Part shown: piece by piece, positions 1 through 64,000 of the stretch
Layout of the letters: each line of letters opens with the position of its first letter
Position numbering within the stretch: the stretch's first letter is position 1
Sequence record: OP778609
Source of the DNA: Escherichia phage A73
Direction: 5' to 3' (one strand)
Length of the DNA stretch: 64,000 nucleotides
The notes under the pieces: model-generated
Told to the model about the DNA's origin: nothing
Seen by the model: the letters and a program-made list of their open reading frames with translations, nothing else
The model's database searches: none
Made by a program: the position numbers and the translations under genes

Positions 1-1488
1 ATGTCTGCTACATTCGCACCAGCGAGTCGAAAGCAACAAATGGTTCTCGAATCTGACGCACAAATAATGGTTATCGGTGGTGCAGCGGGATCAGGTAAGT
101 CCTACCTGCTCCAGTTGATGCCTTTGTTGATTGTAAACGACCCCAGAACAGCATGTATCATGTTCCGTCGTACCGTCCCTCAGATTCGTGGACAAGGTGG
201 TTTGTTCGACAAAGCTAAGGATATTTACAACCAACTACCTCCGGTAGTTAAGCCTAAGTTTAAAGAAAATGAAATGACTGCAACATTTCCTAACGGGGCT
301 ACCGTTAAATGGCAGTCTATGCAACACGTAAGCGATAAATTCGATATTCAGGGATTGGAGTTTACCTTTATCGGAGTTGACGAAGGAACACAGTTCGAAT
401 GGGAACAGTTGGAATATATGATGTCCCGTTTGCGTTCAAACTCAAAATACCCTTCCCGTATGGTAATAAGTTGCAACCCTGATCCTGATCATTACCTTCG
501 TAAGATGGTTGACTGGTATCTCGATAAGGATGGCTATCCTAATCCTGAAAAAGACGGAGTTATTCGTTATTTTGTCCGTGTTGATGACCAGTACATGTGG
601 GGCGAGTCAATAGAGGAGTTGAAGAAACGTTATGGTAAGAAATGTAAGCCAGTATCGTTCACATTCATATCTTCCACTATTTATGACAACCCGCCGATGC
701 TTATCAACAACCCCGAATACCTTGCCCAGTTGGAAGGTCTTAACGAGGTTGACCGTGCACGACTTCTTCATGGTAACTGGGATGCTCGTCCGCAGGGTGC
801 AAACTATTTTAAACGTTCTTTCCTCAAAAATGTAGATCATCTCCCGCTTAATTGCGACAAGGTTAGATCTTACGATAAAGCAGGTACAGAGCGTTCCACA
901 GGTAACAAAACACCTGACTTCACGGCAGGTATAGGTGTAGCGCGAGATCAGGATGGGTTCTACTACCTGTTCGGTGATTATTGTGATGAATTCGTTGATA
1001 CTGGCGATTGGTCCACTGGACAAGCCGGACGCTTCTGCAAAAAAGCAGGTGAGCGTGACAAGATTATTCTTAAACAGGCAATACATGACGGAGATGACGT
1101 TAGGATCATCTTCCCTGTTGACCCTGGTCAAGCAGGTCTATCCGAATTTACTACATCTTCTCGTGAGTTATTAAGTAAAGGGTTCATGGTTGAGAAAGAT
1201 CCAACACCAGGTAACAAGAAGAAGCTTGTACGCTTCTCTCCGTTTGCTAACTTAGCACAGAACGGATTTGTACGGATTGTTGAGAAATCTTTTCCTATGG
1301 ACACATTAGAAGCTTTATTGAAGGAACTTGAATCTTTCGACGGTGAGAGGTCAACTGGATCACGTAAGGACGACTGGGTGGATGCCATCTCTTCGGGTAT
1401 TAACTATCTGGAGAAAACAGAAATTGTCCGTGCTGTTCCAATACCACGACCTCACGCCCCTACGATGTATTCCAGGTATAGACGATAA
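1..1488 (+). CDS. terL: Terminase large subunit
   Basis: 495-aa ORF; Walker A GGAAGSGKS near N-terminus, Walker B-like VDEGTQF, C-terminal nuclease-like region; first gene of the structural block. ATG sits at window position 1, so the true N-terminus could lie upstream. Confidence 0.85.
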   Translation: MSATFAPASRKQQMVLESDAQIMVIGGAAGSGKSYLLQLMPLLIVNDPRTACIMFRRTVPQIRGQGGLFDKAKDIYNQLPPVVKPKFKENEMTATFPNGATVKWQSMQHVSDKFDIQGLEFTFIGVDEGTQFEWEQLEYMMSRLRSNSKYPSRMVISCNPDPDHYLRKMVDWYLDKDGYPNPEKDGVIRYFVRVDDQYMWGESIEELKKRYGKKCKPVSFTFISSTIYDNPPMLINNPEYLAQLEGLNEVDRARLLHGNWDARPQGANYFKRSFLKNVDHLPLNCDKVRSYDKAGTERSTGNKTPDFTAGIGVARDQDGFYYLFGDYCDEFVDTGDWSTGQAGRFCKKAGERDKIILKQAIHDGDDVRIIFPVDPGQAGLSEFTTSSRELLSKGFMVEKDPTPGNKKKLVRFSPFANLAQNGFVRIVEKSFPMDTLEALLKELESFDGERSTGSRKDDWVDAISSGINYLEKTEIVRAVPIPRPHAPTMYSRYRR

Positions 1489-1503
1489 CTGAGGGGAATT
1501 ATT

Positions 1504-3036
1504 TTGAAGAAGAAGAATAAAGGTCGCAACACACAGGTTCGTAAAGCGACGAGCGAAGAATTAAACGTTGCTCGTTTACGAATGAGTGAGCAAGGTACTT
1601 TTGCTTTAGCTAAGGTTCAGGTGGAAACTGAACGTATGAAAGCTGAAGAAATTAAATGGCCTCAATTGATCGGTACGGTTGAAGCTATGAAACAAGATGC
1701 TACGGTAGCGACTGGTCTTGATATGCTTTACACTTTCGTAGAGAAAGCATTCAAGGACTTCAAAGTAATCCCTGGCAAATCTAAAGAGTCTCAAGACGCA
1801 GCAGAGTTCATTACCTTCTGCCTTCGTAACATGGAAGGTCAAACCCTGCGTCAATTTGCCCGTGACGCTGCCACATTTAACGAATACGGCATCTCTGTAG
1901 TTGAGAAGGTATATACTCAGATCCAGACTGGTGAATATGCAGGACGATTTAAGATTAAAAACCTTGCATTCCGTCCACAGGCTTCTCTGAGTCGTAAAAA
2001 CCCTCTCGTGTACAGCGATGATGGTTCTCGTGTTGTAGGTGTTAAGCAATCCCTTGATTCTTTCAAGAACTACACTGCCAGTCCTCTTGGCGCTTCTATT
2101 AGTGGCCTTATCGGCTCTCGTAAAGGCAATGACGTTGTAATCCCAGCAAACAAGCTGATGATCATGACTACTGGTGGTTCTTCTTCTCAAGCACTCGGCG
2201 TTTCCCCGTTGGTTGCTTGTTACCGACCTTGGCGTGAAAAGGTTCTTATTGAGAACCTCGAAGTTGTTGGTGCTACGAAAGACATGGGCGGCGTTATCGA
2301 ACTGAAGATTCCTTCTGCCATCCTTAACAAAGCTGCCATCGATCCTTCCAGCTACGAAGCAGAAATGGTTCAGGGTTTGATGATGGATGCTGCAAACGCC
2401 CACTCCGGTGAGCAATCTTTCTTTATGCTACCATCTGACGTTAAAGACAACTCACCTTTGTACTCAATGTCTCTGAAAGGCATTGATGGTATGGGTAAAC
2501 AGTACAGTACTCGTGACCTGATCAGTGATCGTAAAAAATCAATCCTTGATCGTCTGGGTGCGGGATTCCTGAACGTAGGTAATGATGCTTCTGGTTCATA
2601 CAACCTGTCGGAATCAAAACAAACTATCCATACTCAATTTGTACAACGTGTTAATGAAATTATCGCTGAAGCACTGAATGAAAACCTGCTCCCTCAGCTT
2701 CTGGCTCTGAACGGTATTCGTCTGGCAGAAAAAGAAATGCCATTCGTTAAATTTGGTCAGATCGTTGATACAGACATGGAAGGTTTCTCTAAAGCGGTTC
2801 AGCGTATGGGTGCTGTCGGCTACTTGCCTAAGACACCGGAAGTTATTAATCGCATTCTTGATGTTCTTGGAATCGATTATCAAGTTGGTGAAGATATTTC
2901 GCAAGAAGAACTTATGCTTCTCCTTGGAGATAATACCAGTCGTTCTGGCGATGGCTTTGCACAGGGGACTTCTGGAAACGGGACTGCAAAGATTAGCGGA
3001 ACAAGAGATAATTCAGTTTCTAATTTAGAAAATTGA
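1504..3036 (+). CDS. Portal protein (putative)
   Basis: 510-aa ORF directly after terminase. TTG start at 1504 behind GAGGGGA; alternative in-frame ATG at 1582. Assigned by size and position, no motif confirmed. Confidence 0.6.
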   Translation: MKKKNKGRNTQVRKATSEELNVARLRMSEQGTFALAKVQVETERMKAEEIKWPQLIGTVEAMKQDATVATGLDMLYTFVEKAFKDFKVIPGKSKESQDAAEFITFCLRNMEGQTLRQFARDAATFNEYGISVVEKVYTQIQTGEYAGRFKIKNLAFRPQASLSRKNPLVYSDDGSRVVGVKQSLDSFKNYTASPLGASISGLIGSRKGNDVVIPANKLMIMTTGGSSSQALGVSPLVACYRPWREKVLIENLEVVGATKDMGGVIELKIPSAILNKAAIDPSSYEAEMVQGLMMDAANAHSGEQSFFMLPSDVKDNSPLYSMSLKGIDGMGKQYSTRDLISDRKKSILDRLGAGFLNVGNDASGSYNLSESKQTIHTQFVQRVNEIIAEALNENLLPQLLALNGIRLAEKEMPFVKFGQIVDTDMEGFSKAVQRMGAVGYLPKTPEVINRILDVLGIDYQVGEDISQEELMLLLGDNTSRSGDGFAQGTSGNGTAKISGTRDNSVSNLEN

Positions 3037-3102
3037 TCTTTGATTTAAATCAGACTCTTGCAAAACGAATCGTTCAGTGTTAAAATAAATATCACGGGAG
3101 CA

Positions 3103-3675
3103 ATGATGGAAAACATTACTATCTCCGACCTTCCTTCACAAACCTATCTGTCCCGAATCCAAAAGGGACGGGCTGTGAAAAAGGCCAATGAGCTACTTAA
3201 ACAGGGCTTCAATAAAGAGGCTTCTATTTCTGGAGCCATTGGCTCCGTTCTTGTCCAAAAAGCTGCACAGAAAGAAGAGATGATTTCTTACGAGATCATT
3301 TACGAACCTGATACGCCGGATGCTCATGGACAATGGATGAGCAAAGAGACACTAGTTAAAGCACAACAAGATTTCAAGAAAGCTCAAGAAATCGGTGCGG
3401 TAACTGAGAACTTGTACCACTTGGTTGATACCGAAGCATTCAAGATCGTAGATCATTGGATTCAGCCAGAAATTGATGTAACTGTCACACAAACAGGAGA
3501 AATCATAAAAGCAGGATCATGGGTAGCAAAGGTTCAATATTCACCTGAAGCATGGGAGTTAAAGAAAGCTGGCATCGTCGGTGGATTATCTCTTCAGTGC
3601 GGTGGTATGTTGAATGAGGAAACAAATGAGCTATCCGATCTTGATTTCAGTATCGAATTGGAAGAGGAAGAATAA
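3103..3675 (+). CDS. Head morphogenesis protein, possible prohead protease
   Basis: ORF track gives 3058 (TTG); in-frame ATG at 3103 follows a GGGAG RBS. Sits between portal and scaffold; function from position only. Confidence 0.35.
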   Translation: MMENITISDLPSQTYLSRIQKGRAVKKANELLKQGFNKEASISGAIGSVLVQKAAQKEEMISYEIIYEPDTPDAHGQWMSKETLVKAQQDFKKAQEIGAVTENLYHLVDTEAFKIVDHWIQPEIDVTVTQTGEIIKAGSWVAKVQYSPEAWELKKAGIVGGLSLQCGGMLNEETNELSDLDFSIELEEEE

Positions 3676-4769
3676 TGATTAAGACCCTTATAGAGAAAGG
3701 TCGCCAGATTAAATCTCGCGGAATTGCTCTAACTCACCGAGATCAAGGCTACAGTGCGAATAACCGCCACGTAAGCCTCCTCACTAAATCTGACATTGAC
3801 CCTAGCAAACTTACGGTTGATGTTATCAAAGCCCTTGAGCAAGTTCAAGTAACTATCAGTATGGAAGAGTTTTTACGTCGCTTCTTCCACATGTATTATG
3901 ATGATGCTGAGTTACTTACTAAGCTGCTGGGCTTCACAACTACCTTCGAAGACGAATATGCTGATAAAGATCCTGAAGACTTGGATTCTTATACGGCTGA
4001 TTACATCCGTCGTCATCAAGAATATCTCGATGAGAAGCTTGAAACAATCACTATCATCAAGAAAGCAAAAGAAGGTGCTGACCTTTCTCTCGTTGAACGC
4101 TTCGAGTTAATTAAGACTCGCAAGCAGTTTGAAGACGGATGTAAAGAATTGGGCCTTGACTTTGGTGACAATTCAGAATTATGCAAACCAGAAACTGGTG
4201 AAGTAGTTAAATCAGCTACTAAACCTGAACCTGTAAGCTCCGCTGGAGCGACCACAACCATCAAGGAGACTCCTGTGGAAAAAGAAGTAGATGTAACCAA
4301 GTCCCAACAATTCATTGATCTGATGAAAGCTAATGAAGCGTTGATGGCTCAGGTTGAAGGTATGAAAGAAACCTTCACCGCTGCTCAAGAAATCGTTAAA
4401 GCTCAGGCTGTTGCAAAACGTGAAGTTGCCTTGAACAAAGCTGCAAGTTTTGGTTTTGTTGCTGATGACCAACGTGAAGCTGTTGCTGACCTGATCGAAG
4501 ACCCAGCTAAAGCATCTGTTGTTGCTGTGCTGGAAAAAGCTGCTGCTGCTCTTAAAGAGAAAGACGAAGCTCTCGTCGCTAAAGATGCAGAAATCGAAGA
4601 GATCAAAAAATCCTTCGCTGACGGCAAAGAAGTAGGTGCTGATGGTCAACTGACTGAAGTTGCTAAAGGCTCTGAAGACGCTCAGGCTCGTTTGAACCGA
4701 GTAATCGCAGAACGTGCAGCAGAGATCGCTAAGGCTGCTAACGGCAATGCTGAATTTATTAACGCCTAA
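3675..4769 (+). CDS. Scaffolding protein (putative)
   Basis: 364 aa; start overlaps upstream stop (TAATG). C-terminal half is Ala/Glu/Lys-rich with coiled-coil character; lies just upstream of decoration and capsid genes. Confidence 0.5.
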   Translation: MIKTLIEKGRQIKSRGIALTHRDQGYSANNRHVSLLTKSDIDPSKLTVDVIKALEQVQVTISMEEFLRRFFHMYYDDAELLTKLLGFTTTFEDEYADKDPEDLDSYTADYIRRHQEYLDEKLETITIIKKAKEGADLSLVERFELIKTRKQFEDGCKELGLDFGDNSELCKPETGEVVKSATKPEPVSSAGATTTIKETPVEKEVDVTKSQQFIDLMKANEALMAQVEGMKETFTAAQEIVKAQAVAKREVALNKAASFGFVADDQREAVADLIEDPAKASVVAVLEKAAAALKEKDEALVAKDAEIEEIKKSFADGKEVGADGQLTEVAKGSEDAQARLNRVIAERAAEIAKAANGNAEFINA

Positions 4770-4789
4770 TTATTGAGGAAACGAATAGA

Positions 4790-5221
4790 ATGGCTAAAGC
4801 ACATGTTGTAACTCTCGAAGGTAACTACTCTGATATCGTACTGGGCCGTGTTGTTGCATTTGGTGACACTGGTTGGAACTTTGAAGAAGTAGAAATGGAT
4901 TATACTGCTGATCTGGTCGCAGGTCTGCTGGTTAAAGCTGATGGTACTCCGGCTGCTGTTGCAGACGCTGCTGACGTTTACGGTGTTCTGGTTGACCGTA
5001 AAGTTCTGCCTGGTGTTACCAAGCATGACGGCGCTACCCCGATGGCTGGTGAGAAGCTTCCTATGACTATCGCTGTTCGTGGTCTGACCCTGAACGCAAC
5101 CAAACTGGTCTACGCTGACGGTACTGCAATTGACGCTGCTGGTAAACTGGCTCTGTCTAAAGCTGGAAACCAAGTGACTGACCGTGTAGTAGCTACCGAA
5201 TTCCTGGGCGCTGTCCTGTAA
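4790..5221 (+). CDS. Head decoration protein (lambda gpD-like, putative)
   Basis: 143-aa Ala/Gly/Val-rich protein immediately upstream of the major capsid gene, in the D-E arrangement. Confidence 0.5.
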   Translation: MAKAHVVTLEGNYSDIVLGRVVAFGDTGWNFEEVEMDYTADLVAGLLVKADGTPAAVADAADVYGVLVDRKVLPGVTKHDGATPMAGEKLPMTIAVRGLTLNATKLVYADGTAIDAAGKLALSKAGNQVTDRVVATEFLGAVL

Positions 5222-5244
5222 CTTTTTCGAAGGAGAATATTTAA

Positions 5245-6240
5245 ATGCATAATGGTGATTTTCAAATCCTGGATTACACTGGCCTGATCTCTACTCTGCC
5301 GCGTGTTGATACCCTGCTTCAAAGCATGAACCTGTTCACTGAGAACTTTGGTCGTACCACTATCGCTAAAATCGAACGTCGTGATGACGGTGCTGGTCAG
5401 ATCAATGCTGTACAGCGTGGTAGCGTTCGTCAGCACCTGGGTAATGATCGTAAAAAGATCGTCAACCTGAATATCCCGTTCTTCCCTCTGGACCGTTCCA
5501 TTGACCGTGCTGATATCCAGAACTTCCGTGAATTCGGTACTGAAAATGCTCCGGCAACTGTTGAAGCTGAAGTAGCTCGTCACCTGGCTCGTATCCGTCG
5601 TAGTCATGCGGTTCTGAAATCCAAGGCAATGTACGCTGCTCTGAAAGGTACTTCCTGGTCGCCAAATGATCCGGTTTGTGATTACGACTACTACGATGTT
5701 TGGGGTGTAACCCAGCAGACTGCTGATGTTGACTTCACCTCTCTGGCTGTTGACCCGATTGAAGTGCTGGAAGCTGAAGCTCGTGCACATATCATCGATT
5801 ACGCAGGTGATCAAGGCGACAACTACGAGATCGTTGTTATGGCATCCCGTCAGTGGTTCTCTGCTCTGATTTCTCACCCGCAGGTAACTGGTGCATACTC
5901 TCAGTATCCGTCTACTCAGGAAATCCTGCGTCGTCGTCTGGGCGGTAATGCTAATAACCGTATCTTCGAACACAAGAACATCCTGTTCATCGAAGACATT
6001 TCCGGTAACATCCCTGCTGGTGAAGCATACATCTTCCCTCGTGGTATCGATCGTATGTTCGAAATCTATTACGCGCCGAGCGACACTCTGGAAGGTGCTA
6101 ACCAAGTAGCTCAGGAACTGTATGTATTCTTCAAAGAATCTCAGTACCTGCGTGAAGCGAAGATCGAATCTGAAACTTCCTTCCTGACTGTTAACAACCG
6201 TCCTGAACTGGTAGTTAAGTCTGTTGGTAAGTTTGAGTAA
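5245..6240 (+). CDS. Major capsid protein (lambda gpE-like family)
   Basis: 331 aa; strong AAGGAG RBS; followed by a strong terminator. Contains AALKG...DPV-type segment recalled from E-family capsid proteins. Confidence 0.7.
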   Translation: MHNGDFQILDYTGLISTLPRVDTLLQSMNLFTENFGRTTIAKIERRDDGAGQINAVQRGSVRQHLGNDRKKIVNLNIPFFPLDRSIDRADIQNFREFGTENAPATVEAEVARHLARIRRSHAVLKSKAMYAALKGTSWSPNDPVCDYDYYDVWGVTQQTADVDFTSLAVDPIEVLEAEARAHIIDYAGDQGDNYEIVVMASRQWFSALISHPQVTGAYSQYPSTQEILRRRLGGNANNRIFEHKNILFIEDISGNIPAGEAYIFPRGIDRMFEIYYAPSDTLEGANQVAQELYVFFKESQYLREAKIESETSFLTVNNRPELVVKSVGKFE

Positions 6241-6255
6241 TCTTAATAACTAATT

Positions 6256-6287
6256 AAAGGTCACCTTCGGGTGGCCTTTTTTATTAT
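6256..6287 (+). terminator. Rho-independent terminator after capsid gene
   Basis: aaaGGTCACCttcgGGTGGCCtttttt: 7-bp stem with one G-U pair, UUCG loop, T-run. Confidence 0.7.
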
Positions 6288-6364
6288 GCCTGTACAATTT
6301 AACCAAAATAGTGTACCATTATAAGATAGGCTATTAATCTAATCAATGACGAAGGAGTTATTTA

Positions 6365-6949
6365 ATGTCTAAGCAAACTCACTTGGAAGTCTTTAAGAGT
6401 GAATATCACATGCTCAAGTTCTTTGGTGAATATCTTGAAAAACTTGATGTAAACACCTCTGCACGTTTAGGTGCATTCCTTTATAGTTACGACGGTAAAC
6501 TGGTTCTTGCTCGTGGACTTTACGATTTCCTAACCCAAATGGAAAAGATGACCGCTCTCGGCATCGATACTCTGGCTTCTGCACAAAAAGGTACAAGTTT
6601 CTTAGTGTTTTTCAAAGAGAAACCTAAAGACCCTTTAAAATTTCGATTAGATGTTAAGAAAATCGAGGCTGTTAAAGAAGCTATCGTTGCTGACACCCCG
6701 TCTAAGGTAATGGAAGAGTCTGTTCTTGTCAATACCAAAGTTGAAGAAGTAGAAGTAAAGGCAGAATCATCTGACCGTACTGAAGAAGAAAAAGCACAGA
6801 TCTTGACTAAAGCTGAAGAACTGCGTGATGACAGCAAAAAGGCTGCATCTAAGGCTGCATTGGAAGCTTTCGCTGTGGAATATGGTATTTCACTGAGCAA
6901 AGGCAAAACCTTTGATGGGATGCTTGAAGATTTAGCTGCTGCACTATAA
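6365..6949 (+). CDS. Hypothetical protein, acidic C-terminal half
   Basis: 194-aa ORF with GGAG RBS between capsid and collagen-like genes; no recognisable motif. Confidence 0.45.
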   Translation: MSKQTHLEVFKSEYHMLKFFGEYLEKLDVNTSARLGAFLYSYDGKLVLARGLYDFLTQMEKMTALGIDTLASAQKGTSFLVFFKEKPKDPLKFRLDVKKIEAVKEAIVADTPSKVMEESVLVNTKVEEVEVKAESSDRTEEEKAQILTKAEELRDDSKKAASKAALEAFAVEYGISLSKGKTFDGMLEDLAAAL

Positions 6950-7002
6950 TCCCACCTCATGCCCCTGTTCAGGGGCTTAAAATCCCTAGGAGAATTTTAT
7001 AA

Positions 7003-10000
7003 ATGGCTGAATATAATGATAAGGTCGTGGAAGCATTCGTTACTGCCCCAGATCCTGTCGTAACTACCACTGGTGGTGGAGTTATTTTTGACGGTATTGA
7101 AACAGAAGATACTGTATCAACCCTGCTGATTGGTGATGGTACTGCATCCTCCCCTTTACAAGCGCAAGTCAAACTTTCTCGCCGTGCTGGTAACGCCCTG
7201 ACTATCGTTCAATCCGATACCGAGCAAGGCTTGTTTGCTACTGCCGGAGATGCTAAAGTTTCAGCTTCTCAAGTGAACATTGCAAAATACGTAACTGCGG
7301 AAGAAGCTGCTGCACAAGGCGATGCAGGTCTGGAAGGTATTTTGGTAGAGCCTGTCCATGCGACCACCACCGCAGTTGGCGATGCCTTGGAAATTACCGC
7401 AGATCCTTTGACGGCTAAAAAATCCCGCATTTCCCTGAAAGTTTCCCCTTCCGCAACCAACGCGTTATCTGTAGAGTCAGATGGATTGGCAGTTAAAGTC
7501 TCTCCTGCCGTTGACAACAGCCTGCAAGTCCGTGAAGGTGCACTTTACGTAGCTCCTGTTGGTGCTGATATTTCTCAAGACCCAGGTAACAAACTGGAAC
7601 AGCGTTCAGATGGACTGTTCGTAGAAACCATCAAAGGCGACAAAGGTGATCAGGGCGAGCAAGGACCAGAAGGTCCTCAAGGCCCAGCAGGGGAAGCTGG
7701 ACCTGCTGGACCACAGGGTGAAAAAGGCGACAAAGGCGATCAAGGTGAAGTCGGCCCTGCTGGCGCAACTGGCCCTGCTGGCCTGACTGGTGCAACTGGT
7801 CCTCGTGGTATAGAAGGACCTCGTGGCCCTGCTGGTATTGGTATTAATATCCTAGACACCCTTGCATCTGAAGACCAATTACCTTCTGTTGTTGATCTTT
7901 CGAATGGGGATACCTATGTAATAGGACAGAGTTTCTTTACCGTTATCACTGAAGGTGGTATCAAACAATGGAGAAACGTAGGTAACTTCGCTGGACCTGA
8001 AGGTCTTTCTGCATTTGAAGTTGCTGAAACCGCAGGCTTTGTTGGAACAGTTGATGACTGGTTGGCTACCCTTCGTGGTGCTGATGGAATCGGTCTGCAA
8101 TTACTCGGTTCTTTCCAACGAATTGAAGACCTTCCGGCAGAAGAGAACAACCCAGGCGATGCCTACATCATTCAAGAAAAGATGTATGTTTGGACTGGTG
8201 ATACAGATGGCTGGCAACCTGTAGGACAGATCGGTCCTGAAGGTCGTTCTGCTTATCAGGTCTGGCTGGCTAACGGGAACGTAGGTTCTCAGCGTGAATT
8301 CCTTGAATCACTGAAAGGTGAGAAAGGTGATACTGGCGATCAGGGTCCTCAGGGTATCCCAGGTGCAGATGGTAAAAATGCTAACGCCATTAATATCTTA
8401 GGTTCCGTTGCAGATCAGGCGAGTTTGCCAGAAGGTGCAGATGCAGGTGATGCTTACCTGATCGGTACTAACGTATTCGTTTCTGATGGTGCTGGCAACT
8501 GGCAAGACTTGGGATCTTTCCAAGGTCCGCAAGGTCCTACTGGTGCTAAAGGCGACAAGGGGGACAAAGGGGACAAAGGTGACAAAGGCGATAAAGGTGA
8601 TGACAACTATGCCATCGCAGTTGCTAACGGTTTCCAAGGATCAGTAAATGAATACCTTGCATCTATCAAGGGTGAGAAAGGTGACGTTGGTGCAACTGGC
8701 CCTCGTGGATTAGCTGGTCCACAAGGTGAACAAGGTCCTGTTGGTGCGGGTCTGAATATCCTTGGCTCAGTAGCTTCCGAAGACCAATTGCCTCAGACTG
8801 GTATTAGTGAAGGTGATGCTTATCTGATTGAAGCTGATCTTTATATCTTTACTGGCGGTCAGTGGACTAACGTTGGTAACATCAAAGGTCCCCAAGGGGA
8901 TGTAGGACCACAAGGTCCACAAGGTCCTATTGGTCTGACTGGTGCACAAGGACCGCAGGGTGCAACAGGGGCACAAGGTCCTGCTGGTCCCCAAGGTGAG
9001 ACTGGTCCACAAGGTGGTATTGGTCCACAGGGCGAGACTGGCGAGAAAGGTGACAAGGGCGATAAGGGTGATAAGGGTGATACTGGAATTGGTATCGTTG
9101 CTCGTGGTATTGTTGCAACTCAAGAAGCACTTCCTGCCGATGCCACCACTGGTGACTTCTACGTTGTAGAGTCTGAAGGTAATGGTTATGCTTGGGACGG
9201 CACTGCATGGGTACTGACTGGTCTTACTCGTGGACCTCAGGGTCTGAAGGGCGACAAAGGCGACACTGGTGAGAAAGGAGACAAAGGAGACAAAGGCGAC
9301 GCAGGTGATGCACTGAAGCTGAAAGGTTTGGTTGCAACCTCCGCTGAACTTCCTTCTACTGCTGAATTAGGTGACTTCTACGTAGCTGAAGACACTGGAA
9401 TCGGTTACGCTTGGGATGGCGTGGAATTCGTTTCTGCCGGAACCGTTAGAGGACCGCAAGGTGAAGTAGGGCCTCAGGGTGAAATTGGCCCTCAAGGACC
9501 GCAAGGCGAGAAGGGAGATGCTGGCGACCAAGGACCTCAAGGATTGGTCGGTGAAACAGGTGCAAAAGGTGATAAAGGGGATAAGGGTGACGTTGGCTCT
9601 GGTCTGATTCCGAGAGGAACTTTACCGTCTCAAGCAGACCTTCCTCAAACTGGTGAAGTTGGTGACTTCTACGTAGCTAACGATACTGGTATTGGATATG
9701 CTTTTGACGGAACTACATTCGTAGAAGCTGGCGTTGCCCGTGGTCCACAGGGTGAACAAGGACCTCAGGGTGAACAGGGACCTCAAGGTCTTAAAGGGGA
9801 TACTGGTGAAACAGGTGCTCAGGGACCTCAAGGTGCTCAAGGTGAGAAAGGTGATACCGGAGAACGTGGAGAGGTAGGTCCGCAAGGTGATCAGGGACCG
9901 CAAGGTGAGCAAGGTCCTCAGGGTGATATCGGACCAGGTGTAGAGATCATTGGACGATTTGATACCTCTGATGAATTACCTTCCACGGGTACTTTGGGTC

Positions 10001-10803
10001 AAGGTTACCTTATCCAAGGCGACTTCTGGGGTTGGACTGGTGCAGCATACGAGAACTTGGGTCGTATTCAAGGTCCGGTTGGACCAGTAGGTCCTACGGG
10101 TGACCAAGGACCACAAGGCCCTGTCGGTAACAAAGGCGATAAAGGCGACCAAGGGACCCTTTGGGTAGTTTTTGCTCGTGCACCAATGGTGAGCGATGGT
10201 CGTGTTAACGACCTGTACCTCAACTCTTCCACTCTGGAATATTACCGTAAAACTTCCGCAACGAACTGGGCACTGCTCGGATTCTTAGGTGGTGGTAACG
10301 TGTATGACGCACCAGGGGACGGAAAGCTGTATGTCCGTACTGATGGTGGTTGGGTTGAATTACCTACCGCAGAAGTTCTGGAAGCACCTCGTGATGGTAA
10401 CCAATACGTCCGTAAAGACGGCGCTTGGACAACTGTTACAGTTCCTGTAACGGAAGCACCACTTGAAGGTGGATTCTACGTCCGTGAAAATGGTGCGTGG
10501 GTTAAACTGGATCAGTACGATTTACGTGTTGTTGCTTCAACTGGTGCAATTGATGCAAGCTCTGGTAATGCTTGGACTTTAGATGGTACAACCAACAAGT
10601 CCTTGACTATCACCGGATTGCCAGCAGGAAGGGCTAAAACCATAGTTTTACGATTCACGGGTAACGGTGGTCAGATTAACTGGGATAGCCAGATCGCTTG
10701 GTCTAACGGAACAGCACCTACTCTCGGGGCTACTCGCACTATCCTAACCTTGTTCTGGGATGGTGAGTTCCTGACGGGTACTCAAGCAATGACTATAGGT
10801 TAA
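7003..10803 (+). CDS. Collagen-like repeat fibre protein
   Basis: 1266 aa; AGGAG RBS. Eight Gly-X-Y tracts alternate with ~40-aa modules (LP...GD[AF]Y[LV]...W...G); C-terminal globular region with three YVRxDGxW repeats. Confidence 0.8.
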   Translation: MAEYNDKVVEAFVTAPDPVVTTTGGGVIFDGIETEDTVSTLLIGDGTASSPLQAQVKLSRRAGNALTIVQSDTEQGLFATAGDAKVSASQVNIAKYVTAEEAAAQGDAGLEGILVEPVHATTTAVGDALEITADPLTAKKSRISLKVSPSATNALSVESDGLAVKVSPAVDNSLQVREGALYVAPVGADISQDPGNKLEQRSDGLFVETIKGDKGDQGEQGPEGPQGPAGEAGPAGPQGEKGDKGDQGEVGPAGATGPAGLTGATGPRGIEGPRGPAGIGINILDTLASEDQLPSVVDLSNGDTYVIGQSFFTVITEGGIKQWRNVGNFAGPEGLSAFEVAETAGFVGTVDDWLATLRGADGIGLQLLGSFQRIEDLPAEENNPGDAYIIQEKMYVWTGDTDGWQPVGQIGPEGRSAYQVWLANGNVGSQREFLESLKGEKGDTGDQGPQGIPGADGKNANAINILGSVADQASLPEGADAGDAYLIGTNVFVSDGAGNWQDLGSFQGPQGPTGAKGDKGDKGDKGDKGDKGDDNYAIAVANGFQGSVNEYLASIKGEKGDVGATGPRGLAGPQGEQGPVGAGLNILGSVASEDQLPQTGISEGDAYLIEADLYIFTGGQWTNVGNIKGPQGDVGPQGPQGPIGLTGAQGPQGATGAQGPAGPQGETGPQGGIGPQGETGEKGDKGDKGDKGDTGIGIVARGIVATQEALPADATTGDFYVVESEGNGYAWDGTAWVLTGLTRGPQGLKGDKGDTGEKGDKGDKGDAGDALKLKGLVATSAELPSTAELGDFYVAEDTGIGYAWDGVEFVSAGTVRGPQGEVGPQGEIGPQGPQGEKGDAGDQGPQGLVGETGAKGDKGDKGDVGSGLIPRGTLPSQADLPQTGEVGDFYVANDTGIGYAFDGTTFVEAGVARGPQGEQGPQGEQGPQGLKGDTGETGAQGPQGAQGEKGDTGERGEVGPQGDQGPQGEQGPQGDIGPGVEIIGRFDTSDELPSTGTLGQGYLIQGDFWGWTGAAYENLGRIQGPVGPVGPTGDQGPQGPVGNKGDKGDQGTLWVVFARAPMVSDGRVNDLYLNSSTLEYYRKTSATNWALLGFLGGGNVYDAPGDGKLYVRTDGGWVELPTAEVLEAPRDGNQYVRKDGAWTTVTVPVTEAPLEGGFYVRENGAWVKLDQYDLRVVASTGAIDASSGNAWTLDGTTNKSLTITGLPAGRAKTIVLRFTGNGGQINWDSQIAWSNGTAPTLGATRTILTLFWDGEFLTGTQAMTIG
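8548..8601 (+). repeat. Tandem 9-bp coding repeat (Lys-Gly-Asp units) inside collagen-like gene
   Basis: aaaggcgac aagggggac aaaggggac aaaggtgac aaaggcgat aaaggtgat: six near-identical 9-bp units; similar tracts near 9043-9084, 9249-9300, 9559-9590. Confidence 0.8.
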
Positions 10804-10812
10804 TTTTTAAAT

Positions 10813-10835
10813 GGGGGCTTAGGCCCCCTCTTTCA
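10813..10835 (+). terminator. Putative terminator after collagen-like gene
   Basis: GGGGGCttagGCCCCC hairpin followed by tcttt; T-run is short. Confidence 0.5.
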
Positions 10836-10848
10836 GAAAGGAGTTAAT

Positions 10849-11484
10849 ATGGTGATCGATAAGATTTATGGCTGGACCCCCATGATCCGCATGTCTGACA
10901 TGCGTTATCCGGTATACCTGGCCGACTACCGTGCTGAATATCCTAACGTATCTATTGGTAGCTTTGTTTACGCTGTCGGTATGGCTGAAGTTGGATATCA
11001 TGCGGTTTATGATGTACCGATGCCGCAAGGTGATGTTGTTACGGAAGGACTTCCAGAATTACGAGAAGACGGTTTCTGGTACAGAACTTGGAACGTTAGA
11101 GATTTCACCGAGCAAGAGATTGCCGATAATCTTATCCGTGAAAAAGAGCAACGCATCAATGAAGCTCGAATGGTTCTAGATAATGAAAGATCTGAGGGTG
11201 TTTTTGTATCCGGTAAAAGATATCAATCCGACGCTCAAGCTTTTACTTATTACAGTTCTATCTCTGCTGTTGCTAAAGATTCACCTGAAGGTGTTTTTCA
11301 CTTAGTGACCTCTGACAATCAGGTGGAGGAATTTTTTGGTGATGACGTTATTGTCCACATCAAAGAAATTCAAAAAGTAAATGCAAAAATTTACGATGAG
11401 TTTGCTAAAATTGTAAAAGTTATCCGCGAAGCAAAATCCCCTGAAGAAATCCCTCAAGTTCCTCCCTCGTTCCAAAATATCTAA
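10849..11484 (+). CDS. Hypothetical protein between the two collagen-like genes
   Basis: 211-aa ORF with AAGGAG RBS; no recognisable motif. Confidence 0.45.
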   Translation: MVIDKIYGWTPMIRMSDMRYPVYLADYRAEYPNVSIGSFVYAVGMAEVGYHAVYDVPMPQGDVVTEGLPELREDGFWYRTWNVRDFTEQEIADNLIREKEQRINEARMVLDNERSEGVFVSGKRYQSDAQAFTYYSSISAVAKDSPEGVFHLVTSDNQVEEFFGDDVIVHIKEIQKVNAKIYDEFAKIVKVIREAKSPEEIPQVPPSFQNI

Positions 11485-11516
11485 TTAATCTTCTAACGTA
11501 ACAGAAGGATGTAAAA

Positions 11517-13100
11517 ATGAGTAAAAGTATTAGCGGAATGGCAGGTCATAATAACGGTGTTTTTTACGGAAATGCCTTTTATGATTTAGAAAGAAAGGTT
11601 AAAATGGATTTTAAAGATATCATGGAAAAAGGTGATTCCAGCCAAACACCTGGTCCAGAAGGACCACAAGGACCAAAAGGGGATACTGGTCCTACCGGAC
11701 CTGTAGGCCCACAAGGTGATACCGGACCTCAGGGACCTGCGGGTTTTCAGGGTCCTGCGGGTTTTCAGGGTCCTGTTGGGGAGACAGGCCCTGCTGGCCC
11801 TGAAGGTAAAGAAGGACCCCAAGGCCCTCAAGGGGAGCAAGGTGTGGCTGGACCCACTGGACCTAAAGGTGATACTGGCGATCAGGGTCCTCAAGGAGAA
11901 CAAGGTCCTCAAGGTATTAAAGGGGACACTGGTGAACAGGGTCCTGCCGGACAAGAAGGACCAATAGGTCCAACTGGACCGACTGGCCCTGCCGGACCAA
12001 AAGGGGATGTTGGACCTCAGGGACCTAAAGGTGAAACTGGACCTCAGGGACCTATAGGACCACAAGGCCCTCAAGGGGATGTTGGCCCTGTAGGACCAGC
12101 AGGACTTACTTTCCGAGGTTTTTATGATCCTTTAGTTGAATACTCTCAGAACGATACTGTATCTTACAACGGATCTACTTATTTTTCCTTAAGAACAAGC
12201 ACAGGCGCTAGTCCAGACACATCACTTGAAGATTGGTCTTTATTGGCAGCAGAGGGAGCAAGAGGACCAGCAGGCCCTACAGGCCCTCAGGGACCTAAAG
12301 GCGATCAGGGTGAGATTGGTCCTGCCGGAGCTACTGGTCCTGAAGGTCCAATAGGTCCAACTGGCCCAACTGGCCCTCAAGGCCCTCAAGGGGATAAAGG
12401 AGATAAAGGAGAGGCTGGTCCTCAAGGACCTAAGGGTGATCAAGGGGTCAGAGGAGAACAAGGTCCACAAGGAATAACTGGGTCTACTGGCCCTGCTGGT
12501 CCGCAGGGGCCTAAAGGTGACAAAGGGGATGCAGGTCCTCAGGGTTTGGATGGGGCAACTGGATCAACTGGCGCTCAAGGCCCTCAAGGCCCTCAAGGCC
12601 CTCAAGGTATTAGAGGGGCAACTGGTCCGCAGGGGCCTAAAGGTGAAACTGGTGCTACCGGCCCACAGGGTCCAGCAGGTCAAAATAATACAAACAATCC
12701 AGTTTATACAACTCAACTTTCCGTATCGACAAGCTACTCAGCTATAGCTATACCAAACAACCCTGGCATCTCTTTTTCAGTCAGAAGGGTTGGGAATAAC
12801 ATTGAGTACTCTTTTATAGGCAACTCAATTGCAGGAAGGTATTTTGATGTTGAGGTTGTAAACTTTCCATCTGCTAACGTAGTTAAGAGATATCAGGCAA
12901 ATCACACAATTGCAGGAACTAGCAGGTATGTTGTAGGTGATCCTGCGGGTTATACTGGTGGAGGATATAAAAGGATTCAATTCTCAGCTAGAGATTGGGG
13001 AGATAAAAACATTATAATGATTGATGTTTTTCATCTTCAGCGCCCATCTGATACTAGTTTTAACATCGCCATTAGGATTGAGACATTCAAACTCCCTTGA
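11517..13100 (+). CDS. Collagen-like protein with C-terminal globular domain
   Basis: 527 aa; ~150-residue uninterrupted Gly-X-Y tract, short globular insert, second Gly-X-Y tract, then ~140-aa non-collagenous C-terminal domain. Confidence 0.8.
12575..12607 (+). repeat. Tandem 9-bp coding repeat (Gly-Pro-Gln units)
   Basis: tcaaggccc repeated about 3.5 times within the collagen-like gene. Confidence 0.75.
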
Positions 13101-13105
13101 TAATA

Positions 13106-13135
13106 AAAGCCACCCTCGGGTGGCTTTATTTTTAT
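13106..13135 (+). terminator. Rho-independent terminator
   Basis: aaaGCCACCCtcgGGTGGCtttatttttat hairpin plus T-run. Confidence 0.65.
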
Positions 13136-13191
13136 ACAAATGACTTTCTTTTTATTTTATGGTAAAATGTTCTAATACACTGGAGGAATAT

Positions 13192-13713
13192 ATGACTGAT
13201 GAAGAAGTAGTACAACTTGTCCGTAACTTTTTAGGCGGTCTTACTGAAGATGAAATGCCTGATAGCATGATTCTGTTTTTCTATAATAAATGGAAGGTCT
13301 GTTATGATTTAGAAAACAGACCTGATCAATTCTCCATTATTCTTTATAACACCGTATTAGATTGTGTCCGCTGGCTTCTGGTTCAAAGCGTTTCAAGTGG
13401 TGCTTCTGGCATCCGTGAAAGATTTGAGAAGGTAGGTGATGAGACGATATCTGTTAAGTATGGAGATAGCTCAGGTAATTGGCAAAATTTCTTGGATTAC
13501 CTGCTTGAACATCCCGAATATATAGATCCTTGTTTAAAAGAGGCAAACGGGAATGGTTTAGGTCTTGTCATCATTGGCGGCGTAAGAAGAAATGAAGTTA
13601 ACCGTGTTCGTAGAAACCCAAATTCTCATAACGGTTTCATGGAGCAAGGTATCTATCCCGCACCAGGTACAAGATCCAGTGTAAGAAAGCGTAATCCGTG
13701 GATGGTTAAGTAA
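13192..13713 (+). CDS. Putative head-tail connector/adaptor protein
   Basis: ORF track gives 13159; ATG at 13192 follows a GGAGG RBS. Function guessed from position between head and tail genes. Confidence 0.35.
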   Translation: MTDEEVVQLVRNFLGGLTEDEMPDSMILFFYNKWKVCYDLENRPDQFSIILYNTVLDCVRWLLVQSVSSGASGIRERFEKVGDETISVKYGDSSGNWQNFLDYLLEHPEYIDPCLKEANGNGLGLVIIGGVRRNEVNRVRRNPNSHNGFMEQGIYPAPGTRSSVRKRNPWMVK

Positions 13714-13776
13714 AGCTTTGAGTTTGTTGCTTTTGCTCATCTATTGTGGTAAAATAACTTTCATGGAGAAATAACC

Positions 13777-14238
13777 GTGAAGAAAACATCGACAATTGAT
13801 TTTTCTGTCATGGATCGCTATTTCGACCAACTCTCAGATTTAGAAACAAAAGAGATTGAGGTGGGCTTCTTTGATGAGGCTCATTACTCTGGTTTGAATA
13901 TGGCGACTCTCGCAGCTATTCACGAATTAGGATGGAACAATCTTCCTGAACGTAACTTCATGCTTTCTACTTCGATTCATTATCGCGGTGGACTTATCAA
14001 GAACCTGAAACGGCTTAATGATGATTTGCTGAAAGGTAAGTCATACAACCCTGCACTAAAGAAAATCGGTAAAGACTACGCTGACAGCATTCGTTTTACG
14101 ATTGACCAAGGTACGTTCTCTAATAACCGAGTATCTACAGCATGGGCGAGCTATAAAGGGTTCAGTGATGCAATGATCCATTACGGCGATCTTTCAGATT
14201 CAGCGAAGTTTAAGATTGTCCCTCTTACGAAAGACTAA
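13777..14238 (+). CDS. Hypothetical neck/head-completion protein
   Basis: 153-aa ORF, GTG start behind GGAG RBS; position only. Confidence 0.35.
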   Translation: MKKTSTIDFSVMDRYFDQLSDLETKEIEVGFFDEAHYSGLNMATLAAIHELGWNNLPERNFMLSTSIHYRGGLIKNLKRLNDDLLKGKSYNPALKKIGKDYADSIRFTIDQGTFSNNRVSTAWASYKGFSDAMIHYGDLSDSAKFKIVPLTKD

Positions 14239-14247
14239 GGAGGCATC

Positions 14248-14688
14248 ATGTCTCGTGGCTATTTATTGTTAAGCCGTCGCAATCAGCTTATTCCTCGTAT
14301 CGAGGTTGAAGGTCGCAGACGTGCTTATAAAAAGGTTGATCTGGATGACCCGTTTGATAACGGTGGTCTGGAGATTGAATATACACCATTCACGGCTGTT
14401 GAATGTGTCATTCAACCAATCAGAGGCAAAGCGCTTCGTGACCAGAACAACCAACTGACTACTGCTGGTGAGGAAGATTATGATTCCTACACTGTGTATT
14501 CAGAAACTGTATTGTATCGTGCACAAGAAGGAACGGATAAACTTTCTGATCAATTGTGGCTTCCCAATTCTGTTGGTGAGAATAGTTGGTTTACAGTAAT
14601 GAAAGCTGACCGTTACCCAAGTGCAGGCAACATGAGATATCGTTACTATCTGATCGCTGTACCTGTTGGAACAGAGGGTGGATTATAA
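14248..14688 (+). CDS. Hypothetical neck protein
   Basis: 146-aa ORF with AGGAGG RBS; no motif. Confidence 0.4.
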   Translation: MSRGYLLLSRRNQLIPRIEVEGRRRAYKKVDLDDPFDNGGLEIEYTPFTAVECVIQPIRGKALRDQNNQLTTAGEEDYDSYTVYSETVLYRAQEGTDKLSDQLWLPNSVGENSWFTVMKADRYPSAGNMRYRYYLIAVPVGTEGGL

Positions 14689-15347
14689 TGGATCAATTGC
14701 CTAATGAGTTTACAAACTCCGACGAGATTATGGGCAATCTCACAAGGGTTATCGGTCGTCTCTTGAAAGACGTAACCACTTATAAGGTGGTTGAAGCTGG
14801 TGAAACAATCCCTAAAGTTGAGGGACCATTCATCCTCGTAGACCTCTCAGATTTAAGCCCTCTCGATTGGGAAACAAATCAGATTGTTGAGAATGGTATT
14901 ACACACACTGTTCACAACTACACTGCAACATACACACTCACCGCATATCGTGGAAAACCTCACTGGGCATTGACTCGTTTTCATCAGGCATTGAGCCTTG
15001 CATGGATAAGAGATAAATACTTCCCTGTCGGATCACCTTATGCTTACTCGTCCACTTCTTCTATTGCAAGATTAAGAATTCCTCTTAATGAGCAATATTA
15101 TGAAAACAGGGCAAGGGTACTGATTACCTTTAACGTTACGTTCGTTGAAAGTGACTTTGGTCAGTTTGAAAATATCGAGAGCATCATTATCGACACCAGT
15201 GTTTCAGATCCTTCTGGAAACAAGATCGAAAATGAAGCCATTGTAGATATCAACGTCAAACCAGGTGGTGATGGTCCTAGTATCCCGCCAGAACCGGAGA
15301 TTCCTTTCACTTACATCGATACTATCGTTACTGTAAACGAGAAGTAA
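14688..15347 (+). CDS. Hypothetical tail-completion/terminator protein
   Basis: 219-aa ORF, start overlaps upstream stop (TAATG); lies just before the sheath gene. Confidence 0.35.
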   Translation: MDQLPNEFTNSDEIMGNLTRVIGRLLKDVTTYKVVEAGETIPKVEGPFILVDLSDLSPLDWETNQIVENGITHTVHNYTATYTLTAYRGKPHWALTRFHQALSLAWIRDKYFPVGSPYAYSSTSSIARLRIPLNEQYYENRARVLITFNVTFVESDFGQFENIESIIIDTSVSDPSGNKIENEAIVDINVKPGGDGPSIPPEPEIPFTYIDTIVTVNEK

Positions 15348-15387
15348 ATCCGGTTATTGATAGGCACACGCTTATCAGTGACAAATG

Positions 15388-15404
15388 AGGGGCTTTTAGC
15401 CCCT
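15388..15404 (+). other. Stem-loop in intergenic region upstream of sheath gene
   Basis: AGGGGCttttaGCCCCT perfect 6-bp hairpin; no T-run, so possibly a processing or regulatory structure rather than a terminator. Confidence 0.35.
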
Positions 15405-15459
15405 AATCAATTGGCACTTCCGGTGCTAGTCAATAATCGTCTAGAAGCAGAGGATAAAC

Positions 15460-16875
15460 ATGGCTTATGAAGATAAGGTAGTTGACGTCGAGGTAACGCT
15501 TGGCACTCAACCTATTGATACCGTAGGGTTTGAAACCCCAATGTTCTTAGCAGTACACAATAATTTCCCTGAACGTCTCCGTCTGTACGGATCTGTGGAA
15601 AGTCTGGTTGGTGATGGATTTGCAGTTGGGTCCGCAGCATATCAATTCGCATCCAATGCATTTGGTGGGTCTTTTGCCCCACAACTGGTAGCAATTGGTC
15701 GTATGTCTATGTCTGGTTCTCGAATCGACTTCACAGGCACTACCAATACCGAGCGTGTTGTGGTAAACATTACTATCAATAAGGTGGTAAAGGCAATAAC
15801 TATCACGATCAACCCTGGAAACACCCCTGGTCAGATCGCAACTGCTCTTGCAGAAGGTATTAACAATGATGTAGATTTGGCTGGTCGCGTTACTGCAACT
15901 GTTGAAGGCAGTACAGTCGTAGTTGTGCAATCCGCAGAGATTATCAGTGTAGGTAAAGGCGAAGGTAGCTACAAGATTGTAAACACCTCTGTTGAAACTG
16001 TTGCAACTGTTCTTCCGCAGGTACTTGCTGAAAACCACAACTGGTACTTCCTGTCTCACGAACAACGTTCTGATGCAGATATCGTTGCAGCGGCTGAATT
16101 TGCACAAGCTAATTACAAACTGCACGTATATAACTCCAGTGACAGCGATGCTCTGGCAGCAGCTAACCAAAGCGCTTCCGTGTTTGATACACTGAAAGCT
16201 CTGGGTTACAACTCTCTGGGTACTTACGACAAAGAAGCGGATGTAGAATTCACCGAAGGTTCTGTTATCGGCGCAATGGCTGCTAACGATCCTTCTTACG
16301 GTGACTCTATTCACCTGAAGACAATGCCTGGCATGAAGCCTTCTACGATTTCCGAAACTCAGCGTAGCAACGCTTGGGGACGTAACGCAAACATCTATCG
16401 TGCAATGTACGGCACTAACAGCTACATCGAAGGGCGTACCTCCAGCGGTCAGTATGTTGACGTTATTCGTTTCTCCCATTGGCTGAAATTCCGCATGGAA
16501 GAATCTGTATTCGGATACATGAAGCGTCGTTCTGATCAAGGCCAGTCCATGAAGATGAGTGATGAAGACCTTCCGGTTCTGCGATCTATCCTGTTTAATA
16601 ACCCAATCAACATCGGTATTCGTAACGGTGGCATTCTGACTGGTTATGACACAGTGAACCGTGTTAGCTATGATCCGATTATCACCATTCCTCGCCGTGC
16701 TGAAATCCCAAGTAATGACTTAGCTAACCGTATTCTGCGTGATGTTAAAGTTGAAGTGGTTTACAACAACTCCCTGCACTACGTTAAAATTCGCGCTGCT
16801 GTTGTTCTGGATCGTCCGCAAAACACGACCCAAAGCACTCAGACTCCTTTCACTAACTCTACTGTAGGGGTGTAA
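15460..16875 (+). CDS. Tail sheath protein (putative)
   Basis: 471-aa ORF with AGAGGA RBS, immediately upstream of a 160-aa tube-like gene and the chaperone/tape-measure pair. Confidence 0.55.
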   Translation: MAYEDKVVDVEVTLGTQPIDTVGFETPMFLAVHNNFPERLRLYGSVESLVGDGFAVGSAAYQFASNAFGGSFAPQLVAIGRMSMSGSRIDFTGTTNTERVVVNITINKVVKAITITINPGNTPGQIATALAEGINNDVDLAGRVTATVEGSTVVVVQSAEIISVGKGEGSYKIVNTSVETVATVLPQVLAENHNWYFLSHEQRSDADIVAAAEFAQANYKLHVYNSSDSDALAAANQSASVFDTLKALGYNSLGTYDKEADVEFTEGSVIGAMAANDPSYGDSIHLKTMPGMKPSTISETQRSNAWGRNANIYRAMYGTNSYIEGRTSSGQYVDVIRFSHWLKFRMEESVFGYMKRRSDQGQSMKMSDEDLPVLRSILFNNPINIGIRNGGILTGYDTVNRVSYDPIITIPRRAEIPSNDLANRILRDVKVEVVYNNSLHYVKIRAAVVLDRPQNTTQSTQTPFTNSTVGV

Positions 16876-16878
16876 TAG

Positions 16879-17361
16879 ATGGCACTGAATCCTAAGTTAA
16901 TTAGTCTCCAGGCATACGACCCAGCGAAGGTTCTGATCTTCATCGGCGGTCAACGTGTTTCTGGATTTGCCGCTGATACGAAAGTTGTTGTTTCTCGTAA
17001 CAACGATAACATTACCCCGCTGTCTGGTGTTGATGGTGAAGTAAGTTCGGCTATCGTTCGCGACAACTCTGGTGTAGTAACTATCTCCTTGCAGAATACT
17101 TCTGTATGGAACGGTTATCTTTCCCAATGGCAGTTGCAAGCCCGTCTGACCGGACTTGTTTACTTCCCAATCCAGATTGAAGGTTCTCAGGGTCTGTCCT
17201 TGAACACCTTTGGTTGGATTCAACGTCAACCAGACCTGACCTATGGATCTGAAGTAGGGCAGATGGACTGGGAAATCGGCGTTGTCGATGCACAACTGAG
17301 TGCTGACCAGATTCAGGGTGTTGCTGCCGGAATCGGTGGAATCCTCGGTCTGGATCAATAA
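16879..17361 (+). CDS. Tail tube protein (putative)
   Basis: 160-aa ORF starting 4 nt after the sheath stop; position between sheath and chaperone. Confidence 0.5.
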   Translation: MALNPKLISLQAYDPAKVLIFIGGQRVSGFAADTKVVVSRNNDNITPLSGVDGEVSSAIVRDNSGVVTISLQNTSVWNGYLSQWQLQARLTGLVYFPIQIEGSQGLSLNTFGWIQRQPDLTYGSEVGQMDWEIGVVDAQLSADQIQGVAAGIGGILGLDQ

Positions 17362-17441
17362 TTACGTGAGCCTCAAGGATGAGGCCCTTCTCACGCAATG
17401 GATGATATTCATATTAACAAAGTGGACACAGGAGTGTAAAC

Positions 17442-17912
17442 GTGCAAGGTTTTAAATTTAAAAAGACCACAGAGATTACTCTTTGCGGCGGTAAGCGATT
17501 CACAATCTATCATTGGTCACCTACTCAAGTTATCCGTAATATGCCTAAGATTGGTAAACTGGTAGCTGTTCCTTTGGGCACGATGGCAGGTTCTGCTATT
17601 TCCGGTGGACAAGATTTTCAAGACGCTGTACCAACAGCAATTCTCTACATCTTAGATCGCATAGATGAAGGTGGTCTGGAAATTATTAATCTTCTGTTGG
17701 AAGGTGTAGAAGTAGACAACATGGGTGGCCCTATTGATATAGACGAAGTGTTCGATGGTCACGTAGAAGATTTGTTTAAACTGCTGGCAGAAATTATACA
17801 GGTGAACTACGGCTGTTTTTTCGGCAAGAGCGGTTTCGGGACAATCGAAAGTCTCCTTCAGAAGTTCGGTCTGGTTCGCAAGGTGGAGCAACTGGATCAG
17901 ACGGAAGCCTGA
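17442..17912 (+). CDS. Tail assembly chaperone (short form)
   Basis: 156-aa ORF (GTG start) between tube and tape measure; contains slippery heptamer T_TTT_TTC at 17816-17822. Confidence 0.55.
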   Translation: MQGFKFKKTTEITLCGGKRFTIYHWSPTQVIRNMPKIGKLVAVPLGTMAGSAISGGQDFQDAVPTAILYILDRIDEGGLEIINLLLEGVEVDNMGGPIDIDEVFDGHVEDLFKLLAEIIQVNYGCFFGKSGFGTIESLLQKFGLVRKVEQLDQTEA

Positions 17913-18175
17913 GGCCGCTGAGTACAGTGGAAAGGGCCTTGGAGTATTGTAGAAAAAACTCTAGTCTGAAATGGTATGACTATCTCTATTTCCGTGTCAT
18001 GGAGAAATTCAAGGGAGTTAACGAACTTTCTATCGAAAGTGGAGACATGGAAGACCTTCTTAAGAAAAATGAATATATCGATATTCAAGAATATTTGGAA
18101 GGGGTTCAAGACAAAGAGAAGGAATACGAACGCCAGCGAATGGAACAAGAGGCCCAGTTGAAACGGAGAAAGTAA
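17442..18175 (+). CDS. Tail assembly chaperone, -1 frameshift extension product (predicted)
   Basis: A -1 shift at 17816-17822 fuses residues 1-127 to the 17822-18175 frame (...NYGCFF/RQERFRDN...ERALEYC...), giving ~244 aa. Confidence 0.45.
17816..17822 (+). promoter_or_regulatory. Candidate -1 programmed ribosomal frameshift site
   Basis: T TTT TTC fits X_XXY_YYZ in the chaperone frame; the -1 frame is open from 17780 to 18175. Confidence 0.5.
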
Positions 18176-18183
18176 ATAAATAG

Positions 18184-18220
18184 GGCTGGAGTCGAAAGAC
18201 TCTGGCCTTTATTTTTATTA
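18184..18220 (+). terminator. Rho-independent terminator
   Basis: GGCTGGAGTCgaaaGACTCTGGCC: 10-bp stem with two G-U pairs and GAAA loop, then tttatttttatt. Confidence 0.6.
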
Positions 18221-18232
18221 TGAGGAGTCAAA

Positions 18233-20656
18233 ATGGCTGTTGAAGTAATTGCAACAACAAAGAACCGAGTCATATTTGAAACTGACAAAGGTTCCTATCG
18301 AAAAGCTCGTGAGGAGATCCGAAAACTCTCCAACGAATGGAAAAAGGCTTCAACAGAGGCTACCGCTGCCGGAAAGAATTCTCCTGCTGAGGCTTATAAA
18401 CAATCCGCTCGTGAAATGAGACTAGTCAGTAAACGTTTGGAAGAGACTCGTAAACGAGAAGAGAAGAAAGCAACTGATTACCGTATTGCTCTGGCAAAGA
18501 AAGAGGCCAAGGCAAAGGAAGCAATCCAGAAGGTTTCTGCTGCAAGAATACGACAACAGGTTAAAAGCCTTACGGCTGCATCGCCTGGTTCTGCTGAGAT
18601 GAGAAAGTTTTATCAGGAACAGGAAAAAGCTGCTAGAGCGGCTGCAAGATCTGCAAACCGTACAGCGACACCATTGCCGCCTTTCAACATTCAACGTGTA
18701 GAAGCTGCAAACCAATTATTATCCCGTGGCAACAGAGAACCAGGGTCAGGGATTGTTGGAGATCCTAATAGTCGATTCAACCCTGAGTTAATTGCTGCAC
18801 AAAACAGAGCGATGCAACGTAGTTCTCGTATCAAGGAGAGGATGCAGAAGCAACAAACTCAAGAACAGGAACGTGAACGTGTCCGCGCTGCTCGCGCTGC
18901 TGCCCGTATTGATGATGTTACAGCACAACAACGTATTCGTCTATCCTCCAGATATGGTCGTGGTTATGCAGGCGCTTTGGGTCGTGATTCAGAGGGTCGT
19001 GGGATTGAAGATCTTAATAGACAATTCCGTGCGGGAACATTATCATCTGGACAATATCGACAAAGTGTTCAGGCACTCGAAAGACAATTTCGCGCCGCAC
19101 AATCAAGTGCTGGGTCTTTCTCTTCTACGTTGAGAGATATTCGTTCTAACTTGGTAAGTGCTACGGCTGCATATGGTGTTTTCTCCGCAGGTGCATCAAT
19201 CACTCGTCAAGGTCAATTCTTCGAAGGTATTAATGCAACCTCCTTGCTGATCTCTGATTCAGCAGAAGAGGCTGGTCAGCGTGTTAAGTTTGTTCGTGAC
19301 GAAGCATACCGTTTAGGTTTGGATCTGAAAACTGCATCGCAGGGATTTACCCAGTTAGCGATCTCTGCTGATGGTGTTATTAGTAAATCTCAAACAGACG
19401 AATTATTTAGTGCATTTTCTGAATATTCCACCGCACTTCAGGTCGATCCTGTAAGATATCAGCGTGGCATTACAGCAATTCAACAGATCCTTGGTAAAGG
19501 TCAAGTAATGGCTGAAGAACTTAAAGGTCAGTTGGCTGAAGCTATCCCAGGTTCTTTGCAAGTCTTCTTGAAAGCAACTCAAGAAGCATTTGGTGACACC
19601 TCTATCGACATTGCAAAATTACTAAAGTTGATGGAAGATGGTGAATTGAAAGCATCAAAGATCATCCCATTAGTTGGTAAATACTATGCAGAAGCTGCCA
19701 ATAAAGGTGGTGCGCTGGATAAAGCTTTGGAAAGTAACCGTGTTGCTTACCAACGTTTAACTCAGACCTTTGCAGAGTTTCAAAACAAAATATTCCAAGG
19801 TGGCTTTGGTGAACAACTGACAAGGGTGTTCAATAACTTAGCTACCATCCTATCGAGCAATGGTAACGTTGCAAGCACCATCGGTAGATTCTTCGGTAAC
19901 GTAATTGAAGGATTTACAGACATGGTTCTTGAAATACATGATAACCTTGTCCTTTTGGATCGTGTGGTGTCTTATTACTTCAAGAAAATAGGTGTTGAAG
20001 GTGATACTCTTCGTCAAGTGTTTGATTGGGGTTCTTATCTCCTTGGTATCGGATTGTTCCTCGGCGGTCTAACTAAAGTGTTTAATATCCTAGCTAAGAT
20101 TGCAGGATTAAAAGGTGCACTTAAGGAGATTCGTGGAACCCTTGGTGGAGATTTAGCTACGGGTGGAAAAACCACAACTGGTGCAAACACTACAGCCTCT
20201 GGTGGCGCAACTACCCCAGGTAAGACAAGTGTAGCTGGAAGATTCAGTCAACTTGGTAAGCTTGGTAAGCTTTTTGGCCTTGGTACGCTTTATTCAGCAG
20301 GGTCGGAAATCAATGACCGCTTTATCCAAAGTGGAGAGAGCCGATTGGCTGGAGCAGGGCTTGACGCAACAGCTTTCCAGCAGCAATATGGTGTAACTCC
20401 ACAACCTGTCGGGTTAACTGATGTGTTCAGAGAGTTGTTTGGTGGCTCTCGTGACATAACTGTAGATCCTAACACTATCTCGACTCCATCTGGTATTCGC
20501 CCTAGCGGATTTCCTCTGGAAACTCCAGCAGCACCACCTGAAGGTAAGATCACCGTTGAGATCAAGAGTGGAGAGATTCGTCAATATATCCGTGCAATTG
20601 TGGATGAAGAGAACGGATTCAATATCAACCTGCTCACTCAGGGTGGTAACCAATAA
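18233..20656 (+). CDS. Tail tape measure protein
   Basis: 807 aa; charged Arg/Glu/Ala/Gln-rich helical N-terminal third, hydrophobic segments mid-protein, Gly-rich region; directly after the frameshifted chaperone. Confidence 0.85.
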   Translation: MAVEVIATTKNRVIFETDKGSYRKAREEIRKLSNEWKKASTEATAAGKNSPAEAYKQSAREMRLVSKRLEETRKREEKKATDYRIALAKKEAKAKEAIQKVSAARIRQQVKSLTAASPGSAEMRKFYQEQEKAARAAARSANRTATPLPPFNIQRVEAANQLLSRGNREPGSGIVGDPNSRFNPELIAAQNRAMQRSSRIKERMQKQQTQEQERERVRAARAAARIDDVTAQQRIRLSSRYGRGYAGALGRDSEGRGIEDLNRQFRAGTLSSGQYRQSVQALERQFRAAQSSAGSFSSTLRDIRSNLVSATAAYGVFSAGASITRQGQFFEGINATSLLISDSAEEAGQRVKFVRDEAYRLGLDLKTASQGFTQLAISADGVISKSQTDELFSAFSEYSTALQVDPVRYQRGITAIQQILGKGQVMAEELKGQLAEAIPGSLQVFLKATQEAFGDTSIDIAKLLKLMEDGELKASKIIPLVGKYYAEAANKGGALDKALESNRVAYQRLTQTFAEFQNKIFQGGFGEQLTRVFNNLATILSSNGNVASTIGRFFGNVIEGFTDMVLEIHDNLVLLDRVVSYYFKKIGVEGDTLRQVFDWGSYLLGIGLFLGGLTKVFNILAKIAGLKGALKEIRGTLGGDLATGGKTTTGANTTASGGATTPGKTSVAGRFSQLGKLGKLFGLGTLYSAGSEINDRFIQSGESRLAGAGLDATAFQQQYGVTPQPVGLTDVFRELFGGSRDITVDPNTISTPSGIRPSGFPLETPAAPPEGKITVEIKSGEIRQYIRAIVDEENGFNINLLTQGGNQ

Positions 20657-20658
20657 TT

Positions 20659-20686
20659 ACAGGGGCTTCGGCCCCCTTTTTTATTG
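20659..20686 (+). terminator. Rho-independent terminator
   Basis: AGGGGCttcgGCCCCTtttttatt hairpin with UUCG loop and T-run. Confidence 0.75.
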
Positions 20687-20723
20687 TACTTATTCGTGTT
20701 AAAATACTGAAAGGAGGAAACTT

Positions 20724-21599
20724 ATGGCTACTGATTTAAAACCTAGCACTTACAAAATGGGTACGTATTCACCTGAGCAGATTGCTGCTATCGACAAGGC
20801 GTATCAGCAAGGTCAAGCTGAAGAGGCCCGTCAAAAACAGACGGCACAGAATACCAAGTTGCGTGAAGATGTTCAATACACACTCTTCGCTTCTGGTATA
20901 AATACAGGTAGAGCACCACTTCTTTACGACAAGAACCAAACAGACGATATTGCTATCCTGTTTGACGTTGTTACTACCCACACCTACACAAAGGATTATA
21001 ACAAGACCAGCTATGCTGTAGAGTCAAAAGCTAAAGCATCTGATCATGTTGTAACTCAAGATGGTAAATTTAGTTTTTCGGCAGTCATCACTGACTCTCC
21101 TTTAATTATAAACGAGAGAAACTATATTGATTTCGATACGGACAAAAATAACCCGTTACAATCCAAGCGTCCAGCAAAAGCTGTAGAGATCCTTAAGCAA
21201 ATTGGTGATGGTCATCAACTTGTTACCTTGGTAACAGAAGATGATATCCTGACGAACTATGTGATCACAAACTTCTCTGTTACTCGTGACAATGGTCAGG
21301 GAGGTAGCATTGCTGTTAGTTTGACCCTTGAAGAGTTCCGTTTCCGTGATATTTCTAAAACAGTTTTAGCAAGAACTACTGCTGATCCTAAGAAAGCTAA
21401 GAATGTAAACTCTGGCACTAAACAGACCGCAGAGAATGGTTCTGTTAGCGACAACGCTCAAGGTAAGCGTAAAACACCGTATCTCGGAAAGAATGCTGCT
21501 GCAAAAGAGCGAATCGAAAACGCACTTACAGGAACGACAGATTTCTCTGGAGAGGCAGGTAAGAAATATGAATTTGATCCAGCATCTTTGAAGAGGTAA
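20724..21599 (+). CDS. Tail/baseplate-associated protein (hypothetical)
   Basis: 291-aa ORF with AGGAGG RBS, first gene after tape measure. Confidence 0.45.
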   Translation: MATDLKPSTYKMGTYSPEQIAAIDKAYQQGQAEEARQKQTAQNTKLREDVQYTLFASGINTGRAPLLYDKNQTDDIAILFDVVTTHTYTKDYNKTSYAVESKAKASDHVVTQDGKFSFSAVITDSPLIINERNYIDFDTDKNNPLQSKRPAKAVEILKQIGDGHQLVTLVTEDDILTNYVITNFSVTRDNGQGGSIAVSLTLEEFRFRDISKTVLARTTADPKKAKNVNSGTKQTAENGSVSDNAQGKRKTPYLGKNAAAKERIENALTGTTDFSGEAGKKYEFDPASLKR

Positions 21600-21601
21600 T
21601 A

Positions 21602-21970
21602 ATGATTGATCTTAACAAGAAATATGTGAGAACATTCGATTTTGAATTGACTGGATACCCTGACGAAACATTCCGTGTGGTCCTCGACTCCGTAACTTAC
21701 GAGGTTCGTTTTACATGGAATGAAAGGGATGAGTCTTGGTTATTCTCTTTAGGTGATATCGGTGTTTCTCCTACGATAACTACCAAATTGACTTGCTATA
21801 GTGATATTATCGGACCTTATCGTTATTTGGATAATGTTCCCGATGGTAACCTGTATTTATTCCCATTGCGAGATATTGCTACTCGTGTGGGTCGTTATAA
21901 TGTTGGACCTCTTTCTGGTGTCCAGATGATTTATGCATCCAGAGAGGAAGATGTGGAGGCGATTAATTAA
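21602..21970 (+). CDS. Hypothetical tail protein
   Basis: 122-aa ORF 2 nt after the upstream stop. Confidence 0.4.
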   Translation: MIDLNKKYVRTFDFELTGYPDETFRVVLDSVTYEVRFTWNERDESWLFSLGDIGVSPTITTKLTCYSDIIGPYRYLDNVPDGNLYLFPLRDIATRVGRYNVGPLSGVQMIYASREEDVEAIN

Positions 21971-22926
21971 TGAAGGCATTGGAAAGGACATATACTTTAG
22001 TTATCGGAAGACCTGTTTATATTGGTGAAAAGCCTGTCAACATTGAGCGCTACGCCAGTAACAGTAACCAAGGTGAAGCATATGAGATCAAGGATCTTCA
22101 TATTACCTTTCAGTTAAAGAAAGACAACTCAAAGGAACCTAACAAGGGATACGTAAGTGTATTTAACCTTTCCGATGACGTTGTTAACTACCTCAGTATA
22201 AACCAAAGGGAATCTCTCGCTGTCCTTTTAAAAGCGGGATACAATGGTGACGAAAAGCTTATCTTTTCTGGAACAATCGAGTTTGTAGAGGATACTTTCT
22301 CAGAGGAAACACGAGAGACTAAGTTTATTTTTGGTGATGGAACACTAAACTTAACTACCGCCACAACCTCACGATCTTACAGAAAGGGAACGCCTGTGAA
22401 TCAGGTTCTTAATGACCTTATCTCTGATCTTAAGCTACCCAAAGGGCGTGTTGTTCCTTTTAGTACTGACACATTGCAGAGTTCTATGGCATTTACTGGG
22501 AATGCGGCACAGAACTTAGAAAACCTTGCAAAAAATACCGGATCTACCTTTTCCATACAGGATGGTGCTGTTTATTGGACAAAAGAAGGTTCTCGGTTTG
22601 CAAATGTTATGTTTGAGATCTCCGAAGAAGGCGGGATGGTTGGCACACCAACATTAAAGCAACCAAACATCTCGAAGAAGAAAAAGAAGAAAGATACAAA
22701 AGAGACTTCAAATAAGAAGGAGAAGAATGTAAAAGAGGACGTTGGTTTAACAGTAACTACACTCCTTAATGGTGCGATCCTTCCTGAGTCTACAGTATAC
22801 CTAAACACTCGCTACATTAAAGGTTTTTACAAAGTCATTGAGTTGACACACAGGGGCGGTTACGAAACAGGCGACTGGGTAACCGAATTAGGTCTTGCAG
22901 AAACACGAGGGGAGTTGATAAGATAA
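21970..22926 (+). CDS. Baseplate hub-like protein (putative, gpD/gp27-like position)
   Basis: 318-aa ORF, start overlaps upstream stop; contains a Lys-rich low-complexity insert (KKKKKKDTKETSNKKEKNVKED). Confidence 0.4.
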   Translation: MKALERTYTLVIGRPVYIGEKPVNIERYASNSNQGEAYEIKDLHITFQLKKDNSKEPNKGYVSVFNLSDDVVNYLSINQRESLAVLLKAGYNGDEKLIFSGTIEFVEDTFSEETRETKFIFGDGTLNLTTATTSRSYRKGTPVNQVLNDLISDLKLPKGRVVPFSTDTLQSSMAFTGNAAQNLENLAKNTGSTFSIQDGAVYWTKEGSRFANVMFEISEEGGMVGTPTLKQPNISKKKKKKDTKETSNKKEKNVKEDVGLTVTTLLNGAILPESTVYLNTRYIKGFYKVIELTHRGGYETGDWVTELGLAETRGELIR

Positions 22927-22929
22927 CTT

Positions 22930-23622
22930 ATGGCTTACGTAGATCGTTATGATGCAGCACTATCTGTCTTTGTCGGAAGATATCTGCGAAACAACGTGCA
23001 TACTAACATCCGAGGAACAGTGGTTGGCGTTAATTACGCCATTCCATCTGTTGATGTTAAACCTATGGCACAAACTGAATTTGAGAACGGAACAGTAGAA
23101 GCTTATCCGGTTATTTACGATGTTCCGATTAACTTCCCTTCCGGTGCAGGTGGAAAGGCAAGATTATCTATGCCTATAAAAGTCGGAGATCTGGTAGGTG
23201 TTGCTTTCTCTGAAAGAAACGAAGGTGACTTCAAGGATGTGAATACCCATCAATTGTTCCCTGGTTGGGCTGTGACACAGATATTTACCGAAGGTAATGG
23301 AAAGGCTGCTCATCCAGATAACGTTGTTCTTGAGAACGACAAAGGAGTTATGACATTGATGCCTGATGGTACGATGACGTTTCAGAATCCCGCTGCAAAT
23401 CTAAAGATTGAGCAAAGTGGCAAGATGACATTTTCGAATGGCCCTGCCAACATAGAAGTAATGGAATCTGGAATGGTAAGGGTGAATGGTTGCACCATAA
23501 CAACCTCCGGTAACGTGATCACAGCTTCCGGTGTTGATCTGGAAGATTTTTATGCCGACTACCTCAACCATAGACATAGTGGCGTTGAAAGAGGTGGTGA
23601 TACCAGTGGGGTTAAAGTATAA
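22930..23622 (+). CDS. Baseplate spike protein (gpV-like)
   Basis: 230 aa; N-terminal OB-like segment (GTVVGVNYAIPSVDVKP...) and C-terminal NHRHSG His-x-His motif as in P2 gpV-type spikes. Confidence 0.6.
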   Translation: MAYVDRYDAALSVFVGRYLRNNVHTNIRGTVVGVNYAIPSVDVKPMAQTEFENGTVEAYPVIYDVPINFPSGAGGKARLSMPIKVGDLVGVAFSERNEGDFKDVNTHQLFPGWAVTQIFTEGNGKAAHPDNVVLENDKGVMTLMPDGTMTFQNPAANLKIEQSGKMTFSNGPANIEVMESGMVRVNGCTITTSGNVITASGVDLEDFYADYLNHRHSGVERGGDTSGVKV

Positions 23623-24146
23623 TGGCTACAGTATTTAAAGACTTCCTTCTAGATCCCTTAACAGGGGATCTTGATTTCTCGACTAGAACTTTGCAGGTTG
23701 TCACCTCTAACCAGATGAGTTTACGACAGAGGCTTTATCTTCGCTTCGGGATCTGGCAGGGTACTTGGTATTTCGACGAAACAATAGGATTCCCCTATGG
23801 GATGTTTATTGCTAAGAAACTATCAAAAACTGTTCTTGATAACAGGATAAAGCAAGAAGTTCGTCAAGAACCTGATGTTATTGCGATAAAAGATTTCAAT
23901 TCCTCTGTGGATATCTATAGCCGTAGTTATAAATGCTTCTTTACAGTTGTAACGTCAGAGGGTGAGGAAATTAACTTCGCATTCTTAGGTGATGATACTT
24001 ATGAGTATCCAACACCGCCGGAAGGTAACGTTGAACTGTGTGGTGACGAAGGTTCTTTGATTGAGTTCAAGAACAAGCTTTACTACCTGATTAACTTCAG
24101 ATTGCCGAAATATGGTGACTCTACTTGGGTCAATACCTGGAAATAA
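23622..24146 (+). CDS. Baseplate wedge protein (gpW/gp25-like or GP46-like)
   Basis: 174 aa, start overlaps upstream stop; N-terminal pattern LDPLTGDLDF...RQRLYLRFGIWQGTWYFD. Confidence 0.5.
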   Translation: MATVFKDFLLDPLTGDLDFSTRTLQVVTSNQMSLRQRLYLRFGIWQGTWYFDETIGFPYGMFIAKKLSKTVLDNRIKQEVRQEPDVIAIKDFNSSVDIYSRSYKCFFTVVTSEGEEINFAFLGDDTYEYPTPPEGNVELCGDEGSLIEFKNKLYYLINFRLPKYGDSTWVNTWK

Positions 24147-24149
24147 CCT

Positions 24150-24178
24150 CAAGGGAGCCTCGTGCTCCCTTTTCTTTT
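24150..24178 (+). terminator. Rho-independent terminator
   Basis: AGGGAGCctcgtGCTCCCTtttctttt hairpin plus T-run. Confidence 0.65.
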
Positions 24179-24237
24179 AATTCTCTGGATATTATGATAA
24201 AATACGCTTATCGTCTAATTTTGGAGCAGGAGGAACA

Positions 24238-25722
24238 ATGGCGTCCAATTACGGTCTAACGGGTAGTGGATTTAACCTCCCGCCGATGGAAGACTTGATT
24301 CAGGAAACGAAGAAAACTTTCAAGAATGAATTTGGTGAAGATTTCAATACCGAAAGTAACTCAGTTGCTGACAAACTCATTTCTATCTTTAACGAACGTG
24401 AATATCAACTCTGGTTGTTGATGGGGTCTGTTTATTACGCACAGACAATGCAAGGTGCAGAAGGTATTTACCTTGACGACCTTTTATCTAAGCGTGGTAT
24501 TTATCGTAACGGGAAGACTCGAAGCACAGGTCAGGTTCAGTTGACCATTGATTCCACTATCCCTTACAACATGATTTACTCTGCCTCTGCATACACCATC
24601 GACAACGATTATCGTCTCTCTAACGATGTTCAGGTTGCAGGAAACATTTTTGCTCAGGTCATCCGTGGTTCGGATCTTTCTGTCGGGAGTTACAGATTAC
24701 AGATCCAGAACATCAATGATCAATCGATCAAGACCATGACATATCAATTGACAGCCACCACTGGTGCGCCTGTTATCGCATTCTTCTCTGCAATTAAAGA
24801 TTTCATTGTGGAGAACACTATCCTGTCCAACCGTGATAAAATCATTATTGATTCCGTAGCCAACTCTATCCACATTGGGTATGATAGTAACAAGAACCTT
24901 ATCGGCTTGTCAAGCAGAATCGATTTCCGTACTCAACCATTGGCAGGTACTAGAACTATCACAATGGATGTTAGAGCTACGGAGCCTGGTTTAACATCTC
25001 GTGATGCTTTCAGTGTTCGTGGAATAAGTCCTGTTCCGGCGGGTTTCCTTGACTTAACGAACCTGATTGCATTCACCCCAGGGTCAGACGTAGAATCAGA
25101 TAATGAATACCGTCTCCGTGCAATTGACGCAGTTAACACAGGAAAGGCCACTCGTGCAGCGATCCTTTCTGCACTGCTGAACAAAGTTGAGGGTATAGAG
25201 AAGGTAAGGATCTTTGCAAACAATACCGATAAGACAAACTCTGTTGGTGTACCTCCTTACTCCTTCATGCCTGTTGTTTACGGTGGTAACACTGCTGAAA
25301 TCAGTCAGGTACTTTACGACACTATTGCGGGTTCCAACAATACGTCAGGGAGTACTTTCTACAACATCACCACTGAAGATGACCAAGTAGAAACAATCTG
25401 GCACACGAAAGCCCAAGCCCGTAACCTGAGTATGAGGATCAGTTATCGTGGAAGACCTCTTTCTGTCGTCGAAGAAACAACTATCTCAAATAGCTTGATT
25501 ACTGCGATAAATGGTACTATTATAGCCGGAACTCTGTACAACGTTCAGTTGGTGGGTACGGTTATCAGTTCAACGGCATCATCTCGTTTCACTCAAGTTT
25601 TTGTTGAGATTAAGAACGTAGAAGAACCTGAGTCTTCATATGTTGGAACAGATGTATCTGCCGATGTTACTGAAGTATTCGCCCTGTCCGCAGAGAATAT
25701 TGAATTCCGTCAGATAGTTTAA
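24238..25722 (+). CDS. Baseplate J-like protein
   Basis: 494 aa with GGAGG RBS; N-terminal region with the spacing pattern of baseplate J/gp47 family; followed by an I-like gene. Confidence 0.7.
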   Translation: MASNYGLTGSGFNLPPMEDLIQETKKTFKNEFGEDFNTESNSVADKLISIFNEREYQLWLLMGSVYYAQTMQGAEGIYLDDLLSKRGIYRNGKTRSTGQVQLTIDSTIPYNMIYSASAYTIDNDYRLSNDVQVAGNIFAQVIRGSDLSVGSYRLQIQNINDQSIKTMTYQLTATTGAPVIAFFSAIKDFIVENTILSNRDKIIIDSVANSIHIGYDSNKNLIGLSSRIDFRTQPLAGTRTITMDVRATEPGLTSRDAFSVRGISPVPAGFLDLTNLIAFTPGSDVESDNEYRLRAIDAVNTGKATRAAILSALLNKVEGIEKVRIFANNTDKTNSVGVPPYSFMPVVYGGNTAEISQVLYDTIAGSNNTSGSTFYNITTEDDQVETIWHTKAQARNLSMRISYRGRPLSVVEETTISNSLITAINGTIIAGTLYNVQLVGTVISSTASSRFTQVFVEIKNVEEPESSYVGTDVSADVTEVFALSAENIEFRQIV

Positions 25723-25731
25723 GGAGAAAGA

Positions 25732-26373
25732 ATGGCAGAGGTTACAGAAAAGAAGGATGTTAACCACATCCATCCTCTGCCTGATTTCGTCAAAGGGGGT
25801 ATTGATTACTTACCCCCTGAGATCTTTGAGAATAAAGATAACATCCAAAAGGTCCTTGAGATCTTTTTGAAACGTCTTGAACTCATCGATCAGAAAGCTG
25901 TTGAACTGGCAGAGATGAGAACAATCATCAATGCAGAGGGCGACACTCTCGACGAGATAGGCAGACAAAACGGTATCTTCCGTAACGGATTGAATGATCC
26001 TGAGTACAGGGCTGTTATTATAATCCTTACAGGTATCGGATCTAAAAGTGGAACAAGATCTGAAATTATATCCACACTGAAGCAATTATTCGGTGAAGAG
26101 GGTGTGACTACTTATAAAGGTAGAAACTACCGTATGGATATTAACATCTTCAATACCTGTGTGGAAGTTGAGCTTATTCTTGACCAAATACTTGATATGC
26201 TCCCTCTGGTGACTCACTTGCGAGTTGTGGAGAATCAGGGATACCCGTTTGGATTTGAGGGTGACGAACAAGCATTTGGGTGGGCATCCGTCTACGACAC
26301 TGATCGTACTGGCGCGGGTGGACTTGCAACTTTAGTTTATGTATCTGACGACGAAGACCCTTGGGGCTTTTAA
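25732..26373 (+). CDS. Tail protein I-like (baseplate)
   Basis: 213 aa; segment GDTLDEIGRQNGIFRNGLNDPEYRAVI resembles the P2 gpI family; position after the J-like gene. Confidence 0.55.
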   Translation: MAEVTEKKDVNHIHPLPDFVKGGIDYLPPEIFENKDNIQKVLEIFLKRLELIDQKAVELAEMRTIINAEGDTLDEIGRQNGIFRNGLNDPEYRAVIIILTGIGSKSGTRSEIISTLKQLFGEEGVTTYKGRNYRMDINIFNTCVEVELILDQILDMLPLVTHLRVVENQGYPFGFEGDEQAFGWASVYDTDRTGAGGLATLVYVSDDEDPWGF

Positions 26374-26385
26374 TGGGAGAATTTA

Positions 26386-28020
26386 ATGGCTAGACCAACA
26401 ACACCGATTGTTGTCTTTGCGGCACAAGATGTTAACCTTCCTGGTACTGGAAGACCTAACAAATCAAAACCGATTGATGACCTTTTAGCAAAGGGCTATG
26501 ACAAAGGGCAAAAACCAGCGGCAGAAGAATTCAACTATATTCTTCACCAGTCTGGTGCTTGGCTTAATTGGATCGTAGAAGAGAAGTTTCCAGAGGTTGA
26601 AGAAGAATACAAGCGACTGATTCAGGAACTCGAAACACGAGTAAACAATCAACTGGAAGTTATTCGTGAAGATGTTGCGAACGTAAGACAATCTGTTGCA
26701 ACCTTAAGAACTTATGTAGAGCAGACTGTTGCAGATCTTCGTCGTGAGATCACTGCTGTTGATCAGCGTGTTACTCGTTTGTCTCAAGACTTGGATAATG
26801 CTGTTTCCAGATTGAACTCCCGTATTGATGAGCTTGAGCCTCGTTTAGTTCCGATCGGTGCAATCTTAACTTGGGCGGGTCAAACACCGCCAGCGGGATT
26901 TTTGGAATGTAATGGACAAGTGTTCAGTACATCTCAAAACCCACGACTGTACCAAGTTCTAGGACGAAACGTAGTTCCTGATTATCGTGGATTGTTCCTT
27001 CGTGGATGGGCGCATGGATCTGGAGCTTACGATCCTGACTCCGGTCGTGGTTTAGGTTCTATCCAAGGCGATGCAATTAGAAACATTACGGGTGTAATGG
27101 GTTACGAAAGTATTCGTACTGACCACGGTTATCGTGAACAAGGTGCGCTTTATACGCAATATAACTCAAATTCGGGTCCTGACCACGATCGTAAAAACCC
27201 AGCGGGTGATGTTCGATTCGATGCGAGCCGTGTAGTTCCGACAGCACCGGAAAACAGACCTAAAAACGTCGCAGTAATGTACATTATCAAGACTGACCAG
27301 GCACAAGGTACTGGAAGTCTGTCACCAACGGCACTTGTTACTACACCAGATAGCATTACAAACCGTGTAGGTTTTACCCGAGGTATCTCAGCACAGGTTC
27401 TCCCTGCAAACTTGGCGAGCCAATATCCTGTGACATGGACCTCTCAGAATGGTAATGTTGCAACCGTAGATAGTGCAGGTAATGTGAGATTAACTGGACC
27501 AGGTGAAACTAACATCATCGCCTCTATCTCTACAGGTATATCAGCACAGGTTAAAATAGTTTCATACACACCATTGACAGCGATCAGTATCGGTAGCATC
27601 CCCAATGTGGAAGTTAACGACTCTGAAATAATCCCTGTTAATAGAACACCTGCGAACTCTAATGAACCGCTTGTGTATTCCACCAGTAATGCTAACGTTG
27701 CTGTCGTTACACAAAGTGGATATGTATCGGGTGTTGCTCCAGGTACTGCTGTTATTACTGTTCGTGGATCTATTACGGGAATCCAAGCAACAAGGCAGGT
27801 TACAGTTATTCCAGCCGTAGTTGTTCAAACTATCGAAGATGTTCGTTTAGGTATTGAGCAACAAACGACAATGAATGGGGACAACTATACCAGTCCTGTA
27901 CGTGCTCCGGCAGGTTGCGTAATCACTGGTGTTGTTTCAGCGGGGCTTGGATTAAACCAAGGTTATTACAAACCAATCCAGAAGCGTATGTCTGGCGTAT
28001 GGGTAACGGTGGAGGGCTAA
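26386..28020 (+). CDS. Tail fibre protein with collar domain and Ig-like repeats
   Basis: 544 aa; tail-collar motif GAILTWAGQTPPAGFLECNGQVFS...YRGLFLRGW; C-terminal region with two Big_2-like Ig repeats. Confidence 0.75.
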   Translation: MARPTTPIVVFAAQDVNLPGTGRPNKSKPIDDLLAKGYDKGQKPAAEEFNYILHQSGAWLNWIVEEKFPEVEEEYKRLIQELETRVNNQLEVIREDVANVRQSVATLRTYVEQTVADLRREITAVDQRVTRLSQDLDNAVSRLNSRIDELEPRLVPIGAILTWAGQTPPAGFLECNGQVFSTSQNPRLYQVLGRNVVPDYRGLFLRGWAHGSGAYDPDSGRGLGSIQGDAIRNITGVMGYESIRTDHGYREQGALYTQYNSNSGPDHDRKNPAGDVRFDASRVVPTAPENRPKNVAVMYIIKTDQAQGTGSLSPTALVTTPDSITNRVGFTRGISAQVLPANLASQYPVTWTSQNGNVATVDSAGNVRLTGPGETNIIASISTGISAQVKIVSYTPLTAISIGSIPNVEVNDSEIIPVNRTPANSNEPLVYSTSNANVAVVTQSGYVSGVAPGTAVITVRGSITGIQATRQVTVIPAVVVQTIEDVRLGIEQQTTMNGDNYTSPVRAPAGCVITGVVSAGLGLNQGYYKPIQKRMSGVWVTVEG

Positions 28021-28022
28021 TT

Positions 28023-28535
28023 ATGAGAATGAATAACTTCAAGCTTTATACACCGGAAGTTAAAGCTTTTGGAGAGGGTGTTCAGTATTTTCAGGACGAT
28101 AAAGGTCGTGATTTCTACGACTCTCGTGAACTGTTCAAAAAGAAATATGTTGTTTTCTTTGATGAACATAGCATTGTCCGTGGCTGGGCAAAGAGTGAAG
28201 AGGTTACCCGTCTTCACCCAGGTGGTTTGTCTGTTGTGGATCTTAATACCTTACCTAAGGATTTCTCTTTACAGGAAGGCGTTTGGTCATTCAATGGAAA
28301 ACAGGTTGTTAAAGCAGATTATGACCCTGCTTTTAGCACCGCTGCAAGAAAGGCTGGCATTCTGCAAGTGATCGGTTCTGTTATCGTTCCGCTTCAGGAT
28401 GCTGTTGAATTGGGAGATGCTACAGACGATGAGCTTGAGAGATATAACGATCTTCGCAAGATGAGAGTTAAAGTCATGCGTATCCCTGATAGCACCTCCC
28501 CTGGTGATATCGACTGGTCAGAGTTCACCTTTTAA
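28023..28535 (+). CDS. Tail fibre assembly protein
   Basis: ATG 2 nt after the fibre stop (ORF track 27915 is an upstream extension); C-terminal pattern ...MRVKVMRIPDSTSPGDIDWSEFTF typical of Tfa-type chaperones. Confidence 0.7.
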   Translation: MRMNNFKLYTPEVKAFGEGVQYFQDDKGRDFYDSRELFKKKYVVFFDEHSIVRGWAKSEEVTRLHPGGLSVVDLNTLPKDFSLQEGVWSFNGKQVVKADYDPAFSTAARKAGILQVIGSVIVPLQDAVELGDATDDELERYNDLRKMRVKVMRIPDSTSPGDIDWSEFTF

Positions 28536-28574
28536 CCTTAGATGAGTCGGGCTTCGGCCCGACTATGGAGACTT

Positions 28575-28907
28575 ATGATTGTTGATATAATGGCAGTTCT
28601 GAAAGCACTTTGGGGTCTTTTAACATTCATTTTGCTGGGTGCACTAAAGATCTTTTACACCGACTTTAAAAAATTAGAGTCACGTCAAAGTGAGCTTGAA
28701 AAAGATGTTCTTCGTTTGAAGGAATCTGCGGTTACTAAGGATAGTATCGATGCCATTCTTGACCGTAAGATAAAGCATATCACTGATACGATTCAAGATA
28801 TCAGGACCGATATCACAGATATGCGAAAGGAAGCGAAAGAAGAAAACCACGCTCTACAGAAAGATATTCGAGAGTTACTAAACAAAATTATTGAGAACCG
28901 CAAATGA
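28575..28907 (+). CDS. Membrane-anchored coiled-coil protein (possible spanin/holin-like)
   Basis: ATG at 28575 behind GGAG (ORF track 28542 lies inside a hairpin); N-terminal TM helix then ~80-aa charged helical region. Confidence 0.45.
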   Translation: MIVDIMAVLKALWGLLTFILLGALKIFYTDFKKLESRQSELEKDVLRLKESAVTKDSIDAILDRKIKHITDTIQDIRTDITDMRKEAKEENHALQKDIRELLNKIIENRK

Positions 28908-29362
28908 TTACAGCCATAATATATGGCATTTGTTTCGTAATCCTTGCTACTCGAAAAGAGAGTGGAACAAAGATAATGGCTGGGCTTTGCCTAGCCTATC
29001 TCGTATTGGAGAACCTGATCCTTTGGTTCTTCTCTACGCAACAATATTTCGACATCACTCTTTATTTTAATGTTCTCTGGACATTGGATTCGATACTGCT
29101 TTTCACTATGGGTTGTACAGTGAAGGGATTACGACAAAAACTTATCGTATGCCTAAGTATTCCGTTCATGCTTATTCAAGTGTTTGCAATCCAATATCCA
29201 GAATTGTTCCCCTTATGGGTTTACGAATTCGCTCTTAGAGACGCTCACAAATATTTCATAGAAACCTTTGTGTTCGTTTATTCTTGGAAGGATAATACCG
29301 TACCGGAATGGATAAGAACAGCAGTAGTGATATTTCTAGTGCTCATTGCCCACATGGTATGA
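28904..29362 (+). CDS. Polytopic membrane protein
   Basis: 152 aa, start overlaps upstream stop (ATGA); 4-5 hydrophobic helices. Confidence 0.5.
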   Translation: MITAIIYGICFVILATRKESGTKIMAGLCLAYLVLENLILWFFSTQQYFDITLYFNVLWTLDSILLFTMGCTVKGLRQKLIVCLSIPFMLIQVFAIQYPELFPLWVYEFALRDAHKYFIETFVFVYSWKDNTVPEWIRTAVVIFLVLIAHMV

Positions 29363-29384
29363 ACATTGATAATGAAGGTGATCT

Positions 29385-29645
29385 ATGTTAAAATTTCTCA
29401 AAGACCTAGTGACCTCTGCGGTGGAACCAGATAAAGCTTCTCATACGAAGTTTTGGTCTAACGTAGGTATGGCTGCTATGACTGCCGTCTTTCTCTGGTA
29501 TGGATTCAACAATACATTGCCTGAATGGTACGTATGGCTTTATGCCCCTACGGTAGTGGCCCCACACCTGTTGAGTGACCTCATCAACCTCCGTTGGGGA
29601 TTATCTTTGAAAAAAGATAAAGACCCTTCCGACGAAAACAAGTAA
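29385..29645 (+). CDS. Small membrane protein
   Basis: 86 aa with GAAGGTGA RBS; one or two TM segments and charged C-terminus. Confidence 0.45.
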   Translation: MLKFLKDLVTSAVEPDKASHTKFWSNVGMAAMTAVFLWYGFNNTLPEWYVWLYAPTVVAPHLLSDLINLRWGLSLKKDKDPSDENK

Positions 29646-29657
29646 GAGGAGAAAACT

Positions 29658-32600
29658 GTGTCGTCTAATACTGATATATTGGCACTGGTAAGCACTGAAG
29701 CAGACCTCGCTGTTGATCAGATCATCGAAGACTCTCGAAGACTTCATTTGATCGTCAACGGAACTGCAACAGAACAAGCTGTTACAGAAGATGGTAGCTT
29801 AATTCCTAGTGTACGTAAAGCGATAATTGATAACTTTTATTTTAAAACTCCACCGTTACCGTGGAGAAATGGAAGTTCAGTTATTGAATTCAATCAGTTG
29901 TATGCCTTTACCGATGTAAATGGCAACGTAACTTGGTGGTATGCCCCAGGTGCAACCAGCAGTACCCCTGTCGTTATGCGAGATAGTCCAATCAACGACG
30001 GGAAGTTTAGACCTTTCTTCGATAAAGGTAACATTCAAGAAACTTACGCCCCTATCCTTTCCCCTGTCTTCCGTGGAAACCCTACCGTACCCCTTGCTGC
30101 TGAAGGCGATAGCTCATTTACTATCGCGAACACCGCTTGGGTTAGCCGAGAAATAGAAAAAGTACGTGGTGAGGTTCTTGAAGAATCCAGAGGTGAATTC
30201 CAAAACATTATCGTTGCAGATGATGCGAGTCTGAAAGATCTCTATGTAAGTGGAGAAACCATCTTTACTGGTGATAGGATCGCTGCTCTTGATGCCGAGT
30301 TATCTTTAAAAAGATTACGAATGACAGGTACAGGCGCAGAAATCGCATTTGAACAAAATGGTGTTCCACCCCAAGCAGGATTAACAAAAAGAACAAATAT
30401 CAAACCTTTCCAAGTCACCACTGGGGTTGTTGATACAGATAATATAACTGCGAGAGAGATCAAGGTTGGAAATACCTCTGTTTCCACGAATTCCCTCGAT
30501 GTTGATGGATTCATGCAAGGTGACTATCTTCACTTACAGGGTAATGCCAACAACGCAGAAGACCGCCCACAACTGATCGTTGACGGTGTTGCGGAAATAA
30601 ATACTCTTCGTGTGACGAACACCATTGAAGGATTGAAGGCTGACGTTGAAGGTCTGGATATTAATCCTAACAGTATTGTGGTTGAAAGAACTGCGGAGAT
30701 CAAGGGAAATACAACCCTTGGTGCAGATCTTTCCGTTTCTGGCAATACCGTATTGAAAGATGTACGCATCGATGGTACTCTTACTGGCGCGGGAATCGGC
30801 GTTGATGGTAAAGATATCTCTCCTCGTAACGTGAGTGCAACATCCGTAACAGTTGCAGAGAATTTAAATATCACAGGTCCAACTAATGCTTCCGGCGATG
30901 TTACAGTAAACAACCTCACTGTTAACGGGACACTTAGAGCAGATATCGATTTTGGAACAAGTGCTGTTGAATTTCAAGATTTAACTGTAACCAATAGAGC
31001 TACGATTAAAGATCTTGAGATCACGGGCAACGTTACAGGTTTTACTCCCTCTGTTGATGGAGAAGCAATATCCCCTTCATCTGTGACAACGACAGGGAAC
31101 ATTGATGTTGGAAACAATCTACGTGTCCGTGGCGATCTTAGCCTAGATGGTGAATTGAGCCTTCCAAGCTTAGATACTGGAGATATCTCCGCTGCTGAAA
31201 TTGACGCTGCAAGTCTTTCGGTTAGTGGTGACATTACCGCAGGGACAACCTCGACTACAACGGTTAATAATCTTGTGGTAACAGGAACCACTACAGGAAT
31301 CACTGTAACGGGCAATGTTGATGGACAAGACATTCTCCCATCGTCGGTAGAAACAACGTCTGTAGAAGCTTCTGAGAGCGTTACAACGGCAAACCTGACA
31401 GCCACTGGAGAAACTCAGGTAAATAACCTGACAATCACGGGAACTGTAACAGGTTTTGAAGTAGACCTCACTGGGCGGGACATTCAGGTTAATACCCTGA
31501 CGGTTACTCGTGGATCAACTTTTGACGAGGTTACTGCTAATAACATAACCAACAATCAAAAGATTACTACGGTAGATCTTCAGGTAACTGGAAACCTGAC
31601 AAATGCCAATGGTGAGCAATTCTTTGCAAACGTCACTGGTCAAGACATTCTTCCAAATAGTGTGCAGTCTGCAACGTCTGTGAGAACTAAAACGCTACGT
31701 GTCGAAGAGACTAGCCTCTTGGAAGGTGCTGTTACCTTAAATGATGGTTTGACTATCACCGCTGGTAATATCACATCTGTTCAAGGTCAAGCAAGCTTCA
31801 ATGACGTACAGGTATTTGGATCTCTTCTGGACGCGAATGGTAACGCCTTAGGGACAGCGGAAAGCATAAACGGTAAAGATATCTCTCCCCGTAGCGTAAC
31901 CGCTCAAGTTGAGATTCAGACTACTGCAATTGTTGCTACAGGTCAAGCTGAAGTTGGTTCTTTGATTTCAACTGGACAAGTAACGGCAGGAAGCTTAGAG
32001 GTTTCAGGGATAGGCAACATTGATCAAGTCATCACCGATGATATCCGTGCTGGTAAAGTGACTTCCGGTAACACTGTTATCACTCGCACTGTCGGGTCTA
32101 ATGACCCTGCTCTTGAAGTTCGTGGACCAGGTGAGATTCAGGGCGACCTTAATGTAACCGGAACTGTAACTGGTAACATCGACCTTAGCTCTCAGGACGT
32201 TAACGTTGCTTCTATGACCTCAACGGGAACAATAAATGCCCTTTCCATTGAGTCTCGTACATCGGTAATTGGATTATCTGGTACATTCGGTGAAGATTAT
32301 GAAGGTGCACCTACATACGGGATAACTTCTCTTTCCGGCGCAAACATCAACAAGAACCTTCGAGTTGGTGGAAACCTGACTGTTGTTGGTAACATCTCTG
32401 GCAATATCGACTTGTCTGGAAAGGCGATCGAGCCTGCATCTTTGTCTACCACGACAGCTACGTTAACGACGGCGAACATAACAGACCTGACTGTAACTGG
32501 TCAGTTTAATATCCCGACTGTACCGTTAAATGTTCAATCCCTTAGTTCTGAAAACGCTATTTCCGCAAGCAAGTTCAGCACCACACCAAAAGAAGTAAGC

Positions 32601-32891
32601 ACCACCTCTTCTTCTTATATCCCAGACGGCTCAACGAGCATATATAACGTAAACGTTATAAATGATGTTGAAGTGAAAGCGCCGATTGGCCTGTTGAGTT
32701 CAGGAAAAGGTGAGTCAGTATTCCTTTTCTTTGAACAGGATGGTACTGGTGGACATGCGGTAACATTCGGATCGGAGTTTGTTGTGCACGGTACTGAAAC
32801 CATCAACACAGATGCAAACACTGTATCGGTAGTTAACATGGTTTATCGTGGCAAAGGCCCATTGATTGACGTATTCATCACTCGTCGCTAA
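29658..32891 (+). CDS. Long tail fibre protein
   Basis: 1077 aa, GTG start behind GAGGAG RBS; at least six copies of a ~20-aa motif ([VI][DN]G[KQE][DA]I[SLE]P.S[VL]), Thr/Val/Asn-rich composition. Confidence 0.7.
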   Translation: MSSNTDILALVSTEADLAVDQIIEDSRRLHLIVNGTATEQAVTEDGSLIPSVRKAIIDNFYFKTPPLPWRNGSSVIEFNQLYAFTDVNGNVTWWYAPGATSSTPVVMRDSPINDGKFRPFFDKGNIQETYAPILSPVFRGNPTVPLAAEGDSSFTIANTAWVSREIEKVRGEVLEESRGEFQNIIVADDASLKDLYVSGETIFTGDRIAALDAELSLKRLRMTGTGAEIAFEQNGVPPQAGLTKRTNIKPFQVTTGVVDTDNITAREIKVGNTSVSTNSLDVDGFMQGDYLHLQGNANNAEDRPQLIVDGVAEINTLRVTNTIEGLKADVEGLDINPNSIVVERTAEIKGNTTLGADLSVSGNTVLKDVRIDGTLTGAGIGVDGKDISPRNVSATSVTVAENLNITGPTNASGDVTVNNLTVNGTLRADIDFGTSAVEFQDLTVTNRATIKDLEITGNVTGFTPSVDGEAISPSSVTTTGNIDVGNNLRVRGDLSLDGELSLPSLDTGDISAAEIDAASLSVSGDITAGTTSTTTVNNLVVTGTTTGITVTGNVDGQDILPSSVETTSVEASESVTTANLTATGETQVNNLTITGTVTGFEVDLTGRDIQVNTLTVTRGSTFDEVTANNITNNQKITTVDLQVTGNLTNANGEQFFANVTGQDILPNSVQSATSVRTKTLRVEETSLLEGAVTLNDGLTITAGNITSVQGQASFNDVQVFGSLLDANGNALGTAESINGKDISPRSVTAQVEIQTTAIVATGQAEVGSLISTGQVTAGSLEVSGIGNIDQVITDDIRAGKVTSGNTVITRTVGSNDPALEVRGPGEIQGDLNVTGTVTGNIDLSSQDVNVASMTSTGTINALSIESRTSVIGLSGTFGEDYEGAPTYGITSLSGANINKNLRVGGNLTVVGNISGNIDLSGKAIEPASLSTTTATLTTANITDLTVTGQFNIPTVPLNVQSLSSENAISASKFSTTPKEVSTTSSSYIPDGSTSIYNVNVINDVEVKAPIGLLSSGKGESVFLFFEQDGTGGHAVTFGSEFVVHGTETINTDANTVSVVNMVYRGKGPLIDVFITRR

Positions 32892-32892
32892 T

Positions 32893-32919
32893 AGAGGCCC
32901 TTCGGGGCCTTTTCTTTTT
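32893..32919 (+). terminator. Rho-independent terminator
   Basis: AGGCCCttcgGGGCCTtttcttttt hairpin with UUCG loop and T-run. Confidence 0.7.
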
Positions 32920-32930
32920 AGGAGGACAAC

Positions 32931-34166
32931 ATGATCCCTTTTCCAATTATTAATTTCGGTGGCGGTGTTCCACTACCTGTAGGCGTTACAATCAAGTATG
33001 CAGTAAGTACCAGCACCGGAAATATTTTTATTCTGCTTACCAATGGGCATCTATATGTAACCGGATCTAATTATCTAAACGGGCTTGGTAAAACAGGGAC
33101 CACAAATAATGCAACTTCGGGATGGTCACTTACTAACACAGGTGTTGAAGAAGTTTATGAGGTAGGAACAGAAAGTACACTGTACGGCGGTGTGTGGGTT
33201 AAGAAAAATAATAACCACTATGAATATATCTCTGCCGTAGTCTTTCCCACTGTTGACACAACTCTCCAAAACAGTTGGAACGTCTTGCCTGAATCCGCAT
33301 ACATCGTTGATGGTGTAAATATCTTATCTTCAGCAATACAAATAGCCAGATCATACGCGATCCAACCCGACGGCACTGTTTACAGACTGCTTCCAGAGGG
33401 GCCGCAAGTAGCTTGGCCTGAAAAAACAAAATACCTGTATTTTGCAAACTATAATGCCATTCGTGTCGAGGTGGATGGGACTTTAAAATACCGAGGCGAC
33501 AATGGTGTAGATCAAGTGGCAGGCACTTCTGCCGGAACAACATTATCAACTTGGACAACCATCGGGGATTCTTCTGTAAGGTATATTAGGGCAAAATGTG
33601 CTCGTGGTCAAGTGGCTAACACGAGTGGCGGTTCAGGTGCTCAATCTATTGTACTTGTTGTTGCACAGAGGGAAGATGGGTCATGGGATGCAGTTGGATC
33701 GACAGCAAGAGCAGGGATAAACTCAACCAACGTCCTCGGTCCTAATTTAGCACCTATGACAAGCATACCTGCGGGGGTTGAAGTTTATGTCACTAACCAG
33801 GTCAGTTATACAAACGCAAGTGTGGGAACAAGGGGAGCATTGCAAGTGTTCATCTCCGATAGGGTTAATGGCATCTATCAATCAACGGGTGGACAAGGTG
33901 GATACACCTATTCTTTATTTAGGAATCTTTCTATAACCACTAATGCAACATCTTTCGATAATATATCTGAAGATATTATAAACGATGGTGGTATCCTTCA
34001 CATGACGGGTTCATTATCCGATACTTTCAAAGTGATTGTTAGTGGTAATGGTAATCTTTACTGGACAGGGAGAGGATATTCAGGGGCTATGTACCCTGCT
34101 GACTTTACGGCCTCTAATACGATAGCTCAGAAGTTTAACTTGGAAGGTATAGTTATTCCAGCATAA
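32931..34166 (+). CDS. Putative distal fibre/adhesin protein
   Basis: 411-aa Gly/Thr/Ser/Asn-rich ORF with AGGAGGA RBS; last gene of the + strand block, after the long fibre. Confidence 0.4.
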   Translation: MIPFPIINFGGGVPLPVGVTIKYAVSTSTGNIFILLTNGHLYVTGSNYLNGLGKTGTTNNATSGWSLTNTGVEEVYEVGTESTLYGGVWVKKNNNHYEYISAVVFPTVDTTLQNSWNVLPESAYIVDGVNILSSAIQIARSYAIQPDGTVYRLLPEGPQVAWPEKTKYLYFANYNAIRVEVDGTLKYRGDNGVDQVAGTSAGTTLSTWTTIGDSSVRYIRAKCARGQVANTSGGSGAQSIVLVVAQREDGSWDAVGSTARAGINSTNVLGPNLAPMTSIPAGVEVYVTNQVSYTNASVGTRGALQVFISDRVNGIYQSTGGQGGYTYSLFRNLSITTNATSFDNISEDIINDGGILHMTGSLSDTFKVIVSGNGNLYWTGRGYSGAMYPADFTASNTIAQKFNLEGIVIPA

Positions 34167-34200
34167 AGAAAAGGCGCTCAAATGAGCGCCTTTATTTTTA
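34165..34200. terminator. Bidirectional terminator at strand switch
   Basis: aaagaaaaGGCGCTCAaaTGAGCGCCtttattttta: 8-bp stem flanked by A-run and T-run, between convergent gene blocks. Confidence 0.75.
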
Positions 34201-34214
34201 TCTAAATTTTACGA

Positions 34215-35390
34215 TCAAAACGGAATATCGTCGTCAAAATCCATATCATCTACAGACATATTTACATGTCCTTCAATATCAGGGGTAGGTGAATCTTCTG
34301 CTGACGGAGTTAACTGCGGTTCCGGCTCAGGTTTCTTTTCCTCTTGCTTAGGAGTTGAAGCACCGTTACGGATCTTATCTTCCAATTGACAGATGAATCG
34401 GAAATTCTCTTCAGTCTTAGCAATAAAGGTTTCGATATTGTCACGACCCCAACGGGCAGAAAGAATGCCACACTGGCCTAAACGAGCACCGAAAGAGTAA
34501 TCATCCATAGATTTAAACTCTTCACGCAGTTTTGCTTTGATCGAATCCATCGCTGCAAGAACTTGTTCTACGATCACACCCTGATTTGCAATAGTTTCAT
34601 CAGGGAACATTGCATCGGTAATAGATAGTGCATTACCTAAACGAATAGGTAGATCATCTTTACCTTTACCTGAACGTGATCCTGTTCCAGTACTTGCACC
34701 TTTTGGACCGTAAGCTTTAAAGCCTGTAACCGTACCATCATCTGAACGAACACCTGCAATACGACCACCTTCTGTAATCTGACCCGTCTGTTCATCAGTG
34801 AGGTTTACAGTAACTTCTGTGCCGTCTTCCAGCTTAACAACTACCTTATTGCCTTCGATAGATGTGATATCACCATAAATCTTCTTAGCTGCACCACCAG
34901 ACGGCTTTTGCTGCTGTTGGGAACCACTTGATTGCTGCTGTTGCTGACGAGGCTCACGAGCACCGGATGCGTCAGTAATCTTGATACGTGCTTTCTTACC
35001 TTCTGTAGAAGAACCTTGACTACCATCTTGTTTGGTATAGGTCTTGATAACAACAGGTAAACGAATTTTCATACCCTCTTTAAGATCGGTGTAACCACCT
35101 TCAGGATTTTTAATCTGGAACTGATTCTCATACTTCAGATTTTTAACTTCACCCTCACCAAAAGAAATCCATGCTTGATCTTCACCTTCTTTAAGAAGAA
35201 CCGCATAGCGGTGGGTATTGTTAATGCTTTTCTGCTGACCAGTATTCTTGTCTTTGAAGGTAGTCACTCGTGGGCTACCATCTTCATTAATACGTTTGAT
35301 CATGATACGTTCAATCGTACCTGCTGCAATGTTTACTGTGGTATCGGAAACAGCATCGTATACAGCATTGATAACTTTAACTTCAGACAT
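34215..35390 (-). CDS. SSB-like protein with C-terminal acidic DDDIPF tail
   Basis: 391 aa; ends ...SVDDMDFDDDIPF, matching the bacterial SSB C-terminal tail; Gln-rich linker; N-terminal OB fold not verified. Confidence 0.5.
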   Translation of the reverse strand: MSEVKVINAVYDAVSDTTVNIAAGTIERIMIKRINEDGSPRVTTFKDKNTGQQKSINNTHRYAVLLKEGEDQAWISFGEGEVKNLKYENQFQIKNPEGGYTDLKEGMKIRLPVVIKTYTKQDGSQGSSTEGKKARIKITDASGAREPRQQQQQSSGSQQQQKPSGGAAKKIYGDITSIEGNKVVVKLEDGTEVTVNLTDEQTGQITEGGRIAGVRSDDGTVTGFKAYGPKGASTGTGSRSGKGKDDLPIRLGNALSITDAMFPDETIANQGVIVEQVLAAMDSIKAKLREEFKSMDDYSFGARLGQCGILSARWGRDNIETFIAKTEENFRFICQLEDKIRNGASTPKQEEKKPEPEPQLTPSAEDSPTPDIEGHVNMSVDDMDFDDDIPF

Positions 35391-35473
35391 TTAAATCTCC
35401 TTTAACTATTGAACACACCACTTAAGGCCGAGAAACTATATTACAACTAACTTATTTGAATTGCAAACAACTT

Positions 35474-35854
35474 TTAGAGATAAACTCGCTTAACTTTTTC
35501 ATGAACATTATCAAACAAAGTGTTGATCATCTGCAAGTCTTTAATAAGTTCTTCCGTAAATTGTTCTTCTTTGTGAGCAAACACACGAGAACGGTCAATG
35601 TTTACAGGATCTGAACTTTGGTCGCCTGACAGATCGAAAATGTCGATACCGATACGAGCACGGCCTTTTTCAATCTTGTTGTTTTCATCAATACCGAAGA
35701 CACTCATGATTTGCATTTCACGATCTTCTTCACTGTTTGTGTAAATGATCGTCGTATTCAAATTCTTAACACCATCGTAAATGTGAATGTTACGTGTCGC
35801 AGAGATAGGAATCCAATCAGCAACCAAATAATCTTTACCGTCGAAAATACTCAT
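35474..35854 (-). CDS. Hypothetical protein
   Basis: 126-aa ORF in the - strand early block; no motif. Confidence 0.45.
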   Translation of the reverse strand: MSIFDGKDYLVADWIPISATRNIHIYDGVKNLNTTIIYTNSEEDREMQIMSVFGIDENNKIEKGRARIGIDIFDLSGDQSSDPVNIDRSRVFAHKEEQFTEELIKDLQMINTLFDNVHEKVKRVYL

Positions 35855-35908
35855 CTTCTTTCCTCTTTTGTTTAAGTGGGGCCATTATGCCCCACACTTA
35901 ACTTTCTG

Positions 35909-36481
35909 TCAAGGACGTTTCGGTGGACTAACGACACCTTTTTTAGATAAAGGTAATTCGTCTGCATCTTTTCCACGGAGAGATTCTAACCACTCATCTA
36001 AAGATAGAGGTACTTTGCCAACACCCTTGGACCATACAGATAAGCAATACAGGTCGTATGCAGATGGGCCAGCATCACCCTTGTCACCATACGGCCCTTT
36101 TAAACTCGCCAACCAATCCTTTTCATTCAGTGGGATAGTGCCTGGATCTTCTTGTCGAAGAACTCTTAGGTATGTTTCATAAGCAGACTCTCCACGGGGA
36201 CCCATTGGACCAGGTAAACCTTGCGGTCCCTTTGCATAGTCTAAATATGCAGACTTTGAACCATCATTGACCACTGAAACTTTATACAATGACCAAGCCA
36301 ACAGAACTATCCAACAAGCAAACAATGCAAGCGGGTAAGGGATCATTGAAGTAAAGAATGACAGGGCTAAAATTACAACCTTGTTCTTGTGATCACGACG
36401 GAAAGCGATGATCACAGGGGCTAACCAGATAGCAAAGATAACCCACGCAGATAAGATAAACAACCAACTAATGTATTCCAT
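35909..36481 (-). CDS. Membrane protein with collagen-like/fibre-type motifs
   Basis: 190 aa; three N-terminal TM helices, then [39 protein letters not shown] and SLRGKD segments. Confidence 0.5.
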   Translation of the reverse strand: MEYISWLFILSAWVIFAIWLAPVIIAFRRDHKNKVVILALSFFTSMIPYPLALFACWIVLLAWSLYKVSVVNDGSKSAYLDYAKGPQGLPGPMGPRGESAYETYLRVLRQEDPGTIPLNEKDWLASLKGPYGDKGDAGPSAYDLYCLSVWSKGVGKVPLSLDEWLESLRGKDADELPLSKKGVVSPPKRP

Positions 36482-36669
36482 TAAGCCTCCTCAGTATCGT
36501 CTTTAAAGTAATCTAACATCCAACTCTCTACAGGTTTCGCATAGTAACCCGTTCGCCCTTTCTTTTGGAACTCCATAACAATTTCATTTGCAATACCTTT
36601 TGTGATTGCGATCCCGATCAGTGCACCACCAGGCCCCATTACTGCATGTGAACTAAGATCATTACTCAT
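36481..36669 (-). CDS. Hypothetical small protein
   Basis: 62-aa ORF, start overlaps upstream stop. Confidence 0.35.
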   Translation of the reverse strand: MSNDLSSHAVMGPGGALIGIAITKGIANEIVMEFQKKGRTGYYAKPVESWMLDYFKDDTEEA

Positions 36670-36961
36670 TTTTAACCCCCTTCATTTTATCTCTTAAACT
36701 TTGAGCATCCCACGTATAACCTGAGGAGATACCTTTTTCACGTTCACTATCTTTGAACTTGCAAATTACAGATTTTGCTTCACCATCAACAACAACCGCA
36801 TAACTGTTGTAGTAATTGTGTTGCTTCTTGCAAAATTCGTGTAACTCCTTGACCTCTATTGGCATCAGAGAAGGTAGATTTTTGTATCGCTTTGTCTGAT
36901 CATCTTCACCCTCTCCGCAACCAACAAGAAGAAGTATACATAAAATGATTAACCTTTTCAA
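36662..36961 (-). CDS. Putative lipoprotein
   Basis: 99 aa; N-terminus MKRLIILCILLLVGCGEG with lipobox LVGC. Confidence 0.5.
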   Translation of the reverse strand: MKRLIILCILLLVGCGEGEDDQTKRYKNLPSLMPIEVKELHEFCKKQHNYYNSYAVVVDGEAKSVICKFKDSEREKGISSGYTWDAQSLRDKMKGVKNE

Positions 36962-37113
36962 TAGCTACCCCCAAAATATTTTGTAGTCTCTACTGCAAAT
37001 ATTGTCCCAAGTATGAACCATGTCGCACTTAGCACGTTGAAAGGTAAAAACCTCGATCCTGCAAGAGAAACCATAATAAAAAACGTTACAAAAATCTCTG
37101 GAGGAATCATCAT
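36958..37113 (-). CDS. Small hydrophobic peptide (not in ORF track)
   Basis: 51-aa ORF MMIPPEIFVTFFIMVSLAGSRFLPFNVLSATWFILGTIFAVETTKYFGGSY; ATG overlaps stop of upstream gene (ATGA). Confidence 0.35.
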   Translation of the reverse strand: MMIPPEIFVTFFIMVSLAGSRFLPFNVLSATWFILGTIFAVETTKYFGGSY

Positions 37114-37511
37114 TGTTTGATAGTCCCTTTGGCGATCATCTCGTCAAGTTCATCTTCCGCACGACACATGATTTGGTAGATAGTTTCTGGATTGTTTAAG
37201 AATTCTGTGTACTTCTTGATACGACAAACTAAACGTGCACGAACTTTACGCTCACGGGCCACATGATTAAAGTAATGTCCCTTTTGTCTGTAGACCCAAG
37301 CATAATATACAGTTTTTGCTCTCTGGCGATCAGAACCTAAACGTTCAGCTAATTCTGTGTACGGGTCATTGTTGGTTGGACCAAACAAAAATATTTCTGC
37401 AAAACTTTCCTTCATGATACGAGCTTCTTCATCCGTAACTCGCGGACATTCTTCAGAACCGTAACGTGGGGTTTTAGTGGCATTTGGCTTCTTAGGGTAT
37501 ACTTTACGCAT
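37110..37511 (-). CDS. Hypothetical protein, possible HTH regulator
   Basis: 133-aa basic protein; segment YTELAERLGSDRQRAKTVYYAW is helix-turn-helix-like. Confidence 0.4.
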   Translation of the reverse strand: MRKVYPKKPNATKTPRYGSEECPRVTDEEARIMKESFAEIFLFGPTNNDPYTELAERLGSDRQRAKTVYYAWVYRQKGHYFNHVARERKVRARLVCRIKKYTEFLNNPETIYQIMCRAEDELDEMIAKGTIKQ

Positions 37512-37578
37512 TTCATCACTCCTCTAATTAAAACTCTTACTCCCGATGTGAGGAGCCTTTCGGCCCCTCCCTTAAATA

Positions 37579-38187
37579 TCAATCACAACTGCTTGAAGAA
37601 CTGCTACTGCTACTATCCGAAGAATAACTATCGTAAGATGATGAGCTATCATACGAACTTGATCGACTTGGAGAACAGTAAGAACTTGAACTACTTGTAC
37701 GATCTTCACTGGATGACATTACGGCAGCATACGTTGCCACACCACCTAAAGCTGCCACCTGAGGATCAACCTGGCTAGTCCCGTACCCGTTTGGGGAGTC
37801 GCTCATCTTACGTGGTGCTGCCCGACGTGCCTGATCAATATACTGTCGCTTTGCCTTCGGCGGTAATTTCTTACCTTGAGCATAGGACGGTAATTCAACG
37901 CCCTTCAGTTGTTCATCCAAGGACTTAGGCGGTGTAGCCTGAGCTTTTGGGCGTTCAATTGAGATATCTACAACCTTCATTGTTTTATCTTTAAGGTTTA
38001 CCCCTACCAACGCTTCATTTTCCTTTAGTGGTTCTTCTAAAGATCGTGTTTCAACTGGACTGAATTTAACGCTTGCAGTTTCTTGACGTTGTTCAGCTTG
38101 CTTTGCGATATACTTATCGATCGCCGCAGTTTCTACTTCCAGAGGAATAAATAATGATTTTACCCAAGCAACAAACTTCTTGATCAT
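37579..38187 (-). CDS. Hypothetical protein with poly-Ser C-terminal tail
   Basis: 202 aa; last ~50 residues almost exclusively Ser/Tyr/Asp. Confidence 0.45.
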   Translation of the reverse strand: MIKKFVAWVKSLFIPLEVETAAIDKYIAKQAEQRQETASVKFSPVETRSLEEPLKENEALVGVNLKDKTMKVVDISIERPKAQATPPKSLDEQLKGVELPSYAQGKKLPPKAKRQYIDQARRAAPRKMSDSPNGYGTSQVDPQVAALGGVATYAAVMSSSEDRTSSSSSYCSPSRSSSYDSSSSYDSYSSDSSSSSSSSSCD

Positions 38188-38408
38188 ACTCTTTCTCCTT
38201 TTTCATCAATAACGATTAATGGCTCAATAACTAAAAGGCGCTGCTTCATAAGACTTTTTATAGTCTCATCGATATCAGATAGAAGAATATCTTTTTGACT
38301 TTCTATCCAATTACGTGCTGCCTTTTCTGAAACAAATGCAATACCTTCTTGACCAATATCCCATTCACAGAATACTTTATACACCATCATCTTCTCCCTT
38401 GTCAACAT
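38184..38408 (-). CDS. Hypothetical small protein
   Basis: 74-aa ORF, start overlaps upstream gene. Confidence 0.35.
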   Translation of the reverse strand: MLTREKMMVYKVFCEWDIGQEGIAFVSEKAARNWIESQKDILLSDIDETIKSLMKQRLLVIEPLIVIDEKGERV

Positions 38409-38694
38409 TTTTCGGATTAAGTTTCTTTTCTGCGGCCTTCAAAATAATATCCAGCTTTTCAATTTCCTTATGTAAAGGCTCAGATAATAACTTCTCACCA
38501 AAAAGCCAGAATTTCTTCATGCCTTTCTTAACGCACTTTCCCATAAAGCCCGCGAGGTCTTCTAGTCGCCAAGCAATAAAACTAAATATTGCAGCTAAAA
38601 GGTGAATCAAGGCCAGTAGTAAACGATGCGGGTTTAGTACAGCAAGGCACAGGATCATAAAGATTATTTTAGTAAAACCCCAAATAATTTTCAT
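38377..38694 (-). CDS. Small membrane protein
   Basis: 105 aa; two N-terminal hydrophobic helices, charged C-terminus. Confidence 0.4.
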   Translation of the reverse strand: MKIIWGFTKIIFMILCLAVLNPHRLLLALIHLLAAIFSFIAWRLEDLAGFMGKCVKKGMKKFWLFGEKLLSEPLHKEIEKLDIILKAAEKKLNPKNVDKGEDDGV

Positions 38695-39077
38695 TCGTAA
38701 TTGATCTCCACTTTAACAATTTTACCAGTTTTATCATTGAATACTTCAATGTCATAGTATTCAACAACGCCTTCATCATCAAAAGAACTTTTTTGTTTGC
38801 AAGGTGATACCCAAAAACCGTGGATTACTGCCTCCTCCAGTCCGTCGGTATGTGATACAACACTCAATGTTGGGTAAGGGACCATAATAGGTTTTACCTC
38901 ACCACAACCACACGTACAGCAAAATACTTCATCTTCTTCCAGTTGGTACAGTCGCTTTTCTGGAACAAAGGTCAGATGCGCCAAAGGATATTTAGAGACG
39001 ATGGCATTAATATAAGGTTTTCCTGCCAAGCTGTCAATAAATTCATTAAACTCTTTTCTATTTTTTGATAAGCTCAT
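38691..39077 (-). CDS. Hypothetical Cys-cluster protein
   Basis: 128 aa; CCTCGCG cluster. Confidence 0.4.
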   Translation of the reverse strand: MSLSKNRKEFNEFIDSLAGKPYINAIVSKYPLAHLTFVPEKRLYQLEEDEVFCCTCGCGEVKPIMVPYPTLSVVSHTDGLEEAVIHGFWVSPCKQKSSFDDEGVVEYYDIEVFNDKTGKIVKVEINYE

Positions 39078-39310
39078 CGAGTACCTCCAAAAATATTTAA
39101 AGCTTTAGAATAATCAATGTGACCTGGAACAGTGTGGGCCTCTTGTACAAGGCATTGCCGACAAATACGTGACACAACTGTTGTCTTGATCTCTTCTGTA
39201 TCGTAGAAGCGAGACATTACCTTTGTAACTTGATTGCATTGAGTAATAACAAAATCGTGTTTACAACTTGGTTTGTTTTCTTCAGTTTCTTTCTTTTTAA
39301 AAGGCCACAT
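39074..39310 (-). CDS. Hypothetical small protein, possible zinc ribbon
   Basis: 78 aa; C-x8-C ... CxxC arrangement. Confidence 0.35.
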   Translation of the reverse strand: MWPFKKKETEENKPSCKHDFVITQCNQVTKVMSRFYDTEEIKTTVVSRICRQCLVQEAHTVPGHIDYSKALNIFGGTR

Positions 39311-39318
39311 GGTGACTC

Positions 39319-39501
39319 CTATTCTTCAACTATTTCGTATTCATCTTTCAAGAGCATAAATTGATAGCCCTTGCCCTTATTCGCAATAATAGTACCAGAC
39401 GCGCTCTCTTTTGTCACGAAAAGAATTGAATCTTTTTGGACACCGTAATACTTAAGTTGCTCAAGCAGTTTGGTCTTTGATTCTAAGATTTTGACTTTCA
39501 T
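39319..39501 (-). CDS. Hypothetical small protein
   Basis: 60-aa ORF. Confidence 0.3.
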   Translation of the reverse strand: MKVKILESKTKLLEQLKYYGVQKDSILFVTKESASGTIIANKGKGYQFMLLKDEYEIVEE

Positions 39502-39596
39502 TAGATATCAATTACTACGATTTCAAGCATTGAGTTTTCAACAGCTTCCTTATGTTTTGCTGAGTAAAATTTCATTTAATTATCCTCTCTGCCAGT

Positions 39597-39863
39597 TTAT
39601 AATTTTTCTTTGCCTAAAGTAAGACTAATTTCGAAAGTTTTTGTGATAACTTTATCGTCTTTGTCGAAGAAATCAAATTGGACATAACTCTCGGTCGAAC
39701 TGACAACCAGACCTACAGAGACAGTCCCTTCTGGTACGAGAGCCTTATATTCTTCTTTTAGCACAACGTCGTAAAAATACAACGCTCCACAATAAACTTC
39801 ATCCCAACCATCAAAAGATTCGATGAAAGCTTTTTCAATACCAACTAAAGTATTTTCTGACAT
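39597..39863 (-). CDS. Hypothetical small acidic protein
   Basis: 88-aa ORF. Confidence 0.35.
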   Translation of the reverse strand: MSENTLVGIEKAFIESFDGWDEVYCGALYFYDVVLKEEYKALVPEGTVSVGLVVSSTESYVQFDFFDKDDKVITKTFEISLTLGKEKL

Positions 39864-39886
39864 TATATTATCCTCTTCGTTTCAAG

Positions 39887-40153
39887 TTAGATATAGTCTA
39901 CACCAGCTTGTTCCAACAAGTCAAGCCTTAATTTAAGTTCTTTTTCACGATAGTCGGAAACAAGTTTATCCTTTTTCTTTTCTTCTTCGTCGAACTGTTC
40001 GAGTGGAAGAATACGAATAATGTGCTCTGCCTTCATGTAGGACGTTGATCCGATAAGCTGAACATTACCATTTGGTAACAATCGACCCTTGATCACCCGA
40101 TAACGAGGGAACAAGTCATATTTAACAATCGCGGTAACTGCTAGATTACTCAT
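39887..40153 (-). CDS. Hypothetical small protein
   Basis: 88-aa ORF. Confidence 0.35.
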   Translation of the reverse strand: MSNLAVTAIVKYDLFPRYRVIKGRLLPNGNVQLIGSTSYMKAEHIIRILPLEQFDEEEKKKDKLVSDYREKELKLRLDLLEQAGVDYI

Positions 40154-40472
40154 GTGTATTCTCCATATCGCGAATTCGATCTTCTACCCAACCACGACGA
40201 TAAATGTTGAGGTAAGATTTACCTTTTGAACCATGATGGGCATATTCGTCAAAATCAAAATCAAAAGGCGTCTCGGTGTTAAGACCCGCATCAAAGAATT
40301 GATTCTTCATTTCGAATTGCACTTTCATGTCTGGATCATTTTTACCTAAAAATGAAGACAAATTAAAACAAAGGCCAGCACCTCGGTAAAAAGCCCCATC
40401 TTTTGGTGCACCGATATCTAACCATTTTTTATATTCTCGGTAGAAATTCAGAAGTTGCGGACTGCTTTTCAT
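40146..40472 (-). CDS. Hypothetical protein, paralog family B (copy 1)
   Basis: Start set at MKSSPQLL behind GAGGAG RBS (ORF track 40523 extends through an inverted repeat); shares FY..Y..WLD.GAP...GLC..L...DAGL...PFD with ORF 49858-50154. Confidence 0.45.
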   Translation of the reverse strand: MKSSPQLLNFYREYKKWLDIGAPKDGAFYRGAGLCFNLSSFLGKNDPDMKVQFEMKNQFFDAGLNTETPFDFDFDEYAHHGSKGKSYLNIYRRGWVEDRIRDMENTHE

Positions 40473-40491
40473 TTTGTTCTCCTCATTTGTT

Positions 40492-40523
40492 TTGATAGGA
40501 CTACTATAACATAGTCCTATCAA
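40492..40523 (-). promoter_or_regulatory. Perfect 11-bp inverted repeat upstream of family-B gene
   Basis: TTGATAGGACT-N10-AGTCCTATCAA, 20-51 nt upstream of the start codon; candidate operator or 5'-UTR hairpin. Confidence 0.4.
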
Positions 40524-40605
40524 CTTGTATACTATTTAATTAAAGATTTTATGAATGCTTGGTAGGACCCTTCTTTAAATACTCATCTGGATAATAAAAA
40601 TCATC

Positions 40606-40983
40606 CTATACTCCAAATGTGGATTTGATTTCAGCAATAACCTCATGCACATTGTTTTCGTTTACTTCAAATGTGTAGGACGTTGGTTTAAGGAACGTCT
40701 GAGGTGAAACATTAACAAAGAATTCAAATTCATCATTAAAAATTTCAAAGTATTTTCCAGGTGTTGATTCTTGGCTTTTGAAAACAGTACCATCTTCCAT
40801 AGTAACAGAAGAAACAGATTTTTCACCAAGGGTGTATGTTTTTAGCTCGTCAACAACGAAACTGGGGCCGTGGCGACGGAGTATTTCAACCATAGTTCGG
40901 TTAGCTCCACAAATACCAGTACGATTAATAAATAACTCTTCACACCGAGGATTGAGAATATAAGTTTTTCCTACTTGCATCAT
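40606..40983 (-). CDS. Acidic small protein, paralog family A (copy 3 in transcript order)
   Basis: 125 aa; shares M.[VI]GKTY.LN...HGP.F[IV]V...YFE...EF.FF...SNA.E[VT][IL].[LE]IK[SA]TF with the two adjacent ORFs. Confidence 0.5.
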   Translation of the reverse strand: MMQVGKTYILNPRCEELFINRTGICGANRTMVEILRRHGPSFVVDELKTYTLGEKSVSSVTMEDGTVFKSQESTPGKYFEIFNDEFEFFVNVSPQTFLKPTSYTFEVNENNVHEVIAEIKSTFGV

Positions 40984-40993
40984 TACAATCTCC

Positions 40994-41353
40994 TTATGCT
41001 AAGTTAAATGTGGATTTGATCAGGTCAATAACCTCTTGTGCGTTGCTCTCCGACACAGATACCTGAATAATTTTAAGGTCGCTGACCTCTTCAAAGTATT
41101 CGAACTCAGATTCACGAAGTTCAAAGTACATTGCCCCACAGCCCACACTGAATGAATCACACCCTACAGCACCATCTTCTGTTGTGATGTTATTAACATA
41201 CTCATCACCTTCGATCATGCTCATGTTGTTAACAATAAATCGTGGCCCGTGCTCATCCAGAAAAGAAACAATCTCGTGATTGTAACTTGGGTCAGCCTGA
41301 ATAAATTCTTCTACGAGTTTTGGATTAAGTTTATAAGTTTTTCCGACTTCCAT
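40994..41353 (-). CDS. Acidic small protein, paralog family A (copy 2)
   Basis: 119 aa; same motif set; own RBS. Confidence 0.5.
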   Translation of the reverse strand: MEVGKTYKLNPKLVEEFIQADPSYNHEIVSFLDEHGPRFIVNNMSMIEGDEYVNNITTEDGAVGCDSFSVGCGAMYFELRESEFEYFEEVSDLKIIQVSVSESNAQEVIDLIKSTFNLA

Positions 41354-41364
41354 CTTTGTTCTCC

Positions 41365-41739
41365 TTACGCCAGGTTAAAGGTAGCTTTAATCAAATCTAA
41401 AGTTTCTTGTGCATTACTACGAGAGACGGCAACCTGAATAATAACAGGGTCTTCATCTTCCCCGACTTCTTTGAAGAAGGGAAATTCACTCTCTGCAAGT
41501 TCAAAGTATACACACTTGTTACCTTCGCAGTCGTGAAAAACGTCACTACCTAAAGTACCATCTTCAAATATGACATTGTTAACATATGCAACATTATCAT
41601 AGAAGTGGGTGGTGTTGACAACAAATTTAGGACCGTGCTTATAAATAAGGTCAACCAATTCTTGATTGTAGCTAGGGTCCATATTGATAAAAGCTTTTTC
41701 TAAGTCTTTATTAAGAATGTAAGTTTTTCCGATTTCCAT
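41365..41739 (-). CDS. Acidic small protein, paralog family A (copy 1)
   Basis: Start at MEIGKTY behind GAGGAGAG RBS (ORF track 41826 runs through promoter and terminator). Confidence 0.5.
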   Translation of the reverse strand: MEIGKTYILNKDLEKAFINMDPSYNQELVDLIYKHGPKFVVNTTHFYDNVAYVNNVIFEDGTLGSDVFHDCEGNKCVYFELAESEFPFFKEVGEDEDPVIIQVAVSRSNAQETLDLIKATFNLA

Positions 41740-41768
41740 CTTTGCTCTCCTCTTCAGTTGATGGATAC

Positions 41769-41798
41769 ATCTTAGTTGATATAGACATGTCTTGTCAA
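41769..41798 (-). promoter_or_regulatory. Sigma70-like promoter with palindromic spacer element
   Basis: On - strand TTGACA-N18-TAAGAT; spacer contains perfect 10-bp palindrome AGACATGTCT (41783-41792); ~30 nt upstream of the copy-1 start. Confidence 0.5.
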
Positions 41799-41819
41799 TA
41801 ACTTTTTGCACATAAAAGA

Positions 41820-41842
41820 AAACCACCCTTCGGGGTGGTTTA
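41820..41842 (-). terminator. Rho-independent terminator after DNA polymerase exon 2
   Basis: On - strand AAACCACCCcgaaGGGTGGTTTtcttttatg: 9-bp stem plus T-run. Confidence 0.7.
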
Positions 41843-41847
41843 AATTA

Positions 41848-42198
41848 CTAGTGGCACGCCCCCCAGTTCATCCCTGTGAGGTATTCACCTGTTATGTGGA
41901 CAGGAGATTTCATCATTCGTGCTGCTTGCTCTACACAACGAACAACCATCTCTCCAACTGGACAATACATGATCGTGTAGATTCCATTCTCATCAGGATC
42001 ACACTTAAACTTCCCTTCTTTCACACAATGACCATCCAAGATCATTTTCTTAGCCAAGCAAGCTTCTACAAATTTCTTCGCGTCAGCTTCGTTGTCAAAG
42101 GTCCAGGTCTTCTTGAACTTGTGCGGTACTTCAAGCTGGTATTCATCCAAAAGTTTAACGAGGTCGTTACTCTCGCCCACATCATTACATGTTGCCAT
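41848..42198 (-). CDS. DNA polymerase (family A, T7-type), 3' exon
   Basis: 116-aa ORF ending ...GMNWGACH, like the family-A C-terminus; contains LLDEYQLEV, a candidate motif C. Frame is closed 2 codons upstream of the ATG; true exon start is probably near 42180. Confidence 0.65.
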   Translation of the reverse strand: MATCNDVGESNDLVKLLDEYQLEVPHKFKKTWTFDNEADAKKFVEACLAKKMILDGHCVKEGKFKCDPDENGIYTIMYCPVGEMVVRCVEQAARMMKSPVHITGEYLTGMNWGACH

Positions 42199-42954
42199 AC
42201 GTTTTCACATATGGATCGGACTATATCACCATCCTTTTCAGGATGCTCCCCATTTCGACGGCACTTGCTCGCCTACGCCTCTCGGCTAGTCTCTGAACGT
42301 TAGGACCATGTGTAGTCACAAGAGATGTGTGTCCAGTTTTTACGGATTTTTATGGACCTTACCACGTTGTAAGGATAACCCATATCCCGAATCTGTGCAC
42401 TTCCATAACCTTGCCCCAGGAAGTTGCAAATCTCTCTAACCTCTTCTTCGGTAACTATACTTCTGGCGTTATCAACCCCTGTTGCTGAACGACATTTATC
42501 AGCAAAGGTTTTCTTGATATTTCCACCACGAGTTGTCCATTGGAGGTTTGAATAGTGGTTATTCCTTTTGTCAGGCCACTTATGATCAACCTCCGGCAAA
42601 CCTTCAGGGTTTGGTACAAAACACTCTGCCACCAAAACGTGAACAGCCTTTGTAGTCGTCCTTTTGTTGAGATACAGACTTACAATAAGATACCCACGTC
42701 CATTATCAACTGCCGCCATTGGTTTCCCTCGACGACCTATAATGGTCCCGTCTTCATAAACCTTGTAACCGAAATAATCTTTATATTCCACATGATCCTC
42801 TTCGCTGCTGATTAACATAGTCTCATACTAACTCACACTTGAATTAATATCAACCTTAGTCTTCCAGCAATTAAAGGAGTTTTCGATGTGAGTTACCTCA
42901 CAAAGCCACAATGTTACTTATGGTAATAGATAATACGTCTAACGCCTTCATCAT
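42180..42954 (-). mobile_element. Group I intron with HNH homing endonuclease ORF (boundaries approximate)
   Basis: On the - strand RNA, in order: P-like AAUUGCUGGAAG (42861-42872), Q-like AAUCAGCAGC (42804-42813), HNH ORF, R-like GUUCAGAGACUAG (42286-42298), S-like GAUAUAGUCC (42218-42227). P/Q and R/S cores are complementary. Confidence 0.7.
42300..42818 (-). CDS. HNH homing endonuclease (intron-encoded)
   Basis: 172 aa; NUMOD4-like N-terminus (YFGYKVYEDGTIIGRRGK...GYLIVSL) and HNH_3-like core (KAVHVLVAECF...VDHKWPDKRNNHYSNLQWTTRGGN). Confidence 0.8.
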   Translation of the reverse strand: MLISSEEDHVEYKDYFGYKVYEDGTIIGRRGKPMAAVDNGRGYLIVSLYLNKRTTTKAVHVLVAECFVPNPEGLPEVDHKWPDKRNNHYSNLQWTTRGGNIKKTFADKCRSATGVDNARSIVTEEEVREICNFLGQGYGSAQIRDMGYPYNVVRSIKIRKNWTHISCDYTWS

Positions 42955-45250
42955 ACCAACCTTTCTTGACCAACTGCCAGTGCAGGAGGATACCCACCAA
43001 GTCAAACAGTGCAGCACCACCATTCTGCTGATAAGCATTAAGCAATGAGTGTTTGGAACGAGTGTAGATCTTACGTCCATCAAGACCGTAGATGAATCGC
43101 TTACCGTTAGCTTCCCAAAACTTCTCTAATGCTTCTTTACGACCTTTCAAGCCGATGTTGCTATCCCAGAATGCGTCGATTACTGCCTGGGCCTTCTCAA
43201 GAGTGATCCCCAGCATTGATGCAATCTTCGCTGCCTGTGCCCCGTACATAATTCCGTATGTCACACCTTTACCTTCACCACGAGAAACCTTCTTCCCTGC
43301 CGCTTTGGTATACGCTTCTGCGTTTCGGGAGTGAGCATCTCCAGATTCCATGATACGAAGATAAGCACCGCCATCGAAATCATAAGCGCCCCATGCTGCG
43401 ATCATACCTTCTAGGTTTGAACCGTCGATACCTACCTGATATTTACCCTCAGAGGCTCTGAATAGTTCACGCATCTCTTTACCGAGAAGAACTTTCTCAT
43501 CCGGCTTAGGTACGTTTGCTACGATCGTATGCTTACGACGACCTGTGTTAGTTATTCCACTATAACGGGCCGGAAGTTTACCGTCAACTCGTAGACGTGG
43601 ATGGTTAAGCCATCCGGTATCAACCTTCTCTTCTTTCAGCGGGTCAAGAACAGATCGTCGGTTACGTAAAGACAGCCATTTAACAATCTGTTTAGCCATT
43701 TCACCATCTACTCGCTCAAGGTTAGGGCAAAGACCCTGTTGATCCTTAAGTTGTGGAGATGTAGGTAATGCACGAGCTTTCTTACGGAAAAACTTGAACA
43801 TCTTTTCTTTATCTGACCACTGCTTAGGTGTGATCGCCAAGCTTTTCAGAATCAGATCACGATACTCCGTCTGATCCAAATCTTCAATGTATTGACGAAC
43901 AATCAGATCAACTTCACTATCGGGACGTTGTTTCTTGAACTGATCTTTAGTTGCATCCTTTGTACGCCAAATTGTTGGGACCCATCCTGCATCACGGATC
44001 AGGAACTTCTTAACGTCGTCCTGGTTACCAATACGCATCGGAATCATAATGTCCGGCATCTTTTGTTCTTTGATATCCATCAAAGCACGAGCCATATCTT
44101 CCGGCGGCAAAGGAACAAGCCCTTGCTGCTTAACGTTTTGTGCACGGATAAAATCACCCATTTTGGATTCGTCCTCTACACCGTGTTCAACACAATACTT
44201 GATCGCGGCAGCAGTAAGAGATCCGTCAGCCTTAAACGGCTTACTTGGTGCACCTTTAAATTCCAAGGCTTCCCAATTGATATTATAACCTAACTTCTCT
44301 AACCATTTCCAACCTGTACCGGAAAGAGATCCATCACCCTTGAAAGGTTTGGATGGGAATGTCGGTTGTGCTGATTTCGACATCTCTTTCTTCGGCAACT
44401 TAGGTTCAACCTCTAACTCAATGTCAGTCATCATCTTATCGATACGATCACGAAGCTTGAGTGCTTTTTCTTCATCAAATGAAACACCCTGAATTTCTTG
44501 CTCAATCATCAGGTAGTCAGTCAACATACCTCGACGCAGGGCATTCTTCCAGTTGATCATTTTATACTTCTTCTGATCTTTGTCTGTTTCATCCTTAAAC
44601 ATGAAGCGTTTATCATCCGGCATGGATTCACAGGAGATCTCTTTCATCAGAGCATCCCACACCATTTCGTTGATAATTACGTCTTCAATAATACGATCGC
44701 AATACTTCCAAAGTGGAAGGCCACGCCAATCTTCAATCGCCACTTTCTGGTTAGCTACTCGCATACCCCAAGCTTCAAGCCCGTGTGGCCCTACAGGCTT
44801 CATTTTACCTGTGACGGGGTTCTTTACCATCTCAGGACAACCGCGAGGCAGAGGGCGATCTGGATACAATGTACGGGACATTGAAAGTGTATCGAAGATG
44901 GTTACTTGTTTACCATTGATCGTCCCCATGCAACCAGGGTCTGCAAACATATCGTAAGTTGTTCCTAGCATCTTCTTAAACAACTGGAGGTCATAGCCGA
45001 AGATGTTGTGGATAGCAACTGCTTTAGGCTCGGTAACGAACCATTCGTTTAATTCTTCAAGGGTGCGGATCTTGAAGTTTTTACCTTTAGATTGGATAAA
45101 TTTAACAGCTTGATCGTAACCTTCTCGCTGTGGATCAAGAAAGATGTTCCAGTTATCTTTTTTGTACTCTTTAAACAAGATGCAGTGGATTAGATCAACT
45201 TCTGTCAACAGACCATTAGCTTCCGCATCTCCAATAAATAAGCCTTTCAT
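42914..45250 (-). CDS. DNA polymerase (family A, T7-type), 5' exon with 3'-5' exonuclease domain
   Basis: 778 aa; Exo I-like FIGDAEANGL, HGLEAWG segment, motif A-like QVGIDGSNLEGMIAAW, motif B-like RGEGKGVTYGIMYGAQAAK, GRKIY...NGGAALFDL; stops just before the expected motif C. Confidence 0.85.
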   Translation of the reverse strand: MKGLFIGDAEANGLLTEVDLIHCILFKEYKKDNWNIFLDPQREGYDQAVKFIQSKGKNFKIRTLEELNEWFVTEPKAVAIHNIFGYDLQLFKKMLGTTYDMFADPGCMGTINGKQVTIFDTLSMSRTLYPDRPLPRGCPEMVKNPVTGKMKPVGPHGLEAWGMRVANQKVAIEDWRGLPLWKYCDRIIEDVIINEMVWDALMKEISCESMPDDKRFMFKDETDKDQKKYKMINWKNALRRGMLTDYLMIEQEIQGVSFDEEKALKLRDRIDKMMTDIELEVEPKLPKKEMSKSAQPTFPSKPFKGDGSLSGTGWKWLEKLGYNINWEALEFKGAPSKPFKADGSLTAAAIKYCVEHGVEDESKMGDFIRAQNVKQQGLVPLPPEDMARALMDIKEQKMPDIMIPMRIGNQDDVKKFLIRDAGWVPTIWRTKDATKDQFKKQRPDSEVDLIVRQYIEDLDQTEYRDLILKSLAITPKQWSDKEKMFKFFRKKARALPTSPQLKDQQGLCPNLERVDGEMAKQIVKWLSLRNRRSVLDPLKEEKVDTGWLNHPRLRVDGKLPARYSGITNTGRRKHTIVANVPKPDEKVLLGKEMRELFRASEGKYQVGIDGSNLEGMIAAWGAYDFDGGAYLRIMESGDAHSRNAEAYTKAAGKKVSRGEGKGVTYGIMYGAQAAKIASMLGITLEKAQAVIDAFWDSNIGLKGRKEALEKFWEANGKRFIYGLDGRKIYTRSKHSLLNAYQQNGGAALFDLVGILLHWQLVKKGWYDEGVRRIIYYHK

Positions 45251-45416
45251 TTTTTCTCCTTCTTTTAAACTCCAACTAGACTAAAACAAAGCCTAGCCGG
45301 AGGTATGACCCTTCGGCTAGGTTATCAAAAGTGTCGGTATCCTTCATCAACAAAATAAAGTATTACCAAGATGGCAAACACGACACCCAAGAATATTAAT
45401 CCTAGTGAAGTTGGCA

Positions 45417-45650
45417 TCAGTCTTCTATTACCTCAAATTCATCATTAAAAGCTACGATAGTTTCACCGTAGCCCATGTTTAATCGGGCAGTTGTAGGTTT
45501 GCCATTCCTAGATAGATAGTACACCCTCGCTTCGTAAATGTCACCAACTTTTACACCGTAAGCCTGTAGGTCTTTGTTATTGATATCTTTATTTTCAGCA
45601 TTGATTATTCGAACACTGCTGATCTCTGAGTATACAGAATTATCTTTCAT
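45417..45650 (-). CDS. Hypothetical small protein
   Basis: Start set at MKDNSVYSE (45650), adjacent to the upstream stop; ORF track extends to 45692. Confidence 0.35.
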   Translation of the reverse strand: MKDNSVYSEISSVRIINAENKDINNKDLQAYGVKVGDIYEARVYYLSRNGKPTTARLNMGYGETIVAFNDEFEVIED

Positions 45651-45940
45651 CAGTATTTTTCCTCTGGACGGAAAACTCCACGGCAAGCCCACATACTTGC
45701 TTCTTTGAGGCGATCTTTAGCCTTAGATAAGCAATCAGATGCAAAAAGCACGGAATCTAGATCCCCTTCGGGAATCGAAGAGTCATTAGCCAGTCGATTA
45801 TATTCCTCAATAATCTCGTCTTCTAATGCTTTTAAAATAAGACCTAAACGAATTTCAGCATCTTTAATGGCATTCACCTTACCGATTTTTTCATCGGTGT
45901 GTGGTTTGTAGCCCTTAATGTCATCAATAGCCATTACCAA
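45650..45940 (-). CDS. Hypothetical protein
   Basis: 96-aa ORF. Confidence 0.4.
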   Translation of the reverse strand: MVMAIDDIKGYKPHTDEKIGKVNAIKDAEIRLGLILKALEDEIIEEYNRLANDSSIPEGDLDSVLFASDCLSKAKDRLKEASMWACRGVFRPEEKY

Positions 45941-46422
45941 TCCTCTTCTGTTTGTTCATACTCGGAAGGGGTGATGAAGTAATTCTGCCCCCGCTTGCAC
46001 TGGTTGAAAGTCCCAACATACCAAGTACCGATATCCATGTTGATGAAAGTTTCTTCTTGAACAAAGATCAGATCAGTAAGATTATTGTCTGATCGTTGGG
46101 TCGCTAACAAAATATGCTCAAAATCTGCTAATGTTATGTTGTAACAGAAACCATCTTCGTCCTCCATAACTGCAACAACAGAGCTACGCCCTTGGGTGAA
46201 TTGACGAAACTGTAAACGTAAATGACGATGTTCATGTTCATTCGTCTTCACCTTTTTCCGATTTTCGAAATATTCTTCGGAATAATTTGGATGCTTTAAT
46301 TTCAGCTTTTCGATCTCTTCGGTAGAAAGAGCATCCTTATCCCAACCAGTAAACCATTTACCGTTATCATTAAATACCGCAGGGTATTTACGCTTACTCA
46401 AATCTTTAAACATTTGAATCAT
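45934..46422 (-). CDS. Hypothetical protein
   Basis: 162-aa ORF. Confidence 0.4.
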   Translation of the reverse strand: MIQMFKDLSKRKYPAVFNDNGKWFTGWDKDALSTEEIEKLKLKHPNYSEEYFENRKKVKTNEHEHRHLRLQFRQFTQGRSSVVAVMEDEDGFCYNITLADFEHILLATQRSDNNLTDLIFVQEETFINMDIGTWYVGTFNQCKRGQNYFITPSEYEQTEEDW

Positions 46423-46792
46423 CTCCTTCAGCTAGGCTACGAATATACTTGAAAATTTCTTCATGATCATTACCAAATGCAACATATCCCTTTTCAGCAT
46501 CAAGTCCATAATTATGCTCTATTTTCTCTAAAAAGCAATTTCCGTAAGTAATTTTTTCAACCAGGGGATCGGATTCTGAAAAACCCAACCCAAAAGCTTT
46601 CCAGTGCTCACGTTTAAGCTCCACGTATTCCCACGGTTTATCTCCATCGTGGAATAACACAAGGGTGTCTTGATCTTTCTTTTCTACATTGACATGACCA
46701 TAAAATCCACTGGGCGATTTGTTAAATTTCATAATCTTCTCCGTAAATATCTTTAATTTTTGAACTGAGGTATCCAGGATCGCAGCCATCAT
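46406..46792 (-). CDS. Hypothetical protein
   Basis: 128-aa ORF; true start may be the internal Met at 46732. Confidence 0.35.
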   Translation of the reverse strand: MMAAILDTSVQKLKIFTEKIMKFNKSPSGFYGHVNVEKKDQDTLVLFHDGDKPWEYVELKREHWKAFGLGFSESDPLVEKITYGNCFLEKIEHNYGLDAEKGYVAFGNDHEEIFKYIRSLAEGDDSNV

Positions 46793-47054
46793 ACCACACT
46801 TCTACGAAAACCTTTTGGGAATCTTTGATGATCTTTGCCCCGACTCTTTCAATCCCCTTGAAGAAAGATTGTAAGATGTAATCATCTAACACGTTTACTC
46901 CATAAGCATCGTGGAGGGATTTTTCATCGTGAACATACACAACCATCTTACCATCATACGTAACTTGAATGCAAGGGTCATCTTCCCAAGTAATAGCCGG
47001 AGAATCCGGCTCAAGCTTTGCAATAACACCAATAGTCAATCGGTTGTCACTCAC
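46722..47054 (-). CDS. Hypothetical protein
   Basis: 110-aa ORF, start overlaps stop of the GHKL-like gene. Confidence 0.4.
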   Translation of the reverse strand: MSDNRLTIGVIAKLEPDSPAITWEDDPCIQVTYDGKMVVYVHDEKSLHDAYGVNVLDDYILQSFFKGIERVGAKIIKDSQKVFVEVWYDGCDPGYLSSKIKDIYGEDYEI

Positions 47055-48268
47055 TCTTTACCCCCTGCGATGCGTAACATTTGGATAGTTTTCTCCAGTT
47101 CTTTACGAGGTTTGGCAACTAAACGACGTTCGTGTCGCTTCAGGAAGCCTTCTAAGAACTCTAACGGTTTAAAGGATAACACTTCCTGTACTGATTCGTC
47201 AACAGCATACTCTTTCTGGACCATACGATAAACCGGATTTTTTACAGTTACAGGAGTATAACCCTTACTGATCGCCATTTGGGTAACAACACGCTTCTTG
47301 CCATCGGTCCATGAGTCATCGATCGGGAAAGAATCTTTACCGTATTTTTCAGAGAATAACTTAACTGCTGTTTTTGTCAAGTCATCCTGATCTTCTTGTG
47401 TTCGACTTTGACCCCAATAATAACCACCAGAGGTCTTAGCACGACGTTCCGAGAACAAAGCAAGGTCATCGTACTGCTCAAGAGCTAAACGCGCCAGAAG
47501 CTCGATATCGTCGCTTTCTGACAGCAGTCGGTTTGCTTCGTACTTAACTTCAAAAGTATTTGCACTATCACGATCACGGTCAAGGGTGAAAGCTTCTGGC
47601 TTGAAGTCGTAATCGAATTTAAAATTACCTGGAACACGAGTAACGAACAGTCCATTTACAAACAGGTTGCAGTCACCGCCTGTGATAGATCCATCCTCTT
47701 CTTCATTTTGGTATTCATCAGCCGCATTGTACAGCTTAGTATAAGCTTTGCCTCGATCATTCTGAATAACGACTGTACGTTCAGTTGTTGGTGCATAGTT
47801 ATCCATAATTTCTGACATAGCGTACTGAGGGATGTTTTCAATGATCACAGTTACAGTATTTGAATCACGGCCCGACAAAGCATTTTCATGGATATCTACA
47901 GCCAAAATGTTCTGTTCGTATGTGGTATCGTAAACCATATTTGGAATCCAAAGATCATTACCATTTTCGATAACGATATCTGCACCTTCACGAACAAGCA
48001 CTAAAAGACCTACTTTCAGACCTTCGCCAAACTTACCGATCTTACTGTCATCATCACGTTTGGTTGAAACACCCATCAAAAGGCCGGAGACAGGAACAAC
48101 GCCACCACGAGAGATGATTGTGATCTTGCCTTGATTACTGTCATCATTGCCAAAATAAATATTGAAATCTTCCGTATCGATAGCGTTTTGCATGAGTTCA
48201 CGAGCACCTTGCCACCATGACCAGTGGCTGACGTAATTTTCAGTGATGCTCAATTTAATCTGTTTCAT
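47051..48268 (-). CDS. GHKL-type ATPase-like protein (putative)
   Basis: 405 aa; N-box-like RELMQNAID (E24, N28, D31) and G2-box-like GKFGEGLKVG (78-87); G1 box not clear. Confidence 0.4.
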   Translation of the reverse strand: MKQIKLSITENYVSHWSWWQGARELMQNAIDTEDFNIYFGNDDSNQGKITIISRGGVVPVSGLLMGVSTKRDDDSKIGKFGEGLKVGLLVLVREGADIVIENGNDLWIPNMVYDTTYEQNILAVDIHENALSGRDSNTVTVIIENIPQYAMSEIMDNYAPTTERTVVIQNDRGKAYTKLYNAADEYQNEEEDGSITGGDCNLFVNGLFVTRVPGNFKFDYDFKPEAFTLDRDRDSANTFEVKYEANRLLSESDDIELLARLALEQYDDLALFSERRAKTSGGYYWGQSRTQEDQDDLTKTAVKLFSEKYGKDSFPIDDSWTDGKKRVVTQMAISKGYTPVTVKNPVYRMVQKEYAVDESVQEVLSFKPLEFLEGFLKRHERRLVAKPRKELEKTIQMLRIAGGKE

Positions 48269-48280
48269 TTATTTACCCTC

Positions 48281-48997
48281 TTATTTGTTGTATTGATAAA
48301 TTGCTTCAGCTAAACCCCGTGGAGTTAGTGACCGGATCATCTTAGTTCTTGCTGACTTACCTCCCAACTTATTCTGCTGATCTGACCAACCAGGTGCAAC
48401 AGGAACCGGAGAGGTTTTTGGAATTATAAACCCATTTCCTGTCCAAAGTCCAGTCTTTTTCGGATAAGCATCCCGTGGTTTAATGTATTGAGGAAAATAA
48501 GGGTTAACATCATTTACCGGAAGGTAACCACCATATTCCCAAGGGTTAAAATATACAGTAGGTTTTCGCCATTGTCCAGCTAAAACACTTACTGGGTTTT
48601 CAATCATATACGGACAATCGAAAACAAATTCAGCAAGCCAGGCTGCAATCTTCGCAGTTCTTACCGCCTTGATCTGGAAGAAAGGATCTTTTGCTTTCTT
48701 CGATGCAAAGTGACGAGAACCACTAACAGCCATATCGGTACATGGAGGGTAGGCAAGGATCAGGTCCGGCGCAGGCAATCCTAAGTTCTCTACATTCTCC
48801 ATCCATTCAATATCGATAAAGGCGTTAACGTAAGTGATGTTGGGATGAATTTCCTTTACGCCTTCATAATCCCCGTGATCAGCATCATCATAGTTGAAGC
48901 AGTAGCATTTGTGCCCTGCCTTCGCCCAGGGAAGAACATCAATCCCTGAGCCAGAAAAGAGACTCCAGATAATCTTTTTATTCATCGTAGCATCCAT
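48281..48997 (-). CDS. Compact C5-cytosine methyltransferase-like protein
   Basis: 238 aa; motif I-like SLFSGSG (12-18), motif IV-like YPPC (83-86), motif VI-like ENP (133-135), RSLTPRGLAEAI near C-terminus; very short region where a target-recognition domain would sit. Confidence 0.5.
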   Translation of the reverse strand: MDATMNKKIIWSLFSGSGIDVLPWAKAGHKCYCFNYDDADHGDYEGVKEIHPNITYVNAFIDIEWMENVENLGLPAPDLILAYPPCTDMAVSGSRHFASKKAKDPFFQIKAVRTAKIAAWLAEFVFDCPYMIENPVSVLAGQWRKPTVYFNPWEYGGYLPVNDVNPYFPQYIKPRDAYPKKTGLWTGNGFIIPKTSPVPVAPGWSDQQNKLGGKSARTKMIRSLTPRGLAEAIYQYNK

Positions 48998-49290
48998 ATA
49001 GTGGTTAATTTACAAATACACCAGAAAATCCCGATCAGTGTAGCAAGAGCAATAACACAAGTCAATGCCATAGGTAAGAATATTGTCATAATCACTGCAA
49101 ATACTGAAATACCTACGCTTGCAATAAGATCCGGTACGAAATAGTGAAATGGTTCTCTGGCCTTTTTAACGTTGTCCCATGTTATCACTACGGAGGTAAT
49201 AGCGAGCCAGAATAAAAAGTACAAAGTGCAAGAAAATAAAGTCATATTTGACTTAATCATATCAAACCACATGTTGTAGAATTCAATCAT
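48982..49290 (-). CDS. Small 3-TM membrane protein
   Basis: 102 aa; begins MIE like the upstream neighbour; overlaps the MTase-like gene start. Confidence 0.45.
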   Translation of the reverse strand: MIEFYNMWFDMIKSNMTLFSCTLYFLFWLAITSVVITWDNVKKAREPFHYFVPDLIASVGISVFAVIMTIFLPMALTCVIALATLIGIFWCICKLTTIWMLR

Positions 49291-49610
49291 TCAGTTTTCC
49301 TCGGTACAGATGCAATAACAGCCTTTTCGACGAGACATACAATAAATCTCCCAATCCCTGCCAAAAGGAGAGCAAAGACTGTAAAAGGCAACCCATAAAT
49401 AAGAACTAGGGCCATCAATCCAAAACCAATGGCAAACAGGGTTTCTGTGCCTAGCCACATCTTAGAGTAATTGATATAATTATACCGCAATTTTAAAAAC
49501 AGTCCAGCAATAGAGCCTACAGAAAATATACCAATCAACCAAGGTGCGGTTACAAATGAACGACTGAACCCTTCCCAAAAAACAAAAACATTAATGATTG
49601 CTTCGATCAT
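49287..49610 (-). CDS. Small 3-TM membrane protein
   Basis: 107 aa; start-stop overlaps on both sides. Confidence 0.45.
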   Translation of the reverse strand: MIEAIINVFVFWEGFSRSFVTAPWLIGIFSVGSIAGLFLKLRYNYINYSKMWLGTETLFAIGFGLMALVLIYGLPFTVFALLLAGIGRFIVCLVEKAVIASVPRKTE

Positions 49611-49861
49611 AAACCATACCTCGCTTCATATAAGAATTCATCAAGATCTTTACTGTCGTCTGAACCTTCTACTGTCAGTGGCATTAGATGTTCTTTAAAA
49701 TAATAGCAAAGATTGCCGGAACTTGTTTCTACTAAACATGTTGTTTTGCAAACCATTTTAACCCTTACCGATAGTCCGGCATCTTCATGGCTGTGGACCA
49801 TTGCAAGGCAACCATCGTAAAGCTTATCCTCATAAGGTAAGCAAGGATCTGGATTTTTCAT
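49607..49861 (-). CDS. Hypothetical Cys-rich small protein
   Basis: 84-aa ORF. Confidence 0.35.
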   Translation of the reverse strand: MKNPDPCLPYEDKLYDGCLAMVHSHEDAGLSVRVKMVCKTTCLVETSSGNLCYYFKEHLMPLTVEGSDDSKDLDEFLYEARYGL

Positions 49862-50154
49862 TGGGAACTTTCCTCCTCTGCATGTTTACGTACCCAAGCT
49901 ACACGGGCCGGATTGAGGTGTTTCTTAGTGTCTTTATGATATGTATACCGGCCTTTATCAAAAGGGAACTCACAGCACAGTCCAGCGTCGGTAAACTGTT
50001 GTTGCATCTCTTCAGACAAATCAAAATTATAGTCCGGCCAATGGTCCAGTGAGTAACATAACCCCTTACGACGATTAAACGGATCGCGGTCAGGTGCGCC
50101 ATCGTCAAGCCACGCGGCATAGGCTTTATAGAATGCTTTAAGTTGCTCGCTCAT
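49858..50154 (-). CDS. Hypothetical protein, paralog family B (copy 2)
   Basis: 98 aa; MSEQLKAFYKAYAAWLDDGAP...GLCYSL...FTDAGL..EFPFD aligns with ORF 40146-40472. Confidence 0.45.
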   Translation of the reverse strand: MSEQLKAFYKAYAAWLDDGAPDRDPFNRRKGLCYSLDHWPDYNFDLSEEMQQQFTDAGLCCEFPFDKGRYTYHKDTKKHLNPARVAWVRKHAEEESSQ

Positions 50155-50550
50155 TTATTCCTCCTCTGCATATGCAATCTTAGTCATGTAGTCAATACAA
50201 TCATATTGAACATTGTGGCTATTAAAAACAGCCTTGCCTTTGTAAATAACTTCCCAATAATTAATACTTTCAATTTCGGAAAGGTAGGCAACACACTCCC
50301 CCTTCGGATTAATAAGTTCAACCTGCTCAGTTTCTCGTAATTTCCAACCAGTAGGCAACTGAACAACTTGTTCCTTAAAAATCATAATATTGTCACGGTA
50401 ACCCGTTGCCCTTTTAAATGCTCGGAGTAATTCTTTGTATTCACGATATTTCACATAAAGGCCGTCCTCTGATTTTTCCATACGGGCTTCATTGATATTG
50501 CAATTACCATCCATATCTCCAACCAGGTCGTAACGATATACAGGTTTCAT
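50155..50550 (-). CDS. Hypothetical protein
   Basis: 131-aa ORF. Confidence 0.4.
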   Translation of the reverse strand: MKPVYRYDLVGDMDGNCNINEARMEKSEDGLYVKYREYKELLRAFKRATGYRDNIMIFKEQVVQLPTGWKLRETEQVELINPKGECVAYLSEIESINYWEVIYKGKAVFNSHNVQYDCIDYMTKIAYAEEE

Positions 50551-50759
50551 TTTTTAACTTTCTCCTTTTTCTCAGGTTTTACATCGCAAACTTTTTGTTG
50601 ATAACTGATCGGTGTTACATAGCGCCACGTCTTTTTAAGGTTCTCAACGAGGATTCGCATTTGTTCCTCATCAGCACCCCAGCCTGCGGTATGTGCTATT
50701 TCATCAACACTCATCTGGCATTTAACGTACCATCTTGTAATTGTCTTCGATTGTATCAT
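50547..50759 (-). CDS. Hypothetical small protein
   Basis: 70-aa ORF, start-stop overlap. Confidence 0.35.
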   Translation of the reverse strand: MIQSKTITRWYVKCQMSVDEIAHTAGWGADEEQMRILVENLKKTWRYVTPISYQQKVCDVKPEKKEKVKK

Positions 50760-50786
50760 TATCGTTTCCTTGAGGTCAAGAGATTT

Positions 50787-51083
50787 TTATTTAATACCTA
50801 ATTCTTTTGCACTGTAAATATCATTACCTTCATAGCCTTTGTAGTAGATCAGGATATCTTTGACAATCTCTCCCGTCGGTCCGCTCCGGCGAGTACGTGG
50901 TCGCTGTGCATTGACCAAATAAACTTCACCACGAGTATTTATTTTTGTTGTACGATGGCCTTCGACAAAGGTCAAAGTTGTATATGCAGGAACCTTAACA
51001 AGAACTTCTACCTGGTCACCAGCAGTATTCTGTTGTTCATTTGCCATATCATCTTTAACAACAGTAGTCATAAGTTTGGTCAT
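50787..51083 (-). CDS. Hypothetical protein
   Basis: 98-aa ORF. Confidence 0.4.
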   Translation of the reverse strand: MTKLMTTVVKDDMANEQQNTAGDQVEVLVKVPAYTTLTFVEGHRTTKINTRGEVYLVNAQRPRTRRSGPTGEIVKDILIYYKGYEGNDIYSAKELGIK

Positions 51084-51085
51084 TT

Positions 51086-51349
51086 TTATTCTCCTTTGTT
51101 CAGTGTGGATACGAATTCGATATAAGATTCTGCATTTCGTTTATGATAAATCTTAGGGTAACTTTCGGTTACTTTGCTGTATTTGATGTATCGCTCAAAC
51201 ATACCGACGACACCACCAATGGAATGCACAACAACGCCCTCTTCACCAACAAAGGTAACAACCTCTACGAATGGAGTATTATCGTAAGAGCGATTTACAA
51301 TCAGGTCGCCAACTTCAAATTCGATTTTATCATTTTGTGAGTAGTACAT
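51086..51349 (-). CDS. Hypothetical protein
   Basis: Start set at MYYSQNDK behind AAGGAG RBS (ORF track 51409 runs into the promoter). Confidence 0.4.
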   Translation of the reverse strand: MYYSQNDKIEFEVGDLIVNRSYDNTPFVEVVTFVGEEGVVVHSIGGVVGMFERYIKYSKVTESYPKIYHKRNAESYIEFVSTLNKGE

Positions 51350-51380
51350 TTGTTTTCTCCTTTCTGTTTGGTATGGGAGA

Positions 51381-51409
51381 AGTATAGGGGAGTTTGATGA
51401 GGGTGTCAA
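51381..51409 (-). promoter_or_regulatory. Sigma70-like promoter
   Basis: On - strand TTGACA-N17-TATACT, ~32 nt upstream of the start at 51349 and just downstream of the helicase terminator. Confidence 0.55.
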
Positions 51410-51411
51410 TA

Positions 51412-51440
51412 GAAAAAACCGCCCGAAGGCGGTTTATTTT
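51412..51440 (-). terminator. Rho-independent terminator after primase-helicase
   Basis: AACCGCCcgaaGGCGGTT hairpin with A-run and T-run flanks (bidirectional in form). Confidence 0.7.
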
Positions 51441-51445
51441 TAGGA

Positions 51446-53491
51446 TCAGAAAGGTGCGTCGTCGTCCCAATCATCCGGCTCTGTGTCCGGCACATCAGGA
51501 ATATCACCTGTGGATTCAACGATACTTTGTTGTTCCCACGTAGGTTCTTCTGAAGGTTGTTCCATTTCTTCCATAACCTTCTTGATCTCTTCCTCTTGCT
51601 CACGCAGGAAGTTATCATCCGGCTCAGGAATATCTTCCTCTTTAATATCTGAACGAGTGAGATCACTGTTTTGTTCAGACAGAGGTTGAATCTCTGCTGC
51701 TTTAGGCTTAAAGTCTGGAGAACGATGATCATCTTCTGGATGAGCGGCATACCACTCACGAAGAGTTTCATAAGGACTCTCTAAGAAGCCCTCTGGCGGT
51801 TCCAGATAATCACCCGTGTCAATGTCATAGAACACAGGGAATTTACCAGCACGACCGTGTTTACGGTCATCCAGAATAACAAAGTAAGAAGTGTTACGTT
51901 GTTTCATCGGGAGTTCTGGATCTTTGTTACGTTCAATACCCCACATGTAATAAGTGTTACGCATCATTGCACGGCTACCAGCAAACTGCGCTGACTGGAC
52001 TTGACCACCAAATTCATGAGGCTTACCAGATTCAGGCTTGTTAAGGTGACAGAAGCAATAATAGGTAAAGCCAAGCTCTTTTGCCAGTTTGGAGATCTCA
52101 TCAGAGAATCGTTCCAGTTCCTGGTTAGCTTCGGAAGCACTCATACCTTGCACAAGACGAGTGATTGGGTCAATAAAGATATCTTCACAACCTTCTACGA
52201 TCACTGCGTGACGGATAGCACCTTTCAGTTCATCCCATACTGCACGACCATAGTTGTTATAATAGATAACACTATCACCAACTTCATCAGTAGCCTTGAT
52301 CAGTTCTTCTTGCTTAAAGTAGCCACGTTGACCTTCAAATACTTCATTACCCCAAATGTCACGGAAAGTTCCATCTTCTTGAGGAATCATTACCTTTTCT
52401 GCGTTAACAAAGTCTTTATGATAACGCTTACCTGCGATCTTTTTACAGGTAATTTCGTTCTCTTCTTCAAACTTAAACACCGCAGCCTTTGACTTCTCAA
52501 TGCCTGTAATGTGTTCTACCATCTGGTTAAGAAGTTCACTCTTACCCATCTTGACCCCAGCCCCGATAAAGTAACCTTCACCTGGGCGACGGCCTAAAGT
52601 AAGCTTGGTCATGGTAGGCCAAGGGAATTTCTTACCAAGTTTAGGGATCTCATGGGCTTTTTCACGGAACTGTGAATAAGTCGAGAAACCATCCGGCACA
52701 TATTCCTTTGGCTTCATTGCAGCCCAAAACAACTGATCAGAAAGTCCTTTGTTATACATGTCGCAAGGGTCCATATCTTCTGGAATGTCCACGACTTTCA
52801 TTTGTGGAATTACAGAGTATACCGCTGCAACTGCATCTTTACCTTTCATGATCCCTTTGGCCTTCTCTGCCTCTGTTGCACGGTCAGCGTCGAAAGCTAC
52901 GATAATCTCTTCAAACTTACTCAGAAGCTTATAGTTATTCTTCTGTGATAAGTTTTGCACGGCATTGGATGTACCGTTAGAGATTGATACTACGGTGAAG
53001 TTAGGTTTACGGGTGGAACCATCCTTCGGTTTGTACTTCTCTGTCAATACCTGCCACAAGATTGCAGCATCATATTCACCTTCAGTGATAAAGATCATAC
53101 GTTTGGAAGACTTATTTGCACCTTCCAGCCCAAACATATCACAAGCCACAGATTGGAAACCAATAGTTGTAAAGTGACCTTTCTGTTGCTTAGGGATCGT
53201 AAGATCACGCTTCTTAAAACCTACAACCTTACCTTCCAATGTGTACGGAAAATAATGTGCTTCTGGAGTCATACCGTCTTTAGCTGACAACTTGGTACGA
53301 ATACCAAATCGTTTAGCTGTCTTTTCGTCGATACCACGCTCAGGGATACTTTTACACGGATAAGTCAATACGTCTTCAACTGTTTCTTCCACACGAGACA
53401 CACCACCACCATAATTACGTGCTACTGAAGCTTTAGGATTTTTATGTCCAAACTTATAACCGCCAAACAGACTTTCGCCAATAGTGCTCAT
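51446..53491 (-). CDS. Primase-helicase (T7 gp4-like)
   Basis: 681 aa; TOPRIM-like FITEGEYDAAIL and AFDADRA, DnaB-type Walker A GAGVKMGKSELLNQM; acidic C-terminus ending DDWDDDAPF. Confidence 0.8.
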   Translation of the reverse strand: MSTIGESLFGGYKFGHKNPKASVARNYGGGVSRVEETVEDVLTYPCKSIPERGIDEKTAKRFGIRTKLSAKDGMTPEAHYFPYTLEGKVVGFKKRDLTIPKQQKGHFTTIGFQSVACDMFGLEGANKSSKRMIFITEGEYDAAILWQVLTEKYKPKDGSTRKPNFTVVSISNGTSNAVQNLSQKNNYKLLSKFEEIIVAFDADRATEAEKAKGIMKGKDAVAAVYSVIPQMKVVDIPEDMDPCDMYNKGLSDQLFWAAMKPKEYVPDGFSTYSQFREKAHEIPKLGKKFPWPTMTKLTLGRRPGEGYFIGAGVKMGKSELLNQMVEHITGIEKSKAAVFKFEEENEITCKKIAGKRYHKDFVNAEKVMIPQEDGTFRDIWGNEVFEGQRGYFKQEELIKATDEVGDSVIYYNNYGRAVWDELKGAIRHAVIVEGCEDIFIDPITRLVQGMSASEANQELERFSDEISKLAKELGFTYYCFCHLNKPESGKPHEFGGQVQSAQFAGSRAMMRNTYYMWGIERNKDPELPMKQRNTSYFVILDDRKHGRAGKFPVFYDIDTGDYLEPPEGFLESPYETLREWYAAHPEDDHRSPDFKPKAAEIQPLSEQNSDLTRSDIKEEDIPEPDDNFLREQEEEIKKVMEEMEQPSEEPTWEQQSIVESTGDIPDVPDTEPDDWDDDAPF

Positions 53492-53649
53492 TACTGCTCC
53501 TTGATCATTGTCGCCAAATAAATAGTGTTACCGTTTGAATTAATGCCTGCTGTTACAGGACCCATCAATTTATAACCATAATCGTAATGCTTCAGTATAT
53601 ATTTTTGAAGAGACAACAAATTTGTATACGATAGGATCTTAATGTCCAT
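53491..53649 (-). CDS. Small ORF coupled to primase-helicase (not in ORF track)
   Basis: 52 aa MDIKILSYTNLLSLQKYILKHYDYGYKLMGPVTAGINSNGNTIYLATMIKEQ; GGAGG RBS; start overlaps upstream stop (TGATG), stop overlaps helicase start (TAATG). Confidence 0.35.
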   Translation of the reverse strand: MDIKILSYTNLLSLQKYILKHYDYGYKLMGPVTAGINSNGNTIYLATMIKEQ

Positions 53650-53957
53650 CAAAAACCTCCAGTTTCTTCATCAAATGCCTGACTTACTTGTGCATCACGG
53701 ACACGTTCTTCAATACAACGATACACTACTTCATACGGGATATCAAGAGCAATTTCTTCACCATCTTCATAAACAGTGATTGAAAAAATATCTAAGTAAT
53801 CTTCGGCATCCCAATCCGACTCCGCATCTGGAATACCTTTGTACATAACAACCTCTGCTTCAACAACTACCTCTTTACCGATCGCTTTATGAAAATGTGT
53901 GAATTCGAAGTTTACTGTACGCATTTTATTTTCTCCTGATAATTTATATTTATTCAA
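53649..53957 (-). CDS. Hypothetical acidic protein
   Basis: 102-aa ORF. Confidence 0.4.
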   Translation of the reverse strand: MNKYKLSGENKMRTVNFEFTHFHKAIGKEVVVEAEVVMYKGIPDAESDWDAEDYLDIFSITVYEDGEEIALDIPYEVVYRCIEERVRDAQVSQAFDEETGGF

Positions 53958-53960
53958 TTC

Positions 53961-54152
53961 TTACTTTTTGGAAATGATATGCTCTTCACGAACCTGAAGC
54001 TTAGTGCCATCTGTCATCTCGACAAGGTAGGCATTGCAAAGAATGTATTCTTGCAGCATCAAGATCTTACCATCACCTTTCTTACCATACTTTTCGCCAA
54101 CCTGATCGAAGCTTACATCATCATTGATTGCGTATTTGAACACATTATTCAT
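53961..54152 (-). CDS. Hypothetical small protein
   Basis: 63-aa ORF. Confidence 0.3.
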   Translation of the reverse strand: MNNVFKYAINDDVSFDQVGEKYGKKGDGKILMLQEYILCNAYLVEMTDGTKLQVREEHIISKK

Positions 54153-54352
54153 GCGTATTCAACCTCACTAATCATTTCAAAACCATCATTTTGGATCAGT
54201 GTTTTAACAAAGCCGATATTACCCTCTTCTATGTTTCTATGCAACCACATATACCCTTCAGCACAGTAAAGATTAACACCGTAACCTAGTTTAGCTGCTC
54301 GTTCAAAATCACCACTTTCTTTCTTAACCAAACAACGAACCGTCTTTTTCAT
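54149..54352 (-). CDS. Hypothetical small protein
   Basis: 67-aa ORF, start-stop overlap. Confidence 0.3.
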   Translation of the reverse strand: MKKTVRCLVKKESGDFERAAKLGYGVNLYCAEGYMWLHRNIEEGNIGFVKTLIQNDGFEMISEVEYA

Positions 54353-54516
54353 CAGTCTTTCCCCTTATGATCAGGAACAACGTGTTTATTGATTACCTTA
54401 ACAAGACGTTCCCGTAATTGTTGTGTATGACCATACTTTGAAACAGTTTCCATAATCTCACCAATGTACTTATTGAACAGATGAGGTGGAATTTTTAACT
54501 TTTCAAGTTGGTCCAT
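54352..54516 (-). CDS. Hypothetical small protein
   Basis: Start set at MDQLEKLK behind GAGGA RBS, 1 nt after the upstream stop; ORF track extends to 54582. Confidence 0.3.
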   Translation of the reverse strand: MDQLEKLKIPPHLFNKYIGEIMETVSKYGHTQQLRERLVKVINKHVVPDHKGKD

Positions 54517-54517
54517 A

Positions 54518-54742
54518 TCAATCCTCAATAATTTCAAGCTTACCGTTAATAGTATACAGAGTTGTCGCCTTCTCTTCAACAACTTTTAACGCGTTAATGA
54601 CAGAATCATAAAACTCTTCAGATTCCTTAACTTCTTGTTTGCACTTCTTGATATGGTCGGCACTAATATCACGAAGACTCAACAGTTGTGCACGATTAAG
54701 TACAGACAAGTCTACAGAAAAATCATCAACTTTAAAACTCAT
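54518..54742 (-). CDS. Hypothetical small protein
   Basis: 74-aa ORF with AAGGAG RBS. Confidence 0.35.
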   Translation of the reverse strand: MSFKVDDFSVDLSVLNRAQLLSLRDISADHIKKCKQEVKESEEFYDSVINALKVVEEKATTLYTINGKLEIIED

Positions 54743-54789
54743 ATTTAATCTCCTTGTTTGTGTTCAGTTACTTTATCACTTTGAGAGAA

Positions 54790-54820
54790 AGATGCAACAA
54801 GATTATCGCATCTTTTTTAA
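54790..54820. terminator. Hairpin with T-run between helicase and downstream operon
   Basis: AGATGC-N12-GCATCT followed by tttttt on + strand; on the gene-bearing - strand the U-run is weak (uucucuc). Confidence 0.35.
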
Positions 54821-54824
54821 TTAT

Positions 54825-56183
54825 TTACTGGTTATTGAAAATACTCGGGAACTTCTCGTGATAGAAGTCTACAACATCCTGATCAACGATGATATCTTTT
54901 ACTCGCAGACGCTTCATCAGGCGAAGACCTTCTACGGATGTGGCACGAGATAGCATGACGTAGGCTTGCCCAGGTGTAAAAGTACCAAAACCAAGATCAA
55001 TATTTACTTTACCCAAGGTAAGACCCTGCGCTTTATGACCCGTGATTGCATAACCTAACTTAAATGGGTACTGGATATACTCACCGATAGATTTATCAAC
55101 AAGAACAGTTTTTTCAACCATCTTCTTGATCGTCTTTTTGGTTCCGTCCGGCATATCCACCTCTTCCTCTTCAAGCATCATCTTTTTCTCAGGTACTTGA
55201 GCAACGTTGTTCCATGTTGCAGGGCCTATTGGGACCATCTTGCCATCGATATCTACAACAACAAAGGTTTTTGCGATACGACGAACAATGCCGACTGTAC
55301 CGTTGACATAATCAGGCACTTTCTTCTTCTGATCATTGTCGTTAACAACAATCATTACTTTAAGACCTTCCTTGAGAAAGAGTTTTTCATTAACTGGACG
55401 TTCAACAAACTCACCAGTAATACGGGCATTAAATTCATGCTGTTCAGCATTAATCTTTGCGTACTCTTTGTTGTTAATCTCTTCTGCCAGCTTGTTTGTG
55501 GTAGTTAAAGTTACTGCCCCGTCAAGTGGACGACCAAAGCAACGCTGGTTAAAGAAGTTAACGGCATCAGGGATGTTTTTCCCGATACGAATATTGTTCA
55601 GGTGTTCTGCAAACACTGGATCACTTTGACGATGAACTTTAGGAAGATAAGCATAGGTCAGATTCAAAGATTCCCAAGTTTCACACCCAAAAGGAATTTC
55701 TTTCCCGTGCAGTTCACGGAACAAAGGAACTTCTTCTTTCTTAAGTACAGGCTTGATCTGGAAGCCGTCACCAAACATGATGATCTGGAGTCCACCAAAA
55801 GGCTTATCGGATTTACGATGGTGGCGAAGTTTCATATCGATTTCTTTCAGTTTGTCACTTCTAGTCATACCGATCTCATCGAACACGATACCATCGAGTG
55901 CATCAGATGCCATAAGCATAGCTGCCTTTTTAGATTTTGCTTTATAATCCTCGGAAGTTGTGACACCAAAGGTTAAACCAAACGCTTTATGGGTAGTAAC
56001 ACCACGGATGTTTAATGATGCCACGCCTGTTGGACCAACAAACAGAAAACTATCAGCAAAGAAGTCACGCAGTGCTGCGATCATCATACTTTTACCACTA
56101 CCACCAGGTCCGGTGATAAAAACGTTTTCCCCATTCATGATTGCTTGCATTGCCGCTTCGTTACCGATCACTGTCTTAGTCAT
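54825..56183 (-). CDS. SF1 DNA helicase (Dda/RecD/PIF1-like)
   Basis: 452 aa; Walker A ITGPGGSGKS, Walker B VFDEIGM, motif V-like AYAITGHKAQGLT, motif VI-like YVMLSRATS. Confidence 0.8.
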   Translation of the reverse strand: MTKTVIGNEAAMQAIMNGENVFITGPGGSGKSMMIAALRDFFADSFLFVGPTGVASLNIRGVTTHKAFGLTFGVTTSEDYKAKSKKAAMLMASDALDGIVFDEIGMTRSDKLKEIDMKLRHHRKSDKPFGGLQIIMFGDGFQIKPVLKKEEVPLFRELHGKEIPFGCETWESLNLTYAYLPKVHRQSDPVFAEHLNNIRIGKNIPDAVNFFNQRCFGRPLDGAVTLTTTNKLAEEINNKEYAKINAEQHEFNARITGEFVERPVNEKLFLKEGLKVMIVVNDNDQKKKVPDYVNGTVGIVRRIAKTFVVVDIDGKMVPIGPATWNNVAQVPEKKMMLEEEEVDMPDGTKKTIKKMVEKTVLVDKSIGEYIQYPFKLGYAITGHKAQGLTLGKVNIDLGFGTFTPGQAYVMLSRATSVEGLRLMKRLRVKDIIVDQDVVDFYHEKFPSIFNNQ

Positions 56184-56373
56184 TATTTAGTTCCTCATAT
56201 TCGTATGGGTAGATTTGATACTCTTTGTTGTCTTTTAGTGCGACGGCTGTAACACTTTCAACGTAAAAATCATCATCATAGTGTATTTCCTCAATTACGA
56301 GAATATCACCTTTCTTTGGATGATCATCACGATCACTGAAATCATTTAATAGCTTTATTTTTACGTTTTTCAT
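56176..56373 (-). CDS. Hypothetical small protein
   Basis: 65-aa ORF overlapping helicase start. Confidence 0.3.
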   Translation of the reverse strand: MKNVKIKLLNDFSDRDDHPKKGDILVIEEIHYDDDFYVESVTAVALKDNKEYQIYPYEYEELNND

Positions 56374-56554
56374 ACAACATCTCCGCTGCTACAAGTGATA
56401 AGATCATTGCCATATACATCACAATAGAGGTCACACTGATTTGAATGAATAGTTCATCAGTAACATGATTGAAGTAAACATTCTTTACATATCGAACCCC
56501 TATAAGCCAAAATGCCATCACCACAGCAAATGTTAGTATCATACGTTTTATCAT
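56342..56554 (-). CDS. Small 2-TM membrane protein (possible holin)
   Basis: 70 aa; two hydrophobic helices, basic C-terminus KRKNKAIK; immediately downstream of the hydrolase gene with overlapping stop-start. Confidence 0.35.
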   Translation of the reverse strand: MIKRMILTFAVVMAFWLIGVRYVKNVYFNHVTDELFIQISVTSIVMYMAMILSLVAAEMLYEKRKNKAIK

Positions 56555-57066
56555 TTCTTCTTCTCCTCTTTGTCTTTATAAAAGATGTGATTTTCTATGG
56601 TTACTGTTCTTTTTAGAAGTTTACGCCAAACGGGTTTAACCTTCTTCGTATGATAATACAGAGATCCATATGTCGGGTCAAACCTTTTGTACAAAATCTC
56701 GTTATTTTTTAGCTTATGTACGAATTTTGATATACTAAGAGCACCCTCCCAAGAATCTTTATCTGTTATATTATAGGAAGATTTGGTTAGTGTCCACGAG
56801 AACTGAGAGGCTTGATACACAACACCCTTCATAGTGGTTGGGAACTTATCATGCTTCATACGATTCATGGTTACAAATGCAACAGCCATCTGACCATTAA
56901 CAGTCTCACCTCTTGCTTCCATATAGACATTACAGGCTAAGGCATTTACAGAATTATCCTTTTTCGTACATTTATGAATAACCTTCTGTGCTCTCTCTTT
57001 GGCATAAGTGACACCTGGTGCCAGAGACAGAGTACAAATCAAACCACATAAAACTAATTTTTTCAT
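56551..57066 (-). CDS. Cell-wall hydrolase (SleB/Hydrolase_2-like) with signal peptide
   Basis: 171 aa; N-terminal MKKLVLCGLICTLSLAPGVTYA looks like a Sec signal; core ALACNVYMEARGE...VAFVTMNRMKHDKFP...GVVYQASQFSW. Confidence 0.7.
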   Translation of the reverse strand: MKKLVLCGLICTLSLAPGVTYAKERAQKVIHKCTKKDNSVNALACNVYMEARGETVNGQMAVAFVTMNRMKHDKFPTTMKGVVYQASQFSWTLTKSSYNITDKDSWEGALSISKFVHKLKNNEILYKRFDPTYGSLYYHTKKVKPVWRKLLKRTVTIENHIFYKDKEEKKK

Positions 57067-57112
57067 TTTTCCTCCAATTGAGGACCCAGCTTATCACTGG
57101 GTCACCCTCTTG

Positions 57113-57499
57113 TCAACTACCTTCGATATGCTTCTGAATTTGATCAGCAATGCCTTTCCATAAACCATTAAGGAAAGGGTTACTTGTGATGATTTCGCCC
57201 AACCAAGGGCCATACAGGCGGTATACGTAGTCATCTGTGATCGCATAGATACTTCCATCACGTACAGCAAGACCACGTACAAGGGAGGTTGTTACACGAC
57301 GACCTGCAAACCCCGTCTTTTGGTATTCCAGTTCAGAATGTTCAATATAACCTACCAGATTTACCAGATTTTGAGTTCCATCAATTGCAAACCCACATTT
57401 CTTTTCAAGGTCTTCTGAAATCTTACTGACCCCCTCTAATGCGAAGTTACCTCCAAATTTTAGGCCGTACTTAGCTGCAAGTTTATCGTGCGCTGTCAT
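57113..57499 (-). CDS. Hypothetical protein
   Basis: 128-aa ORF. Confidence 0.4.
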   Translation of the reverse strand: MTAHDKLAAKYGLKFGGNFALEGVSKISEDLEKKCGFAIDGTQNLVNLVGYIEHSELEYQKTGFAGRRVTTSLVRGLAVRDGSIYAITDDYVYRLYGPWLGEIITSNPFLNGLWKGIADQIQKHIEGS

Positions 57500-57690
57500 T
57501 TTACACTTTCCTTGATCAGTTGTTCAAAAGTTTCAACATCCTGAGTGATATGTGCTGTACTTCCATCACGGAAGACAACAACGGTAGTTTCTTCACCAAA
57601 ATGATTACCTTCACGAAAGAGAAGAATCTCTTCTACACGTAGAGCAACTTTAAGACCACCCTCACCTGTCAAATTTGCTTTTACGAACAT
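57496..57690 (-). CDS. Hypothetical small protein
   Basis: 64-aa ORF. Confidence 0.3.
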   Translation of the reverse strand: MFVKANLTGEGGLKVALRVEEILLFREGNHFGEETTVVVFRDGSTAHITQDVETFEQLIKESVK

Positions 57691-57881
57691 TATAAACCTC
57701 CCATGCTACGAAGAATAACATCTTTCATACGAATAAGAATTTCATTCTTATCCACCTCAGGAAAAATTTCAACCAGTTTAATAAGTAAACTTCTTCCACT
57801 TTTATACTCACCCGATCTTGCAAGGTGTAGAACAGTTCTTGCAAACTCTAACTCGTCTAAAGGTACTTTTCCTTCAACCAT
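57690..57881 (-). CDS. Hypothetical small protein
   Basis: 63-aa ORF. Confidence 0.3.
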   Translation of the reverse strand: MVEGKVPLDELEFARTVLHLARSGEYKSGRSLLIKLVEIFPEVDKNEILIRMKDVILRSMGGL

Positions 57882-58135
57882 TCCGCAGCCTCCTTCAAGT
57901 TGTCAAACACTTTATAAGCAACACCTGTATATTCTGAATCCCAATCGTCACTTGGGTCATAATCCTCGTTAATCTCTTCTACATCAACATGATACTTATT
58001 TTCGTAGTCCTTTTCAACAAGAATACGAAGATCATGATAAACAGATGCTTCAACTTGGTCTGCTATTTTATCAAAGTAATCTCGATCTGTCATCTTTATA
58101 CCCCACAACGTTGGAGAAAAGCTTCGCAAATGCAC
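57857..58135 (-). CDS. Hypothetical acidic protein
   Basis: 92-aa ORF. Confidence 0.35.
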   Translation of the reverse strand: MHLRSFSPTLWGIKMTDRDYFDKIADQVEASVYHDLRILVEKDYENKYHVDVEEINEDYDPSDDWDSEYTGVAYKVFDNLKEAAEWLKEKYL

Positions 58136-58347
58136 AAAAAATCTTCTTTTTCTACATTCTTGATATCCATACCGATCTCTTTAAAAAGTTTAGGAAGATC
58201 AAGAGCCTTCGCGTCCTTTTCTAACTTGAAATAGCCGTTCTTATCATACGGAATTTTTTGGAGGAATAGAACATCTGGATTATCAGAGCCTTTTGTTTTT
58301 GTTGCTAGATAATCATAAATATCTTCACGAGGTACTGGCTTCTTCAT
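58096..58347 (-). CDS. Hypothetical small protein
   Basis: 83-aa ORF. Confidence 0.35.
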   Translation of the reverse strand: MKKPVPREDIYDYLATKTKGSDNPDVLFLQKIPYDKNGYFKLEKDAKALDLPKLFKEIGMDIKNVEKEDFLCICEAFLQRCGV

Positions 58348-58348
58348 A

Positions 58349-58792
58349 TTATTCTCCTGTCAAATTTAATTTGTCACCTTTTCGCATCTCAAGGAAGGCT
58401 TTGAGATCTCCAAACTTAGTTTCCGTAAACGCAGAACCTGCCGGAGCTTTGTTATAATCCCATGTTTCCTTTGCTTCGTCAATATCTCCCACACGAGATT
58501 CAATTTTCTTTCTGAATTCGTAAACGGAATACTTTGAACGAATAACTTTCGGCGGTACGTAACGCATAATGCCTGCGTCGCTTGATCTCTTTGATAATGA
58601 AACCTTTTGTTGATGCATTTTAACACATCTTAAAACGTACTCCTCGAATTCCTTTTTAAAAGCCAGGTGAATCAAGGATTCTGGTGCAGAGAAGTGAACC
58701 TTACGATAAGACCCATCATCATCCATAAGGTAACACACTTCTGGTTTTCCTGCAAAAACTTCAACATCAAAACTTTCAATCTGGAACTTCAT
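58349..58792 (-). CDS. Hypothetical protein
   Basis: 147-aa ORF. Confidence 0.4.
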   Translation of the reverse strand: MKFQIESFDVEVFAGKPEVCYLMDDDGSYRKVHFSAPESLIHLAFKKEFEEYVLRCVKMHQQKVSLSKRSSDAGIMRYVPPKVIRSKYSVYEFRKKIESRVGDIDEAKETWDYNKAPAGSAFTETKFGDLKAFLEMRKGDKLNLTGE

Positions 58793-58836
58793 AAAGTAAA
58801 ACCCCCATCGGTTAGGATAGGGGTATATTACATTGG

Positions 58837-59031
58837 TTACTCTACAGAGTCAACCGTTTCAACAAAGATAATATCACCATATTTCAGCTTACGGCGGTTG
58901 TCACCTTTGTGGGTGTGGTCCACAGGGTTAAATGATCCAATATCATTGGAATGTTTCCAGCCAGATTTAACAGAAAACTGCTTAACAACAGCAGCAAAAT
59001 CTTCCGGCTTTAACTCAATCATATGCTCCAT
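58837..59031 (-). CDS. Hypothetical small protein
   Basis: 64-aa ORF. Confidence 0.3.
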   Translation of the reverse strand: MEHMIELKPEDFAAVVKQFSVKSGWKHSNDIGSFNPVDHTHKGDNRRKLKYGDIIFVETVDSVE

Positions 59032-59119
59032 TACATACTCCTTTCATAAGAAATTTCTCTATAGGGGCTTCATAGAGTAAAAACCCCTATTGATTAAGAT
59101 AGAACCTATTATCAGTTAT

Positions 59120-59509
59120 TTACTCGTCAACAACTTTCCAACTCCAAAGATAACCATCTTTAGGCATAGTGGAACCTTTAACAAATATCATTTCGTCATA
59201 AAGATCATTTTCGTTAGGCAAATCTTCTAGGAGTTTAAACTCAACATTGTTATACTCATTATAGATGATTTGTGCACGGAGTTTCTTGCCTACCTTAATG
59301 GAGTTAGTTTCTGATCGAACACATTCAATAATGTATCCCTTTTCATAAGAAATTTCTTCACGAGATACCTTATAGACCTTGACCAACGCAGGAAATTCCT
59401 TTTGTATTTTCAAAGCTGTATGCTGCGCTTCTTGTTCACTATCATAACCCTTGAAGAATTTAAAAACTTCACCTTCCCACTTGATCCAGACTTCATATTC
59501 TTTTTCCAT
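59120..59509 (-). CDS. Hypothetical protein
   Basis: Start set at MEKEYEV behind AAGAGG RBS; ORF track extends to 59617. Confidence 0.4.
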   Translation of the reverse strand: MEKEYEVWIKWEGEVFKFFKGYDSEQEAQHTALKIQKEFPALVKVYKVSREEISYEKGYIIECVRSETNSIKVGKKLRAQIIYNEYNNVEFKLLEDLPNENDLYDEMIFVKGSTMPKDGYLWSWKVVDE

Positions 59510-59519
59510 GTATCGCCTC

Positions 59520-59837
59520 TTAAGAAATAAGTTGGATTTTTGGACCTTTTTCTTTTTCTGCTTGACGCAGGCGTTCACGAACGTACAGTTCGATATCAGT
59601 TGGTCGCCACAATTCAACTATAACCACATCGAAACGGTTTTCGTGAGCACCAGGTTGTTTATTCATGTAGCTTGCCATCAGGTCTGCACTTTCTTGATCA
59701 GCAAATACAGCTTTTGCTACGATTGGCTTACCATCTTCAGTTTGTCCCATACTCATGCTCGGAATGTTGTGACCTGCATCATTATCACGAATAGCAAACA
59801 CAAGAGTAGTTTCAGCATTTTTCAGAAAGTCAGTCAT
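59520..59837 (-). CDS. Hypothetical protein
   Basis: 105-aa ORF. Confidence 0.4.
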   Translation of the reverse strand: MTDFLKNAETTLVFAIRDNDAGHNIPSMSMGQTEDGKPIVAKAVFADQESADLMASYMNKQPGAHENRFDVVIVELWRPTDIELYVRERLRQAEKEKGPKIQLIS

Positions 59838-60063
59838 TAATAATCTCCACGTCAGAATTGATATCAGTTTTATAAAACAGTCCCAGAGTTTCTGCGACCC
59901 CTATCTCTATGAAAACAGCATCCTCATACACAACTGCATCAGAGGTTGCGTATACTTTATTATAAATTGGCTGGCCTGTAAAGTCACAATCAACAATATA
60001 TTTAAACTTTTGGCCTTTCTTTACATCACGGGCCTTGATCAGCTTAACATTAATCATCGGCAC
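59830..60063 (-). CDS. Hypothetical small protein
   Basis: 77-aa ORF. Confidence 0.35.
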   Translation of the reverse strand: MPMINVKLIKARDVKKGQKFKYIVDCDFTGQPIYNKVYATSDAVVYEDAVFIEIGVAETLGLFYKTDINSDVEIIND

Positions 60064-60745
60064 TCCCTATTTGTAATGGTACAATACCTAAAGCTTCCAA
60101 ACCTGCCTCCACGACCTTACGATTTACAGAAGCCTCAAACTCTGCTTGTGCTTTCGCCTTAACAACCTCGGAGTTTTCCTTAAACACGTTAATCGCATGT
60201 TGAGTGATATCCGGCAGCTTTGAATGAACACGAGTGATCTTATTCTTAAGTTCAGTCAATTCTTTCTTTGTTGCCTTACCTTTCTCAATAAGTTGCTGGA
60301 CTTCAATTACGGCTTCCAGATGGTCCTTTAAAAGATCTTTTAAGTCTTTATCCACGTTCAAGCCGATCATGTCAGAACTGTTTTGTTGTCCCTCAATGCC
60401 AGGAACATATCCATCGCCCTTGATATATCTTAATGTGATTGGTACGCCTTGTCCACTATGGGATGCCACTAACTCTGCCCATTGGTAAGATGTTAATTCA
60501 ATCTCAATGACACGAGAGTTTCGTGACGTATAATAAGACGGCAAACCATAAGAAATCTCCTGGTATGCGGTATCAATACGTAAACAAACACGTTGATTAT
60601 GGGTCGTGTCTGATCCGAACATTTCCACATTCCCACCAGTTGGGTGAGTGATTGATGCCAACCCATAAGCGGGGTGTGTCTGGATTACACGCTCAAATAC
60701 GCCAGCTTCAGACAATTTTACTTCGGGCTTCATTACGTTTCTCAT
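60050..60745 (-). CDS. Hypothetical protein
   Basis: 231-aa ORF; C-terminal half helical and charged. Confidence 0.45.
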   Translation of the reverse strand: MRNVMKPEVKLSEAGVFERVIQTHPAYGLASITHPTGGNVEMFGSDTTHNQRVCLRIDTAYQEISYGLPSYYTSRNSRVIEIELTSYQWAELVASHSGQGVPITLRYIKGDGYVPGIEGQQNSSDMIGLNVDKDLKDLLKDHLEAVIEVQQLIEKGKATKKELTELKNKITRVHSKLPDITQHAINVFKENSEVVKAKAQAEFEASVNRKVVEAGLEALGIVPLQIGSADD

Positions 60746-60753
60746 AAAATCCC

Positions 60754-60954
60754 CTATTTTATTTTTACAATGTATTTAGAAGTTCTTCGGATTCTTTGGG
60801 TCCTTGTCCAAGTTGGGTCAACATACTCTATTTCTGCCAGACCCTTACTCGGGATGATTCTGGTGATAATCCCCTTAAATATAGTTTTACGATCGTCATA
60901 AGTAAAATCTACTTTGTCACCAACTTTCATCTCTATACCCATTAAATCTTTCAA
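60754..60954 (-). CDS. Hypothetical small protein
   Basis: 66-aa ORF. Confidence 0.3.
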   Translation of the reverse strand: MKDLMGIEMKVGDKVDFTYDDRKTIFKGIITRIIPSKGLAEIEYVDPTWTRTQRIRRTSKYIVKIK

Positions 60955-60958
60955 ATCA

Positions 60959-61183
60959 TCAACCCCGTCTTTCTTTCAGTTCCTGTAAGAATAACTCATC
61001 CGCAAGATTATTTAAACTATTTGCCAGATTTCGGGCTTGTTCACGAGTAACACGAATACCAACAGAATCACAACCTTCGCGATCGCAGTAGTCAATACCA
61101 ATCAGAATTTTACCTTTTTCAGTTGAAGGGGTGATGTTAATTTCTGCCTGATAATCTACACCAATATCTTGAAATGCCATCAT
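60959..61183 (-). CDS. Hypothetical small protein
   Basis: 74-aa ORF. Confidence 0.3.
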   Translation of the reverse strand: MMAFQDIGVDYQAEINITPSTEKGKILIGIDYCDREGCDSVGIRVTREQARNLANSLNNLADELFLQELKERRG

Positions 61184-61337
61184 TTTGTATATACCTCTTG
61201 TATTTCTGCGATTAATGTTTCAGAGGAACTGGCAATTTCTGCTCGGACTTCCTCTGCTTTTTCTTTATCTTCAAACAGGGTCGGATGAATTTGAGCATCC
61301 TCACCACAATGAAGACACAGTATAGCATAATACTTCA

Positions 61338-61700
61338 TCACTTATTACCTTTTTCTTCTTCATGCGGCTTAACAATAATCTCTTCAATAATCTCAGGATC
61401 AATGTTTTTAGTATACATAAAAGTATAAAGCGCCGTTTTCAAAGCGGCACGTTTACCATAGTAATGATCTGCGATGCCATTCTGTTTTGATAGTTTATGA
61501 ATCTCCACTATTTTGCTTTCAACTTCTTCGTTGGAGATCTCTATGTACTCGACTGCTGACATACGTTCAATAAATATTGCATTAAGACCGTATAACTTGG
61601 CATCTCGCTCCACGTATTCTTTGAATCGCTGCCACTCTACCTCATCTTTGATAAGGTCTGCAATTTTAAAGATTACTGGGTGCTTACGTGATTTGGTCAT
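61338..61700 (-). CDS. Hypothetical protein
   Basis: 120-aa ORF. Confidence 0.4.
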   Translation of the reverse strand: MTKSRKHPVIFKIADLIKDEVEWQRFKEYVERDAKLYGLNAIFIERMSAVEYIEISNEEVESKIVEIHKLSKQNGIADHYYGKRAALKTALYTFMYTKNIDPEIIEEIIVKPHEEEKGNK

Positions 61701-61756
61701 TTATTCTCTCCTCGTTTGTTTTGATAGGGTCATATTACACAACCCTTGATATGGTG

Positions 61757-62014
61757 TCAACTAAAAATTAAAGAAACAACGTGGTAAATTACTTGGGGAA
61801 AGATAACTACGAAGTACAGATCAACAAATCCAGAGATAAAGTGATAAGCCTTCAGTTTTGTACGTTTACCTTTGTAAAAATCAGAGATGATTTTGAAATA
61901 TTTATAAAGATTCCTTAAAAGTGCAAAACCGATCAACCCCAACCCACTAAGAACCACAACAAAAAGTGAAAACTGGACGTCCGCACTAAAAACACCAATA
62001 ATAAGATCTAACAT
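61757..62014 (-). CDS. Small membrane protein
   Basis: 85 aa with two hydrophobic helices. Confidence 0.4.
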   Translation of the reverse strand: MLDLIIGVFSADVQFSLFVVVLSGLGLIGFALLRNLYKYFKIISDFYKGKRTKLKAYHFISGFVDLYFVVIFPQVIYHVVSLIFS

Positions 62015-62289
62015 TAAATTTCCTCCAATTCAGACTCTACGATGTAAAAACCTTGTAATATTTCATAAACCCACGTATTAAAATGGTCAGAATATACTAT
62101 ACCCTTTACACTATAAGTTTTATTTTCAAACTTAACTGTTGGGTTATTGACCCTCACCACAGTATCACTTGCAAACTTGGGCATACCGTGCTTTGAAATT
62201 GCTTCACGATCAACTTTATAAACATTCCTCCCAAAGAACTTTTCCAGTGGGCAAAGATTATTCTCAAAATCAGTACCCATAGTCAACAT
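62014..62289 (-). CDS. Hypothetical small protein
   Basis: 91-aa ORF. Confidence 0.35.
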   Translation of the reverse strand: MLTMGTDFENNLCPLEKFFGRNVYKVDREAISKHGMPKFASDTVVRVNNPTVKFENKTYSVKGIVYSDHFNTWVYEILQGFYIVESELEEI

Positions 62290-62536
62290 CCCCTGTAATT
62301 ACTGAAGTGCTTTTCTTTGTCTTACCATTTGAAGTCTTGATATGAGTATCTGCATGAGGACAATACACCACATTCAGACTCATATCTCCTGGGTTAGCTT
62401 TGAGACGATAAATCTTACAACCTGCCTCTTTCATTTCTTGCGGTAAAATGTAATTAGTAGTCTTATCGACAACGCCCTTTTGATCACAACCGGAAATGAA
62501 ACATACCATAAAAATCGCAGCAATAATCTTTTTCAT
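62270..62536 (-). CDS. Putative lipoprotein
   Basis: 88 aa; N-terminus MKKIIAAIFMVCFISGCDQ with lipobox ISGC. Confidence 0.45.
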   Translation of the reverse strand: MKKIIAAIFMVCFISGCDQKGVVDKTTNYILPQEMKEAGCKIYRLKANPGDMSLNVVYCPHADTHIKTSNGKTKKSTSVITGDVDYGY

Positions 62537-62883
62537 TTTACCTCCATCATAAATACTTTAACTTTTCGTACCTCTAATCTTACTTTATTAGAGCCTTGAA
62601 GTCTATTTCTTTTTTCAATTGCGTCATTAATGTCGCCATAGAAGTAGTGATCCTTACCTATTGTTGGTATTCCATTGCCGCCTTGCATAGCCAGTGTATA
62701 CATTTCTTTTCCACCTTGCAACCCTTTTGATACTTTTTCTTCAAAATATTTATTGAATTGGGTTGGTGAAGTGTCAATTTCTACATCATCTTCCCATCCC
62801 ATAACTTTATCCCAAAAACGGTCAATCTTGTCAAGAACTTTGTTACTAATCTTTTTAATCTTCTTCAACATAATCTTCCCCAT
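62533..62883 (-). CDS. Hypothetical protein
   Basis: 116-aa ORF. Confidence 0.4.
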   Translation of the reverse strand: MGKIMLKKIKKISNKVLDKIDRFWDKVMGWEDDVEIDTSPTQFNKYFEEKVSKGLQGGKEMYTLAMQGGNGIPTIGKDHYFYGDINDAIEKRNRLQGSNKVRLEVRKVKVFMMEVK

Positions 62884-63343
62884 TATTTATTTGGATACCG
62901 AAACGATTTTCATTAGTGGAAAAGAAACCATTTTCCATGCGGCGAATCTCTTCTTTCATCACTTCCTGCATCGTTAATTTAAGGATTTCTTTGTTTAATT
63001 TTGGCTTAACTTCACGGAGCTTGTCAAGAAGTTTTTCCATTTCTTCTTTTACTTTTTCTTCCTCATTTTCTACCTCTAATTGGTCCATTGCATCTTTACA
63101 AACACAGCAATGGCCCACAACTCTTAAAATATGATTTTGTATAGGTAATGCTTTTCTTCCACAATACCCACAAACAATAGACCCACCGGAGGACCGGGCA
63201 TCTATCGTCAATGTAGGCTTGGCCCCTTCTGCTTGAGAATGCCAAGTCTTTTTACCCTGGTAATCATACATAAAGAATTCGTAGGATCTTTCATCAACGT
63301 GGTCTTCGAGCATATGTAAAGTTCGTGTATTGAAATGTTTCAT
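62855..63343 (-). CDS. Hypothetical zinc-binding protein (first gene of - strand block)
   Basis: 162 aa; CGYCG...HCCVCK Cys cluster, charged coiled-coil region; GAGGAG RBS; lies just downstream of a - strand promoter. Confidence 0.45.
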   Translation of the reverse strand: MKHFNTRTLHMLEDHVDERSYEFFMYDYQGKKTWHSQAEGAKPTLTIDARSSGGSIVCGYCGRKALPIQNHILRVVGHCCVCKDAMDQLEVENEEEKVKEEMEKLLDKLREVKPKLNKEILKLTMQEVMKEEIRRMENGFFSTNENRFGIQINNGEDYVEED

Positions 63344-63372
63344 TTTTAACTCCTCGTCGTTTGTATGTGCTA

Positions 63373-63401
63373 ACTATACGAGAACTTGAGGGGAAGATCA
63401 A
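63373..63401 (-). promoter_or_regulatory. Sigma70-like promoter for the - strand early block
   Basis: On - strand TTGATC-N17-TATAGT, ~30 nt upstream of the ATG at 63343. Confidence 0.55.
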
Positions 63402-63404
63402 TAC

Positions 63405-63432
63405 TTGATTTGCATTTTATTTTCATTATACT
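63405..63432 (+). promoter_or_regulatory. Sigma70-like promoter for the + strand HD-domain gene
   Basis: TTGATT-N16-TATACT on + strand, back-to-back with the - strand promoter; AAGGAGA RBS before the ATG at 63464. Confidence 0.5.
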
Positions 63433-63463
63433 GTGCACATCTAAAACGAGAAGGAGATGACAA

Positions 63464-64000
63464 ATGAGTCAAGATAAAGAGTTAGCCATTGCGATATCCG
63501 TAGCTGCTTCTGCCCATGTTGACCAAGTAGATAAAGGGGGGAATATCTATATTCTTCATCCTTTGCAGGTGATGCAAACATTGCAGCAAAAGGGAAGGGA
63601 AGATTTAATGGCAGCAGGAGTTTTGCATGATGTGATTGAAGATACTGAAATCACTATGGAACACCTCTTTAAAAAGGGGATTTCAGAAAGAACCTTAGTG
63701 ATTGTCGATGCAGTGACAAAGAAACGTAAGCAATCTTCATCTGATTACCTAGAGGGGATTTTAGAGAGTGAGGGTGCTTGTCATGTTAAGCTTGCGGATC
63801 TTAAACACAACTTAGATATTCTGCGAACTTGTAGCACCACAGAAAAAGACTTGCAACGGGTCAGGAAGTATGTAACAATGCACTTGTTGATTACGGAGAT
63901 GGTTGATTGGTATGAAAGTATCGGAAGGTATCTCGATTATTGTGATTCTTTTGCCTATTCTAGCTATCTCGACGAACGTAAAGAATTTGTTCAGAAACTT
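63464..64000 (+). CDS. HD-domain protein, RelA/SpoT-type hydrolase-like (3' partial)
   Basis: ORF runs off the window end (absent from ORF track); HD signature ...AHVDQVDKGGNIYILHPLQV...AAGVLHDVIEDT. Confidence 0.6.
   Translation, partial: MSQDKELAIAISVAASAHVDQVDKGGNIYILHPLQVMQTLQQKGREDLMAAGVLHDVIEDTEITMEHLFKKGISERTLVIVDAVTKKRKQSSSDYLEGILESEGACHVKLADLKHNLDILRTCSTTEKDLQRVRKYVTMHLLITEMVDWYESIGRYLDYCDSFAYSSYLDERKEFVQKL

Follow-up and report, generated by a model that had tools for sequence, protein, structure and literature searches.

The DNA polymerase of the Escherichia phage W70, a member of the Vequintavirinae, is encoded by two open reading frames (ORFs) with an HNH-type ORF between them, and this locus raises the question of whether these are two separately translated subunits, or a single gene interrupted by an intron. 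The window, i.e. the whole stretch of DNA analysed, spans 64,000 nucleotides, and the polymerase, intron and HNH features all lie on its - strand. An earlier note on this DNA had proposed that a group I intron with an HNH endonuclease splits a T7-type polymerase gene at motif C. The splice junction, RNA fold, covariation and homology described below all bear this out, and the W70 polymerase gene is very probably one gene, interrupted by a mobile IA-type group I intron. Related phages were already known to harbour this intron family, of which the W70 copy is an ordinary further member, so far left unannotated.

The polymerase gene and its splice junction

The ORFs, and the exons and intron derived from them, are as follows:

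42914-45250, - strand: 778-aa polymerase ORF from the ORF list, ending ...IIYYHK before the stop
41848-42198, - strand: 116-aa ORF from the ORF list, containing LLDEYQLEV and ending NWGACH
42920-45250, - strand: DNA polymerase exon 1, 777 codons, ending ...IIYYH, with the U of CAU as its last base
42148-42919, - strand: group I intron, 772 nt, starting AAGUAACAUUGUGG and ending ...AAACUUUUG, with a terminal G
41848-42147, - strand: DNA polymerase exon 2, 99 codons plus stop, beginning DEYQLEV and ending NWGACH
41820-41841, - strand: hairpin and T-run resembling an intrinsic terminator, found by a terminator scan 6 nt past the polymerase stop codon

The ORF list agrees with the earlier description of a long frame stopping before motif C and a short one that contains LLDEYQLEV and ends in NWGACH. 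Exon 1 matches the Pfam family DNA_pol_A (42.8 bits), its ATG is preceded by a strong Shine-Dalgarno sequence (AAGGAG), and it aligns collinearly with the polymerase of phage UPEC06, whose gene has no interruption. Exon 2 begins with the motif C carboxylates, an Asp-Glu pair that is essential in family A polymerases.

The intron boundaries were set by comparison with the intron-less alleles of relatives. The range first given for the intron, 42180-42954, identified the right region, but both ends were off by about 35 nt: 35 exon 1 nucleotides were included, and the final 32 of the intron, corresponding to most of P9.1/P9.2 and the terminal G, were left out. Removing 42148-42919 yields an in-frame join, ...TAT TAC CAT/GAT GAA TAC... 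(here and below a slash marks the junction), and the spliced cDNA is predicted to carry TATTACCAT/GATGAATAC (in longer form ...ATCTATTACCAT/GATGAATACCAG), with YYHDEYQLEVPHK (also written IIYYHDEYQLEVPHK) as the expected junction-spanning peptide.

The conceptually spliced protein is 876 residues long, the same length as the uninterrupted UPEC06 polymerase, to which it is identical at 870 of 876 positions (96% nucleotide identity), and it is collinear with the polymerases of both close relatives UPEC06 and A7_1. It possesses the family A (T7-type) motifs A, B and C in order, including the HDE of motif C. Alignment of the spliced protein to family A polymerases, one of the checks named in the earlier note, gave a match of the C-terminal 336 residues to T7 DNA polymerase (E 1e-14), running through WVHDEIQV, equivalent to YYHDEYQL, with HDE aligned. 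His and Asp are the residues on either side of the junction, W70 YYH/DEYQL matching T7 WVH/DEIQV (H653/D654, E655).

Structure of the intron RNA

All core helices from P3 to P9, including the P3/P7 pseudoknot, were located in canonical order. The elements are, from 5′ to 3′ in the RNA:

42906-42923, - strand: P1, exon CCAU (42920-42923) and intron AA paired with the internal guide UUGUGG (42906-42911)
42887-42902, - strand: P2 hairpin, UGUGAG-GUAA-CUCACA, 6/6 pairs with compensatory double changes across relatives
42874-42879, - strand: P3 5′ strand; P3 has 3 compensatory pairs
42864-42869 with 42806-42811, - strand: P4, the P/Q helix, UGCUGG with UCAGCA
within 42806-42879, - strand: J4/5 (AA), P5 (42859-42861 with 42814-42816) and the P5a/b extension
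42804-42805 with 42297-42298, - strand: P6 5′ strand (GC) and P6 3′ strand
42790-42799, - strand: P6a 5′ strand AGGAUCAUGU, pairing with ACAUGGUCCU (42302-42311) in a 10-bp stem
42287-42291 with 42219-42223, - strand: P7, the R/S helix, GACUA with UAGUC, covariation seen
42277-42286, - strand: P7.1, GCC-GAGA-GGC
42257-42273, - strand: P7.2, 4 compensatory pairs
42246-42251, - strand: P3 3′ strand, in the 3′ half of the core
42230-42245, - strand: P8, covariation seen
42195-42214, - strand: P9, covariation seen
42179-42192, - strand: P9.1, compensatory changes
42158-42176, - strand: P9.2, compensatory changes; followed by the 3′ tail and terminal G 42148

The P-, Q-, R- and S-like segments from which the intron had been suspected are all present on the - strand, in canonical order, with P/Q forming P4 and R/S forming P7. 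The P-like segment is AAUUGCUGGAAG and the S-like segment GAUAUAGUCC; the Q-like segment AAUCAGCAGC corresponds to HNH codons 2-5 (AUG UUA AUC AGC AGC), and the R-like segment GUUCAGAGACUAG begins 1 nt past the HNH stop codon. The HNH ORF had been assigned to the P6 position, and it indeed lies in the P6a loop. The stem closing this 498-nt P6a region forms 11 pairs by duplex prediction (-17.3 kcal/mol), and equivalent stems with compensatory changes are found in CR9, SSE121, FV3, CB7 and 2L372D, each assessed one sequence at a time.

Both splice sites have the expected nucleotides. The splice-site U 42920 pairs with G 42909 in P1, a U·G wobble read directly from the sequence and present in all 12 aligned introns, while the last intron base is G 42148, and 13/13 introns end in G right before GATGA. 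A possible P10 is formed by CAUU (42910-42913), which is complementary to the first exon 2 bases GAUG (42144-42147).

A covariance-model search, also named as a check in the earlier note, returned a single Rfam family at E ≤ 0.01 in all 64 kb, namely RF00028, with a window-wide E of 1.2e-6; however, its 39.7 bits are under the gathering score of 50, a curation cutoff and not a biological feature. A default Rfam scan at the gathering threshold accordingly reported nothing in the window, the match being seen only with E-value reporting. The shortfall is due to the 497-nt insert in P6 and the divergent P5 arm, and orthologues at the same site score 73.7, 69.8, 56.7 and 54.4 bits against the same cutoff. 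The 3′ end given by Rfam, 42196 (the end of P9), was rejected, as the intron-less genes place the end 48 nt further, at 42148.

Covariation was counted in an alignment of 12 same-site introns, in which the ORF-holding P6a interiors were replaced by GAAA and the LAGLIDADG insert of phage PVP-SE1 was removed. Paired bases occupy 99.4% of the cells, and 27 of the 55 pairs show compensatory double changes, a count that takes in only the two outer P4 pairs, as MAFFT put the P4/P5 strands of the W70 type one column out of register with those of relatives possessing a bulged P4 base. None of 500 shuffles reached the observed values, and slid controls were 32-43% paired, with at most 7 pairs showing double changes. 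P4 and P5 were checked by separate folding, and the P4-P5 domain has the same minimum free energy architecture in 13/13 introns. Unconstrained folding of 42148-42298 recovers P7, P7.1, P7.2, P8, P9 and P9.1, with most of P9.2 also present in the centroid; the stability of this 3′ half relative to shuffles is moderate (z = -1.99).

P7.1 and P7.2, located between the 5′ strand of P7 and the 3′ strand of P3, are said to mark subgroup IA in the scheme of Michel and Westhof from 1990. With both present, the W70 intron is assigned to the IA type, either IA2 or IA1. One minimal member of the same-site family is locally similar to the T4 nrdB and Twort introns.

The HNH endonuclease gene

Two features were identified within the intron:

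42300-42818, - strand: HNH homing-endonuclease gene, 172 aa plus stop, with its body in the P6a loop
42825-42853, - strand: sigma-70-like promoter candidate, TTGATA-17-TAGTAT, inside the P5 extension and 7 nt upstream of the HNH start codon

The first HNH codons overlap the P5 3′ strand, J5/4, the P4 3′ strand and P6. The sole PDB match of the encoded protein is I-HmuI (1U3E, E 3.5e-5), with which its HNH core DH...NN...N aligns, and it matches the HNH endonuclease group PHROG 59 (E 1e-33), whereas the Pfam HNH_3 score (23.9 bits) is just below the cutoff of 24.8. It shares 127 of 172 residues with its homologue from phage CR9, with a pN/pS of 0.23. From these comparisons it is a predicted I-HmuI-like HNH endonuclease under purifying selection.

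The promoter candidate matches the consensus at 9 of 12 positions, which is not significant taken alone. The same element occupies this place in 10/10 introns that have an ORF or descend from one that did, and PVP-SE1 has it annotated as a promoter; the three minimal ORF-less introns lack it.

Distribution and relatives of the intron

The intron is carried by W70, LTH01 and A5-4, while UPEC06 and A7_1, which are close relatives, lack it. For A7_1 only the exon 1 figures and the junction were used, since extra genes make the global alignment fail downstream of the splice site. Among the three carriers the intron is identical at 771 of 772 positions, while exon 1 is only 97.3-97.4% identical. 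The surrounding block of perfect identity extends 447 nt (LTH01) or 156 nt (A5-4) upstream, and 20 nt downstream. That introns 99.9% identical lie in exons differing by 2.6% argues for recent transfer, but the identity block could also come from ordinary recombination between co-infecting phages.

The P1 hexamer TACCAT precedes the insertion site in all 13 intron-containing alleles and in none of the five intron-less ones, examples of which, differing synonymously, are TATCAT/GATGAA (UPEC06 type) and TACCAC/GATGAA (CR3 type). Its avoidance by intron-less alleles could reflect selection for resistance to the endonuclease, or against intron acquisition.

The same site and core occur in introns annotated in other public Vequintavirinae genomes, for example WalterGehring (BASEL collection, MZ501111), PVP-SE1, CR9 and SSE121. 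The HNH gene of W70 has homologues in CR9 and SSE121. In PVP-SE1 the cargo is a LAGLIDADG gene, placed in another loop by an insert of 619 nt that follows the 5′ strand of P7. Unlike that of W70, the same-site introns of VLCpiM5b (343 nt), JEP1 (328 nt) and PDX (276 nt) have no ORF, as is the case for K470 (254 nt), and in SSE121 the frame from the shared HNH start codon stops after 9 codons. This early stop, together with the ORF-less versions, indicates that endonuclease genes decay in this family.

The W70 junction aligns with T7 H653/D654, the motif C His-Asp boundary, the position of site 881 in E. coli Pol I numbering. The introns of phages PhiI and W31 reportedly belong to subgroup IA2, with an HNH ORF in P6a (attributed to Bonocora and Shub, 2004, J Bacteriol 186:8153). 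They would share with W70 the polymerase site and the HNH-in-P6a layout, while the phages carrying them are T7-like podoviruses of another family and W70 belongs to the Vequintavirinae. They are placed in a T7-type family A polymerase at "site 881" of the E. coli Pol I numbering (PMC3428280). I-HmuI is an HNH homing endonuclease encoded by the polymerase intron of SPO1. Introns of this type also belong to group I, interrupt a phage polymerase gene of family A and encode an HNH nicking endonuclease of similar size (174 versus 172 aa); however, they are located at site 674, in the fingers domain, and not at 881 in motif C (PMC3428280), their phages have Gram-positive hosts, and the similarity between the enzymes is modest.

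The closest characterized relative is found in Pectobacterium phage vB_PatM_CB7 (Buttimer et al., 2020), where an intron with the HNH gene CB7_50, between the polymerase ORFs CB7_51 and CB7_49, splices in vivo, as demonstrated by RT-PCR and Sanger sequencing; no RNA structure is given there (PMC7344957). CB7 also belongs to the Vequintavirinae, and its intron is in the same gene, at an identical insertion site (...TACCAT/AAGTAACATTGTGG ... TTTTG/GATGAA). Over the 27% of the W70 intron that could be matched, the two ribozyme cores show 92.9% identity. In contrast, the CB7 HNH gene is shorter (127 aa), starts with MGNQQ and uses another frame of the same P4 strand; the CB7 intron measures 687 nt, with a longer P5 arm, against 772 nt in W70, and CB7 possesses a second intron about 340 nt upstream that W70 lacks.

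Alternative explanations

The two ORFs could in principle be separately translated subunits of a split polymerase, whose gene was fractured by a free-standing HNH endonuclease, as described for Aeh1 nrdA/mobE (cited in PMC7344957). The GenBank annotation of W70, with two "DNA-directed DNA polymerase" CDSs and a hypothetical protein, reads in this way, and another HNH insertion in CB7, CB7_245, gave no splicing in RT-PCR (PMC7344957). However, the spacer is a complete group I core kept by compensatory changes, and the orthologous CB7 intron does splice. Moreover, the ATG of the 116-aa ORF (42198) sits within helix P9, and its first 17 codons are intron sequence, missing from intron-less polymerases. 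No Shine-Dalgarno sequence was found before this ATG, although neighbouring genes have AAGGAG or GGAGA, and this absence of a ribosome-binding site argues against separate translation of exon 2. I therefore consider two subunits extremely improbable, and an Aeh1-type fracture was rejected on the completeness of the ribozyme and the missing Shine-Dalgarno sequence. An intein was also rejected, as the unspliced frame stops two codons into the insert (CAU/AAG UAA), as was a group II intron, for which there was no supporting evidence.

With a group I intron retained as the preferred reading, its activity may still be questioned. The ribozyme could be a relic, one that needs a host or phage protein to splice, or splices too poorly to matter; the sub-threshold Rfam score and the only moderate stability of the 3′ half would fit this. 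Yet the core pairings and both splice-site nucleotides are all intact, the Rfam cutoff is exceeded by orthologues whose core hardly differs, one of which splices in vivo, and W70 is a viable isolate whose only polymerase motif C spans the intron, so that a relic is most unlikely. Loss of mobility deserves some more thought, but is also unlikely: here the ribozyme would splice while the HNH protein is inactive or non-homing, and vertical loss together with general recombination would explain why the intron is patchily distributed. It would account for the ORF-less relatives and the decayed SSE121 frame, as well as the marginal HNH_3 score. Against it, the W70 ORF is intact and of nearly the length of I-HmuI, with an aligned DH...N...N core, its pN/pS is low relative to a homologue 74% identical in protein, and the near-identity of the intron in three phages stands out against their diverged exons.

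Proposed mechanism

For an active, mobile intron, the following pathway can be proposed. Exon 1, intron and exon 2 would be transcribed together, and the intron RNA would fold into the P1-P9 core with P7.1/P7.2 and P9.1/P9.2. An external guanosine would then attack after U 42920, held by the guide UUGUGG, and the freed exon 1 would attack after G 42148, with P10 aligning exon 2. The ligated mRNA would encode the 876-aa T7-type family A polymerase with its motif C (YYH-DE) restored, whereas the unspliced product would end without the motif C Asp-Glu. By analogy with I-HmuI, I-BasI and I-PfoP3I, in mixed infections the endonuclease may nick or cut polymerase genes close to where the intron inserts, and repair would then copy the intron, along with adjoining exon sequence, into genomes that lack it.

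More speculatively, the endonuclease is probably made from intron-internal transcripts unable to form the ribozyme, because its start and first six codons lie in P5/P4/P6 and a promoter-like element is located just upstream. The ribozyme core may even have a second role, as a reusable platform from which endonuclease genes are expressed, with cargo swapped on a fixed chassis, an idea I regard as less likely than not. The start codon, in P5/J5-4/P4, would be hidden in the folded pre-mRNA and exposed only in intron-internal transcripts. HNH genes of two dissimilar types, that of W70 (MLISS...) and that of CB7 and 2L372D (MGNQQ...), have their start codons at one and the same position in the core, in different frames of a shared P4 strand, and in PVP-SE1 the same core hosts its LAGLIDADG gene in another loop.

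Implications for annotation

While the W70 case leaves knowledge of group I introns unchanged, it bears on the public records. In those of W70, LTH01 and A5-4 the locus appears as a hypothetical protein and two "DNA polymerase" fragments, with no intron annotated in that of W70; it should instead be given as a group I intron that encodes an HNH homing endonuclease, within the gene for one 876-aa polymerase (join 45250..42920, 42147..41848). The polymerase gene region should also be avoided for building trees, given the block of identity that surrounds the intron. The same-site family occurs in several phage groups, always at one codon boundary of the catalytic site, and combines a conserved core with at least four states of cargo; it could serve for the study of how endonuclease genes invade and leave introns. 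The WalterGehring record already gives the polymerase CDS as a join of two pieces on either side of a "putative homing endonuclease" (method in PMC8594841).

The polymerase gene is interrupted within motif C

Over positions 41700–45300, the window matches Escherichia phage W70 (OP778610.1, Vequintavirinae) at 99.9% identity, and a window coordinate plus 1 gives the record coordinate. In that record, a 'hypothetical protein' separates two CDS labelled 'DNA-directed DNA polymerase', and no intron is annotated. The three ORFs listed in the earlier note were all found on the minus strand:

45250–42914, minus, 778-aa polymerase ORF, C-terminus IIYYHK-stop
42818–42300, minus, 172-aa ORF, the HNH gene
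42198–41848, minus, 116-aa ORF, containing LLDEYQLEV, C-terminus NWGACH

I set the intron boundaries by comparison with the uninterrupted polymerase genes of two close relatives, UPEC06 and A7_1. Without 42919–42148 (772 nt), W70 has a 2631-nt ORF, equal in length to that of UPEC06 (96.2% DNA identity, 870 of 876 residues identical). The observation in the earlier note is real and its interpretation as a group I intron is right, but the interval it proposed, 42180–42954, is shifted, taking 35 nt of exon 1 and omitting the final 32 nt of the intron; the corrected interval is 42919–42148. The spliced junction reads ...TAT TAC CAT/GAT GAA TAC..., with U the final exon-1 base and G the final intron base. 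Alignment of the conceptually spliced protein, a check suggested in that note, matched the C-terminal region to T7 DNA polymerase (E 1e-14) with motif C restored: YYH/DEYQL of W70 lies over WVH653/D654E655IQV of T7, so that the intron separates the motif C His from its catalytic Asp neighbour, which correspond to site 881 of E. coli Pol I.

Read without splicing, the gene stops at AAG UAA, two codons inside the intron, and this in-frame stop excludes an intein. The two polymerase fragments are unlikely to be translated separately: the 116-aa ORF begins with 17 codons of intron sequence, and its ATG falls within P9 and lacks a ribosome-binding site such as the AAGGAG or GGAGA of neighbouring genes.

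Structure of the ribozyme

A default Rfam scan of the window reported no family. With E-value reporting, the covariance model RF00028 (group I catalytic intron) matched minus-strand positions 42929–42196 across its whole length (39.7 bits, E 1.2e-6); no other Rfam family reached E ≤ 0.01 anywhere in the 64-kb window. The P-, Q-, R- and S-like strings previously proposed were all located, P/Q forming helix P4 and R/S helix P7. All coordinates below were verified against the sequence.

Structural elements of the W70 intron (all minus strand)
42923–42918 (exon CCAU + AA) with 42911–42906 (UUGUGG), P1, including the U·G splice pair
42913–42910 (CAUU) with exon-2 42147–42144 (GAUG), P10
42902–42887, P2
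42879–42874 (CUCCUU) with 42251–42246 (GGGGAG), P3
42869–42864 (UGCUGG) with 42811–42806 (UCAGCA), P4
AA on each side, J4/5 and J5/4
42861–42859 (GAC) with 42816–42814 (GUU), P5, plus extended P5a/b arm
42805–42804 (GC) with 42298–42297 (GU), P6
42799–42790 (AGGAUCAUGU) with 42311–42302 (ACAUGGUCCU), P6a, 10-bp stem closing the 498-nt ORF-bearing region
42291–42287 (GACUA) with 42223–42219 (UAGUC), P7
42286–42277, P7.1
42273–42257, P7.2
42245–42230, P8
42214–42195, P9
42192–42179, P9.1
42176–42158, P9.2
42148, terminal G

P7.1 and P7.2, together reportedly Michel and Westhof's 1990 criterion for the IA type, mark the W70 intron as IA. A minimal same-site intron is locally similar to the T4 nrdB and Twort introns, which is compatible with membership of the IA2 phage introns. 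Unconstrained folding of the 3' 151 nt recovered P7, P7.1, P7.2, P8, P9 and P9.1, the centroid adding most of P9.2, with a z-score of only −1.99.

A family of introns at the same site

A BLAST search with the W70 intron found same-site introns in many phages. I extracted 13, all bounded by ...TACCAT/A[AG][AG]TAA[CA]ATTGTGG and ...G/GATGA.

Length and cargo of same-site introns
W70: 772 nt, HNH (172 aa)
CR9, SSE121: 772, 771 nt, homologues of the W70 HNH gene
FV3, WalterGehring, Mangalyan: 842–843 nt, related HNH
CB7: 687 nt, different HNH (127 aa)
Aeromonas phage 2L372D: 740 nt, different HNH (130 aa)
PVP-SE1: 919 nt, LAGLIDADG
VLCpiM5b, JEP1, PDX: 343, 328, 276 nt, ORF-less
Vibrio phage K470: 254 nt, ORF-less

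Four exceed the Rfam gathering score (JEP1 73.7, VLCpiM5b 69.8, CR9 56.7 and PVP-SE1 54.4 bits). Twelve cores were aligned with MAFFT, ORF interiors having been trimmed beforehand. The proposed structure gives standard pairs in 99.4% of 653 cells and changes on both sides in 27 of 55 pairs, values reached in 0/500 shuffles; sliding the 3' partners by 1–3 columns left 32–43% paired and ≤7 double-change pairs. Compensatory changes occur in each of P2, P3, P7, P7.2, P8, P9, P9.1 and P9.2, and the minimum free energy architecture of the P4–P5 domain is the same in 13/13 introns. A long P6a stem closes the ORF loop in every ORF-bearing intron, with compensatory changes between W70, CR9 and SSE121. 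In PVP-SE1 (601–1519 of locus L007), the LAGLIDADG gene lies in a 619-nt insert directly after the P7 5' strand, outside P6a, so that cargo was gained at two loops of one ribozyme.

Splicing of the CB7 intron, whose HNH gene CB7_50 lies between the polymerase ORFs CB7_51 and CB7_49, was established by RT-PCR and Sanger sequencing (Buttimer et al., 2020; PMC7344957). This intron occupies exactly the W70 insertion site, and 27% of the W70 intron could be matched to its core, at 92.9% identity. Such introns were annotated by comparative genomics in the BASEL collection (PMC8594841), and the WalterGehring polymerase CDS is annotated as a two-piece join. PMC3428280 places polymerase introns of the T7-like phages PhiI and W31 at 'site 881' (E. 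coli Pol I numbering). The rV5 paper mentions introns solely in the terminase gene (PMC3606486). The W70 intron is thus an unannotated representative of a family that is already known and has experimental support, to which the present analysis makes modest additions: cargo swapping, an embedded candidate promoter and start codon, and a P1-linked codon bias.

In SSE121 (L009 1–606) and CB7 (L004 1957–3006), the polymerase gene has a second HNH-containing intron ∼340 nt further upstream, which sets off an internal exon of 336–351 nt; W70 is uninterrupted at that position. Inside the P6 arm of the ORF-less VLCpiM5b intron (L005, ∼701–785) lies a ∼85-nt element, 74–90% identical to unannotated intergenic spots in many unrelated phages (Proteus phages, Klebsiella jumbo phage K64-1, Erwinia, Rhizobium, Pseudomonas and T4-like phages); it has no Rfam match at the gathering threshold, and could be a small mobile or structured RNA element. 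Fourteen GenBank records within MG065635–MG065690 ('Campylobacter phage' C5, C7, C9, A112b, A147, D1 and others) contain rV5-like coliphage polymerase and intron sequences, and their Campylobacter jejuni host labels look wrong.

The HNH endonuclease and its proposed expression

The sole PDB match of the 172-aa ORF is I-HmuI (1U3E, 174 aa; E 3.5e-5), with the DH...NN...N block aligned; it matches PHROG 59 'HNH endonuclease' (E 1e-33), and scores 23.9 bits against Pfam HNH_3, slightly below the 24.8 cutoff. Compared with its CR9 homologue (127/172 identical, synonymous divergence near-saturated), pN/pS is 0.23, indicating purifying selection on the protein. Readings in which the endonuclease is dead, or the ribozyme depends on a protein, are both disfavoured.

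The HNH AUG consists of the 'AU' of the P5 internal loop and the first G of the P5 3' strand, and codons 2–6 span J5/4, the P4 3' strand and P6. The HNH genes of CB7 and 2L372D also start just 5' of the P4 strand, in another frame (MGNQQ). The P5 arm holds a sigma-70-like TTGATA-17-TAGTAT (42853–42825, minus), which is unremarkable alone (score 9/12; 4 sites found versus 2.7 expected). This element occupies the same place in 10/10 introns with an ORF or derived from ORF carriers, is absent from the three minimal introns, and is annotated as a promoter in the PVP-SE1 record. The enzyme is probably translated from intron-internal transcripts, in which the P4 and P5 5' strands would be missing.

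Insertion-site alleles and signs of mobility

Among the five closest genomes, the intron is present in W70, LTH01 and A5-4, and absent from UPEC06 and A7_1. The three carriers share 771/772 intron positions, while exon 1 differs at 60–63 of 2331. On the upstream side of the intron, perfect identity continues for 447 nt in LTH01 and 156 nt in A5-4; on the downstream side it continues for 20 nt. Such a block would be the expected trace of homing with co-conversion, although general recombination could also leave it.

Relative to UPEC06, W70 has 8 synonymous differences in the 28 nt directly upstream (42920–42947), then none for ∼250 nt. The junction is TACCAT, which supplies the P1 strand and splice-site U, in 13/13 intron-containing alleles and 0/5 of the intron-less alleles examined, which have TATCAT or TACCAC. 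P1 constraint, co-conversion or endonuclease resistance are possible explanations for these differences.

Neighbouring genes

Three small paralogous genes in tandem (40606–41739, minus; 124, 119 and 125 aa) immediately follow polymerase exon 2 and its terminator-like hairpin. The first shares 54% identity with the second and 36% with the third, and ORF lists probably give it the wrong start, GTG 41826 instead of ATG 41739, which has a GAGGAG ribosome-binding site. Compared with W70 and UPEC06, A7_1 (L002 3008–4533) has four extra small hypothetical ORFs between the polymerase stop and the next conserved gene.

Follow-up and report, generated by a model that had tools for sequence, protein, structure and literature searches.

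Phage-encoded Dcm-like methylases protect the phage DNA from restriction, and they can trigger the retron Ec86/Eco1. For phage K42, the dcm gene (711 bp) triggers retron Ec86 via 5-methylcytosine (5mC) on CCWGG in the msDNA; the 5mC product of this enzyme (236 aa) in DNA was detected by mass spectrometry, and the quadruple mutant C82A/E128A/K175A/K176A, whose retron-activating effect was gone, was used as the inactive control. [quoted passage not shown] At the genome level, K42 is ∼95% identical to KarlJaspers (Bas06), where the gene is annotated as "Dcm-like C5 cytosine methyltransferase".

As for the GHKL fold, the residues that matter for the nucleotide are the catalytic Glu and the Mg-binding Asn, both in the N-box, and the Asp of the G1 box, which binds the adenine N6. 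Among phages, rIIA is an early protein with an N-terminal GHKL domain; among prokaryotes, Iyer, Abhiman and Aravind reportedly found in 2008 that MORC/paraMORC GHKL genes are linked to restriction-modification genes.

The window, namely the whole stretch of 64,000 nt from Escherichia phage A73 (record OP778609) that was analysed here, contains a gene of each kind, the methylase 12 nt upstream of the GHKL-fold gene. The explanation that accounts best for the data, and that is held with good confidence, is that these are two phage genes functioning independently, a Dcm-like methylase and a GHL-type protein of the replication block, which are neighbours through synteny in one lineage.

The host phage and the locus

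The window comes from a Septuagintavirus-type E. coli myophage (Vequintavirinae) with 96.7% identity to Escherichia phage W70, and it is 93-96% identical to LTH01, UPEC06, A7_1 and A5-4, all Vequintavirinae myophages of ∼140 kb. W70-type relatives are described in the literature as the "Septuagintavirus" clade; the paper on this clade had already inferred a DNA cytosine methylase by HHpred, and in its supplement the entry "A5-4_7 DNA cytosine methyltransferase" is given for all four phages. The A5-4_7 tag is nine genes away from the primase/helicase tag, which agrees with the gene order in the window; the GHKL gene has no mention in the same paper.

Both ORFs on which the preliminary description was built are real and lie on the minus strand: the compact Dcm-like C5-cytosine DNA methyltransferase at 48281..48997 (238 aa from the ATG at 48997), and the stand-alone GHKL-fold protein at 47051..48268 (405 aa). 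The gap of 12 nt reported between them is exact, and this spacer (48269..48280, minus strand, gagggtaaataa) includes GAGGG, the Shine-Dalgarno sequence of the GHKL-fold gene, read directly. Being co-directional and 12 nt apart, the two genes are almost certainly co-transcribed. They are part of a co-directional run of ∼16 genes of the early or replication module, bounded by the primase-helicase gene (51446-53491) and the DNA polymerase gene (42914-45250), and preceded at ∼51.4 kb by a terminator-like site (51435-51416) and by a strong promoter-like site (51409-51381).

The two genes had also been placed in one overlapping operon with two paralogous membrane proteins. The corresponding small hydrophobic ORFs (48982..49290 and 49287..49610, minus strand; 102 and 107 aa), which are upstream and of interest for context only, do exist, their stop and start codons overlap, and they are alike in size and hydrophobic pattern; the paralogy, instead, could not be upheld, the mutual similarity of the two proteins not being significant (BLASTP E=3.5), and the operon is a run of ∼16 genes. 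The methylase, the GHKL-fold gene and the two membrane ORFs do not make up a dedicated four-gene unit, and the two hydrophobic ORFs lie outside any methylase/GHKL unit.

Regarding the start of the methylase, the ATG at 48985 (minus strand, 234 aa) is likelier than that at 48997, because it overlaps the stop codon of the upstream ORF (ATGA), and because the annotated homologues of the methylase are 234 aa long. As a separate observation on the upstream genes, an ORF family of ∼94 aa, which probably corresponds to one of the two hydrophobic ORFs, is also present in phiTE, a phage without the methylase.

The GHKL-fold protein

The assignment of the 405-aa protein to the GHKL fold, proposed at first from two short motifs, proved right. 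The protein matches PHROG 6077 with E=7e-126 and the sacsin ATP-binding domain with E=2e-5, while the general collections were less informative: Pfam, NCBIfam and PADLOC returned sub-threshold matches only for this protein and for the methylase, Pfam profiles gave no match with the 405-aa protein itself, and its homologues scored 12-17 bits against HATPase_c_3, below the cut-off of 25. Sequence searches of the PDB with both proteins and both family profiles gave nothing useful, and structure comparison alone worked; by this route, the protein displays the Bergerat alpha/beta sandwich followed by a transducer-like second domain, as is typical of the GHL subgroup. This second domain is beta-rich and carries an invariant DRDR loop (230-233), and the C-terminal domain is helical.

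The family is large, phage-borne and embedded in replication modules. An exhaustive profile search gave 1711 clusters (50% identity, E ≤1e-30), mostly stand-alone proteins of 330-400 aa. A few relatives of ∼1100 aa hold three tandem GHKL copies and match the family profile with E ≤1e-98; these triple-repeat proteins have canonical D-x-G-x-G G1 boxes, and at 53-59 bits they rise above the Pfam thresholds of HATPase_c_3 and HATPase_c. Some of the homologues bear the precomputed Pfam tag PF25856.

The motifs noticed at the outset, ELMQNAID and GKFGEG, are both in the protein, and their conservation is beyond chance. In the alignment of 75 family sequences, the N-box (RELMQNAID) has R23, E24, Q27, N28 and D31 invariant, and the G2 box (IGKFGEGLK) has G78, G81, E82, G83 and K85 invariant; a GxSxK segment is invariant as well in the stand-alone family. 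The G1 box is different: its Asp is replaced in all the stand-alone members examined, by Asn in 61/75, by Ser in 10/75 and by Thr in 4/75, with Asp in 0/75, and the position is Ser53 in the 405-aa protein. With the loss of this Asp the nucleotide pocket is non-canonical, and the G1 box is degenerate enough to make even the binding of ATP uncertain. The same substitution sets the family apart from the known GHL ATPases (the ATPase region of topoisomerase II/GyrB, Hsp90/TRAP1, MutL, MORC, SMCHD1 and the sacsin repeat), whose G1 box is DxGxG; in addition, the family, stand-alone at 330-420 aa, lacks a Toprim, endonuclease, CW or client-binding domain, and has the DRDR loop and the helical C-terminal domain as features of its own.

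Regarding its function, a literature search on phage GHKL or histidine-kinase-like ATPases gave nothing relevant. In the preferred reading, the protein is of the stand-alone GHL type (a GHKL domain plus a second domain, in the manner of MORC, MutL, Hsp90 and rIIA) and belongs to the replication or early block of the phage, where it would most likely be a dimeric, nucleotide-gated clamp or scaffold, working on the DNA of the phage or on a client protein, and would need no methylase for this purpose.

A different and rather unlikely reading makes it a nucleotide-independent pseudo-ATPase, a sort of small-scale rIIA that protects from abortive infection or another host defence, with no relation to DNA replication. 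This reading draws on the replacement of the G1 Asp in 75/75 members, on a weak hit in TmtA, the Tiamat defence protein, over its GHKL region, and on the comparison with viral structural models, in which RIIA or RIIA-like proteins rank best among the annotated neighbours after the family itself (E 1e-8 to 1e-5, TM about 0.4). However, T4 rIIA has a canonical G1 box (DFGPG), and profile searches found no rIIB-like partner near the GHKL gene, which is also about half the length of rIIA and shares with it no significant profile similarity; furthermore, the family seems to have kept its nucleotide chemistry, to judge from the invariance of the N-box Glu and Asn, of the G2 box and of the DRDR loop. 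At the sequence level, a relationship with rIIA was rejected, hhalign giving a probability of 4.5% against T4 rIIA with 47 aligned columns, confined to the region of the G2 box.

A broader proposal takes the family as GHL proteins related to sacsin, Hsp90 and MORC that have systematically lost the G1 Asp, with the catalytic Glu, the G2 box and the DRDR loop kept. They could represent a new kind of clamp in phage replication, gated by a nucleotide or bound to a different ligand, or else counter the host defence, and in Septuagintavirus and Certrevirus they might in addition cooperate with the adjacent methylase; in this full form the proposal is regarded as unlikely. Nevertheless, with the methylase being routine, the value that remains in this locus is in the GHKL-fold gene, as it represents a large phage family with an unusual, degenerate nucleotide pocket, and its protein is a reasonable, though not urgent, target for biochemistry.

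Occurrence of the two genes across genomes

The preliminary description regarded the two genes as a coupled arrangement and a candidate module, a view that did not survive the inspection of other genomes. Of 48 loci that contain a GHKL homologue, scanned together with flanks of up to 10 kb per side, only five (5/48) have the methylase: the window itself, UPEC06 and three contigs of Certrevirus type. All five belong to one clade, the one with GHKL proteins no less than 69% identical to that of the window; the contigs of Certrevirus type have the methylase ∼0.25-1.2 kb upstream of the GHKL gene, versus 12 nt in the window. The reciprocal scan covered the best 80 methylase loci (1.4 Mb), and in none of them (0/80) did a GHKL homologue lie at 10 kb or less from the methylase. 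The two families differ also in their abundance, with methylase homologues in 1520 phage records by tblastn versus 100 for the GHKL family.

The loss of one gene does not entail that of the other. In Pectobacterium phage PcCB7V, a C-terminal methylase remnant of 27 residues precedes an intact GHKL gene of 401 aa; phiTE shows no methylase at 10 kb or less from its GHKL gene, and according to the CB7 paper the cytosine methylase is absent from phiTE and from DU_PP_IV, both of which retain the GHKL gene. The two genes also occur together in LNA4, of Seunavirus type, and in two IMG/VR contigs, where they are 28-44 kb apart. Elsewhere, namely in Vibrio, Pseudomonas and Seunavirus phages and in prophage-like regions of bacterial assemblies, the GHKL gene has replication and recombination genes as neighbours, or lies in the early region of a prophage, and has no methylase beside it, and the cases on bacterial chromosomes (Mucilaginibacter, Sphingobacterium) are in prophage or phage contexts, again with no methylase. 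Clustering the neighbours in the 48 loci revealed no conserved partner gene of the GHKL family beyond close relatives, and neither list of homologues contained a fusion protein.

The pairing is limited to a single lineage, Septuagintavirus/Certrevirus, and almost everywhere else either gene occurs without the other; the adjacency is the lineage-specific synteny of an ordinary orphan methylase and an unrelated GHKL-fold gene, and not a new two-gene system. Sequence identities suggest that the two genes have different evolutionary histories, as the levels do not match: the methylase of the window is 59-62% identical to siphophage methylases and 46% to the syntenic one of Certrevirus, while the GHKL proteins of the window and of Certrevirus share about 70% identity.

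These data weigh on the idea that, at least in the lineage of the window, the genes form a functional module, with the GHKL protein as an ATPase of the MORC or paraMORC sort, in charge of loading, targeting or regulating the methylase, or of sensing the methylation status. The short spacing, the Shine-Dalgarno sequence dedicated to the GHKL gene and the co-transcription are all compatible with it, as are the methylase-then-GHKL order of the five paired loci and the resemblance of the fold to MORC and MutL; even so, a module is very improbable, given that each gene overwhelmingly occurs without the other, that PcCB7V, phiTE and DU_PP_IV keep the GHKL gene with the methylase decayed or lost, that the genes are 28-44 kb apart in other phages having both, that no fusion is found, and that a homologous methylase is active alone when expressed in E. 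coli. The comparison with the prokaryotic MORC/paraMORC-restriction-modification systems is of the same tenor: also there a GHKL-fold gene adjoins a DNA methyltransferase gene, but in the present case the two genes are not linked throughout the family, and there is no restriction, helicase or nuclease partner.

A point against mere synteny is that Septuagintavirus and several genomes of Certrevirus type have a methylase just upstream of the GHKL gene, in spite of a rather marked divergence of the methylases, and this could reflect repeated selection for the position.

The compact methyltransferase

As for the methylase, the preliminary description had correctly guessed a C5-methyltransferase from four motifs (SLFSGSG, YPPC, ENP and RSLTPR), all of which are present. 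The protein matches PHROG 757, "DNA methyltransferase", with E=3.3e-78; the standard methyltransferase models, like the HATPase ones, stayed below their thresholds, with 20.8 bits against Pfam PF00145 DNA_methylase (cut-off 22) and 15.3 bits against TIGR00675 (cut-off 100.65). The three-dimensional fold is that of C5-methyltransferases.

The motifs are those of an active family. In motif I (SLFSGSG), at least 90% of 36 family members share F14, G16, S17 and G18; in the family alignment, P84, P85 and C86 of motif IV (YPPC) and E133, N134 and P135 of motif VI (IENP) are invariant, as are W143 and R144 of the WRKP found at the position expected for motif VIII. The C-terminal IRSLTPRG resembles motif IX, and no clear GNAV motif X was identified in the alignment. 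Overall, FxGSG, PPC, ENP, WRKP and IRSLTPRG are invariant or nearly so across the family, and the methylase also has a PKK stretch (K180/K181).

The suggestion that the protein is truncated, being too short for a normal target-recognition domain (TRD), turned out to be mistaken. The family counts 2325 clusters at 90% identity, all of about 225-260 aa, and it includes an experimentally active member of 236 aa, the K42 Dcm that methylates CCWGG; its tblastn matches in phage records extend over T1-like, Dhillonvirus, Kagunavirus, Webervirus, RB49 and rV5-like phages and others. As a full-length member of such a common family, the methylase is not truncated but a C5-cytosine methyltransferase that is both compact and complete. 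With no partner restriction enzyme, it is an orphan, a Dcm-like enzyme already annotated for its clade and characterised in a relative.

The comparison with this relative is informative. The methylase of the window and the KarlJaspers Dcm (236 aa) share 55% identity over the full length, and the four residues mutated in the K42 enzyme are all conserved between them: C86 corresponds to C82 of K42 Dcm, E133 to E128, and the KK pair is kept. The proteins are thus of the same compact family and length, with the same catalytic Cys and ENP Glu, and both predicted structures have DNMT3 as their nearest neighbour. The differences are in the phage, a siphophage of 51 kb for K42/KarlJaspers and a myophage of 140 kb for the window, and in the variable loop between the core motifs, which reads DNPGWAKTGG in KarlJaspers Dcm and GWSDQQNKLGG in the methylase of the window. 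Since this loop differs between the subtypes, the CCWGG specificity is not simply transferable to the latter, and this target is proven for the K42 subtype only. In favour of the methylase, 72 CCWGG sites remain in the window, while many 6-bp palindromes are eliminated; CCWGG is only moderately depleted, and motif statistics do not assign the target.

By analogy with the homologue, whose activity is experimental, the methylase would use SAM and the cysteine of the PPC motif (C86) to place 5mC on a short DNA motif in the replicating phage DNA; this mark would blunt host restriction, at the cost of possibly triggering sensors of the retron Ec86 type. That the protein makes no 5mC in DNA, and instead transfers another group (e.g., carboxymethyl from Cx-SAM) or acts on tRNA/RNA like DNMT2, is very unlikely, because the closest characterised homologue (55% identity) yields 5mC in DNA by mass spectrometry, motifs I, IV and VI and the functional residues of K42 Dcm are conserved, and no gene for a Cx-SAM synthase (CmoA-like) was noticed near the methylase.

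Finally, the methylase is distant in sequence from the better known C5-methyltransferases, with an identity of just 10-21% to the catalytic domain of DNMT3A/DNMT3B, M.HhaI, M.HaeIII and the Dcm of E. coli/Shigella; it differs from DNMT3 and the type II enzymes in having neither a large TRD, nor a clear motif X (GNAV), nor a restriction partner. Its closest structural match is DNMT3B, which is itself an enzyme with a small TRD.

Restriction sites in the window

Over the whole window (1-64000), CCSGG and many 6-bp palindromes were nearly absent: no copy was found of TCCGGA (20.7 expected), CTGCAG (15.2), GGTACC (10.6), AGGCCT (10.2), GGATCC (9.7) or CCCGG (13.6), and CCGGG occurred once against 15.8 expected. 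CCWGG was merely halved over the same stretch, with 72 sites observed versus 123 expected, and GATC was not depleted in the window. Judged from these counts, the pattern looks like restriction-site avoidance and methylation acting together.

Relatives of the methylase and of the GHKL-fold protein

As for the methylase, a remnant of its C-terminus occurs in Pectobacterium phage PcCB7V (locus L002, 7218-7385, - strand), immediately upstream of the GHKL gene; it comprises 27 residues, LGGKSEKTKQLRSLTPEGFARAVYQHN, in a frame that differs from that of the annotated 62-aa CDS "N-type ATP pyrophosphatase". That CDS probably owes its label to an annotation error, the underlying stretch being what is left of a methylase gene.

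Regarding the GHKL-fold protein, eight metagenomic relatives of about 940-1120 aa (P0256, P0266, P0268, P0270, P0279, P0286, P0304 and P0309) carry the whole GHKL module three times in tandem. The G1 box of every copy has the canonical D-x-G-x-G form, and the arrangement is reminiscent of the repeats in sacsin.

Replication genes and small ORFs

The PolA-type DNA polymerase gene of the window (41848-45250, - strand) is divided into two ORFs, a first piece of 778 aa (42914-45250, - strand) and a second of 116 aa (41848-42198, - strand), separated by an insert that encodes an HNH-like ORF of 172 aa (42300-42818, - strand). The segment 42196-42929 gave a full-length match to the Rfam group I intron model (E = 1.6e-7), although its 39.7 bits fall short of the model's gathering score, which is 50; the identical split is annotated in phage W70, the closest relative.

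The primase-helicase is a single uninterrupted ORF of 681 aa (51446-53491, - strand), whereas in W70 a gene for an HNH homing endonuclease interrupts the corresponding region and leaves it fragmented (W70_66/67/68); thus, the window phage is without that mobile insert.

Finally, three consecutive ORFs of 125, 119 and about 125-153 aa (40606-41826, - strand) are clearly paralogous to one another: all three have M(x)VGKTYxLNP... in their N-terminal part and ...AQEVIDLIKSTFNLA in their C-terminal part.

Follow-up and report, generated by a model that had tools for sequence, protein, structure and literature searches.

The minus-strand gene at 56551..57066 of Escherichia phage A73 encodes an SleB/CwlJ-type peptidoglycan hydrolase of 171 aa, and our preferred reading, to which we give a probability of roughly one half, is that this enzyme is a Sec-exported accessory endolysin working with an M15C peptidase, with the 70-aa two-transmembrane (two-TM) protein encoded directly behind it as a candidate membrane partner. 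The window analyzed is the whole 64,000-nucleotide stretch taken from sequence record OP778609. The phage is a member of Septuagintavirus, a genus in the subfamily Vequintavirinae, and its protein A73_73 is 100% identical to the 171-aa hydrolase. The pair is already known: in 2020, it was described for the sister genus Certrevirus, with CB7_83 as an SleB-like protein and CB7_82 as a candidate class II holin (PMC7344957), and a Septuagintavirus paper of 2024 lists the SleB-like gene. A73 is one more member of this published putative annotation. The features of the locus are the following:

56176..56373, minus strand: ORF of 65 aa that runs from within the 3' end of the partner gene into the 5' end of the helicase gene, in the same transcription unit
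56342..56554, minus strand: 70-aa two-TM hairpin membrane protein, candidate holin or regulator (ORF, hydropathy, dN/dS)
56551..57066, minus strand: SleB/CwlJ-type (Pfam Hydrolase_2) peptidoglycan hydrolase precursor, 171 aa (ORF, profile, fold, dN/dS)
56917..56919, minus strand: codon of Glu50 (Y-M-E-A-R-G-E), the predicted catalytic glutamate, invariant in the homolog alignment
57001..57066, minus strand: predicted cleavable Sec signal peptide, residues 1-22, composed of MKK, LVLCGLICTLSLAPGV, and TYA, with KE following the cut (homolog pattern)
57080..57107, minus strand: conserved GC-rich RNA/DNA hairpin within the 46-nt gap that precedes the hydrolase gene
57088..57116, minus strand: sigma-70-like promoter candidate overlapping the hairpin (direct reading, putative function)

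The 171-aa protein belongs to the Pfam Hydrolase_2 family, as judged from its full-domain score, its E-x-R-G-E glutamate, and its SleB fold. The Pfam profile (PF07486) aligned from position 1 to 100 of 100 with hydrolase residues 53-163 (E=2.2e-23, 83.2 bits for a cut-off of 27), PHROG 938 'endolysin' matched with E=4e-27, and a profile search against solved structures retrieved the SleB catalytic domains 4F55 and 4FET with E about 1e-17. When the AlphaFold2 model (pLDDT 86.4) was compared with solved structures by Foldseek, only SleB was recovered, with a probability of 1.0 and target-normalized TM values of 0.72-0.76, and no other fold appeared at E<1. These results bear out an earlier note on this DNA, which had recognized a Hydrolase_2-type core by its EARGE, NR, and QFSW motifs; all three are found in the ORF, within YMEARGE, TMNRMK, and SQFSWT. 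The aligned counterpart of Glu50 in 4F55 and 4FET is the first E of YGESRGE, which we take to be the catalytic glutamate of SleB. The hydrolase falls outside the spore cortex-lytic SleB proper: its score of 64.7 bits against the NCBIfam SleB equivalog TIGR02869 falls below the cut-off of 236.5 and covers model positions 72-201 only, and a Pfam scan detected no PG_binding domain, the N-terminal peptidoglycan-binding domain expected of that group.

A comparison of six Septuagintavirus genomes gave dN/dS values of about 0.03 (hydrolase) and 0.07-0.14 (partner) at dS of up to 0.7-1.0, so that both are real genes under strong purifying selection and not chance ORFs. A recombination breakpoint within the hydrolase gene was also newly found here.

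The N-terminus of the hydrolase has the layout of an n-h-c signal peptide with a predicted signal peptidase I site: MKK, a hydrophobic core of 16 residues, and VTYA followed by KE. Most close homologs share the small residues at -3/-1 and the subsequent K-E/D (AxA, then K-E/D), together with a helix-breaking Pro/Gly at -5/-6, around a core that is itself divergent. This pattern agrees with the Sec-type signal that the earlier note had attributed to the enzyme. Residues 1-24 are modeled by AlphaFold2 with pLDDT <50, and an N-terminal hydrophobic segment is found in 71 of the 79 diverse IMG/VR homologs. The mature part, whose pI is about 9.8, contains exactly two Cys in nearly all homologs examined. 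With such a signal, the protein would not be a canonical holin-dependent endolysin, that is, a soluble, cytoplasmic, and signal-less enzyme. Some homologs carry I/V-A-A-C or L-V-A-C near residue 11. A lipoprotein N-terminus was considered and rejected: the Cys is missing in several orthologs, position -1 is L/I/V in Septuagintavirus, the 7-8 residues before the Cys are too short, and AxA followed by KE is present in most close homologs.

The stop codon of the hydrolase gene and the start codon of the partner gene overlap by 4 bases (ATGA); the earlier note had placed both ORFs, and this overlap, correctly to the base. Its two-helix membrane protein is likewise recognizable, with two hydropathy segments at about residues 4-20 and 39-55, and the basic residues on either side (KR before TM1, KRKNKAIK after TM2) predict an N-in/C-in topology. 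The partner would thus match a class II holin or pinholin in being small, in having two TM segments in a predicted N-in/C-in arrangement, and in adjoining, and being coupled to, a putative endolysin gene. Homology to a described holin family, as far as profiles can tell, is what it lacks. Scans of the partner and its positional orthologs against Pfam, NCBIfam, and PHROGs found no holin family, with CB7_82 falling into PHROG 10205 'membrane protein' and GAP31_002 into PHROG 24442 (unknown function), and a homology search through 5.8 billion proteins returned only 2 clusters, both confined to its own genus.

Within Septuagintavirus, the MIKRM start of the partner and its EKRKNKAIK tail are invariant. 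The basic C-tail and the MIKRM dual-start motif are absent from the Certrevirus orthologs, CB7_82 ending in HTVGNE and KaOmega_94 in ITHD. Positional orthologs occur in Certrevirus, Kashira, Seunavirus, Mydovirus, and Henunavirus, and the position directly 3' of the hydrolase gene is kept in at least six Vequintavirinae lineages, with sequences that have almost wholly diverged. No partner was found at the rV5-like, T5-like, Phapecoctavirus, and Pakpunavirus loci, nor at any of the 79 IMG/VR loci (79/79); since these loci bear the hydrolase, a partner is not a general requirement of the enzyme. In phage CR9, the partner gene is frameshifted, an observation that is new here.

The holin identity suggested by the earlier note fits the two TM segments and the predicted topology, and is weakened by the lack of a holin family, by the start and tail not being conserved in Certrevirus, and by the many loci without the gene. 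For a membrane-permeabilizing or regulating partner, no better candidate is available than the 70-aa protein. The window encodes at least seven further small membrane proteins or lipoproteins that are holin candidates just as unannotated as this one. A search for lysis annotations among these seven gave none, and no recognized holin is present anywhere within the window. The late membrane trio at 28542-29645 matches only PHROGs that are unknown or labeled 'membrane protein', its first gene giving weak spanin-like matches (E about 2e-3).

The hairpin upstream of the hydrolase gene ends 4 nt before the Shine-Dalgarno sequence GGAGG (57071-57075) and folds with -27.8 kcal/mol (z=-3.56), a stability reached by none of 200 shuffled sequences. 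It is kept in six genomes, the stem changes in CB7 are compensatory, and canonical terminators occupy the same position in other genera. This conserved hairpin or terminator, immediately before the hydrolase gene, is a detail newly found here, and its presence in many lineages suggests a toxic product whose expression is attenuated or under separate control. The promoter candidate consists of TTGACA (57111-57116), a 17-nt spacer, and TGaTAAGCT (-10 at 57088-57093); the -10 hexamer agrees with the consensus at 3 of 6 positions only and was missed by a consensus scan. The same promoter-like architecture is seen in CB7, CR9, and KaOmega, and a sigma-70-like promoter candidate lies directly upstream of the hydrolase in A73, CB7, and Phapecoctavirus. 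On the other side of the pair, the 65-aa ORF (dN/dS about 0.1) links the partner gene to a Dda/PIF1-like helicase gene (54825-56183), which places the pair inside an operon of replication genes. In Vequintavirinae, the hydrolase gene lies in replication or early blocks; the other lineages examined have it in early or non-structural regions. Genes rIIA/rIIB are variably present nearby, and the order of the pair is the most constant feature of the neighborhood. The literature searched holds no usable transcript timing for Vequintavirinae.

Close relatives of A73 also encode a cytoplasmic M15C endolysin, about 50 kb from the hydrolase. W70_198 is such an enzyme, a soluble M15C peptidase of the Lys type known from phage T5 (PHROG 465, E=4e-66); it has no signal peptide, and its gene lies between phoH and ribonucleotide reductase genes with no membrane-protein neighbor. 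The earlier note had found it odd that a lysis-like pair should sit among early genes. This did not stand, since the M15C gene of the genus and the T5 hol/lys genes are also outside a classic lysis cassette, among nucleotide-metabolism or non-structural genes. A canonical endolysin likewise accompanies the exported hydrolase in other lineages (PMC3352856, PMC12031403, PMC10793346, PMC11180984), and within Vequintavirinae its type varies between M15, GH19, GH24-like, and modular enzymes (PMC12031403). The exported hydrolase is conserved across all Vequintavirinae genera. The endolysin-holin pair envisaged by the earlier note is thus sustained in its exported SleB-type domain and in the coupling to a two-TM protein, and called into question by the second endolysin, M15C, of the relatives.

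In CRISPRi-ART knock-downs of T5, lys alone and the Hydrolase_2 homolog T5.083 alone were scored 'Not Fit' and the holin 'Fit'; the screen has many false negatives, so that 'Not Fit' calls are weak evidence, and the single knock-downs of lys and T5.083 are compatible with redundancy. Roseobacter phage CRP-113, considered as a case in which Hydrolase_2 would be the only lysin, was set aside: a separate lysozyme is present, and its Hydrolase_2 has no signal peptide.

If the hydrolase is an accessory endolysin, as we favor, it would be an active glycan-strand-cleaving enzyme of the SleB/CwlJ family, most likely a lytic transglycosylase. Sec would export it and signal peptidase I would cut it, by prediction after Ala22, bringing it to the periplasm without a holin; there, the conserved C33 and C45 would probably be disulfide-bonded. 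Its gene would start a unit insulated by the hairpin from the upstream genes and translationally coupled to the 70-aa protein, which may act as a membrane-permeabilizing or regulating partner, possibly as a holin. Most likely stationed in the periplasm before lysis, the enzyme would become lethal only when membrane energization and wall synthesis collapse at holin triggering, and its action combined with that of the cytoplasmic M15C would cut both glycan strands and peptide cross-links. The CB7 ortholog was reported to have a signal peptide and to exert toxicity upon expression in E. coli, as 'data not shown' (PMC7344957). The literature searched contains neither a biochemical nor a genetic test of any phage Hydrolase_2 whose host is Gram-negative. 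A soluble periplasmic muralytic enzyme produced from an early/middle operon should risk premature lysis, which counts against this model.

It is possible, if unlikely, that the exported hydrolase is an early or middle periplasmic factor for peptidoglycan remodeling and not a lysis enzyme, and that the two-TM protein modulates or inhibits it from the inner membrane, much as YpeB keeps SleB inactive. Remodeling could serve cell enlargement, the loosening of the wall so that lysis can follow later when growth conditions are poor, or interference with superinfecting phages or with host envelope functions. The location of the gene in replication/early or non-structural blocks, the putative promoter directly upstream, and the absence of a fitness defect upon knock-down of T5.083 all point in this direction, as does the canonical endolysin that is always alongside in the lineages examined (PMC3352856, PMC10793346, PMC11180984) and whose type is variable where the hydrolase is common to all genera (PMC12031403). 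Moreover, YpeB-type inhibition of SleB is documented in spores (PMC13556211). However, no phage Hydrolase_2 is known to have a non-lytic role, the reported toxicity of the CB7 ortholog is what is expected of a cell-lysing enzyme, and the partner is missing from most lineages, so that a dedicated inhibitor is not generally needed. We are quite doubtful about the wider proposal that Sec-exported SleB-type enzymes form a widespread, unrecognized class of early/middle periplasmic wall-remodeling enzymes, with the two-TM partner as a dedicated inner-membrane regulator. Such a class would take in Vequintavirinae, Stephanstirmvirinae, T5-like phages, and Pakpunavirus; an export signal is found in about 90% of the environmental phage homologs. 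In the lineages examined, a canonical endolysin accompanies the exported hydrolase, and in most of these lineages a terminator hairpin precedes the hydrolase gene.

The remaining alternatives concern the N-terminus, the adjacency of the two genes, and the site of action. An uncleaved N-terminus serving as a signal-anchor/SAR domain that tethers an inactive enzyme to the inner membrane seems improbable to us; in that case, the 70-aa protein would free it, either as a pinholin of the phage 21 kind or as a releasin like Mu gp25. The N-terminal hydrophobic segment does contain Cys, Gly, Thr, Ala, Ser, and Pro, Pakpunavirus homologs have an N-terminal TM segment that looks uncleavable, and an exported endolysin next to a small membrane protein is the architecture of SAR/pinholin pairs and of Mu gp22/gp25 (PMC9239132). 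Against this, AxA, K-E/D, and the Pro/Gly at -5/-6 recur while the core drifts, which is the signature of a signal peptidase I substrate; the weak-residue (G/A/S/T) fraction of the hydrophobic core, on a crude scoring, is only 0.10 in the A73 hydrolase; and the partner's TM1, strongly hydrophobic, does not resemble a SAR domain. In other genera, the weak-residue fraction is 0.3-0.6. We also have little confidence in the idea that the adjacency is historical, with the 70-aa protein serving as a holin for the distant M15C, or in another membrane function, unlinked to the hydrolase. That the M15C gene has no membrane-protein neighbor, that the window holds no recognized holin, and that rV5-like and many other phages have the hydrolase without the partner would all suit it, but the stop/start overlap and the strict position have been maintained through at least six lineages despite near-complete sequence divergence, and nothing else in the neighborhood, where rIIA/rIIB may be present or absent, is equally constant. 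Peptidoglycan hydrolases are often virion components, and a virion-associated lysin for cell-wall penetration at infection was therefore considered. This reading is very improbable given the Sec signal peptide and the location in the replication block instead of the structural block, and it was rejected because the hydrolase is missing from the set of 28 proteins that MS detected in virions of W70.

Two cell-wall-degrading enzymes are carried by many of the large virulent phages that infect Gram-negative bacteria, including therapy candidates among the rV5-like, PVP-SE1-like, T5-like, and phAPEC8-like phages. If the exported enzyme and its partner constitute a second, holin-independent lysis route, this would explain lysis without a classic cassette and provide a new enzyme class for the endolysin toolbox. 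If the exported enzyme acts earlier, it would represent a new kind of host-takeover function.

Among known systems, that of Pectobacterium phage CB7 is closely similar: CB7_83 is an orthologous hydrolase (about 56% identity) with a signal peptide, followed by an overlapping two-TM ORF, a small ORF, and the helicase gene, and preceded by the same hairpin and promoter-like element; rIIA/rIIB are lacking from both phages. The two partners differ in that their sequences are barely alignable, CB7_82 having neither the basic C-tail nor the MIKRM start. A second parallel is offered by Lys44 of oenophage fOg44, a Sec-exported endolysin with a cleaved signal peptide, and by SAR/pinholin pairs such as R/S21 of phage 21 and Lyz of P1. 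The A73 pair shares with them an enzyme export that would be independent of a holin and a small membrane protein that would collapse the membrane potential. It differs in its catalytic family, in the order of the genes (enzyme, then membrane protein), in the absence of a lysis cassette, and in the additional cytoplasmic endolysin of A73-type phages. The T5-like 'putative cell wall hydrolase' T5.083 (PHROG 938) is also a Hydrolase_2 protein with a signal peptide and two Cys in its mature part; it is encoded in an early/non-structural region and coexists with the M15 Lys, which belongs to PHROG 465 as does W70_198. Unlike the A73 gene, T5.083 has no two-TM partner and no upstream hairpin, and the T-type holin of T5 adjoins lys.

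With Bacillus SleB (4F55, 4FET), the phage enzyme has in common the fold of the catalytic domain and the E-x-R-G-E motif, and SleB is also co-expressed with a membrane-anchored partner, YpeB (PMC13556211). The phage hydrolase lacks the N-terminal PG_binding_1 domain, its partner is unrelated to YpeB, and its substrate cannot be the muramic-delta-lactam cortex, as the host is E. coli. Finally, phage Mu also combines an exported endolysin, gp22, with a small membrane protein, the 'releasin' gp25 (PMC9239132); gp22 stays membrane-anchored, and there is no homology to the A73 pair. Since the signal peptidase I site is conserved in the A73 hydrolase, a release step of the Mu type should be unneeded.

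The feature comprises two overlapping genes on the minus strand, which continue without a gap into a third ORF and then into a gene for a Dda/PIF1-like helicase.

56551-57066 (-), 171-aa hydrolase ORF, from the ORF call and the sequence
56342-56554 (-), 70-aa partner ORF, its ATG overlapping the TGA of the hydrolase gene (ATGA)
56176-56373 (-), 65-aa acidic ORF, overlapping the partner gene and the helicase gene
57080-57107, hairpin upstream of the hydrolase gene, in a 46-nt gap (fold -27.8 kcal/mol, z=-3.56)

The hydrolase has the same sequence (100% identity) as A73_73 of Escherichia phage A73, and the window shares 90-100% identity with W70, A5-4, A7_1, UPEC06, and LTH01, phages of the genus Septuagintavirus (Vequintavirinae). 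The 171-aa protein matches the full Pfam Hydrolase_2 model (PF07486; E=2.2e-23, 83 bits against a cut-off of 27 bits) as well as PHROG 938 ('endolysin'), and has a dN/dS of ~0.03 over six genomes. A profile search of solved structures, using the hydrolase and 17 homologues as query, matched only the Bacillus SleB catalytic domains 4F55 and 4FET (E ~1e-17), whose Y-G-E-S-R-G-E pairs with Y-M-E50-A-R-G-E of the phage protein. Its AlphaFold2 model (pLDDT 86.4) likewise retrieved those structures alone with Foldseek (probability 1.0). The Hydrolase_2-type core described in the earlier note is thus borne out; the feature is real and, as far as sequence goes, was described correctly. It is also already known, as an annotation-level hypothesis with a putative function. 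In the Septuagintavirus paper, 'cell wall hydrolase, SleB' and the M15C 'endolysin' are two distinct entries (PMC11370258). The 2020 account of the sister genus presents the counterpart CB7_83 of Pectobacterium phage CB7 as a SleB-like protein that bears a signal peptide, is conserved throughout the Vequintavirinae genera and is toxic when expressed in E. coli ('data not shown'; PMC7344957). Both the observation and its endolysin-holin interpretation therefore repeat published annotation. Within the region 56000-57150, positions 56000-56868 (the partner gene plus two-thirds of the hydrolase gene from its 3' end) are identical to W70, those from ~57014 upward (most signal-peptide codons and the upstream genes) are near-identical to A5-4, and the patchy stretch between them (56869-57013) departs from either phage, which places a recombination breakpoint inside the hydrolase gene.

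The N-terminus of the hydrolase consists of MKK, LVLCGLICTLSLAPGV, and TYA|KE. When 13 close homologues and orthologues from seven Vequintavirinae genera were compared, the hydrophobic core was found to vary freely, while most of them share small residues at -3/-1 and then K-E/D, a Pro/Gly at -5/-6 being frequent as well. This is the pattern of a signal peptidase I substrate; it supports the Sec-type signal peptide predicted earlier and speaks against both a SAR domain and lipoprotein processing. The predicted mature protein has a pI of ~9.8 and, in nearly all homologues, exactly two cysteines (C33 and C45), which would allow a disulfide to form in the periplasm. Of 79 diverse IMG/VR loci sampled that encode relatives, 71 show an N-terminal hydrophobic segment; among phage members of this enzyme family, export is therefore the norm.

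The 70-aa partner has two hydrophobic helices, as the earlier note had stated along with the stop-start overlap; KR ahead of the first and KRKNKAIK behind the second imply an N-in/C-in topology. With a dN/dS of 0.07-0.14 at a dS of up to 0.76 in six genomes, it is a real gene. Searches of Pfam, NCBIfam, and PHROGs returned no holin family for it, and among 5.8 billion proteins its relatives form only two clusters, both from its own genus. A small two-TM ORF, usually with the stop/start overlap, occupies the identical site in Certrevirus (CB7_82, KaOmega_94), Serratia phage Kashira, Seunavirus (GAP31_002), Mydovirus, and Henunavirus, and these sequences are barely alignable with one another. 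The holin-like traits (MIKRM dual start, basic tail) are invariant within the genus and absent in Certrevirus. The partner is missing from rV5-like phages, where the hydrolase gene leads straight into rIIA, and likewise from T5-like phages, Phapecoctavirus, Pakpunavirus, and all of the 79 IMG/VR loci.

Several observations concern the neighbourhood. Cronobacter phage CR9, listed in the literature as the Certrevirus exception without a two-TM partner, has the gene (L012, ~2980-3180) but split by a frameshift, with MKNLFIWAITLLAVWMFPARWGANYFFPEV... in one frame and ...QVPWIMAWGAVMMFLSLVIMAFISHD* in the next, reflecting either a sequencing error or a pseudogene. Many environmental phage loci (L035, L046, L047, L063, L071, L075, L081, and L093-L095 of IMG/VR) encode a soluble protein of ~73-80 aa directly downstream of the exported Hydrolase_2 gene (for example ...YIDAV..YCE...LE.E.VA.LI...LK.KI..EA..LN...), perhaps another conserved neighbour that accompanies the enzyme in these lineages. 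The 65-aa ORF is annotated in UPEC06 and not in the W70, A5-4, A7_1, and LTH01 records; it is probably a real gene, given its dN/dS of ~0.1, and its match to PHROG 14198 carries the label 'exonuclease', doubtful for so small a protein. In most Vequintavirinae genera (Seunavirus, Mydovirus, and Henunavirus loci), rIIA-rIIB and the Dda-like helicase gene follow immediately downstream of the pair; in Septuagintavirus, Certrevirus, and Kashira, rIIA/rIIB have been lost and the order hydrolase, partner, helicase is kept.

In the region 57071-57116, the upstream hairpin lies 4 nt before the Shine-Dalgarno sequence of the hydrolase gene, within a promoter-like TTGACA-N17-TGaTAAGCT. It is kept in all six Septuagintavirus genomes, and CB7, CR9, and KaOmega have it too, with compensatory changes in the stem, the surrounding element shared by A73 and CB7 being TTGACA-N17-TGaTAAnCT. 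GC-rich terminators or terminator-like hairpins occupy this position in Kashira, Seunavirus, Mydovirus, Henunavirus, and rV5-like phages. In Phapecoctavirus a terminator is combined with a strong extended -10 promoter, Pakpunavirus shows a terminator-like hairpin, and T5-like phages lack any hairpin there. A GC-rich hairpin or intrinsic terminator thus directly precedes the hydrolase RBS in seven Vequintavirinae lineages, Phapecoctavirus, and Pakpunavirus, which suggests that the gene is insulated from upstream transcription and expressed separately or weakly, as might be expected for a toxic product. These regulatory clues are new in this analysis.

The second muralytic enzyme, the M15C peptidase W70_198 (127 aa), falls in PHROG 465 (E=4e-66), to which T5 Lys also belongs, and has no signal peptide. 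Its gene lies outside the window, at ~108 kb in W70 between phoH and ribonucleotide-reductase genes, with no membrane-protein neighbour. Since neither muralytic gene belongs to a late operon, the placement of the pair among early genes stands as described, but is no anomaly. The hydrolase was not found among 28 W70 virion proteins. Other membrane proteins are encoded in the window:

28542-29645 (+), 'late membrane trio', between tail-fibre genes
36662-36961 (-), predicted lipoprotein, MKRLIILCILLLVGC
62270-62536 (-), predicted lipoprotein, MKKIIAAIFMVCFISGC

The trio, all in PHROGs of unknown function, comprises a protein of 121 aa (N-terminal TM segment, apparent coiled coil, and weak Rz-like spanin matches at E ~2e-3), a four-TM protein of 152 aa, and a membrane protein of 86 aa. 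The two lipoproteins and further small membrane proteins lie in early-strand blocks (35909-38694, 48982-49610, and 61757-62536, (-)); none of them has a known function, and one with three TM segments (35909-36481, (-)) gives a weak match to a superinfection-immunity PHROG.

We favour, with a probability of about 0.5, an accessory Sec-delivered endolysin: the hydrolase would pre-load the periplasm via Sec and cooperate with holin-released M15C peptidase, and the 70-aa protein would be a membrane-depolarising or regulating partner. A non-lytic role in remodelling the wall from the periplasm, in the early or middle phase, is the main rival, at roughly half that weight; it draws on the conservation of the enzyme across lineages while canonical endolysins vary, on the early-block location with sigma-70-type promoters, and on the absence of the partner from most lineages. 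SAR/pinholin or releasin variants are less likely, as is a purely historical adjacency of the two genes.

Comparable pairs of enzymes are known. Canonical endolysins accompany an exported Hydrolase_2 in PVP-SE1 (gp146, characterised; PMC3352856), in rV5-like phages (LysECP26), and in LNA4 (GH19-type) (PMC12031403), and Phapecoctavirus adds a GH24 enzyme to its own (PMC10793346). In T5-like Salmonella phages the M15C enzyme adjoins a holin, and the authors state that the enzyme in use is not known (PMC11180984). CRISPRi-ART in T5 scored holin C1 'Fit', and lys (T5.040) and the Hydrolase_2 homologue T5.083 each 'Not Fit' (PMC11879866), which is compatible with redundancy, though many essential genes escape this screen and the evidence is therefore weak. 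With respect to spore SleB itself, the hydrolase falls far under the NCBIfam equivalog cut-off (64.7 versus 236.5), and the N-terminal peptidoglycan-binding domain of SleB was not found in it. The phage enzyme is thus a member of the catalytic-domain family rather than a SleB orthologue.
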